Shown here: positions 1 through 2,817 of the stretch, one piece after another
Layout of the letters: the number at the start of each line of letters is the position of its first letter
Position numbering within the stretch: position 1 is the stretch's first letter
Virus record (IMG/VR): IMGVR_UViG_2529292981_000044
Length of the DNA stretch: 2,817 nucleotides
Direction: 5' to 3' (one strand)
Source of the DNA: a virus
Lineage: Duplodnaviria > Heunggongvirae > Uroviricota > Caudoviricetes
The notes under the pieces: model-generated
Seen by the model: only the letters and a program-made list of their open reading frames with translations
What the model was told of the DNA's origin: nothing
The model's database searches: none
Position numbers and translations under genes: made by a program

Positions 1-177
1 CAAGCAGATGAGCTGATTTTTCCGTCCCTGCGCAGGGCAAACCTGGCGCTGCGCAGGGCGAAAAGTGATGTTCAGAAGTGGGAGCGAGTCTGCGCCGCGC
101 TGCGGGAGCTGAACAAGCACCGGGATATTGTTCGACAGATTACTGATTCTTCCCGCCGTGTTGTATCGGAAAAGTGA
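1..177 (+). CDS. 3' end of an unidentified upstream gene (partial; 58 sense codons entering from the left edge)
   Basis: Frame 1 is open from position 1 to TGA at 175-177 (QADELIFPSLRRANLALRRAKSDVQKWERVCAALRELNKHRDIVRQITDSSRRVVSEK). It has no ATG, which explains its absence from the ORF track. The SD of the next gene (GGAGG 183-187) starts 6 nt after the stop, an operon-like junction. No family recognised. Confidence 0.35.
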   Translation, partial: QADELIFPSLRRANLALRRAKSDVQKWERVCAALRELNKHRDIVRQITDSSRRVVSEK

Positions 178-192
178 TAGCCGGAGGCGCTT

Positions 193-588
193 ATGGCGAA
201 ACCTTTTACACACGAACAGCGTGAAGAACTGAAGGCCCGAATTATCGGGCTGGTACGCAAAAATGAACGCATGACGATATCACAACTGGAGAGAGCGACG
301 GGAGCAGGCTGGCATTCAGTCAGACGTTGCCTTGTGGATGTACTGGCTTGTGGCGATTTATACATGCCCGGTAAATACGGTGTTTTTACATCAGAACAGG
401 TGTATCGCGTATGGCGTAAGGCAGCGGAGAAAACAACCGACCAGACATTGATTCGAAAGTTACCAGACGGAGAAATACGCCGCTACGACAGACAACAGAA
501 CATAATCTGTGGCGAGTGCCGGAAGAGTGAAGTTATGCTGCGTGTACTGGCGTTCTATCAGGGCAATTTTCAGGAGGCGGTATTGTGA
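193..588 (+). CDS. Hypothetical small protein, 131 aa; N-terminal region resembles a winged-helix DNA-binding domain, C-terminal region carries a CGEC (CxxC) motif
   Basis: ATG at 193 preceded by GGAGG (183-187) at 5-nt spacing. Stop TGA 586-588 overlaps the GTG of the next ORF (GTGA). The segment REELKARIIGLVRKNERMTISQLERATGAGWHSVRRCLVDVLACGDLY has the helix / turn / recognition-helix / Gly-wing pattern of small winged-helix regulators; this is pattern recognition, not a search result. Confidence 0.7.
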   Translation: MAKPFTHEQREELKARIIGLVRKNERMTISQLERATGAGWHSVRRCLVDVLACGDLYMPGKYGVFTSEQVYRVWRKAAEKTTDQTLIRKLPDGEIRRYDRQQNIICGECRKSEVMLRVLAFYQGNFQEAVL

Positions 589-1001
589 GTGAATTAGCTA
601 TCAGGCTTCAATTGTCGCTGGCATTCACATCAAAGGAGAAGAGCATGGAAATAAAACCAGAAGATGAGTTAAGCAATATCGTTTTATTTCCGGTAAAAGA
701 GGATGACCCACGTAATCAGGTTAATTTTCTTTATGAGCCATCGGAAAGAGCATATTGTCATCACGCCTCTGTTCGGGTTGACGAAAAAGAGCGTCAGGTC
801 CGCTGTAAAATCTGCGGTGCAGTTGTGGAGCCATTTGACTGGATGCTCTCTGTGGCGAAAAGAGAAACCAGACTGGCAGATGATGTAAGGATCTTGCGCC
901 AGGAGGAACGGGAAAGGCGGAGAAATATAGAAAAGCTAATTCAGATTGAGCGTAACGTGAAAGCGCGGATACGCAGGGTGACAAAATCCAGAACTGAATA
1001 A
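585..1001 (+). CDS. Hypothetical protein, 138 aa from GTG 585 (or 118 aa from ATG 645); Cys/His cluster (C-H-H ... C-x2-C) followed by a basic, Arg/Glu-rich predicted coiled-coil tail
   Basis: Long ORF in the frame of the track. Two candidate starts: GTG 585 with AGGAGG (572-577) 7 nt upstream and a 4-nt overlap with the upstream stop, or ATG 645 with AAGGAG (633-638) 6 nt upstream. The motif YCHHASVRV...RCKICG suggests a zinc-ribbon-like element; the C-terminus RILRQEERERRRNIEKLIQIERNVKARIRR is heptad-like and basic. Stop TAA 999-1001. Confidence 0.65.
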   Translation: MSELAIRLQLSLAFTSKEKSMEIKPEDELSNIVLFPVKEDDPRNQVNFLYEPSERAYCHHASVRVDEKERQVRCKICGAVVEPFDWMLSVAKRETRLADDVRILRQEERERRRNIEKLIQIERNVKARIRRVTKSRTE

Positions 1002-1049
1002 TTAAATTTAGCTCTGTTAAAAATTTAATCCTTAACCGGAGGTATATCA

Positions 1050-1262
1050 ATGTCAAACGCACAGAAAGTTATTAACGCTGAAAAATATAACGAGTGGGTG
1101 AAAAAGTTCTCAGAGCAGATTTTTAAAATTACTGGCGACGAGAATGCGGCAAAAAATGAATTAGAGCCGTGGACACCTGAAGGTGTCGACCCAAATTATT
1201 GCTGGTGGGATGTTGATCCAGTTGATGCTGCAAATGAAGCTATGAGTTATCACAACGATTAA
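1050..1262 (+). CDS. Hypothetical small acidic protein, 70 aa, with a Trp-rich acidic C-terminal half
   Basis: ATG 1050 with GGAGG (1038-1042) at 7-nt spacing; stop TAA 1260-1262. About 14 Asp/Glu versus 6 Lys/Arg, with the tail EPWTPEGVDPNYCWWDVDPVDAANEAMSYHND. Same strand as its neighbours. No family recognised. Confidence 0.6.
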   Translation: MSNAQKVINAEKYNEWVKKFSEQIFKITGDENAAKNELEPWTPEGVDPNYCWWDVDPVDAANEAMSYHND

Positions 1263-1272
1263 TGTCAGGAGG

Positions 1273-1288
1273 CCGCCCGAAAGGGCGG
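1273..1288 (+). other. Perfect 6-bp GC stem with GAAA (GNRA) tetraloop in the intergenic spacer; not a canonical terminator (no U-tract)
   Basis: CCGCCC (1273-1278) / GAAA / GGGCGG (1283-1288), exact reverse complements, optional G-U closing pair 1272/1289. AGGAGG (1267-1272) lies immediately 5' and ATG 1291 / GTG 1298 immediately 3'. Confidence 0.4.
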
Positions 1289-1297
1289 TAATGAAAA

Positions 1298-1669
1298 GTG
1301 ACTGAATTAACCAAAGAGAAATTAATCGAAGAAGCCAAATTAAAAATAGCGATTGCGAAATGCTACCCCAATTCAGGGATGGCACGGGTAGAGGGCGAGT
1401 TATTCAAAATTGCACTGGCATCGCTGGAAGCAGAACCGATAGCGTGGGAATGCGGTGAAAACATAATCCTGTTTAACCCTGACACAGTTGAAGCATACGC
1501 AAAACGTGCGGAAATATCACCTAAACCACTATTCTCCGCGCCGCCAGCGCTGGTAGTGCCTGATAAGTTGCCGCGTGAATACAGAAACGGTTGGCCTCTT
1601 GCGTATAGTGATTATGCTGAAGGCTGGAACGACTGCCGCGAAGCCATGCTTCAGGGAGATAAATCATGA
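1298..1669 (+). CDS. Hypothetical prophage protein, 123 aa; resembles (from memory) the N-terminal portion of Ea22-like / DUF551-associated lambdoid accessory proteins
   Basis: The frame opens after TGA 1292-1294; the first start is GTG 1298, with the next in-frame ATG at 1379 (Met28). Stop TGA 1667-1669 overlaps the next ATG (ATGA). The motifs PIAWECGENIIL, PLFSAPPALVVPD and AEGWNDCREAMLQG resemble the conserved 'VAW ... APPAPVVPD ... GYNxCRxAML' stretch I associate with Ea22-like phage proteins; unverified. Confidence 0.6.
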   Translation: MTELTKEKLIEEAKLKIAIAKCYPNSGMARVEGELFKIALASLEAEPIAWECGENIILFNPDTVEAYAKRAEISPKPLFSAPPALVVPDKLPREYRNGWPLAYSDYAEGWNDCREAMLQGDKS

Positions 1670-2016
1670 TTAATCGTATCAAGCTGGAGCACATCCTCGA
1701 ATATGCCAGGCAGCAGAGGCATATTGGTCAGCATTGTAAAATTCCACCAGGAGATATGGTTGAAATCATGGAGATTGCCATGCGCAAGGCTGGCAACTCT
1801 CCGGTAACTCCGGATGGTTGGATAAGCTGTAGTGAGCGAATGCCGGAGAAATACGATTTCGATATCTGGGTATTCTCTCCATCCAGAGGTGTTCTTGACG
1901 GGCTACAGTGGGATGGCTCGATGTTTACTGATGATGAATATCAGTTCGTTATTCATGACGCCACGCATTGGATGAGAAAAGTATATCCAGCAGCACCGCA
2001 GCAGGATGGTGAATGA
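1666..2016 (+). CDS. Hypothetical prophage protein, 116 aa, with a DUF551-like C-terminal region
   Basis: ATG 1666 with AGGGAGA (1653-1659) 6 nt upstream, ATGA overlap with the upstream gene; stop TGA 2014-2016. The segment DGWISCSERMPEKYDFDIWVF...QWDG matches my recollection of the DUF551 signature (W-I-S-x-x-D/E-R-L/M-P-E followed by hydrophobic strands); family call from memory. Confidence 0.65.
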   Translation: MINRIKLEHILEYARQQRHIGQHCKIPPGDMVEIMEIAMRKAGNSPVTPDGWISCSERMPEKYDFDIWVFSPSRGVLDGLQWDGSMFTDDEYQFVIHDATHWMRKVYPAAPQQDGE

Positions 2017-2102
2017 TGCCGCCAGTTAAAGTTGTGATTATCACTTTGGTGATGATAGTGATTGCGAGAATCATGTCTGGTGAAATTGTGTGGATATGGT
2101 AA
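2013..2102 (+). CDS. Unannotated 29-codon hydrophobic small ORF (MMPPVKVVIITLVMIVIARIMSGEIVWIW); candidate leader peptide or small membrane/toxin-like peptide
   Basis: ATG-ATG at 2013-2018 overlaps the upstream stop (ATGA at 2013-2016), with AGGA (2003-2006) 6 nt upstream; in-frame to TAA 2100-2102. 13 of 29 residues are Val/Ile and only 1 is Leu. Below the apparent length cutoff of the ORF track. Coding status uncertain because the same bases form GTGAT repeats. Confidence 0.3.
   Translation: MMPPVKVVIITLVMIVIARIMSGEIVWIW
2034..2062. repeat. Cluster of GTGAT pentamers including a GTGAT-t-ATCAC palindrome; possible protein-binding site array
   Basis: GTGAT at 2034-2038, its inverted copy ATCAC at 2040-2044 (palindrome centred on T2039), and direct copies at 2049-2053 and 2058-2062; related GGTGA at 2008-2012 and 2079-2083. 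Read directly from the sequence. Confidence 0.3.
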
Positions 2103-2132
2103 TGGCTAAGGCAGCAGCAGAGCGCAACTAAC

Positions 2133-2160
2133 AATCCTCGCACTCGCGGGGATTTCTTTT
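2133..2160 (+). terminator. Intrinsic (rho-independent) terminator, first of a tandem pair
   Basis: Stem AATCCTCGC (2133-2141) / loop ACTC / GCGGGGATT (2146-2154), 9 bp with one G-U pair, immediately followed by the U-tract TTTCTTTT (2153-2160). Confidence 0.6.
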
Positions 2161-2165
2161 ATCTG

Positions 2166-2190
2166 AACTCGCTACGGCGAGTTTTGTTTT
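2166..2190 (+). terminator. Intrinsic terminator, second of the tandem pair, abutting the next gene's RBS
   Basis: Perfect 7-bp stem AACTCGC (2166-2172) / loop TACG / GCGAGTT (2177-2183), followed by TTTTGTTTT (2182-2190). GGAG of the downstream gene begins at 2193. Confidence 0.6.
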
Positions 2191-2203
2191 ATGGAGACAA
2201 GAA

Positions 2204-2548
2204 ATGTCAGATTTGGCTATGAAGGTTTTGAAATGGCAATCAACTGGCGATGTCGGCATCAGTAGCGCAACTCTTGCCTCAATCGCATGTGGCCTGAAAA
2301 AGAATATCTATGGTCATGGCTTCGGTGCTCCACATGACGCAGCCGATTTCAGACGATGCGTTGCACTTGTTGAGCAGATTCCAGAAATCAGAGATTCATT
2401 CGACAAGGTTGCAAAGCGCGTTCCGGCATTCAAAGGAATCCTCAACGAATGGGATTCCCTCGTTGCTCTGTTGAAGTCTGAAATGAAGATACACGGAAAC
2501 AAAGCACCAGAGACTTACAGAAGAATCAGCGAGCTACGCAAGGACTAA
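2204..2548 (+). CDS. Hypothetical protein, 114 aa, unknown function; terminator-insulated cargo (moron-like) gene
   Basis: ATG 2204 with GGAG (2193-2196) at 7-nt spacing; stop TAA 2546-2548. Preceded by tandem terminators and followed by hairpins and a U-tract. Translation MSDLAMKVLKWQSTGDVGISSATLASIACGLKKNIYGHGFGAPHDAADFRRC... matches no family I recognise. Confidence 0.7.
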   Translation: MSDLAMKVLKWQSTGDVGISSATLASIACGLKKNIYGHGFGAPHDAADFRRCVALVEQIPEIRDSFDKVAKRVPAFKGILNEWDSLVALLKSEMKIHGNKAPETYRRISELRKD

Positions 2549-2584
2549 CGCCTCACACTCGATGAGGCCTGTTCATATCTGATA

Positions 2585-2610
2585 GAGCCGCTATATGGCG
2601 GTTTCTTTTT
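2585..2610 (+). terminator. Probable intrinsic terminator downstream of the 114-aa gene, preceded by a second hairpin
   Basis: Stem CCGC (2588-2591) / GCGG (2598-2601), extendable by A-U and G-U pairs, running into TTTCTTTTT (2602-2610). A separate 6-bp hairpin GCCTCA (2550-2555) / TGAGGC (2563-2568) lies just upstream without a U-tract. Weaker than the 2133-2190 pair. Confidence 0.45.
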
Positions 2611-2625
2611 GCCTGGAGAATTAAG

Positions 2626-2817
2626 ATGACCGATACCAGCCTGATTCCTGAGAAAGAAGTGATGAACAAGCTCGGTGTTTCATCACGTCAGACAATCTGG
2701 AACTATACCAAACGGCACGGATTTCCGAAGCCAGTCAGAACCCACCCCAAATCATACCTTCGTGAAGCTGTTGAAGGGTGGATTCTTAACGGTGGCGTTA
2801 ATCAGAAATGCTCCTGA
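2626..2817 (+). CDS. AlpA/Xis-family excisionase-like helix-turn-helix protein, 63 aa (prophage CP4-57 AlpA-type regulator / excisionase family)
   Basis: ATG 2626 with GGAGA (2615-2619) at 6-nt spacing; stop TGA 2815-2817 is exactly the last triplet of the window. The segment EVMNKLGVSSRQTIWNYTKRHGFPKPVRTHPKSYLREAVEGWI has the layout of small phage excisionase/AlpA proteins (helix, Gly turn, recognition helix, then FPKP-type wing, then W-containing C-terminus). Family call from memory. Confidence 0.75.
   Translation: MTDTSLIPEKEVMNKLGVSSRQTIWNYTKRHGFPKPVRTHPKSYLREAVEGWILNGGVNQKCS

Follow-up and report, generated by a model that had tools for sequence, protein, structure and literature searches.

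A conserved Shine-Dalgarno and hairpin module before unrelated accessory genes of Escherichia and Shigella lambdoid prophages: a candidate hairpin-bridged ribosome binding site

Between two small plus-strand genes in a stretch of viral DNA (IMG/VR record IMGVR_UViG_2529292981_000044; 2,817 nucleotides, hereafter the window), a strong Shine-Dalgarno (SD) sequence runs directly into a G/C-rich hairpin, behind which an ATG and a GTG codon lie a few bases apart. The locus raises the question of what a hairpin is doing between an SD and the gene that it should serve, and of which codon the ribosome is meant to reach from there.

The window reads ...GAT TAA TG TC AGGAGG CCGCCC GAAA GGGCGG TA ATG AAA AGT GAC TGA... 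at this place, and the SD, the stem, the loop, both start codons and the stop codon lie where a preliminary description of the locus had put them (Table 1). The distance of 9 nt that it gave between SD and gene is also correct, being the 25 nt that separate AGGAGG from GTG 1298 on the linear sequence once the 16-nt hairpin is skipped. Folding with RNAfold extended the six G/C pairs by a G1272.U1289 pair to a stem of 7 bp, with predicted free energies of −12.4 kcal/mol for 6 bp, −14.4 kcal/mol for 7 bp, and −15.5 kcal/mol in the context of 1267-1300. In a 160-nt context the stem pairs have probabilities of 0.96-1.00, while the SD and the two start codons are predominantly single-stranded (unpaired probabilities of 0.45-0.97 across AGGAGG), and the fold z-scores of the hairpin range from −3.2 to −3.9. 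The window contains two perfect G/C-rich stems of 6 bp or more, where approximate dinucleotide-preserving shuffles predict 0.33. As a lone hairpin, the element is only mildly unusual; since one such hairpin is not very improbable in 2.8 kb, the case for a function rests on comparative data, and it is conservation across genomes that appears to lift the hairpin above chance.

Table 1. Features of the window around the hairpin, and protein families encoded directly behind the module in related prophages
Feature	Position	Strand	Length or family	Basis or remark
Left part of conserved intergenic block	996..1041	+		Conserved after several different upstream genes
70-aa gene	1050..1262	+	70 aa; phrog_4659	Stop TAA 1260-1262; lies between the left intergenic block and the SD-hairpin module
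Portable module, TCAGGAGG-CCGCCC-GAAA-GGGCGG-TA	1265..1290	+		27-mer matches, variants, BLAST ends
Shine-Dalgarno sequence AGGAGG	1267..1272	+		Predicted single-stranded; 25 nt 5' of GTG 1298
RNA hairpin (predicted fold)	1272..1289	+	Six G/C pairs plus G1272.U1289	Arms CCGCCC 1273-1278 and GGGCGG 1283-1288; loop GAAA 1279-1282; followed by TA 1289-1290
AU-rich spacer UAAUGAAAA	1289..1297	+		Hairpin to start codon; SD-free
Mini-ORF MKSD*	1291..1305	+	4 codons	ATG 1291-1293, AAA AGT GAC, TGA 1303-1305; not conserved
123-aa gene, start GTG 1298	1298..1669	+	123 aa; Eaa/Ea22-like family, phrog_5117	PGAP, homologues
Downstream family M[TA]ELTKE			phrog_5117
Downstream family MRKFKIII			60 aa; phrog_1997
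Downstream family MxTLFRK			72 aa; phrog_1832
Downstream family MLTLKHFI			43 aa
Downstream family MQxIKENI			158-196 aa

The preliminary description had already judged the hairpin unlikely to be a terminator. A terminator scan of the window returned six terminator-like sites, the hairpin at 1273-1288 not among them, and a U-run behind the hairpin was sought on both strands and found on neither (plus-strand tail UAAUGAAAAG, minus-strand tail CCUCCUGAC), so that a Rho-independent terminator was rejected here. A search of Rfam with E-values up to 10 gave no match overlapping 1263-1305.

The start codon that an SD would have to serve was settled by comparison. PGAP annotation of the prophage of E. 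coli O157:H7 E32511 begins the 123-aa gene at the counterpart of GTG 1298, most relatives have an ATG where the window has this GTG, and the 552 homologues of the protein, which mostly begin MTELTKE or MAELTKE, share the N-terminus M-T/A-E-L-T-K-E. On these grounds GTG 1298 is taken as the real start, as the preliminary description had proposed. Its label "Ea22-like" is justified loosely at best: one source names the protein an "Eaa protein", but searches of Pfam and NCBIfam with the 123-aa sequence gave no match, and the protein falls into phrog_5117, a family of unknown function. The flanking small proteins, compared with Pfam and NCBIfam, likewise gave no functional clue. Where homologues of the 123-aa protein are encoded behind different upstream DNA, an ordinary SD precedes their ATG by 5-8 nt (e.g., aaggagtaacacATG and gaggactaacacATG), and three loci encoding the same MTELTKE N-terminus have ataaggaaaactgaaATG upstream and no hairpin. 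The canonical SDs of these homologues indicate that genes of this kind normally depend on an SD.

The neighborhood of the gene is mosaic. Positions 1-1845 of the window are 99.8% identical to the E32511 prophage, where the locus lies downstream of the replication genes within a run of small genes in the order DUF1627, DUF977, a hypothetical gene, the 70-aa gene, the 123-aa gene, DUF551, hokD, and RusA. Positions 1407-2817 match a different region, the integrase-proximal part of Stx2 phages 1717 and 2851, and the window is thus itself a mosaic. In related loci the sequence upstream of the hairpin and its SD is of two kinds, the 70-aa gene or a conserved intergenic block of ~100 nt ending ...AATCCTTAACCGGAGGGATTTCTGCACCCTCAGAACA. 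The left part of that block, at 996..1041 in the window, consists of a hairpin over a stop codon (CTGAAT..ATTTAG) and of AATTTAATCCTTAACCGGAGG, which in the window provides the 70-aa gene with its SD. Where that gene is missing, a 21-nt sequence, GATTTCTGCACCCTCAGAACA, links CCGGAGG to TCAGGAGG; in the window these 21 nt have given way to the 70-aa gene. A nine-codon ORF at 1262-1291, bounded by TAATG, was also considered and set aside, being confined to the lineage with the 70-aa gene; the other upstream contexts have no ATG at that place.

The sequence from the SD to the end of the hairpin turned out to be repeated in many prophages. A 35-mer of this module is present in 707 of 5426 complete E. 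coli genomes (~13%), in up to five copies per genome, and the 27-mer AGGAGG...TAATG occurs exactly in 104 IMG/VR contigs. Among species-representative genomes the module was found only in Escherichia and Shigella, apart from one contaminant-like 3-kb contig of a Collinsella MAG; two further matches came from Bipolaricaulota and Clostridiaceae MAGs and are flanked by unrelated sequence. In phage ArgO145 a single operon contains two copies, separated by 1.07 kb. Identity of the module reaches 1296 in many copies, and 1296 and 1310 are the positions at which BLAST alignments of the upstream module break off. Behind a cassette of 26-32 bases, E. coli lambda-like prophages have at least five unrelated downstream families (Table 1); ahead of it at least five upstream contexts were distinguished (six classes counted), each class being found with 3-6 downstream families. 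A search of ~3 Mb of fetched prophage DNA for other arrangements of SD, hairpin, and start yielded essentially none beyond this module, which argues for a specific module and not for a general habit of these phages. Within the accessory-gene regions of lambdoid prophages of Escherichia and Shigella, the module, having non-homologous flanks, also appears to serve as a short conserved linker where mosaic segments join. Conserved boundary sequences have been invoked to explain lambdoid mosaicism (Susskind and Botstein 1978; Clark et al. 2001; both as cited in PMC3233612), and the module resembles them in being a short conserved intergenic sequence with interchangeable, non-homologous modules on both sides. 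It differs in that the linker has a recognizable, if predicted, function, that of a complete ribosome binding site.

The strength and placement of the SD bear directly on that function. The duplex of AGGAGG with the 3' end of 16S rRNA was computed at −10.3 kcal/mol, compared with −0.8 kcal/mol for the spacer UAAUGAAAA. GGGCGG, the 3' arm of the stem, is itself SD-like (−6.7 kcal/mol with the anti-SD) and is sequestered in a stem of −12.4 to −14.4 kcal/mol, leaving AGGAGG as the only SD predicted to be accessible at starts behind the module. The linear distance from SD to start is 22-25 nt in the relatives, beyond the limit of ~13 nt. Despite this distance, GGAG is invariant in 36 of the 36 distinct 26-nt variants found among 297 loci, and when the upstream anchor AATCCTTAACCGGAGGGATT alone was used to scan the fetched loci, the SD with a directly adjoining hairpin was present in 186 of 186 occurrences. 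In the same anchor-only sample, the real starts lie 6, 7, 8, or 9 nt after the last G of the stem, at 16, 54, 5, and 10 loci, respectively. The spacers of the relatives are AU-rich and free of SDs (tagttaa, taagaa, aacagata, taacaaata, taatgaaaa); MGITKERL, the sole family with its start 11 nt from the stem, carries a GGAG of its own in the spacer. With the hairpin skipped, the effective spacing from SD to start is 6-9 nt in all five families, which is the canonical range.

These observations are best explained by an SD that is split from its start codon and bridged to it by the hairpin: a strong but distant SD, its invariant GGAG, spacers without an SD, a bridged spacing of 6-9 nt, and an anatomy like that of bacteriophage T4 gene 38 all point to the structure-bridged SD that the preliminary description had suggested for the closed hairpin. 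Judged from the sequence comparisons, the folding predictions, and the T4 analogy, we put the chance that 1265-1290 constitutes a portable initiation module of this type at somewhat better than even. According to this model, the GAAA hairpin of 16-18 nt would be folded on the mRNA essentially all the time, and folding would bring the exposed AGGAGG from a linear distance of 25 nt to an effective 7-9 nt of GTG 1298. A 30S subunit bound to the SD would then set GTG 1298 in the P site, as in T4 genes 38 and 25, and the same module would serve whatever gene recombination puts behind it; the mini-ORF at ATG 1291 would have no role. We infer the use of a bridged SD by the ribosome from this arrangement, and two further roles may go with it: a stable hairpin may insulate the initiation region from changing neighbor sequence, and the identity of the module across phages may provide homology for cassette exchange. 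Use of the 3' arm GGGCGG as the SD, with the stem open, would account for the spacing of 6-9 nt just as well.

Examples of natural ribosome binding sites that reach the start codon from a distant SD by way of a hairpin are, to our knowledge, few; T4 genes 38 and 25 are the textbook ones. Full-text literature searches found no paper that mentions the stem sequence, and nothing relevant among reports of split SDs in lambdoid phages. Bridging reduces the spacing from 22 to 5 nt in T4 gene 38 and from 27 to 11 nt in gene 25, as shown in both by mutation and probing (PMC3014915); the split TIR of gene 25, at the gene 26-25 junction, was reported by Nivinskas (1999) and by Malys and Nivinskas (2009), as cited in PMC3014915. 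The T4 gene 37-38 junction reads TAAGGAG, a stem of 6-8 bp with a UUCG loop, 4-6 nt, and ATG, and folds at −16.7 kcal/mol, compared with −15.5 to −17.4 kcal/mol for the module. In both elements the preceding gene has its stop codon shortly before an SD that adjoins a G/C-rich stem of 6-8 bp with an extra-stable tetraloop, followed by a short AU-rich spacer and the start; T4 has a linear spacing of 22 nt and a bridged one of ~5 nt, the module 22-25 nt and 6-9 nt. The two share no sequence homology, the loop being UUCG in T4 and GAAA in the module, and the T4 element is tied to one gene, whereas the module is repeated before unrelated genes of temperate lambdoid prophages. Bridging was proven by mutation in T4 and is predicted for the module. 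The example of gene 25 indicates that bridged spacings of up to 11 nt work (according to PMC3014915). Its stem is longer and less tight than that of the module, its bridged spacing is larger, and its TIR is kept with a single orthologous gene and is not shuffled between genes. From these likenesses the module probably belongs to the split, hairpin-bridged SD class.

The stem might instead be an intercistronic element for stability, processing, or insulation, blocking 3'-5' exonucleases or fixing the local fold, while the A-rich leaders behind it initiate independently of the SD, which would then be at most a standby site. E. coli is able to initiate on A-rich leaders that have no SD, and the spacers and first codons behind the module are indeed A-rich and unpaired. 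A GNRA hairpin in an intercistronic position is very stable, and upstream regions of quite another kind suffice for relatives of the gene. This reading, to which we give a modest minority chance, explains neither the invariance of GGAG nor the constant adjacency of the stem, nor does it explain why starts are confined to 6-9 nt from the stem and why the family starting at 11 nt has an SD of its own. It is further opposed by the homologues located elsewhere, which always have a canonical SD.

It is also conceivable that the module has no function in RNA, being a recombination linker or a recently spread block of DNA in which palindrome and SD are relics of a junction. Conservation is 90-100% up to GGGCGGTA (GGTA) and then falls abruptly to 50-70%, and in a position-wise comparison with the flanks the ~40 nt preceding the module showed the same degree of conservation as the hairpin. 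Conservation alone therefore cannot single out the hairpin within an equally conserved block of ~65 nt, and it could reflect the recent spread of that block and not selection on the stem. Free reassortment of the flanks on both sides, the BLAST breakpoints at 1296 and 1310, and the boundary-sequence model cited in PMC3233612 are all in keeping with such a linker.

Covariation in the stem, which the preliminary description had proposed as a check, speaks for the linker as well in not being significant. Across the 36 variants 92.5% of cells are paired, compared with 92.0% in column shuffles (158 of 500 shuffles were as high), and changes on both sides of a pair occur in two cells only, a G-C to A-U change at pair 3 and a C-G to A-U change at the loop-closing pair. 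As the value does not exceed the shuffle control, no support from covariation is claimed. Controls slid along the sequence were paired at 32-60%, far below the 92.5% at the register of the hairpin. Mismatched lineages with one or two mismatches exist, namely CGGCCC at 16 loci, CCGCCA/GAGCGG at four, and CCACCC/GGGCAG at two.

The kind of substitution, on the other hand, is asymmetric in the way expected for an RNA stem on the plus strand. Most stem substitutions are C to U changes in the 5' arm; changes of this type, which keep a G.U pairing, are found at five of the six sites that allow them and in many loci. Changes of G to A, such as those of the 3' arm, are less frequent, at three of six sites and in few loci; a variant with G1272 changed to A pairs A-U with U1289. 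The spectrum leans towards a plus-strand stem, the events not being independent of one another. Two further observations count against a mere linker: the downstream genes have no other SD, and the module stays intact on its own where the conserved block is split by the 70-aa gene. A functionless linker or relic is thus rather improbable.

The hairpin could instead be an operator for a phage-encoded RNA-binding protein, which might repress translation or, as an N-like protein rich in arginine, recognize a boxB-like GNRA hairpin. GCCC-GAAA-GGGC resembles the lambda boxB stem with its GNRA-like loop. Furthermore, a position between SD and start is ideal for a repressor, the tetraloop is nearly invariant, and some phages have two copies. 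If this reading were true, any accessory gene behind the module would come under one post-transcriptional control, making the module a movable regulon tag. We consider it very improbable. Loop variants GGCA, UAAA, and AAAA exist, Rfam gave no match, and no candidate binding protein was found. The locus is several kb from the early promoters. A search for boxA (CGCTCTTTA-like) yielded only two one-mismatch matches, on the minus strand at 744-793 and no more than expected by chance, leaving no plus-strand boxA anywhere near the hairpin. A lambdoid nut site would consist of boxA and boxB; with no boxA near the hairpin, and with the locus lying after the replication genes, the nut-site idea was demoted.

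There remains the second state of the preliminary description, in which melting of the hairpin favors ATG 1291 and the gene is reached by coupling or re-initiation. The five bases after the stem, collected with the upstream anchor, are TAGTG at 30 loci, TAGTT at 27, TAAGA at 14, TAATA and TAATG at nine each, TGGAG at six, and AACAG at five, in a sample depleted of TAATG copies, those having been fetched by earlier scans; after correction for this depletion, approximately one fifth of copies have the ATG of the mini-ORF. Elsewhere its counterpart is replaced by GTG, ATA, GTT, AGA, and others. Copies one A shorter, with a spacer of 8 nt, have the ATG in frame with the gene (MKMTELT), and depending on the downstream gene the mini-ORF is 4, 6, 7, or 14 codons long. 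With an ATG that most copies lack and that others have in frame with the gene, the mini-ORF is incidental, an accident of the TAATG spacer variant. As a regulatory leader or upstream ORF acting by coupling it was rejected, neither start, frame, nor length being conserved. With the hairpin melted, the SD would be 18 nt and GGGCGG 2 nt away from ATG 1291, distances that leave this codon without a usable SD in either state. A switch in which the closed hairpin lets the SD serve GTG 1298 and the open one leads through ATG 1291 to termination and re-initiation is allowed by the window, where the mini-ORF from ATG 1291 to the stop at 1303-1305 overlaps GTG 1298, but is barely credible: most independently sampled copies lack the ATG, others have it in frame, the stem is too stable to open spontaneously, and no SD stands at a usable distance from ATG 1291 with the hairpin open or closed.

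A bridged SD that would serve interchangeable genes has a counterpart in a different kind of mobile DNA. The integron attI reading frames ORF-11 and ORF-17 provide a common initiation region for cassettes that have no ribosome binding site of their own, and the module resembles them in placing one upstream initiation signal before interchangeable genes that lack an SD. Integrons achieve this by translating a short ORF to which the cassette is coupled, whereas the short ORF of the module is not conserved; here, in contrast to integron coupling, the hairpin bridge is the likely mechanism.

The trait that appears to distinguish the module is its portability, its repetition at mosaic joints before unrelated accessory genes. 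If the mechanism is the same as in T4, the module would be a widespread example in temperate phages, Shiga-toxin phages included, found in ~13% of complete E. coli genomes. It would follow that a bridged site can be a self-contained, transferable unit supplying translation to incoming genes that have no SD, and that such a unit also provides short homology for the reshuffling of lambdoid genomes. In annotation, the starts of genes behind the module should be sought 6-9 nt after the stem and not at the first ATG, and in design the module would offer a compact, context-insulated ribosome binding site. The module would leave current understanding unchallenged and would add to it a neat, widespread natural case of a rare initiation mechanism.

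The window is a recombinant. Its left two thirds (1-1845) match an O157 prophage region downstream of the replication genes, and its right half (1407-2817) matches the integrase-proximal region of the Stx2 phages 1717 and 2851, the overlap between the two matches falling inside the 123-aa and DUF551 genes. These two genes overlap by an ATGA at 1666-1669, and in many relatives (proteins P0003, P0004 and P0013-P0020) they encode one fusion protein of 200-215 aa. The window also has three hairpins that resemble terminators and carry T-runs (see table), two of them in tandem 3' of a 29-aa ORF and 5' of the 114-aa gene, and the third immediately 5' of the AlpA/Xis-like gene at 2626.

In most relatives, the SD-hairpin module (the AGGAGG SD and the G/C stem with its GAAA loop) follows an intergenic block, about 100 nt long, that is conserved. 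The block begins with a small hairpin that encloses the stop codon of the upstream gene (CTGAAT-AATTA-AATTCAG or ATTTAG, with variants of the form CTGA..TCAG); after this hairpin comes AATTTAATCCTTAACCGGAGG. In one lineage, a run of G in the loop of this hairpin varies in length, GGAGGGGGGG being followed by one to three further G residues and then by CTGCACCCTC; the length differences are either real variation or homopolymer sequencing noise. In loci lacking the 70-aa gene, the first SD-like sequence of the block, GGAGGG, could pair with a CCCTC 9 nt downstream and would thereby be sequestered. A nine-codon ORF, MSGGRPKGR*, which covers the SD and hairpin and whose two ends coincide with successive TAATG motifs, is restricted to the lineage with the 70-aa gene and is therefore probably fortuitous.

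Positions of hairpins, block, small ORF and module copies (L-numbers, fetched loci with the module or similar sequence)
Feature	Position	Strand
Terminator-like hairpins with T-runs	window 2133-2154, 2165-2184, 2585-2604	+
Conserved intergenic block (in the window, its left part)	window 996-1041; L002 2436-2500	
Conserved intergenic block	L369 1620-1560	minus
Variable G-run in loop of the block's first hairpin	L003 2476-2500; also L130, L163	
Nine-codon ORF	window 1262-1291	+
Two module copies, ArgO145	L369 2626-2601 and 1553-1528	minus

A 96-nt stretch of PP818812.1, deposited as Actinobacillus phage vB_Apl-pPE4 (L002, 2436-2531), matches E. coli prophage DNA with 100% identity and lies near Ea22-like and hok genes; the genome looks like that of an E. 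coli lambdoid phage, making the Actinobacillus label doubtful. The degenerate 23-mer GGAGRCCGYCYGAAAGGGYGGTA is also present in two unrelated genomes, a Bipolaricaulota MAG (L363) and a Clostridiaceae MAG (L365), where its flanks are unrelated and the matches are apparently chance or convergent combinations of an SD-like sequence and a hairpin.

The genome of phage ArgO145 (NC_049918) carries the module twice in one operon, in the same orientation and 1.07 kb apart. The genes behind the copies encode proteins of 60 aa (phrog_1997) and 72 aa (phrog_1832), the latter annotated as 'released from the phage upon host infection'. In the 72-aa family, an A-run is 6 or 7 bases long (about 22 loci with TAATGAATGGTCACATTATTTAGAAAAAAT after the hairpin); the 6-A copies, in which the long ORF is missing from the expected start, could be pseudogenes with a frameshift, or else reflect slippage or an error in sequencing. 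Direct repeats such as the ArgO145 module pair could lead to deletion or swapping of the intervening genes.

Follow-up and report, generated by a model that had tools for sequence, protein, structure and literature searches.

The window, that is, the whole stretch of 2,817 nucleotides that was analysed, carries all of its genes on the + strand (Table 1). Two of them, ORF1 and ORF2, overlap by an ATGA, with ORF2 lying in the +2/-1 frame relative to ORF1 (1666-1298 = 368). In the original prediction the pair was described as ORFs 1298-1669 and 1666-2016 with an ATGA overlap and a -1 frame relation, all of which is as described, and it was proposed to be an ordinary coupled pair, a frameshift-split gene, or the outcome of gene fission.

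Table 1. Features of the window and their coordinates
Feature	Coordinates	Strand	Description
DUF977 / Ren-like protein	193-588	+	
Zinc-ribbon protein	585-1001	+	138-aa ORF
70-aa protein	1050-1262	+	
ORF1	1298-1669	+	GTG start, 123 aa; PHROG 5117, unnamed phage family
Variable N-terminal module of ORF1 (aa 1-36)	1298-1406	+	exchanged for other N-terminal sequences in relatives
439-bp segment common to both parental regions	1407-1845	+	at least 99.5% identity; spans the ORF1/ORF2 junction
Left conserved joint	1622-1654	+	codons GWNDCREAMLQ; last DNA homology between split and fused genes (L022/L026)
Shine-Dalgarno GGGAG	1654-1658	+	within ORF1 codons, 7 nt 5' of the ORF2 ATG
Split-type connector cassette, 139 bp	1655-1793	+	fused genes have a 68-bp Ser/Thr/Asn-rich linker instead
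TAA in the ORF2 frame	1660-1662	+	one codon 5' of the ORF2 ATG (three-frame translation)
ATGA start/stop overlap	1666-1669	+	ORF1 stop on the ORF2 ATG
ORF2	1666-2016	+	ATG start, 116 aa, DUF551 protein
Right conserved joint	1794-1851	+	codons for GNSPVTPDGWISCSERMPE; homology to fused genes resumes, 97-98%
DUF551 Pfam match	1816-1977	+	ORF2 aa 51-104
Small hydrophobic ORF	2013-2102	+	29 aa, MMPPVKVVIITLVMIVIARIMSGEIVWIW; second ATGA overlap, on the ORF2 stop
Tandem terminator-like hairpins with T-runs	2133-2154, 2165-2184	+	after the small ORF, closing the ORF1-ORF2 unit
114-aa protein	2204-2548	+	
Terminator-like hairpin with T-run	2585-2604	+	3' of the 114-aa gene
AlpA/Xis-like HTH protein	2626-2817	+	

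The three hairpins suggest that this early-operon stretch is divided into short transcription units unless antiterminated. No promoter-like or terminator-like sites are found between ORF1 and ORF2, and there is one weak terminator-like match inside ORF2. The small ORF that follows is called as a gene in three related loci (L015, L020, and L021) and may be the third gene of a coupled run. It may encode a small membrane peptide that is translated together with ORF1 and ORF2; the features that one phage record gives for 2013-2102 include a "lipoprotein". Another 4-nt start/stop overlap, GTGA at 585-588, joins the DUF977/Ren-like gene with the zinc-ribbon ORF. RefSeq and most gene callers start the zinc-ribbon gene at an internal ATG at 645 (118 aa). 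Upstream of the ORF1 GTG, at a distance of 25 nt, there is a strong SD-like AGGAGG (1267-1272, +), and between the two is a hairpin with a 6-bp all-GC stem and a GAAA tetraloop (1273-1288, +). The 56-nt fold comes to -18 kcal/mol (z = -2.9). Such a hairpin might place the SD near the ORF1 start, as a structure-bridged ribosome binding site, or it could be an element of RNA stability or processing. Rfam finds nothing in the window.

ORF1 is identical to the RefSeq "hypothetical protein" WP_000137941.1. It matches phrog_5117 over the full length of the profile (E = 2.6e-50, aa 1-122 on positions 1-125 of 125) and is thus a member of PHROG 5117. Together with the corresponding value for ORF2 (9.6e-43), this profile E-value is far from what chance would give, and both ORFs are clearly coding. 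The AF2 model of ORF1 (pLDDT 78.8) has a helical hairpin at residues 6-44, a small alpha/beta core, and a C-terminal helix at 102-118. Residues W110, N111, C113, R114, A116, M117, and L118 are invariant or nearly so. N-termini differing from that of ORF1 are present in P0013, P0016, P0067, and L001, and the copy in the sbcB prophage is homologous to ORF1 from 1407 onward only. In phages 1717 (L005) and 2851, G1447A changes codon W50 from TGG to TGA, with Stx2a_WGPS4 listed alongside, and annotations of the ORF1-like gene of phages 1717 and 2851 give N- and C-terminal halves or a pseudogene, while the DUF551 gene downstream is intact. Cluster P0001 has W50R at the same codon.

ORF1 had been taken for the N-terminal part of an Ea22-like protein. 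ORF1 has no Pfam hit, and the Ead_Ea22 profile (PF13935) in particular gives no match to it at E<=1, whereas the same scan recovers lambda Ea22 (1.1e-28) and the Ea22-like protein of L003 (4.1e-24). By BLASTP, no similarity of ORF1 is found to lambda Ea22 (E = 5.1) or to the 315-aa Ea22 of Stx phages (E = 1.6). The sole element that ORF1 has in common with the mosaic, Ea22-annotated protein of L003 is a 15-aa C-terminal tail, GWNxCRxAMLxGDKS, which in the L003 protein lies outside the Ead_Ea22 domain (aa 9-85). The Ea22-like identity was therefore rejected. The motifs PLFSAPPALVVPD, EGWNDCREAMLQG, and WISCSERMPE, quoted in the original prediction, do occur verbatim in the translations; the quoted "VAW" reads IAW in the window and is found as VAW in homologues such as P0111.

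The assignment of ORF2 to the DUF551 family, by contrast with that of ORF1 to Ea22, is borne out. PF04448 matches ORF2 with 40.6 bits against a gathering cut-off of 22 (E = 4.9e-10, profile positions 1-62 of 68), and in PHROG ORF2 matches phrog_924 (9.6e-43) and, over the N-terminal 56 aa, PHROG 24004 (4.2e-45). ORF2 is identical to the RefSeq protein WP_000610373.1. It has the W-x3-S-x2-MP start and the HW tail of DUF551: W52, S56, M59, P60, and W102 do not vary in a 64-sequence alignment, and H101 hardly does. The DUF551 core between SERMP and THWM is hypervariable. In the AF2 model of ORF2 (pLDDT 75.5), the first 43 residues are predicted to form a head of two helices. Neither ORF1 nor ORF2 has a sequence or fold match in the PDB or a match in NCBIfam, and PADLOC returns no defence-system match. 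Several records of the ORF1 and DUF551 families (P0104, P0107, P0176, P0198, and phage cdtI, H147) are labelled "valyl-tRNA synthetase", evidently a propagated misannotation.

Translational coupling usually goes with a Shine-Dalgarno sequence and a start codon that lie within the final codons of the preceding gene. The ORF1/ORF2 junction has this form, combining a start/stop overlap with an SD inside the upstream gene at a spacing of 7 nt, within the 5-9 nt looked for in a coupled pair. The GGGAG is unchanged in L001, L002, L003, L004, and L012, and it is kept in L028.

The same layout is found in relatives. Five independent loci, L001, L002, L004, and L012 among them, have exactly the junction CAGGGAGATAAATCATGATTAAT, and it is kept at ~91% DNA identity in L003, where it stands behind a genuine Ead_Ea22 gene. 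In the diverged L028 (82% aa identity), TAATG takes the place of ATGA, with the upstream TAA abutting the ATG, so that the two-gene layout persists with a different stop. The overlapping arrangement is thus conserved among relatives. This TAATG variant comes from a scan of one genome per species, which returned six loci only, too few for a cross-species census. The most diverged junction match, PigCaeca_1 (H76), is a decayed locus annotated as pseudogenes and was left out.

In finished genomes, the arrangement is equally stable. Positions 1597-1851 of the window are 100% identical in independent finished genomes, and in each of the complete genomes that were inspected (O157:H7 TR01, O145 RM9467, strain 2014C-3057, and O157:H7 E32511) RefSeq gives two CDSs that overlap by 4 nt. 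At these loci the upstream gene is annotated "hypothetical" or "ead/Ea22-like" and the downstream gene "DUF551 domain-containing protein". The exact ORF1 protein is found in 3,653 blocks of the assembly collection; in all eight contexts listed, on at least two prophage backbones, the next gene encodes a DUF551 protein and overlaps that of ORF1 by 4 nt. For ORF2, exact copies are found in 3,797 blocks, in an sbcB-integrated Stx2c-type prophage, and the contexts listed have, just upstream, a 118-aa ORF1-like gene that overlaps that of ORF2 by 4 nt, a version of it truncated to 44 aa, or no gene call. Except for those lineages in which the upstream gene is truncated or uncalled, the 4-nt overlap between ORF1-type and DUF551 genes is present in all contexts inspected.

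The window itself is a hybrid. Positions 1-1845 correspond at 99.8% to the nin region of an O157:H7 prophage (in E32511, DUF1627-DUF977-…-ORF1-DUF551-hok), and positions 1407-2817 correspond to the int-proximal region of a Stx2c-type sbcB prophage (TR01 100%, phage 1717 99.9%). The two parental regions share the 439-bp segment of Table 1. They differ at 1555 and 1797, and since the window has the sbcB-type allele at both, the crossover maps to 1407-1555, inside ORF1. The hybrid has two possible origins: true recombination between prophages, or assembly of a chimeric contig across the 439-bp repeat. In the latter case the pair as seen here would be an artefact of joining two prophage regions, and this combination of ORF1 and ORF2 would never have existed in a cell. 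We hold this to be a serious possibility, if somewhat short of an even chance: the two halves of the window match different loci (99.8% and 100%), no complete E. coli genome covers at least 80% of the window, both parents reside on the same strand of one genome (E32511, at 2.95 Mb and 2.01 Mb), and the bridging pattern for the hybrid join is absent from IMG/VR and from JGI metagenome contigs. The exact ORF1+ORF2 combination was not found in the databases searched, where WP_000137941.1 and WP_000610373.1 are seen only with other partners (a 120- or 114-aa DUF551 protein and a 118-aa ORF1-like protein, respectively). Genuine recombination between prophages across the 439-bp repeat is, however, equally possible. 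Moreover, both parents have an ORF1-type gene that overlaps a DUF551 gene by ATGA, and all that the hybrid changes is that the N-terminal module of ORF1 comes from one parent and the C-terminal core of DUF551 from the other. Because the junction is carried by both parents, it is unaffected by the hybrid nature of the window.

The original prediction also stated that the two parts often occur in one polypeptide, and it is correct that they do occur so. A search with ORF1 returned single proteins of 205-215 aa with DUF551 (P0003, P0004, P0013-P0020, P0067, and others), whose identity to ORF1 is 73-90%, with P0003 and P0004 at ~90%. Their sequence has the pattern …EGWNDCREAMLQ-SGSFRENKDSSTNNFRKISETST-NSPVTPDGWISCSERMP…. 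Among the best 120 ORF1 relatives (90%-identity clusters), 26 are split, ending within 8 aa of the GWN motif, 18 are fused to DUF551, and six have other tails after the GWN motif; the remaining 70 lack the motif, five of these having DUF551. Among the best 150 representatives at 50% identity, 28 stand alone and at least 17 are fused to DUF551 by Pfam. In 5,426 complete E. coli genomes, with the junction covered to at least 80%, the split junction is found in 548 genomes and the linker junction in 333. These counts indicate that both architectures are established and common, and homologues are accordingly not encoded uniformly as two genes.

The difference between the two forms lies in a short connector. 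By blastn against the window, the fused loci L022 and L026 align at 1299-1654 (93%) and at 1794-1851 (97-98%), and nothing is alignable between 1654 and 1794, a stretch of 139 bp in the window as against 68 bp in the fused genes. The 71-bp difference explains the change of frame. The 139-bp cassette encodes the ORF1 tail GDKS and its stop, the GGGAG SD, the ORF2 ATG, and the head formed by ORF2 aa 1-43 (MINRIKLEHILEYARQQ…). Among the 120 best ORF2 relatives, this head is N-terminal in 59 clusters. An internal MINR head in a read-through fusion was considered and rejected, because the head is off residue 1 in only two further clusters, where an alternative start adds 12 aa in front of it. The MINRxKLEHILE head is constrained in the ORF2 frame. 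For ORF2 codons 1-60, dN/dS is 0.26-0.31 in frame versus 0.5-2.0 in the other frames, in a small sample of three diverged copies; the reading of the cassette in the ORF2 frame thus appears to be under purifying selection.

These observations bear on whether the pair is a single ORF1-DUF551 gene broken by a frameshift, or split artificially by a sequencing or assembly indel near 1640-1670. The fused homologues at 73-90% identity to ORF1 and the different frames of ORF1 and ORF2 would fit such a break. In a pseudogene, however, homology should run across the break in a shifted frame; instead it ends at 1654 and begins again at 1794, and between these conserved flanks the window's 139 bp are unrelated to the 68 bp of the fused genes. 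The linker of the fused proteins (SGSFRENK…ETST) is absent from all three frames of 1597-1860. The identity of 1597-1851 among independent finished genomes, the presence of each exact protein in more than 3,600 blocks, and the dN/dS values favouring the ORF2 frame across the cassette likewise speak against a broken gene. Fused and split genes differ by replacement of a linker with a cassette, not by an indel, and on the sequence evidence we reject a frameshift-split gene or an indel artefact as extremely improbable.

Hardly more credible is programmed -1 frameshifting or other recoding that would yield an ORF1-ORF2 fusion besides the separate products: while ORF2 is in the -1 frame and the fused homologues show that a covalent combination is functional, the TAA at 1660-1662 closes the ORF2 frame and so restricts a -1 shift to the two codons of 1663-1669, with the final sense codon TCA (1664-1666) as the sole shift codon, the junction lacks an X XXY YYZ heptamer (as the original prediction had noted) and a stimulatory downstream structure (the fold of 1630-1700 being unremarkable, with a z-score of 0.26 versus shuffles), and in L028 the upstream TAA stands directly before the ATG, leaving no overlap to shift in.

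ORF1 and ORF2 are thus very probably a conserved, translationally coupled pair, one of two common architectures built from the same modules, as judged from comparison of sequences. This agrees with the first of the three possibilities raised originally: independent complete genomes agree exactly at the junction, with its GGGAG 7 nt from the ATG, and the junction recurs behind different upstream genes and in diverged relatives. Both are real genes of lambdoid (Shiga-toxin-type) E. coli prophages, very probably co-transcribed and made as two polypeptides. With the ribosome binding site and start of the DUF551 gene placed within the last codons of ORF1 (GGGAG-N7-ATGA), translation of the two would be coupled, and we infer that the coupling actually operates.

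The joints that flank the cassette are also used by other genes. Many different N-terminal modules meet DUF551 at 1794-1851. A DUF551 core identical to that of ORF2 occurs in fusions whose N-terminal module is an Ead_Ea22 coiled coil, a dATP/dGTP pyrophosphohydrolase domain, or another sequence, and these fusions are always joined at …NSPVTPDGWISCSERMP. In the fused form, a Ser/Thr/Asn-rich linker of 23-32 aa connects the ORF1-like N-terminal part with DUF551; in the split form, the cassette ends the upstream protein (…AMLQ-GDKS-stop) and opens a new one with the 43-aa head of two predicted helices. Homologous recombination at GWNxCRxAML on the left and NSPVTPDGWISCSERMP on the right would convert one form into the other, probably by the same process that lies behind the mosaic ea22 genes, the exo-xis region, and the nin region. 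Gene fission, the third original possibility, therefore applies only loosely: alternative connector cassettes are exchanged at conserved joints, and no single reading frame is split.

The junction query matches 2,489 of 5,426 complete E. coli genomes, and the bulk of the partial matches there are to the ~55-nt stretch encoding GNSPVTPDGWISCSERMP (1794-1851). This stretch occurs in up to 8 places per genome, with 384 places on plasmids, many of them on records of ~92-112 kb, and the genes carrying it are annotated DUF551, ead/Ea22-like, or dATP/dGTP pyrophosphohydrolase. The stretch appears to be a joint of general use in recombination.

A more far-reaching reading, which we consider doubtful, is that the joints serve as recombination linkers that both switch DUF551 between the fused and split states and exchange regions among prophages, with the window as a real recombinant and the cassette-encoded tail and head as a docking pair. 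The joints GWNxCRxAML and NSPVTPDGWISCSERMP may then also mediate exchange between regions or prophages of one genome. The window may be a live recombinant of the nin region of an O157:H7 prophage with the int-proximal region of a Stx2c-type prophage, formed by the crossover in 1407-1555. The tail (…GDKS) and the head (MINRIKLEHILE…) could have co-adapted so as to dock non-covalently, in place of the peptide linker.

Leaving this wider reading aside, the coupled pair can be compared with several known systems. Closest are the pairs in prophages of E. coli O157:H7 and O145 (WP_000137941.1 with a DUF551 gene), which have the same ATGA overlap and SD as the window, and the sbcB-integrated Stx2c-type prophage (phages 1717 and 2851), which has the same DUF551 protein as the window, WP_000610373.1. 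The 215-aa proteins P0004 and P0020 ("DUF551 domain-containing protein") share with the window the N-terminal family, GWNxCRxAML, the NSPVTPDGWISCSERMP joint, and the DUF551 C-terminus. They differ in being encoded in one reading frame with the 23-32-aa linker, without the stop, SD, and start and without the 43-aa MINRIKLEHILE… head.

The fusions found here agree with the literature, in which DUF551 is a portable domain of mosaic ea22 genes, namely Ea22_V2 of phages 933W and phi24B (PMC10834534). Ea22_V2 of these Stx phages consists of an Ead_Ea22 coiled coil and DUF551, so that there too DUF551 is a portable C-terminal module. The Ead_Ea22-DUF551 fusion uses the right-hand joint of the window (…SGNSPVTPDGWISCSERMP), as in P0132 and P0134. 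Unlike Ea22, ORF1 has no Ead_Ea22 domain, and it has no similarity to lambda Ea22 or Ea22_V3. The pro-lysogenic phenotype was demonstrated with ea22, a gene distinct from the ORF1/ORF2 pair.

YfdS of the K-12 cryptic prophage CPS-53 is a DUF551 protein according to the literature; it has 120 aa and its gene overlaps the upstream yfdR by 10 nt. Its N-terminal module differs from that of ORF2. The phenotypes reported for YfdS are H2O2 sensitivity and a part in the effect of yfdQRS on replication initiation (PMC4776307). These phenotypes were not transferred to ORF2, since pairwise similarity between ORF2 and K-12 YfdS is undetectable by BLASTP (E = 25).

The existence of fused versions suggests, by Rosetta-stone logic, that the two products act together. 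They are probably accessory, non-essential modulators of phage development. In phages 1717 and 2851 the upstream gene carries W50* (G1447A) and the DUF551 gene is intact, implying that the partnership is not obligatory.

The difference between split and fused forms is a routine outcome of the known mosaicism of lambdoid phages, and as such the finding is ordinary, with little importance beyond annotation. For annotation, the pair should be recorded as two genes without a pseudogene flag, and ORF1 should not be named Ea22-like. The 439-bp repeat stands in two prophage regions of one O157:H7 genome, where misassembly or prophage-mediated rearrangement could plausibly take place, which is relevant to the short-read assembly of such genomes. 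The coexistence of fused and split versions gives a modest Rosetta-stone hint of joint action of the ORF1 family and DUF551, which could guide experiments on the poorly understood accessory genes of the exo-xis and nin regions in Shiga-toxin phages.

Follow-up and report, generated by a model that had tools for sequence, protein, structure and literature searches.

A GTGAT repeat cluster in the exo-xis region of an Stx2 prophage probably represents codon pairs of a conserved 28-codon gene for a predicted membrane peptide

The window (the whole stretch of 2,817 nt of DNA that was analysed) is, judged by its sequence matches, the exo-xis accessory region on the pL side of a lambdoid Stx2 prophage of Escherichia coli. 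In megablast searches, positions 1407-2817 match the int-proximal end of the Stx2-converting phages 1717, 2851 and Stx2a_F349 (Pankowvirus) at 99.9% identity, and positions 1-1845 are 99.8% identical to a different O157:H7 prophage; neither collection searched in this way held a single record covering at least 80% of the window. Annotated records show a co-directional string of genes, running from Ea22-like and hypothetical genes through a DUF551 gene, an unannotated gap and a gene for a 114-aa protein to an AlpA/Xis-like regulator, and then a convergent integrase. The GTGAT cluster considered here falls in the unannotated gap between the DUF551 gene and the 114-aa gene. According to a review, the exo-xis region of Stx phages is under-characterised, that of lambda and Stx phages affects the lysis-lysogeny decision as well as the induction of toxin prophages, and DUF551 is a portable C-terminal domain that also occurs in Ea22 variant 2 (PMC10834534). 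In the CPS-53 element of K-12, yfdT comes immediately after yfdS (DUF551), and no small ORF separates the two. The features of the window that bear on the argument are as follows.

1666-2016, plus strand: DUF551-domain gene of 116 aa (PF04448, E = 4.9e-10), the stop of which overlaps the start of the small ORF.
1990-2015, plus strand: linker and putative initiation region GCAGCACCGCAGCAGGATGGTGAATG, which encodes the conserved tail AAPQQDGE-stop of the upstream protein and contains the SD-like AGGA/GGTGA and a stop TGA overlapping the ATGs (ATGATG).
2016-2102, plus strand: predicted small gene for MPPVKVVIITLVMIVIARIMSGEIVWIW (28 codons and a TAA stop), recognised by its 81 loci, its dN/dS and its hydrophobicity.
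2034-2062, plus strand: repeat cluster of three GTGAT and one ATCAC, corresponding to the codon pairs Val-Ile, Val-Met, Val-Ile and Ile-Thr, with all copies in phase 0 and not conserved in diverged homologues.
2100-2129, plus strand: ATGGCTAAGGCAGCAGCAGAGCGCAACTAA, 8 codons that remain from the 5' end of a truncated 112-aa gene (MAKAAAERKAAQRAR...; MAKAAAERKAAQ...), overlapping the stop of the small ORF (TAATG).
2133-2160, plus strand: first intrinsic terminator-like hairpin with a T run, belonging to the downstream mosaic module and not to the small ORF.
2165-2190, plus strand: second, tandem terminator-like hairpin with a T run.
2204-2548, plus strand: 114-aa gene (phrog_1229, function unknown), part of a widely shared downstream module.
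2626-2817: AlpA/Xis-like regulator, as placed by the annotated records.

The small gene, its family and its product

The junction between the upstream gene and the small ORF is built in much the same way throughout the family. The 44 distinct proteins encoded immediately upstream nearly all end in P(E/A)(P/A)PQQ(D/E)(G/V)(E/K)-stop, and in nearly all loci their stop is found 2 nt ahead of the ATG (TGATG). The stop/start of the window reads GAATGATG, creating a second in-frame ATG at 2013, from which a 29-aa form would result; throughout the family, conservation is confined to the ATG at 2016, and two loci (L003 and L009) have lost the first ATG and kept the second. An SD-like purine run is found in each of the 35 distinct upstream contexts (consensus GGAGGTGAAGTGATG; window AGGATGGTGAATGATG). 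Because this run includes the GGTGA at 2008, what had been taken for a variant of the GTGAT repeat is part of the ribosome-binding and coupling linker. At the other end, downstream genes often start at TAATG or GTGA, overlapping the stop of the small ORF. The predicted anatomy is that of a translationally coupled gene: ribosomes that finish translating DUF551 at the TGA (2014-2016) would re-initiate at the overlapping ATG, and the SD-like AGGA/GGTGA, located 4-13 nt upstream, would aid re-initiation. A programmed frameshift fusing DUF551 to the peptide was considered and rejected, as GAA TGA is not preceded by a slippery heptamer and the linker also stands in front of many unrelated genes.

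How widely is this arrangement distributed? The 141-nt module 1990-2130 is found in 222 of 5426 complete E. coli genomes (in 216 with a match covering at least 80% of it), where its copies sit behind varied upstream genes, including DUF551, Ead/Ea22-like, dATP/dGTP pyrophosphohydrolase and hypothetical genes. The O157:H7 strain TW14359 is one of the carriers of the module. Diverged copies were gathered by degenerate pattern scans of IMG/VR. The resulting family consists of the window ORF plus 80 further loci, with 30 distinct DNA sequences and 24 peptides, numbers that under-sample its true sequence range because most members were collected by patterns requiring MPPVK...(I/V)W-stop; a sample obtained via the upstream linker alone contributed two extra peptide variants, bringing these to 26. 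Each of the 30 DNA variants has exactly 28 codons counted from the conserved ATG (window 2016), lacks internal stops and ends in (I/V/L)W-stop, and the variants form two subfamilies, ...VIARIMSGEIGWIW (the window's own) and ...AICQLISMTGYGIW. As a control, the same pattern was run against species-representative genomes, where it gave 11 matches, one of them true (Pseudocitrobacter vendiensis) and 10 unrelated; none of these 10 chance matches was hydrophobic and 4 had internal stops.

The hosts, as inferred from neighbouring genes, are Enterobacter hormaechei/cloacae, Citrobacter freundii, Cedecea and E. coli, and also Pseudocitrobacter; Salmonella was seen only among clusters of the neighbouring genes. 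When three peptide variants were used as tblastn queries, all three returned the same 10 phage records only (including 1717, 2851, Stx2a_F349, WGPS4, WGPS8, E212 and EC.P3) and no plasmid copies of the small ORF. Phage N15 has no copy of the small ORF either; the gene downstream of the small ORF in one locus (L022) clusters with N15 gp35.

Selection was measured over codons 6-26, which the search pattern leaves free. In unsaturated pairs, dN/dS over these codons ranges from 0.09 to 0.22, a ratio that cannot separate the sense frame from antisense frame -1, as the third codon positions of the two coincide. The lowest value comes from the comparison of the window with L010 (pS 0.51, pN 0.07, omega 0.09), with omega rising to 0.12, 0.17 and 0.22 for L015, L028 and L031, respectively; against L023, pS is 0.90 and pN 0.18. 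By this measure the peptide sequence of the small ORF is under purifying selection. The earlier note had left it undecided whether the repeats serve as coding sequence or as protein-binding sites, and the first of these readings is borne out by an ORF kept as a 28-codon gene in 81 loci and under purifying selection.

The encoded peptides are uniformly hydrophobic, with GRAVY values of 1.46-1.76 across variants and a best 17-residue Kyte-Doolittle window of 2.36-2.73 in every one of them. Residues 1-10 are almost invariant, while their codons vary at synonymous sites; the first five of them, MPPVK, were demanded by the pattern searches but are also present in all but one member (MPQVK) of the linker-only sample, and residues 6-10, free in both kinds of search, are nearly invariant. 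Members of the CQ subfamily have 23 uncharged residues after K5; in the AR subfamily, which includes the window, R18 and E23 lie inside the hydrophobic stretch and the topology is less certain. No conserved helical face could be discerned, periodicity at 100 degrees being non-significant (permutation p = 0.34). Judged by composition alone, the gene is predicted to encode a hydrophobic single-pass inner-membrane peptide, composed of a short N-terminus (MPPVK) and about 23 mostly apolar residues ending in IW; this peptide would enter the inner membrane as one helix and there act on a membrane component of the host or the phage.

Does the ORF have to be a functional peptide gene at all? It might instead be a recombination linker or a translational-coupling spacer between cassettes, in which the hydrophobic frame is incidental. 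Very short ORFs are often spurious, mosaic junctions flank this one, and the region just upstream is a generic linker, related forms of which (GCAGGAGGTGAAGTGATG) precede many (dozens of) unrelated genes. On the other hand, the linker by itself connects many cassettes that have no small ORF between them, which shows that the ORF is not required for coupling. Nor would a spacer preserve the exact 28 codons, the near-invariant N-terminal decapeptide and a hydrophobicity that stays uniform despite a nucleotide identity of 55-60% and saturated synonymous sites. That the ORF is nothing but a spacer is therefore very unlikely.

The databases hold little trace of the 28-codon gene. RefSeq annotation omits it, and the phage records that contain it leave it unannotated. 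Some depositors have entered its 29-aa form as a 'hypothetical protein' under BBC51094.1 and other accessions, and this form is present on at least 1000 contigs. Seven 28-aa forms were looked up in a collection of about 15 billion proteins and none of the seven was found, in contrast to 29-aa forms, which are present. Forms of 28 aa are below the size that common gene callers report. Three peptide variants gave no match in Pfam, PHROGs, NCBIfam, PADLOC or the PDB, and the first three of these have no family for the predicted gene. Literature searches for the peptide string found no text carrying it, and searches for DUF551 and for exo-xis together with transmembrane found no description of the ORF; the passages of two exo-xis papers reached by term search likewise make no mention of it (one of them PMC10834534).

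The downstream terminator module

The short stretch that follows the small ORF is a remnant of another gene. Positions 2100-2129 match two loci (L016 and L058) exactly through GAGCGCAA and then diverge; the homology breakpoint, a mosaic junction to the terminator module, is at window positions 2124-2129. The 112-aa gene, of which the window retains only the truncated start, is intact in four loci (L009, L016, L031 and L058), and another (L158) has the same joint without the small ORF. The distribution of the two parts differs: the terminator module (from about 2129 on) occurs in roughly 2500 E. coli genomes, as opposed to some 220 for the small ORF, and in most of the diverged loci the small ORF is followed directly by an overlapping gene, with no terminator.

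It is against this background that a regulatory reading has to be weighed, according to which the 29-codon ORF is an attenuator leader peptide, the translation of which would govern whether the terminator at 2133-2160 forms and, in this way, how far the downstream gene and the AlpA/Xis-like gene are expressed. The ORF ends 31 nt before the two tandem terminator-like hairpins, and 12 nt within it (2060-2071) are 83% complementary (10/12) to the 5' arm of the first hairpin (2134-2145), a candidate antiterminator. This pairing, however, is omitted from both the MFE and the centroid fold of 2000-2200, which keep both terminators and contain no antiterminator; the z-score of the fold is only -1.95, and Rfam has no match for the region. 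(The Pas sRNAs of prophages are located at another place, close to late genes.) That ORF and terminators lie side by side is the outcome of mosaic joining, given the very different spread of the two modules, and the truncated start of another gene lies between them. Like attenuators of the trpL, pheL and hisL type, the locus has a short ORF upstream of an intrinsic terminator; unlike them, it shows no conserved alternative pairing, no conserved adjacency and no run of regulatory codons, and its peptide sequence is itself under purifying selection. An attenuator role for the ORF is thus very unlikely, and the attenuator-like module perceived in the earlier note comes apart into two units, the terminators (2133-2190) belonging to a separate mosaic module, the ORF being followed by an overlapping gene in diverged loci, and the fold lacking an antiterminator.

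The GTGAT cluster and its codon phase

A pattern scan recovered the cluster exactly where it had been reported, with GTGAT at 2034-2038, 2049-2053 and 2058-2062 and the inverted copy ATCAC at 2040-2044; the GGTGA variants, too, are at the reported places (2008-2012 and 2079-2083). The first GTGAT and the ATCAC together form the palindrome GTGATTATCAC at 2034-2044. As bare DNA the cluster is non-random: four GTGAT/ATCAC copies within 29 nt were reached in none of 2000 dinucleotide-preserving shuffles. Over the whole window and on both strands, GTGAT occurs 13 times, compared with an expectation of 6.45 +/- 2.39, and 1 of 200 shuffles reaches 13.

The coding frame offers a different view of the same letters. 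All four GTGAT/ATCAC copies and the GGTGA at 2079 share phase 0 of the ORF beginning at 2013. The three GTGAT copies read GTG|ATT, GTG|ATG and GTG|ATT, ATCAC is the beginning of ATC|ACT (Ile-Thr), and GGTGA at 2079 belongs to GGT|GAA (Gly-Glu); the GGTGA at 2008 is likewise GGT|GAA (Gly-Glu), here as the final codon pair of the DUF551 gene upstream, in the frame of that gene. As the peptide contains only three Val-(Ile/Met) dipeptides, three GTGAT copies are the maximum it can possibly have. Random back-translation of the peptide yields three GTGAT in 1.0% of cases with the codon usage of the window and in 1.6% with uniform usage. In E. coli, GTG makes up 37% of valine codons, which gives about 5% for three GTGAT given the peptide. 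What is left once the peptide is taken into account is a mild, residual excess that was noticed after the fact, and there may be a weak lineage-specific effect at the DNA or RNA level in the E. coli variant.

Are the GTGAT copies then operator- or iteron-like sites for a phage DNA-binding protein, for instance the DUF977 winged-helix protein or the AlpA/Xis-like regulator, either superimposed on the ORF or the very reason for its existence? Such a view can draw on the non-randomness of the cluster as bare DNA, on the window-wide excess, on the palindrome formed by one pair and on the use of GTG at three of three possible Val-(Ile/Met) sites (1-5% given the peptide). In the comparison of homologous loci, which the earlier note had proposed, the repeats are absent from loci that are otherwise conserved, the very outcome that the earlier note had given as a refutation. 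The 23 diverged DNA variants contain 0-1 GTGAT apiece, their valines being retained as GTA, GTT or GTC, so that neither copy number nor register is kept where the gene is. Among sequences at least 93% identical to the window, GTG occupies 20 of 21 Val-(Ile/Met) sites; in the 23 diverged sequences it occupies 11 of 39 (28%), close to its share of all their valine codons (29 of 126, 23%), which is to say that it is used there at the background rate. Even within E. coli, one of two synonymous changes in L009 (GTG>GTT) destroys a GTGAT, and L008 has lost the ATCAC.

The layout of the cluster is also hard to reconcile with sites of this kind. Like iterons and operator arrays, it packs several copies of a 5-mer, including an inverted one, into 30 bp; unlike them, its copies are in-phase codon pairs, spaced irregularly by 15 and 9 nt (each a multiple of 3, and showing no helical register), and they are missing from diverged homologues. 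Moreover, the cluster is enclosed in an operon of tightly packed, co-directional genes and is not at a promoter or origin. A consensus scan of 1900-2817, which is weak evidence either way, found one promoter-like match, itself weak and on the minus strand (2079-2052), compared with 1.1 expected by chance. A role of the repeats as binding sites is accordingly highly doubtful. Since valines are kept while GTGAT is lost, and since GTG is used at the background rate in diverged members, the GTGAT/ATCAC/GGTGA cluster would be best understood as a by-product of encoding a hydrophobic peptide with GTG valines; the copies are not supported as sites and appear to have no function of their own.

One last reading, in which the real gene is an antisense ORF of 64 aa (2143-1949, minus strand) and the plus-strand ORF merely its shadow, is scarcely credible: the 64-aa ORF is present in the window and frame -1 is open across the 87 nt in 28 of 30 variants, but this openness follows from T at the second position of hydrophobic codons, which yields antisense codons starting with A that are never stops, while the start and stop vary by locus to give ORFs of 2-118 aa or none, the start would fall inside a terminator hairpin, and all neighbouring genes are on the plus strand.

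The preferred reading, with a probability of about 85%, is that the cluster consists of codon pairs of a conserved 28-codon gene (2016-2102, possibly 29 codons from 2013), which would be translated by re-initiation after DUF551 into a predicted membrane peptide.

Related systems and biological meaning

To which known peptides might the product of this gene be compared? By size and composition it would most resemble either the small inner-membrane regulators of the KdpF/AcrZ/MgtS kind or the type I toxins. Enterobacteria possess a number of small inner-membrane proteins, such as KdpF, AcrZ, MgtS, MgtR, PmrR and CydX. Proteins of the KdpF/AcrZ/MgtS type have, like the predicted peptide, about 30 residues and one hydrophobic helix, and they too are often missed by annotation; they are thought to act by binding larger membrane proteins, which provides the best analogy for how the peptide might work. 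Unlike them, the peptide is phage-borne and, by its predicted anatomy, translationally coupled in an early accessory operon, and it shows no sequence relationship to them in Pfam, NCBIfam or the PDB.

The type I toxin peptides (Hok, TisB, Ibs, ShoB, Ldr and DinQ) are likewise hydrophobic, shorter than 50 residues and common on mobile elements and prophages. The small ORF seems to differ from them in having no dedicated promoter; its start overlaps the upstream stop, so that it would be expressed as part of the operon. There is also no Rfam match to an antitoxin RNA, and in the weak consensus scans the antisense signal amounts to the single promoter-like site on the minus strand (2079-2052), which is at chance level.

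Closer by position are the exo-xis genes orf60a, orf61, orf63, orf73, ea22 and ea8.5, the subject of a review (PMC10834534). They occupy the same region between exo and xis/int and are presumably transcribed early from pL, and the DUF551 domain of the upstream neighbour recurs in Ea22 variant 2; in contrast to the hydrophobic 28-aa ORF, their products are soluble and have about 60-180 aa (PMC10834534).

It is conceivable, though on balance doubtful, that the MPPVK...IW peptide is an early exo-xis micropeptide that hits a host inner-membrane protein or the membrane itself and thereby affects the lysis-lysogeny decision, induction (and with it Shiga toxin output), superinfection exclusion or host physiology; in this tentative scheme lambdoid prophages would exchange several unannotated hydrophobic cassettes of 22-40 aa, this one among them, via the shared linker.

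For the reading of phage genomes, the case suggests examining the codon phase of any cluster of short repeats within a hydrophobic coding stretch before regarding it as a set of binding sites. For the phages themselves, it would add a conserved 28-codon gene to the exo-xis region of Stx2c-type phages (1717 and 2851) and of many other enterobacterial prophages, and makes the small ORF a candidate membrane-acting phage micropeptide.

Mosaic origin of the window and its downstream half

None of the complete E. coli genomes and phage records covers at least 80% of window 1-2817. Positions 1-1845 match NZ_CP038380 at 99.8% and positions 1407-2817 match phage 1717/2851 at 99.9%; these are different prophages, both carrying window 1407-1845. 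Because the two halves match different prophages and no single record spans them to that extent, the window is, on sequence comparison, a recombinant arrangement absent from the complete E. coli genome and phage record collections compared. The following features lie in its downstream half:

2100-2129, plus strand: nine-codon ORF, MAKAAAERN*, overlapping the stop of the small hydrophobic MPPVK ORF (TAATG)
2133-2190: two tandem terminator-like hairpins, 5' of the phrog_1229 gene
2585-2610: third terminator-like hairpin, 5' of the AlpA-like gene
1949-2143, minus strand: 64-aa antisense ORF spanning the small ORF

Comparison of loci identifies the nine-codon ORF as the 5' remnant of a truncated 112-aa gene, of which four loci (L009, L016, L031 and L058) have the complete form. 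In the window, this remnant adjoins the terminator module (the mosaic segment from about 2129 onward) in a fusion, and the same joint occurs, without the small ORF, in another locus (L158). The tandem hairpin pair is part of a module common to ~2500 E. coli genomes; in all, window 1900-2817 holds five terminator-like hairpins against 0.5 expected. Presumably, the hairpins limit read-through toward xis/int unless pL transcription is antiterminated. The xis-int arrangement of lambda is co-directional. Phage Stx2a_F349 (L001) differs: there, the integrase gene and the AlpA/Xis-like gene converge, sharing 20 bp at the 3' end of the latter (window 2798-2817, L001 3892-3911).

The linker upstream of the small ORF

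1990-2015, plus strand: cassette linker; a related form, GCAGGAGGTGAAGTGATG, has sequence matches in IMG/VR (loci L097-L212)

The related form encodes a protein tail (..QQEVK*), followed by a strong Shine-Dalgarno sequence, GGAGGTGA, and the next ATG. A sequence scan found it in at least 120 IMG/VR contigs; among the matches listed, dozens of unrelated genes lie directly 3' of it, and of 122 complete ORFs in that position only 15 are the MPPVK peptide. From these sequences, the linker looks like a generic boundary common to many cassettes, one that appears to couple translation between adjoining cassette genes and that could also act as a homologous-recombination site for accessory-gene shuffling. 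Boundary sequences of this kind have been described before in lambdoid phages.

The small ORF and other occupants of its slot

Two copies of the small ORF lack the ATG: that in L059, GTGCCGTCA, carries P3S and a possible GTG start, and that in L060, ATTCCGCCA, is without a standard start. Both may be decaying copies, or users of non-canonical starts. The 64-aa antisense ORF was rejected as a gene: its start and stop vary from locus to locus, and its open frame is an artefact that comes with hydrophobic codons, because T at their second position prevents antisense stops.

Further tiny hydrophobic ORFs, starting at the linker ATG, occupy the MPPVK slot in L101, L109, L114, L142, L136, L201, L127, L110, L121 and L209.

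Tiny hydrophobic ORFs in the cassette slot after the linker, or directly 3' of the small ORF
MDWPTAFSIVGCAFAIAWLFRS, 22 aa, after the linker
MNWPEAFTAVGVAIAVAFILYSLFRWG, 27 aa, after the linker
MSELVMIAYFIFLGFIFWVFARYL, 24 aa, after the linker
MNNILFIALMSIPYILNAIASII, 23 aa, after the linker
MNKCNALLYAMVIGFGLVAGIRVYITWESLINLAWSAIRG, 40 aa, after the linker
MPNPFDFVMFVLLTWGVIDQAGWTW, in L028, directly 3' of the small ORF, starting at the MPPVK ORF stop

Since other tiny hydrophobic ORFs fill the same slot, these comparisons suggest a broader repertoire of micropeptide cassettes that is without annotation.

Follow-up and report, generated by a model that had tools for sequence, protein, structure and literature searches.

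A conserved lambdoid early gene of PHROG 1229 in a variable slot upstream of xis, flanked by predicted terminators

INTRODUCTION

A small open reading frame (ORF) that stands between terminator-like hairpins, next to the excisionase gene of a prophage, raises the question of whether it is autonomous cargo with its own transcription signals or an ordinary member of the operon in which it lies. The window considered here, by which we mean the whole stretch of 2,817 nucleotides that was analyzed, comes from the Caudoviricetes record IMGVR_UViG_2529292981_000044 and contains such an ORF, encoding 114 amino acids (aa). The preliminary description of this DNA took the ORF for a moron-like cassette in a hotspot of accessory genes. 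The following features bear on the question.

1666 to 2016, plus strand: upstream neighbor, a DUF551 (P22 EaA-like) gene (Pfam, E value of 4.9e-10)
2133 to 2154, plus strand: T1, a terminator-like hairpin of 9 pairs with loop ACTC and tail TCTTTTATCT, a homologue of t3, a predicted terminator of lambda
2165 to 2184, plus strand: T2, a tandem terminator-like hairpin of 8 pairs with loop TACG and tail TGTTTTATGG, a homologue of t4, a predicted terminator of lambda
2187 to 2197, plus strand: a patch of U-tract and Shine-Dalgarno sequence, TTTTATGGAGA, also present in other phages
2204 to 2548, plus strand: the 114-aa ORF, with an ATG start
2550 to 2568, plus strand: the post-stop hairpin, GCCTCACACTCGATGAGGC, a conserved hairpin without a U-tract, directly 3' of the stop codon
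2585 to 2604, with a U-tract to 2610, plus strand: T3, a terminator-like hairpin of 8 pairs with tail CTTTTTGCCT, the counterpart of t5, a predicted terminator of lambda
2626 to 2817, plus strand: an excisionase of 63 aa of the AlpA/HTH_17 type, from a 2851-type sbcB-site integration module (PHROG 66, "excisionase," E value of 1.9e-8)

RESULTS

A known lambdoid gene in a mosaic window

The presence of the 114-aa ORF with terminator-like hairpins on both sides, as first described, was borne out by the list of window ORFs, by a terminator scan, and by folding. A GGAG Shine-Dalgarno sequence lies at 2193 to 2196, 7 nucleotides (nt) from the ATG. The protein is 100% identical in the Stx2 phages 1717 (gp03) and 2851 and 95 to 97% identical to ORF114 of phage 434, gene 32 of HK022 (HK022p30), and gp27 of mEp234. 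Identity is 93 to 99% across mEp234, mEp213, mEp043, HK022, 434, and Salmonella g341c, and about 62% for the homologues in P22-like phages. The name "ORF114" goes back to the phage 434 deposit, M60848, and the phage 1717 record cites the similarity of gp03 to HK022p30 and to "ORF114 (phage 434)." The exact window protein occurs on at least 1,000 contigs, always under such names as "hypothetical" or "prophage protein," and the ORF is found, as intact copies at 80% coverage or more, in 915 of 5,426 complete Escherichia coli genomes (17%). Five phage copies give dN/dS values of 0.08 to 0.24, indicating purifying selection. The 114-aa ORF is a real, selected, and conserved lambdoid early gene, and it is already annotated in published phage genomes, within a well-described region. 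A literature search on ORF114, HK022p30, the accession numbers, phrog_1229, and the hairpin sequence returned nothing, and Rfam has no family anywhere in the window.

The flanks agree in part with the initial reading, which had the ORF between Ea22/DUF551-like genes and an Xis/AlpA-like gene. The DUF551 gene and the excisionase were recovered, but no ORF in the window is Ea22-like. The excisionase falls under the Pfam cutoff (E value of 0.003), and its homologue in mEp234 is labeled "AlpA family." Over bases 1407 to 2817 the window matches the int-proximal end of the Stx2-converting phages 1717 and 2851 at 99.9% identity, and bases 1 to 1845 match other O157 and O145 prophages; as not one complete E. 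coli genome accounts for 80% of its length, the window is a mosaic. The integrase gene would lie just outside, on the opposite strand, where it is annotated in related phages. In phage 1717 the order on one strand is gam-bet-exo, a DksA-like gene, an Ea22-like gene, DUF551, and gp03, with int converging from the opposite strand; xis is left unannotated in that record. In mEp234 pL, an N-like gene, and operon terminators are annotated upstream, and the AlpA-family xis is directly 3' of the ORF. In 1717, mEp234, HK022, and 434 alike, the ORF follows a recombination module (exo/bet/gam or erf), precedes xis, and has the orientation of the operon, and P22-like phages share the order eaA/DUF551, homologue, int. 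In the literature this segment goes by the name of the exo-xis region, whose genes are described as early products of pL that the phage can do without under laboratory conditions (PMC4195576; PMC8614690).

Conserved predicted terminators around the ORF

T1 has a folding energy of -13.1 kcal/mol (z score of -5.7) and T2 one of -11.9 kcal/mol (z score of -3.7), and in neither case was any of 200 shuffled sequences as stable. T3, at -10.5 kcal/mol, has a moderate z score of -2.0, with 7 of 200 shuffles as stable. The post-stop hairpin folds at -8.7 kcal/mol (z score of -2.9). Across the whole window the terminator scan found 6 candidates, compared with 2.7 ± 1.8 expected, which is weak evidence by itself. 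T1, T2, and T3 are credible as terminators because they are conserved. From T1 through T2 to the ATG (2129 to 2206), the window is 93.6% identical to the DNA that separates ea8.5 from orf55 in lambda. T3 matches the hairpin that follows orf55 in front of lambda xis, and the two have the right arm and U-tract in common. The lambda terminators t3, t4, and t5, predicted independently by ARNold, have the same sequences as these counterparts of T1 to T3 (Bloch et al. 2014, PMC4195576, Table 4). In an alignment of seven phages including lambda, T1-T2 is nearly invariant, and homology starts exactly at T1, where the sequences to the 5' side differ. The changes seen in the stems keep pairing: a U.G pair of T1 is U-A in phage 434, and a U-A pair of T2 is U.G in lambda. 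Likewise, the hairpin before xis varies in stem sequence among lambda, HK022, and the window, and each version keeps a stem and a U-tract. The changes are few, and the covariation support for T1 to T3 is accordingly modest. T1-T2 also stands 5' of orf55 in HK022, in 434, and in two E. coli prophages. The tandem t3/t4 pair, to which T1-T2 corresponds, is what we take to be lambda tL3.

T3 and the post-stop hairpin have different partners. The right arm and U-tract of T3 are kept in every examined copy of the AlpA-type xis, and the full hairpin is present in four of five; in the remaining locus, L012, orf55 supplies the left arm from its 3' end. In front of xis genes of the lambda type the tail is the same but the stem differs, and one P22-type module has no such hairpin. 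As judged from these alignments, T3 belongs to the xis module and moves with xis. The post-stop hairpin is part of a linker that moves with the 3' end of the ORF; it is also found 3' of yfdT in locus L011 and 3' of the 62%-identical P22-like homologue, and it accompanies a 49-nt relic of the ORF in HK97 and locus L013. By the same comparison of sequences, T1 to T3 are fixtures of the pL (exo-xis) operon and are not private to the 114-aa ORF, because their homologues t3, t4, and t5 bracket orf55 in lambda.

A variable slot in front of xis

Of the 5,426 complete E. coli genomes, 534 have the excisionase gene of the window type, and 272 of these have the 114-aa ORF contiguous with it. Elsewhere the position 5' of the same xis is occupied by yfdT, by an orf55 homologue, or by a 79-aa ORF. 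This synteny check bears out the proposal that the site is variable. The ORF is in turn found next to lambda-type and P22-type integration modules. In HK022, 434, and the E. coli prophage L014 the order is T1-T2, orf55, a t5-like hairpin, TTTTATTGGAGACAAGAAATG, the 114-aa ORF, the post-stop hairpin, and xis, with an extra terminator-like hairpin before xis in HK022 and 434 and none in L014. At L012 orf55 is alone in the slot; the 114-aa ORF is alone there in the window, 1717, and mEp234, where T2 is fused straight to GGAGACAAGAAATG. The patch TTTTATGGAGA, or its variant TTTTATTGGAGA, occurs in other phages 5' of both orf55 and the 114-aa ORF, and what the cassette joints have in common is this U-tract with its Shine-Dalgarno sequence, TTTTAT(T)GGAGA. 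At the other end, breakpoints cluster directly after the stop codon, just 5' of T3, or within the last 49 nt of the ORF, and a relic consisting of those last 49 nt is retained in HK97, HK75, mEpX2, and others. The 114-aa ORF moves between phages as a module, with joints at the U-tract/Shine-Dalgarno patch and past the stop-codon hairpin. The last slot before xis can be described as a conserved, terminator-punctuated socket for small genes, among them orf55, ORF114, and yfdT.

No promoter above chance and ordinary base composition

Morons are understood here in the sense of Hendrix and Juhala. One of their traits, presence or absence between adjacent genes of related phages, is found for the 114-aa ORF (272 of 534). 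Downstream stands T3, which moves with the xis module and whose lambda counterpart follows orf55. A promoter scan gave no passing site near the ORF; under relaxed settings the best site in the 254 nt upstream had 8 of 12 matches, a score of 8 or more being reached by 274 of 300 shuffled sequences. These scans were based on the consensus, which a weak or non-sigma-70 promoter could escape. The spacer from the T2 stem to the ATG is only 19 nt long. GC content is 0.47 to 0.48 across the ORF, compared with 0.45 to 0.47 in the flanks, and the ORF is co-oriented with the pL operon. On the criteria tested here the 114-aa ORF is not a moron, because no promoter was found upstream and its base composition is ordinary. 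The idea of a moron-like cassette with terminators of its own is not supported, T1 to T3 being the homologues of lambda t3 to t5.

A small helical protein without a known relative of fold

The protein is soluble and basic (pI of 9.2), without a signal peptide or membrane segment, and its AlphaFold model (pLDDT of 93.2; pTM of 0.86) has seven helices and a long loop at residues 29 to 45. It had been thought to match no family. This is correct for Pfam, NCBIfam, and PADLOC but not for PHROG, where residues 1 to 114 match positions 1 to 113 of the 116 in the phrog_1229 profile (E value of 3e-51), nor with respect to ORF114 of phage 434. Neither the single protein nor a profile of 53 members had an informative match in Pfam, NCBIfam, PADLOC, or the sequences of the PDB. 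The defense profiles of PADLOC-DB gave 0 families at E values up to 1, and the viral structure library BFVD returned uncharacterized phage proteins only. No nucleotide-binding protein or enzyme in the libraries searched matches it in fold or sequence. As had been supposed, the profile and structure searches name no function for it.

Seven residues, S20, P43, D45, D48, R51, C52, and W83, are invariant among 53 members of 29 to 60% identity, and all of them are present in the window protein; W11, G18, S21, L55, and P60 are nearly invariant. Attention had been drawn to a Gly/His-rich segment. Its GHGFG part is variable in the family, whereas the adjoining AP-D--DF-RC holds five of the seven invariant residues. 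The sole local variant of the window protein is G39, where most relatives have H. Set against the predicted helices, without coordinates, S20 to T23 and the capping box D45-P-x-D48 look like N-terminal helix caps. On the same model P60 appears to open helix 4, the tryptophans W11 and W83 together with L55 and C52 resemble core residues, and R51 is a single arginine in addition to these. The invariant Arg-Cys pair and the two invariant aspartates could also form a ligand or catalytic site.

Two other assignments were tried and rejected. The label "lipoprotein" (AP012530) is at odds with a top 19-residue hydropathy of 1.02 and with D16 inside the would-be signal, and the candidate lipobox cysteine, C29, is not conserved, being L or V in relatives. 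A toxin-antitoxin pair with a small hydrophobic ORF upstream was discarded for want of co-occurrence in mEp234, HK022, and 434.

A family that extends far beyond the lambdoid phages

An exhaustive profile search retrieved 2,440 representatives (at 50% identity) with E values of 0.001 or less, 414 of them at 1e-10 or less. Among the members retrieved, 180 consist of the full domain without extension, 42 have an N-terminal and 8 a C-terminal extension, one is a tandem duplicate, and one, P0145, is a fusion in which the domain is joined to a tRNA nucleotidyltransferase plus HD enzyme. This fusion was seen on one contig of 1.9 kb, and an internal Met stands at the place at which a separate gene would start. 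Its tRNA nucleotidyltransferase was the only partner domain that PHROG and Pfam recognized. Among annotated phages, 279 records contain a member of the family, always among early genes, and the carriers include PY54, the Mu-like SuMu, 60-kb Vibrio podoviruses, and Arthrobacter and Clavibacter phages.

In these early regions homologues adjoin DnaB, methylase, and exonuclease genes. On two phage-sized metagenomic contigs the neighbors of the homologue are DnaB, methylase, and DUF3799 genes, and no integrase is found within 6 kb of it; in a Burkholderia prophage an HTH_17 gene and an integrase on the opposite strand lie close by. Nineteen N-extended relatives, forming one clade, lie between genes for an exonuclease VIII-like protein and an SbcC-like ATPase; stop and start codons overlap there, and the genes appear to form an operon. 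Recombination or Gam genes precede the homologue in lambdoids, PY54, and SuMu. Across distant loci the only conserved neighbor was DUF3799, at three loci. The P0145 fusion and the exonuclease VIII/SbcC context hint at a role related to nucleic acids.

DISCUSSION

The explanation that we favor, with a probability of about 0.55 when taken as a whole, is that the ORF encodes an antitermination-dependent early accessory protein that would work by binding rather than by catalysis. Its regulatory and genomic part is held with good confidence. According to it, the 114-aa ORF would be a nonessential exo-xis accessory gene in the pL operon of a lambdoid, Stx-type prophage, occupying the last, variable slot before xis, with T1-T2 ahead of it and the t5-like T3 between it and xis. 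By analogy with lambda, it would be silent in the lysogen, because pL is repressed there, and would be made only when N-modified RNA polymerase reads through T1-T2. Data on lambda and phi24B suggest that it would then be expressed together with Xis, soon after infection or induction. We infer this early, antitermination-dependent expression from pL from the lack of a detected promoter, from the predicted terminators upstream, and from those lambda and phi24B data.

The part that concerns the binding protein is tentative. The product is modeled as a small, soluble, basic, all-helical domain that may bind a host or phage macromolecule during lytic growth, a mechanism suggested by its size, type of fold, and pattern of conservation. 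A small, all-helical, basic domain whose invariant residues look like caps and core probably acts by binding, and on the predicted structure it is probably not an enzyme. Candidate roles are host takeover, counterdefense, and an influence on the choice between lysis and lysogeny like that of other exo-xis genes. The protein is probably not protective of the lysogen, and the spread of the family is not specific to lysogeny, since homologues lie in the early regions of very different phages. A bolder version, which we regard as possible but less likely than not, is that ORF114/PHROG 1229 is a new fold that phages of Proteobacteria and Actinobacteria make early and that neutralizes a broadly conserved host factor or immune pathway.

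Several other explanations were weighed against an early binding protein of this kind. Prophage variable positions are known sites of defense and exclusion genes. This fact, the variability of the slot before xis, and the hairpins on both sides of the ORF speak for lysogenic-conversion cargo, an autonomous gene with its own terminators that would be made in the lysogen and act in superinfection exclusion or defense. That reading is nevertheless quite unlikely: there is no above-chance promoter, the ATG follows the T2 stem after only 19 nt, the terminators are common operon elements that bracket orf55 in lambda, the GC content is typical, and no PADLOC family matches. Moreover, relatives occur in nonlambdoid early regions and on phage-sized contigs without a nearby integrase, and a convergent int of the 2851 type would be transcribed antisense through the ORF. 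The same absence of a PADLOC match and the same occurrence of relatives in early regions of other types of phage leave the proposed analogy to a defense hotspot of the P4/P2 type without support. A modulator of the lysis-lysogeny decision, comparable to orf60a, orf61, orf63, orf73, and ea22 and directed at host transcription or at the stability of CII/CIII instead of at host defenses, would account for the operon, timing, and dispensability that the ORF has in common with exo-xis genes. [quoted passage not shown] However, the family is also present in actinobacterial phages and in phages and contigs without an integrase nearby, and for that reason the lambda-specific decision circuit is not the target there; we rate such a modulator as rather improbable.

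Catalysis or the binding of a small molecule or nucleic acid, with S20/S21, D45, D48, R51, and C52 as the site, is suggested by the mostly polar nature of the invariant residues. Examples would be a sponge for the nucleotides of defense signaling or an accessory factor in RNA or DNA end processing, and the P0145 fusion, the operon of exonuclease VIII-like and SbcC-like ATPase genes around the 19 N-extended relatives, and, for lambdoids, PY54, and SuMu, the recombination or Gam genes upstream of the homologue point the same way. The fusion is, however, a single short contig with a Met at the would-be gene start, DUF3799 is the sole neighbor conserved across distant loci, the invariant residues fit helix-capping and core roles, and nucleotide-binding proteins and enzymes in the searched libraries gave no match of fold or sequence, which together make this explanation unlikely. 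A site-specific recombination accessory that aids Xis or Int in the control of directionality would fit the place beside xis, which the ORF has in phages whose integration modules are of three unrelated kinds, and the HTH_17 gene and integrase near the Burkholderia homologue. But half of the prophages with identical xis and int lack the ORF, as do lambda, HK97, and many others, and relatives occur with no integrase nearby, so that we consider this role very improbable.

The element itself turns out to be ordinary, an annotated hypothetical gene with terminators that belong to its operon. What remains of interest is a large, unnamed family of phage proteins without a known relative of fold. If the bolder version were true, ORF114/PHROG 1229 would be an unrecognized, widespread counterdefense or host takeover family with members in the classical phages 434 and HK022. 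The function could be found by simple genetics, because 17% of complete E. coli genomes carry the gene, as do tractable K-12 phages (434, HK022, mEp234, and mEp213).

Phage 434 ORF114, HK022 gene 32, mEp234 gp27, and 1717 gp03 are the same protein, at full length and in the same place 5' of xis. The orf55 slot of lambda, from ea8.5 to xis, has the same plan of tandem predicted terminators, a small gene, a terminator, and xis. The occupants are nevertheless unrelated, lambda Orf55 being a 55-aa alpha/beta protein (PMC8614690) whereas the window protein has 114 aa and is predicted to be all-helical; in HK022, 434, and some E. coli prophages the two genes stand in series. The exo-xis genes orf60a, orf63, orf61, orf73, ea22, and ea8.5 of lambda and Stx phages resemble the 114-aa ORF in their operon and, by analogy, would resemble it in being driven early from pL and dispensable in the laboratory, but there is no kinship of sequence or fold, and the family of the ORF reaches far beyond the lambdoids. 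Like the morons cor of HK97/HK022 and bor and lom of lambda, it is a single gene, present or absent, with a terminator-like hairpin downstream; unlike them, it has no detected promoter, has typical composition, follows the orientation of the early operon, and is flanked by terminators shared with that operon. The slot resembles the defense hotspots of P2 and P4 as a variable locus beside integration genes, but it lies in another type of element and receives small early genes, without a PADLOC match, in place of multigene defense systems.

A conserved hairpin behind the 114-aa ORF

The 114-aa ORF (2204-2548, plus strand) is followed directly by a hairpin that is conserved well beyond this prophage, together with a stretch of about 35 nucleotides on its 3' side that reads CCTGT.CAT.TCTCAA.ATATCCAGACCTACC. 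The copies located were as follows:

2550-2580 of the window, plus strand: hairpin GCCTCACACT(C/A)GATGAGGC plus about 35 nt downstream, directly 3' of the 114-aa ORF stop codon
5303-5350 of locus L003: further copy of the hairpin
2846-2895 of locus L014: further copy of the hairpin
about 2865-2915 of locus L022: further copy of the hairpin

The hairpin and the downstream segment are kept beside three different integration modules, and both are conserved even behind a P22-like homologue that is 62% diverged. They are retained in HK97, HK75, mEpX2, and locus L013 along with a relic comprising the last 49 nt of the 114-aa ORF. The stems are invariant in all copies compared and, because they never vary, offer no evidence from covariation. 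The element may be an RNA processing or stability signal.

The integrase gene lies just past the window end, on the opposite strand to xis in phages 1717 and 2851 and in mEp234-type phages, all of which have int and xis 3' ends that overlap by 20 nt:

5392-6570 of locus L001, minus strand: integrase gene
4672-5850 of locus L002, minus strand: integrase gene

Given this convergent arrangement, transcripts of int would continue in the antisense direction through xis into the 114-aa ORF unless something halts them. Judged by reading the sequence, none of the three terminator-like hairpins flanking the ORF (T1 to T3) has the look of a minus-strand terminator.

The 114-aa protein and its relatives

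Record AP012530 (Stx2a_F349) annotates an identical 114-aa ORF as "lipoprotein." Inspection of the protein and its relatives revealed no signal peptide and no conserved lipobox cysteine; on these sequence features the name is probably an artefact of annotation.

Nineteen family members, 177 to 206 aa long, share a conserved alpha/beta extension at the N terminus with no assigned fold. Two of their loci were examined:

6141-10038 of locus L020: region containing N-extended member P0280
6135-10055 of locus L021: region containing N-extended member P0249

In both, the gene overlaps the stop and start codons of its neighbors, in the order exonuclease VIII-like DUF3799 gene, N-extended member, SbcC-like AAA_23 ATPase (phrog_1499), and phrog_3657 protein, and genes for SSB, helicases, and a PriCT/Toprim primase are present in these elements as well. 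The domain occurs in other arrangements in P0145, P0068, P0080, P0083, P0093, and P0131. P0068 is a tandem duplicate. In P0145, from a single short contig, the domain forms the C terminus of a tRNA nucleotidyltransferase plus HD enzyme. A C-extended class of 266 to 291 aa has basic tails ending in R/K-x-A-A.

Other features of the window

The ORF listing contains an unannotated reading frame between the DUF551 gene and T1:

2016-2102, plus strand: 28-aa ORF MPPVKVVIITLVMIVIARIMSGEIVWIW

Its start overlaps the DUF551 stop codon (ATGATG), and its end lies 30 nt short of T1. The product is strongly hydrophobic (mean hydropathy of 1.8 across residues 5 to 23) and may be a short peptide of the membrane; in mEp234, HK022, and 434 this frame does not accompany the 114-aa ORF.

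Comparison with complete Escherichia coli genomes and phage records indicated that the window is a mosaic. Positions 1-1845 are shared at 98 to 99.8% with one group of O157 and O145 prophages, whereas the 99.9% match to Stx2 phages 1717 and 2851 spans positions 1407-2817. Coverage of the window stayed below 80% for every complete E. coli genome and phage record. Two further elements were noted:

26-58, plus strand: imperfect palindrome CCCTGCGCAGGGC / GCGCTGCGCAGGG, 13-nt arms spaced by 7 nt
1273-1288, plus strand: hairpin of 6 bp, all of them G:C, closed by a GAAA loop (CCGCCC GAAA GGGCGG)

The palindrome overlaps a direct repeat, CTGCGCAGGGC(A/G)AA (copies at 28-41 and 49-62), and both lie within the truncated first gene. 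The hairpin is placed between a 70-aa ORF (1050-1262) and a 123-aa ORF (1298-1669); it is without a U-tract, and its form is similar to that of the t3 predicted for phi24B (CCGCC TTCG GGCGG; PMC4195576).

Follow-up and report, generated by a model that had tools for sequence, protein, structure and literature searches.

The DNA analysed here, referred to as the window, is the whole 2,817-nucleotide stretch of the IMG/VR virus record IMGVR_UViG_2529292981_000044 (Caudoviricetes). All of its sizeable open reading frames are on the plus strand, and they comprise a DUF977 gene, three unknowns, a DUF551 gene, a gene for a 114-aa protein and a gene for a 63-aa AlpA-like protein. The present work is concerned with the two intergenic gaps that precede the last two genes. 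The features of this part of the window are the following.

2013..2102, plus strand: small ORF for a hydrophobic 29-aa peptide (MMPPVKVVIITLVMIVIARIMSGEIVWIW), read from the sequence; the last frame before T1
2129..2197, plus strand: conserved T1-T2-SD cassette, a joint between mosaic modules, recognized by similarity across phages
2133..2162, plus strand: T1, predicted intrinsic terminator with stem-loop 2133-2154, from the fold compared with shuffles; homologue of lambda t3
2165..2192, plus strand: T2, predicted intrinsic terminator with stem-loop 2165-2184, from the fold compared with shuffles; homologue of lambda t4
2193..2548, plus strand: Shine-Dalgarno (SD) sequence GGAGA (2193-2197) and 114-aa gene (ATG 2204, stop 2546-2548), PHROG 1229
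2550..2568, plus strand: hairpin without U-tract immediately 3' of the stop codon of the 114-aa gene (−8.7 kcal/mol, z −2.95)
2585..2610, plus strand: T3, predicted intrinsic terminator with stem-loop 2585-2604, just 5' of the excisionase-like gene and equivalent in position to lambda t5
2615..2817, plus strand: SD sequence GGAGA (2615-2619) and 63-aa AlpA-like gene (ATG 2626, stop 2815-2817), putative excisionase

Genes and ribosome-binding sites

The start codon of the 29-aa ORF overlaps the stop codon of the DUF551 gene. The ORF is annotated as a gene in some finished O157 genomes (L017, L021, L022 and L024), and the peptide has no match in either Pfam or PHROG. The 114-aa gene keeps its start codon in a Salmonella homologue (MSDLA...), and a sequence search of the PDB with its product gave no meaningful match. 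Its family, PHROG 1229, is also present in phages 434, HK022 and Gally and in Salmonella P22-like phages. The preliminary description of this DNA had taken the gene for cargo; it is instead a resident gene that is widespread in the early-left operons of lambdoid phages. Its upstream neighbour in 434, HK022 and Gally is orf55, with only a ribosome-binding site between the two genes and not the spacer of the window. The hairpin at 2550-2568 is kept in these three phages and in Salmonella phage 118970_sal4.

The AlpA-like protein matches the Pfam AlpA family with an E value of 0.0032, which is below the Pfam cut-off, and PHROG 66, "excisionase and transcriptional regulator", with an E value of 1.9e-8. 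In the relatives discussed below, there is a 20-nt overlap between the 3' end of this gene and a convergent integrase gene.

Both genes start very close to an upstream U-tract. The T2 U-tract ends at 2190 and is followed by 2 nt before the SD at 2193, while the T3 U-tract ends at 2610 and is followed by 4 nt before the SD at 2615. These positions had already been given in the preliminary description, and they are exact on rereading.

The three hairpins

T1 has a 9-bp stem closed by the loop ACUC, with a folding energy of −13.1 kcal/mol (z −5.7), and its tail on the plus strand is UCUUUUAU. T2 has an 8-bp stem and a C(UACG)G loop, with an energy of −11.9 kcal/mol (z −3.95); its tail is UGUUUUAU, with the U-tract UUUUGUUUUAU. 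For both hairpins, a fold of the same stability was found in 0 of 200 shuffles. T3 also has an 8-bp stem, with four GC pairs and the tail CUUUUU ending at 2610, and its energy is −10.5 kcal/mol (z −1.75), a stability that was reached in 11 of 200 shuffles. Judged by its fold alone, T3 is thus weak and not better than the shuffles. The assignment is strengthened by the recurrence of a hairpin with a T-tract at the position just before xis in lambda (where it is t5), 434, HK022, Gally and 933W. The stems at this position differ between lambda, 434/HK022/Gally, 933W and the window, yet they all pair.

The minus-strand versions of T1, T2 and T3 have no T-tract. In the whole window, six terminator-like sites were found, compared with 2.7 ± 1.8 in shuffles, and the three best of them are all sense-oriented and all located within the two intergenic gaps. 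A scan of the whole window against Rfam, with E values up to 1, gave no match. The earlier claim of three terminators ahead of two genes is borne out by these results, with a conserved hairpin and U-tract on the sense strand at each position.

Search for local promoters

The preliminary description had found no convincing sigma70 −35/−10 pair in 2017-2132, and our scans, which covered promoters of the sigma70-type consensus only, agree with this over a wider region. No sigma70-like consensus site was found on the plus strand between 1900 and 2630. In the position-weight scan, the best candidate with a −10 element ending within 1900-2203 scored 7.4 bits, and the best in 2400-2625 scored 5.65 bits, neither of them above chance: best scores in shuffled segments of 304 nt have a median of 8.5, and the candidate pL promoter of phage 2851 scores 11.4.

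We have also considered whether the 114-aa gene resembles a moron. T3 starts 37 nt past its stop codon, as the downstream terminator of a moron would, and the sigma70-type scans gave no promoter above chance just 5' of the gene. Two other readings of the region around T3 were examined by eye. Neither a sigma54 promoter, for which the GG-N10-GC spacing does not fit, nor a CII-type TTGC-N6-TTGC motif could be fitted there.

Comparison with phage lambda

The 78 nt of the window that extend from the base of the T1 stem up to the start codon are 93.6% identical to positions 29283-29360 of lambda. The lambda copy of T1-T2 is flanked by ea8.5 and the predicted orf55, upstream of xis, and it coincides with terminators that have been predicted before: t3 and t4, with t5 following just before xis (Bloch et al. 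2014, PLoS One 9:e108233, Table 4). It should be pointed out that t3-t5 are computational predictions made with ARNold (Bloch et al. 2014, PLoS One 9:e108233); our literature search found no Term-seq, in vitro or other experimental 3'-end data for the window or for lambda's exo-xis region. On the basis of the alignment, we assign T1 and T2 as homologues of the predicted t3 and t4, and T3 corresponds to t5 by its position and type of stem. Like t5, it is placed directly 5' of the excisionase gene, and the two stems are similar (GCCGC.../...GCGG).

There are also differences between the two loci. The gene joined to the cassette is the 114-aa gene in the window and orf55 in lambda, the excisionase is AlpA-like in the former and Xis in the latter, the integrase gene is convergent in the relatives of the window, and the window, unlike lambda, has no CII-type TTGC-N6-TTGC motif of a pI promoter after T3.

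Distribution and variation of the cassette

The T1-T2-SD cassette was found in 316 phage records, among them lambda, 434, HK022, HK630, 933W, VT2-Sakai, Kapi1 and Gally. It also occurs in many P22-like Salmonella phages and in Gifsy-2, where it is part of a rightward operon. Among 5426 complete E. coli genomes, 2298 (42%) carry it, with up to six copies each; the K-12 prophage DLP12 has no copy. The identity among lambda, Stx, HK022 and P22-like phages is 90-100%. An integrase gene is situated within 2 kb downstream in 29 of the 32 instances that have at least 2.5 kb of downstream sequence, at a median distance of 422 nt, and it is co-oriented with the cassette in 26 of these 29 cases and convergent in three.

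The variation within the hairpins was analysed in a set of 119 IMG/VR instances, obtained with a search pattern in which only one T2 pair and the loop could vary. Pair 5 of T2 is U-A in 67 instances, U-G in 50 and C-G in two, and it is never a non-pair, while the loop is UACG in 115 of the 119. For pair 6 of T1, U-G is the form of most phages, with U-A in 434 and C-G in the instance L118. The T1 loop is variable, and at least three unrelated hairpins are found in the T1 slot, which is sometimes empty. The preserved pairing in T2, together with the exchange of hairpins in the T1 slot and before xis, provides evidence for selection on structure, and not on sequence alone, at the terminator position.

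The similarity among otherwise unrelated neighbours extends from the foot of the T1 stem to the GGAG of the SD. At least eight different genes begin after this common SD, including the lambda orf55 type (ca 80 instances), the 114-aa type (17), the 933W L0063 type (7) and several others, and every combination of T1 type, T2 allele and downstream gene was found. With these shared edges and all combinations present, the cassette behaves as a recombination joint between modules. The close spacing of SD and U-tract is then explained by T1-T2-SD being a shared linker; the spacing is inherited with the cassette and is not peculiar to this locus. Conserved boundary or linker sequences at the module junctions of mosaic lambdoid genomes have reportedly been described in the genome papers on HK97/HK022 and HK620. 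As in those cases, the similarity of the cassette is confined between exchangeable neighbours. Unlike those boundary sequences, the cassette is itself a predicted functional signal, a terminator pair with a ribosome-binding site, and not mere short homology.

The early-left operon of finished relatives

Positions 1407-2817 of the window are 99.9% identical to the Stx2-converting phages 1717 and 2851. Phage 2851 and ten finished O157:H7 chromosomes have a common gene order, with the T1-T3 block on the same strand as the operon. It starts with cI, N, ssb-like, cIII, kil, gam, bet, exo, DUF1317, DUF1382 and DksA-like, and it ends with Ea22, DUF551, the optional 29-aa ORF, T1-T2, the 114-aa gene, T3 and alpA, followed by the convergent integrase gene and sbcB. 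This gene order therefore places the T1-T3 block at the far end of the early-left (pL) operon.

In phage 2851 (L001), a candidate pL promoter, TTGACC-17-TACTAT, is present. It is followed by a boxA-like sequence, GCTCTTTAAACAA, at about 8035 and a boxB-like hairpin, UGGCU-GAAA-AGCCA, at 8066-8079 (−7.1 kcal/mol, z −2.8), with the ATG of the N gene at 8106. We take this pair of elements to be a nutL-like site from a comparison with the consensus sequences. The N gene matches PF25694 with an E value of 2.3e-32. The nutL-like site and N are located ca 6.7 kb upstream of the T1-T3 block in the finished relatives, and N_peptide genes were found in nine of the ten finished O157 contexts, the exception (L020) having an IS element at that position. 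Over the ca 7-kb operon of phage 2851, there are 20 terminator-like sites in all, compared with 10.0 ± 3.1 in shuffles, and all nine sites with at least eight pairs are on the sense strand.

The left half of the window and its join

The left part of the window has a different origin. Positions 1-1845 are 99.8% identical to another kind of O157 prophage, in which DUF1627-DUF977-...-DUF551 follow the replication genes in a rightward operon, and in the prophages that carry this left half no N-family gene was called. The two parents have in common a near-identical repeat of 439 bp (1407-1845), and SNPs map the switch between them to 1448-1554.

None of the 5426 finished E. coli genomes spans the join according to a BLAST search of the junction, and a junction-specific pattern did not find it in the set of species-representative genomes. 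Look-ups of exact proteins returned the two parental contexts only. One IMG/VR contig of 5.5 kb (L026) does span the join; it is identical to the window from position 352 on and has the same last base, but its left end is of a different variant. The left half of the window (1 to about 1450) and the 2.7 kb upstream of it in L026, which carry the YdaT, O-like and P-like genes, are a rightward replication module (YdaT, O-like, P-like, DUF1627 and DUF977). No N gene and no nut site is present in either the window or L026. The T1-T3 block is thus downstream of nutL in 1717/2851 and the ten finished O157 chromosomes, whereas a pR-type module is upstream of it in the window and L026.

The join is probably either a short-read mis-assembly or a rare recombinant between prophages, and we prefer the option that the window may be an assembly chimera. 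The coordinates of T1-T3 are unaffected by this, as the block is wholly within the 2851-like part. The join does have consequences for another suggestion of the preliminary description, namely that nut-like signals should be sought upstream of the window. A nutL-like site is indeed found in the finished relatives, but the upstream DNA of L026 has none, and such signals may not precede the contig of the window. They are not expected there, because the left half is a pR-type module from the other type of prophage.

Probable expression by read-through

N, P22 gp24 or HK022 put render RNA polymerase resistant to terminators. Soon after induction of lambdoid phages, transcription from pL covers the exo-xis region (PMC9239242; PMC4195576). 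P22 gp24 antiterminates the early operons, and terminators inside operons are known from these phages (PMC8022706). According to Zaworski et al., the roles of the latter "are not known", and the stopping of unmodified polymerase or partial termination were offered as possibilities (PMC8022706). In lambda, mRNA levels drop past predicted intra-operon terminators even in lytic growth (Bloch et al., PMC4195576), which means that read-through is incomplete in that phage.

Like the pL operon of lambda with its N/nut system (tL1, tL2a-d, tL3), the early-left operon of the relatives is studded with sense-strand intrinsic terminators, and it has an N gene and a boxA/boxB site just downstream of pL. 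Lambda, 434, HK022, 933W and P22-like phages share the T1-T2 cassette with the window. In the window itself, unlike at the lambda locus, N, nutL and pL are absent, and the linkage to them is made through the 99.9%-identical finished genomes.

Read-through is favoured here by the lack of a local promoter, the position in the pL operon, the presence of N and a nutL-like site in the relatives, and the homology to lambda t3-t5. We consider it likely, from this comparative evidence, that the 114-aa gene and the AlpA-like gene are expressed by antiterminated polymerase arriving from a distant pL. The explanation as a whole, in which T1, T2 and T3 are genuine Rho-independent terminators, as predicted, embedded at the far end of a lambdoid pL operon, one or two genes ahead of excisionase and integrase, is in our judgement a probable one. 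The preliminary description had proposed such antitermination from a distant lambdoid pL. Homology, synteny and the N gene and nutL-like site of the relatives speak for it, while the pR-type module that is upstream in the window does not fit.

The course of events would be as follows. Transcription would start at pL after inactivation of the repressor, and N would modify the polymerase at nutL, ca 6.7 kb upstream of the block in the finished relatives, making it terminator-resistant. By homology, the modified polymerase should pass all of the intra-operon terminators, T1-T3 included. The 114-aa gene and alpA would have no promoters of their own and be served only by this polymerase. Unmodified polymerase coming from stray or internal promoters downstream of nutL would halt at T1, T2 or T3, which would keep the excisionase silent in the lysogen. 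Partial termination at T1-T3 could possibly also trim the level of excisionase after induction. The T1-T2-SD linker, finally, would be a site at which lambdoid phages swap modules by homologous recombination.

Alternative explanations

One option is that the hairpins are mainly partial terminators, i.e. attenuators, which create a falling gradient of expression towards xis/int, with transcripts leaking through without any dedicated antitermination. The lower mRNA level of lambda past a predicted intra-operon terminator in lytic growth (Bloch et al., PMC4195576) would fit this, partial termination is among the two possible roles named by Zaworski et al. (PMC8022706), and T3 is indeed a modest hairpin. 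However, T1 and T2 are strong and in tandem, with good U-tracts, and the finished relatives have an N gene and a nutL-like site. With three terminators in series after about six more upstream, almost nothing would be left of the transcript without antitermination, and we find this option improbable. A similarly low probability is given to the scenario in which the join is real, so that the polymerase arriving at the block would not be N-modified. The block would then be situated behind a rightward replication operon without N, and the two genes would be transcriptionally stranded remnants of recombination between prophages. It is consistent with the 99.8% identity of positions 1-1845 to O157 prophages without an N-family match, with L026 sharing the join in spite of its different left-end variant, and with a crossover at 1448-1554, inside the 439-bp repeat. 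On the other hand, the join is present neither in the 5426 complete E. coli genomes nor in the species-representative set, both contigs are short and end at the same base, as expected of short-read assemblies of O157 strains with several prophages, and a mis-join across the repeat accounts for the observations equally well. The least probable of the alternatives, for which we see very little room, is an unrecognized promoter (activator-dependent, with an alternative sigma factor or with a poor consensus) in 2103-2203 or in the small ORF, which would make the 114-aa gene moron-like. T3 downstream of the gene is what a moron would have, and the scans were limited to the sigma70-type consensus. 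But a transcription start could evade T2 only within the 2 nt between U-tract and SD, which leaves practically no place for it; the best position-weight scores are under the shuffled median; and 434, HK022 and Gally have orf55 and a ribosome-binding site before the 114-aa gene where the window has the spacer.

A further possibility concerns the RNA itself. T1-T2 could yield a stable Hfq-binding small RNA (sRNA), formed as the 3' end of early-left transcripts after termination or processing and regulatory like lambda PreS/LPR1. Two hairpins, each followed by a U-rich stretch, are the typical 3' architecture of Hfq-dependent sRNAs, and there is a precedent for a pL-operon terminator that doubles as an sRNA 3' end (bioRxiv 10.1101/2024.10.31.621285). 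Like the terminator of PreS/LPR1 at tL2a, which many phages and prophages share with more than 90% identity (Silverman et al., bioRxiv 2024), the cassette is strongly conserved across very different phages, and this reading, if true, would account for its retention at 90-100% identity and for its presence in 42% of complete E. coli genomes. The conservation begins at the T1 stem, however, and in contrast to PreS/LPR1 there is no conserved promoter and no conserved sequence 5' of T1 able to act as a seed. The T1 loop varies, and T1 is swapped for unrelated hairpins or is missing, which indicates a purely structural constraint. Moreover, no Rfam family matches, and the RIL-seq study on lambda mentions LPR1, LPR2 and 6S in its main text but neither ea8.5 nor xis. 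None of the known phage sRNAs considered corresponds to T1-T2: PreS/LPR1 is at tL2a, and AgvB/AsxR/EcOnc and the Pas sRNAs are near the late/lysis region. At the Sp5 copy (1,248,220-1,248,288), no peak is listed in the Hfq-CRAC data of strain Sakai, which is uninformative because the cells were uninduced and sites less than 100 bp from a CDS were excluded. We regard the sRNA as very unlikely, and equally so its corollary, an abundant RNA of ca 60-90 nt with two hairpins and stretches rich in U, which would appear after induction and bind Hfq, acting in trans or titrating it.

Conclusions

Read-through by antiterminated polymerase remains our preferred explanation. The layout of T1-T3 is that of textbook lambdoid N-type antitermination, with the same hairpins already predicted in lambda as t3, t4 and t5, and in this sense it is already known. 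The window, which is probably a mis-joined or recombinant contig, is a warning against reading operon logic from short prophage contigs.

Few non-coding elements of lambdoid prophages in enterobacteria are as widespread as the terminator-pair-plus-SD cassette. Located just before the excision and integration genes, it behaves as a recombination joint for the exchange of modules. Irrespective of the type of excisionase, a terminator is maintained directly before its gene, and this suggests selection that ties excision strictly to antiterminated, i.e. induced, transcription.

The window fuses two prophage types, its left part deriving from a rightward replication operon and its right part from a Stx2c-type early-left (pL) operon. 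The junction lies within a 439-bp near-identical repeat (1407-1845), and the crossover can be placed at 1448-1554. The same join is present in the sibling IMG/VR contig L026, and it was found in none of 5426 finished E. coli genomes. The join probably reflects either chimeric assembly or a rare recombination event.

Besides the tandem terminators T1-T2, the following elements were considered.

1022-1050, minus strand: predicted sigma70-like site, TTGATA-17-TAAATT, 11.7 bits
1272-1289: GC hairpin GCCGCCC-GAAA-GGGCGGU with a GAAA tetraloop, -16.9 kcal/mol, z -4.0
2013-2102, plus strand: 29-aa ORF, very hydrophobic (MMPPVKVVIITLVMIVIARIMSGEIVWIW)
2079->2052, minus strand: weak sigma70-like site, CAGACA-16-TATCAT, antisense within the 29-aa ORF
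2550-2568: hairpin GCCUCAC-ACUC-G-UGAGGC without a U-tract, directly 3' of the stop codon of the 114-aa gene

The site at 1022-1050 has the highest sigma70-like score in the window and equals the reference pL in quality. It occupies the AT-rich spacer that separates the 138-aa ORF from the 70-aa ORF, and its direction is antisense to the upstream genes.

The very stable hairpin at 1272-1289 sits between the 70-aa and 123-aa ORFs. It has neither a U-tract nor an upstream boxA; it resembles boxB, but a role as a nut site is unsupported. The hairpin at 2550-2568 is conserved: 434, HK022, Gally and Salmonella phage 118970_sal4 also have it 3' of the homologous gene. One mosaic breakpoint falls just past it, at the end of the mEp235 match (2500-2576).

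The ATG of the 29-aa ORF overlaps the stop codon of DUF551, and some finished O157 genomes have the ORF annotated as a gene. It may encode a small membrane peptide or belong to a type I toxin-like arrangement.

In the Stx2 phages 2851 and 1717, and in the O157 prophage at sbcB, int is convergent to the pL operon, and its coding sequence shares 20 nt with the 3' end of alpA, the putative excisionase gene (window 2798-2817 and beyond; 15392-16570 in phage 2851). Antiterminated pL transcription would therefore enter int antisense, and int transcripts would likewise continue into alpA in the antisense direction. Within 2550-2800, the minus strand shows no good terminator.

Finally, a diverged T1-T2 pair is found in Gifsy-2-like Salmonella prophages (Gifsy-2 itself, 1169-1270, and the loci L052 and L108), with the sequence GAACCCGC.../GCGGGTT, in which the covarying pair is C-G. 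This copy is placed in the rightward operon, 5' of dinI, which means that the T1-T2 cassette is not confined to early-left operons but occurs beyond them.
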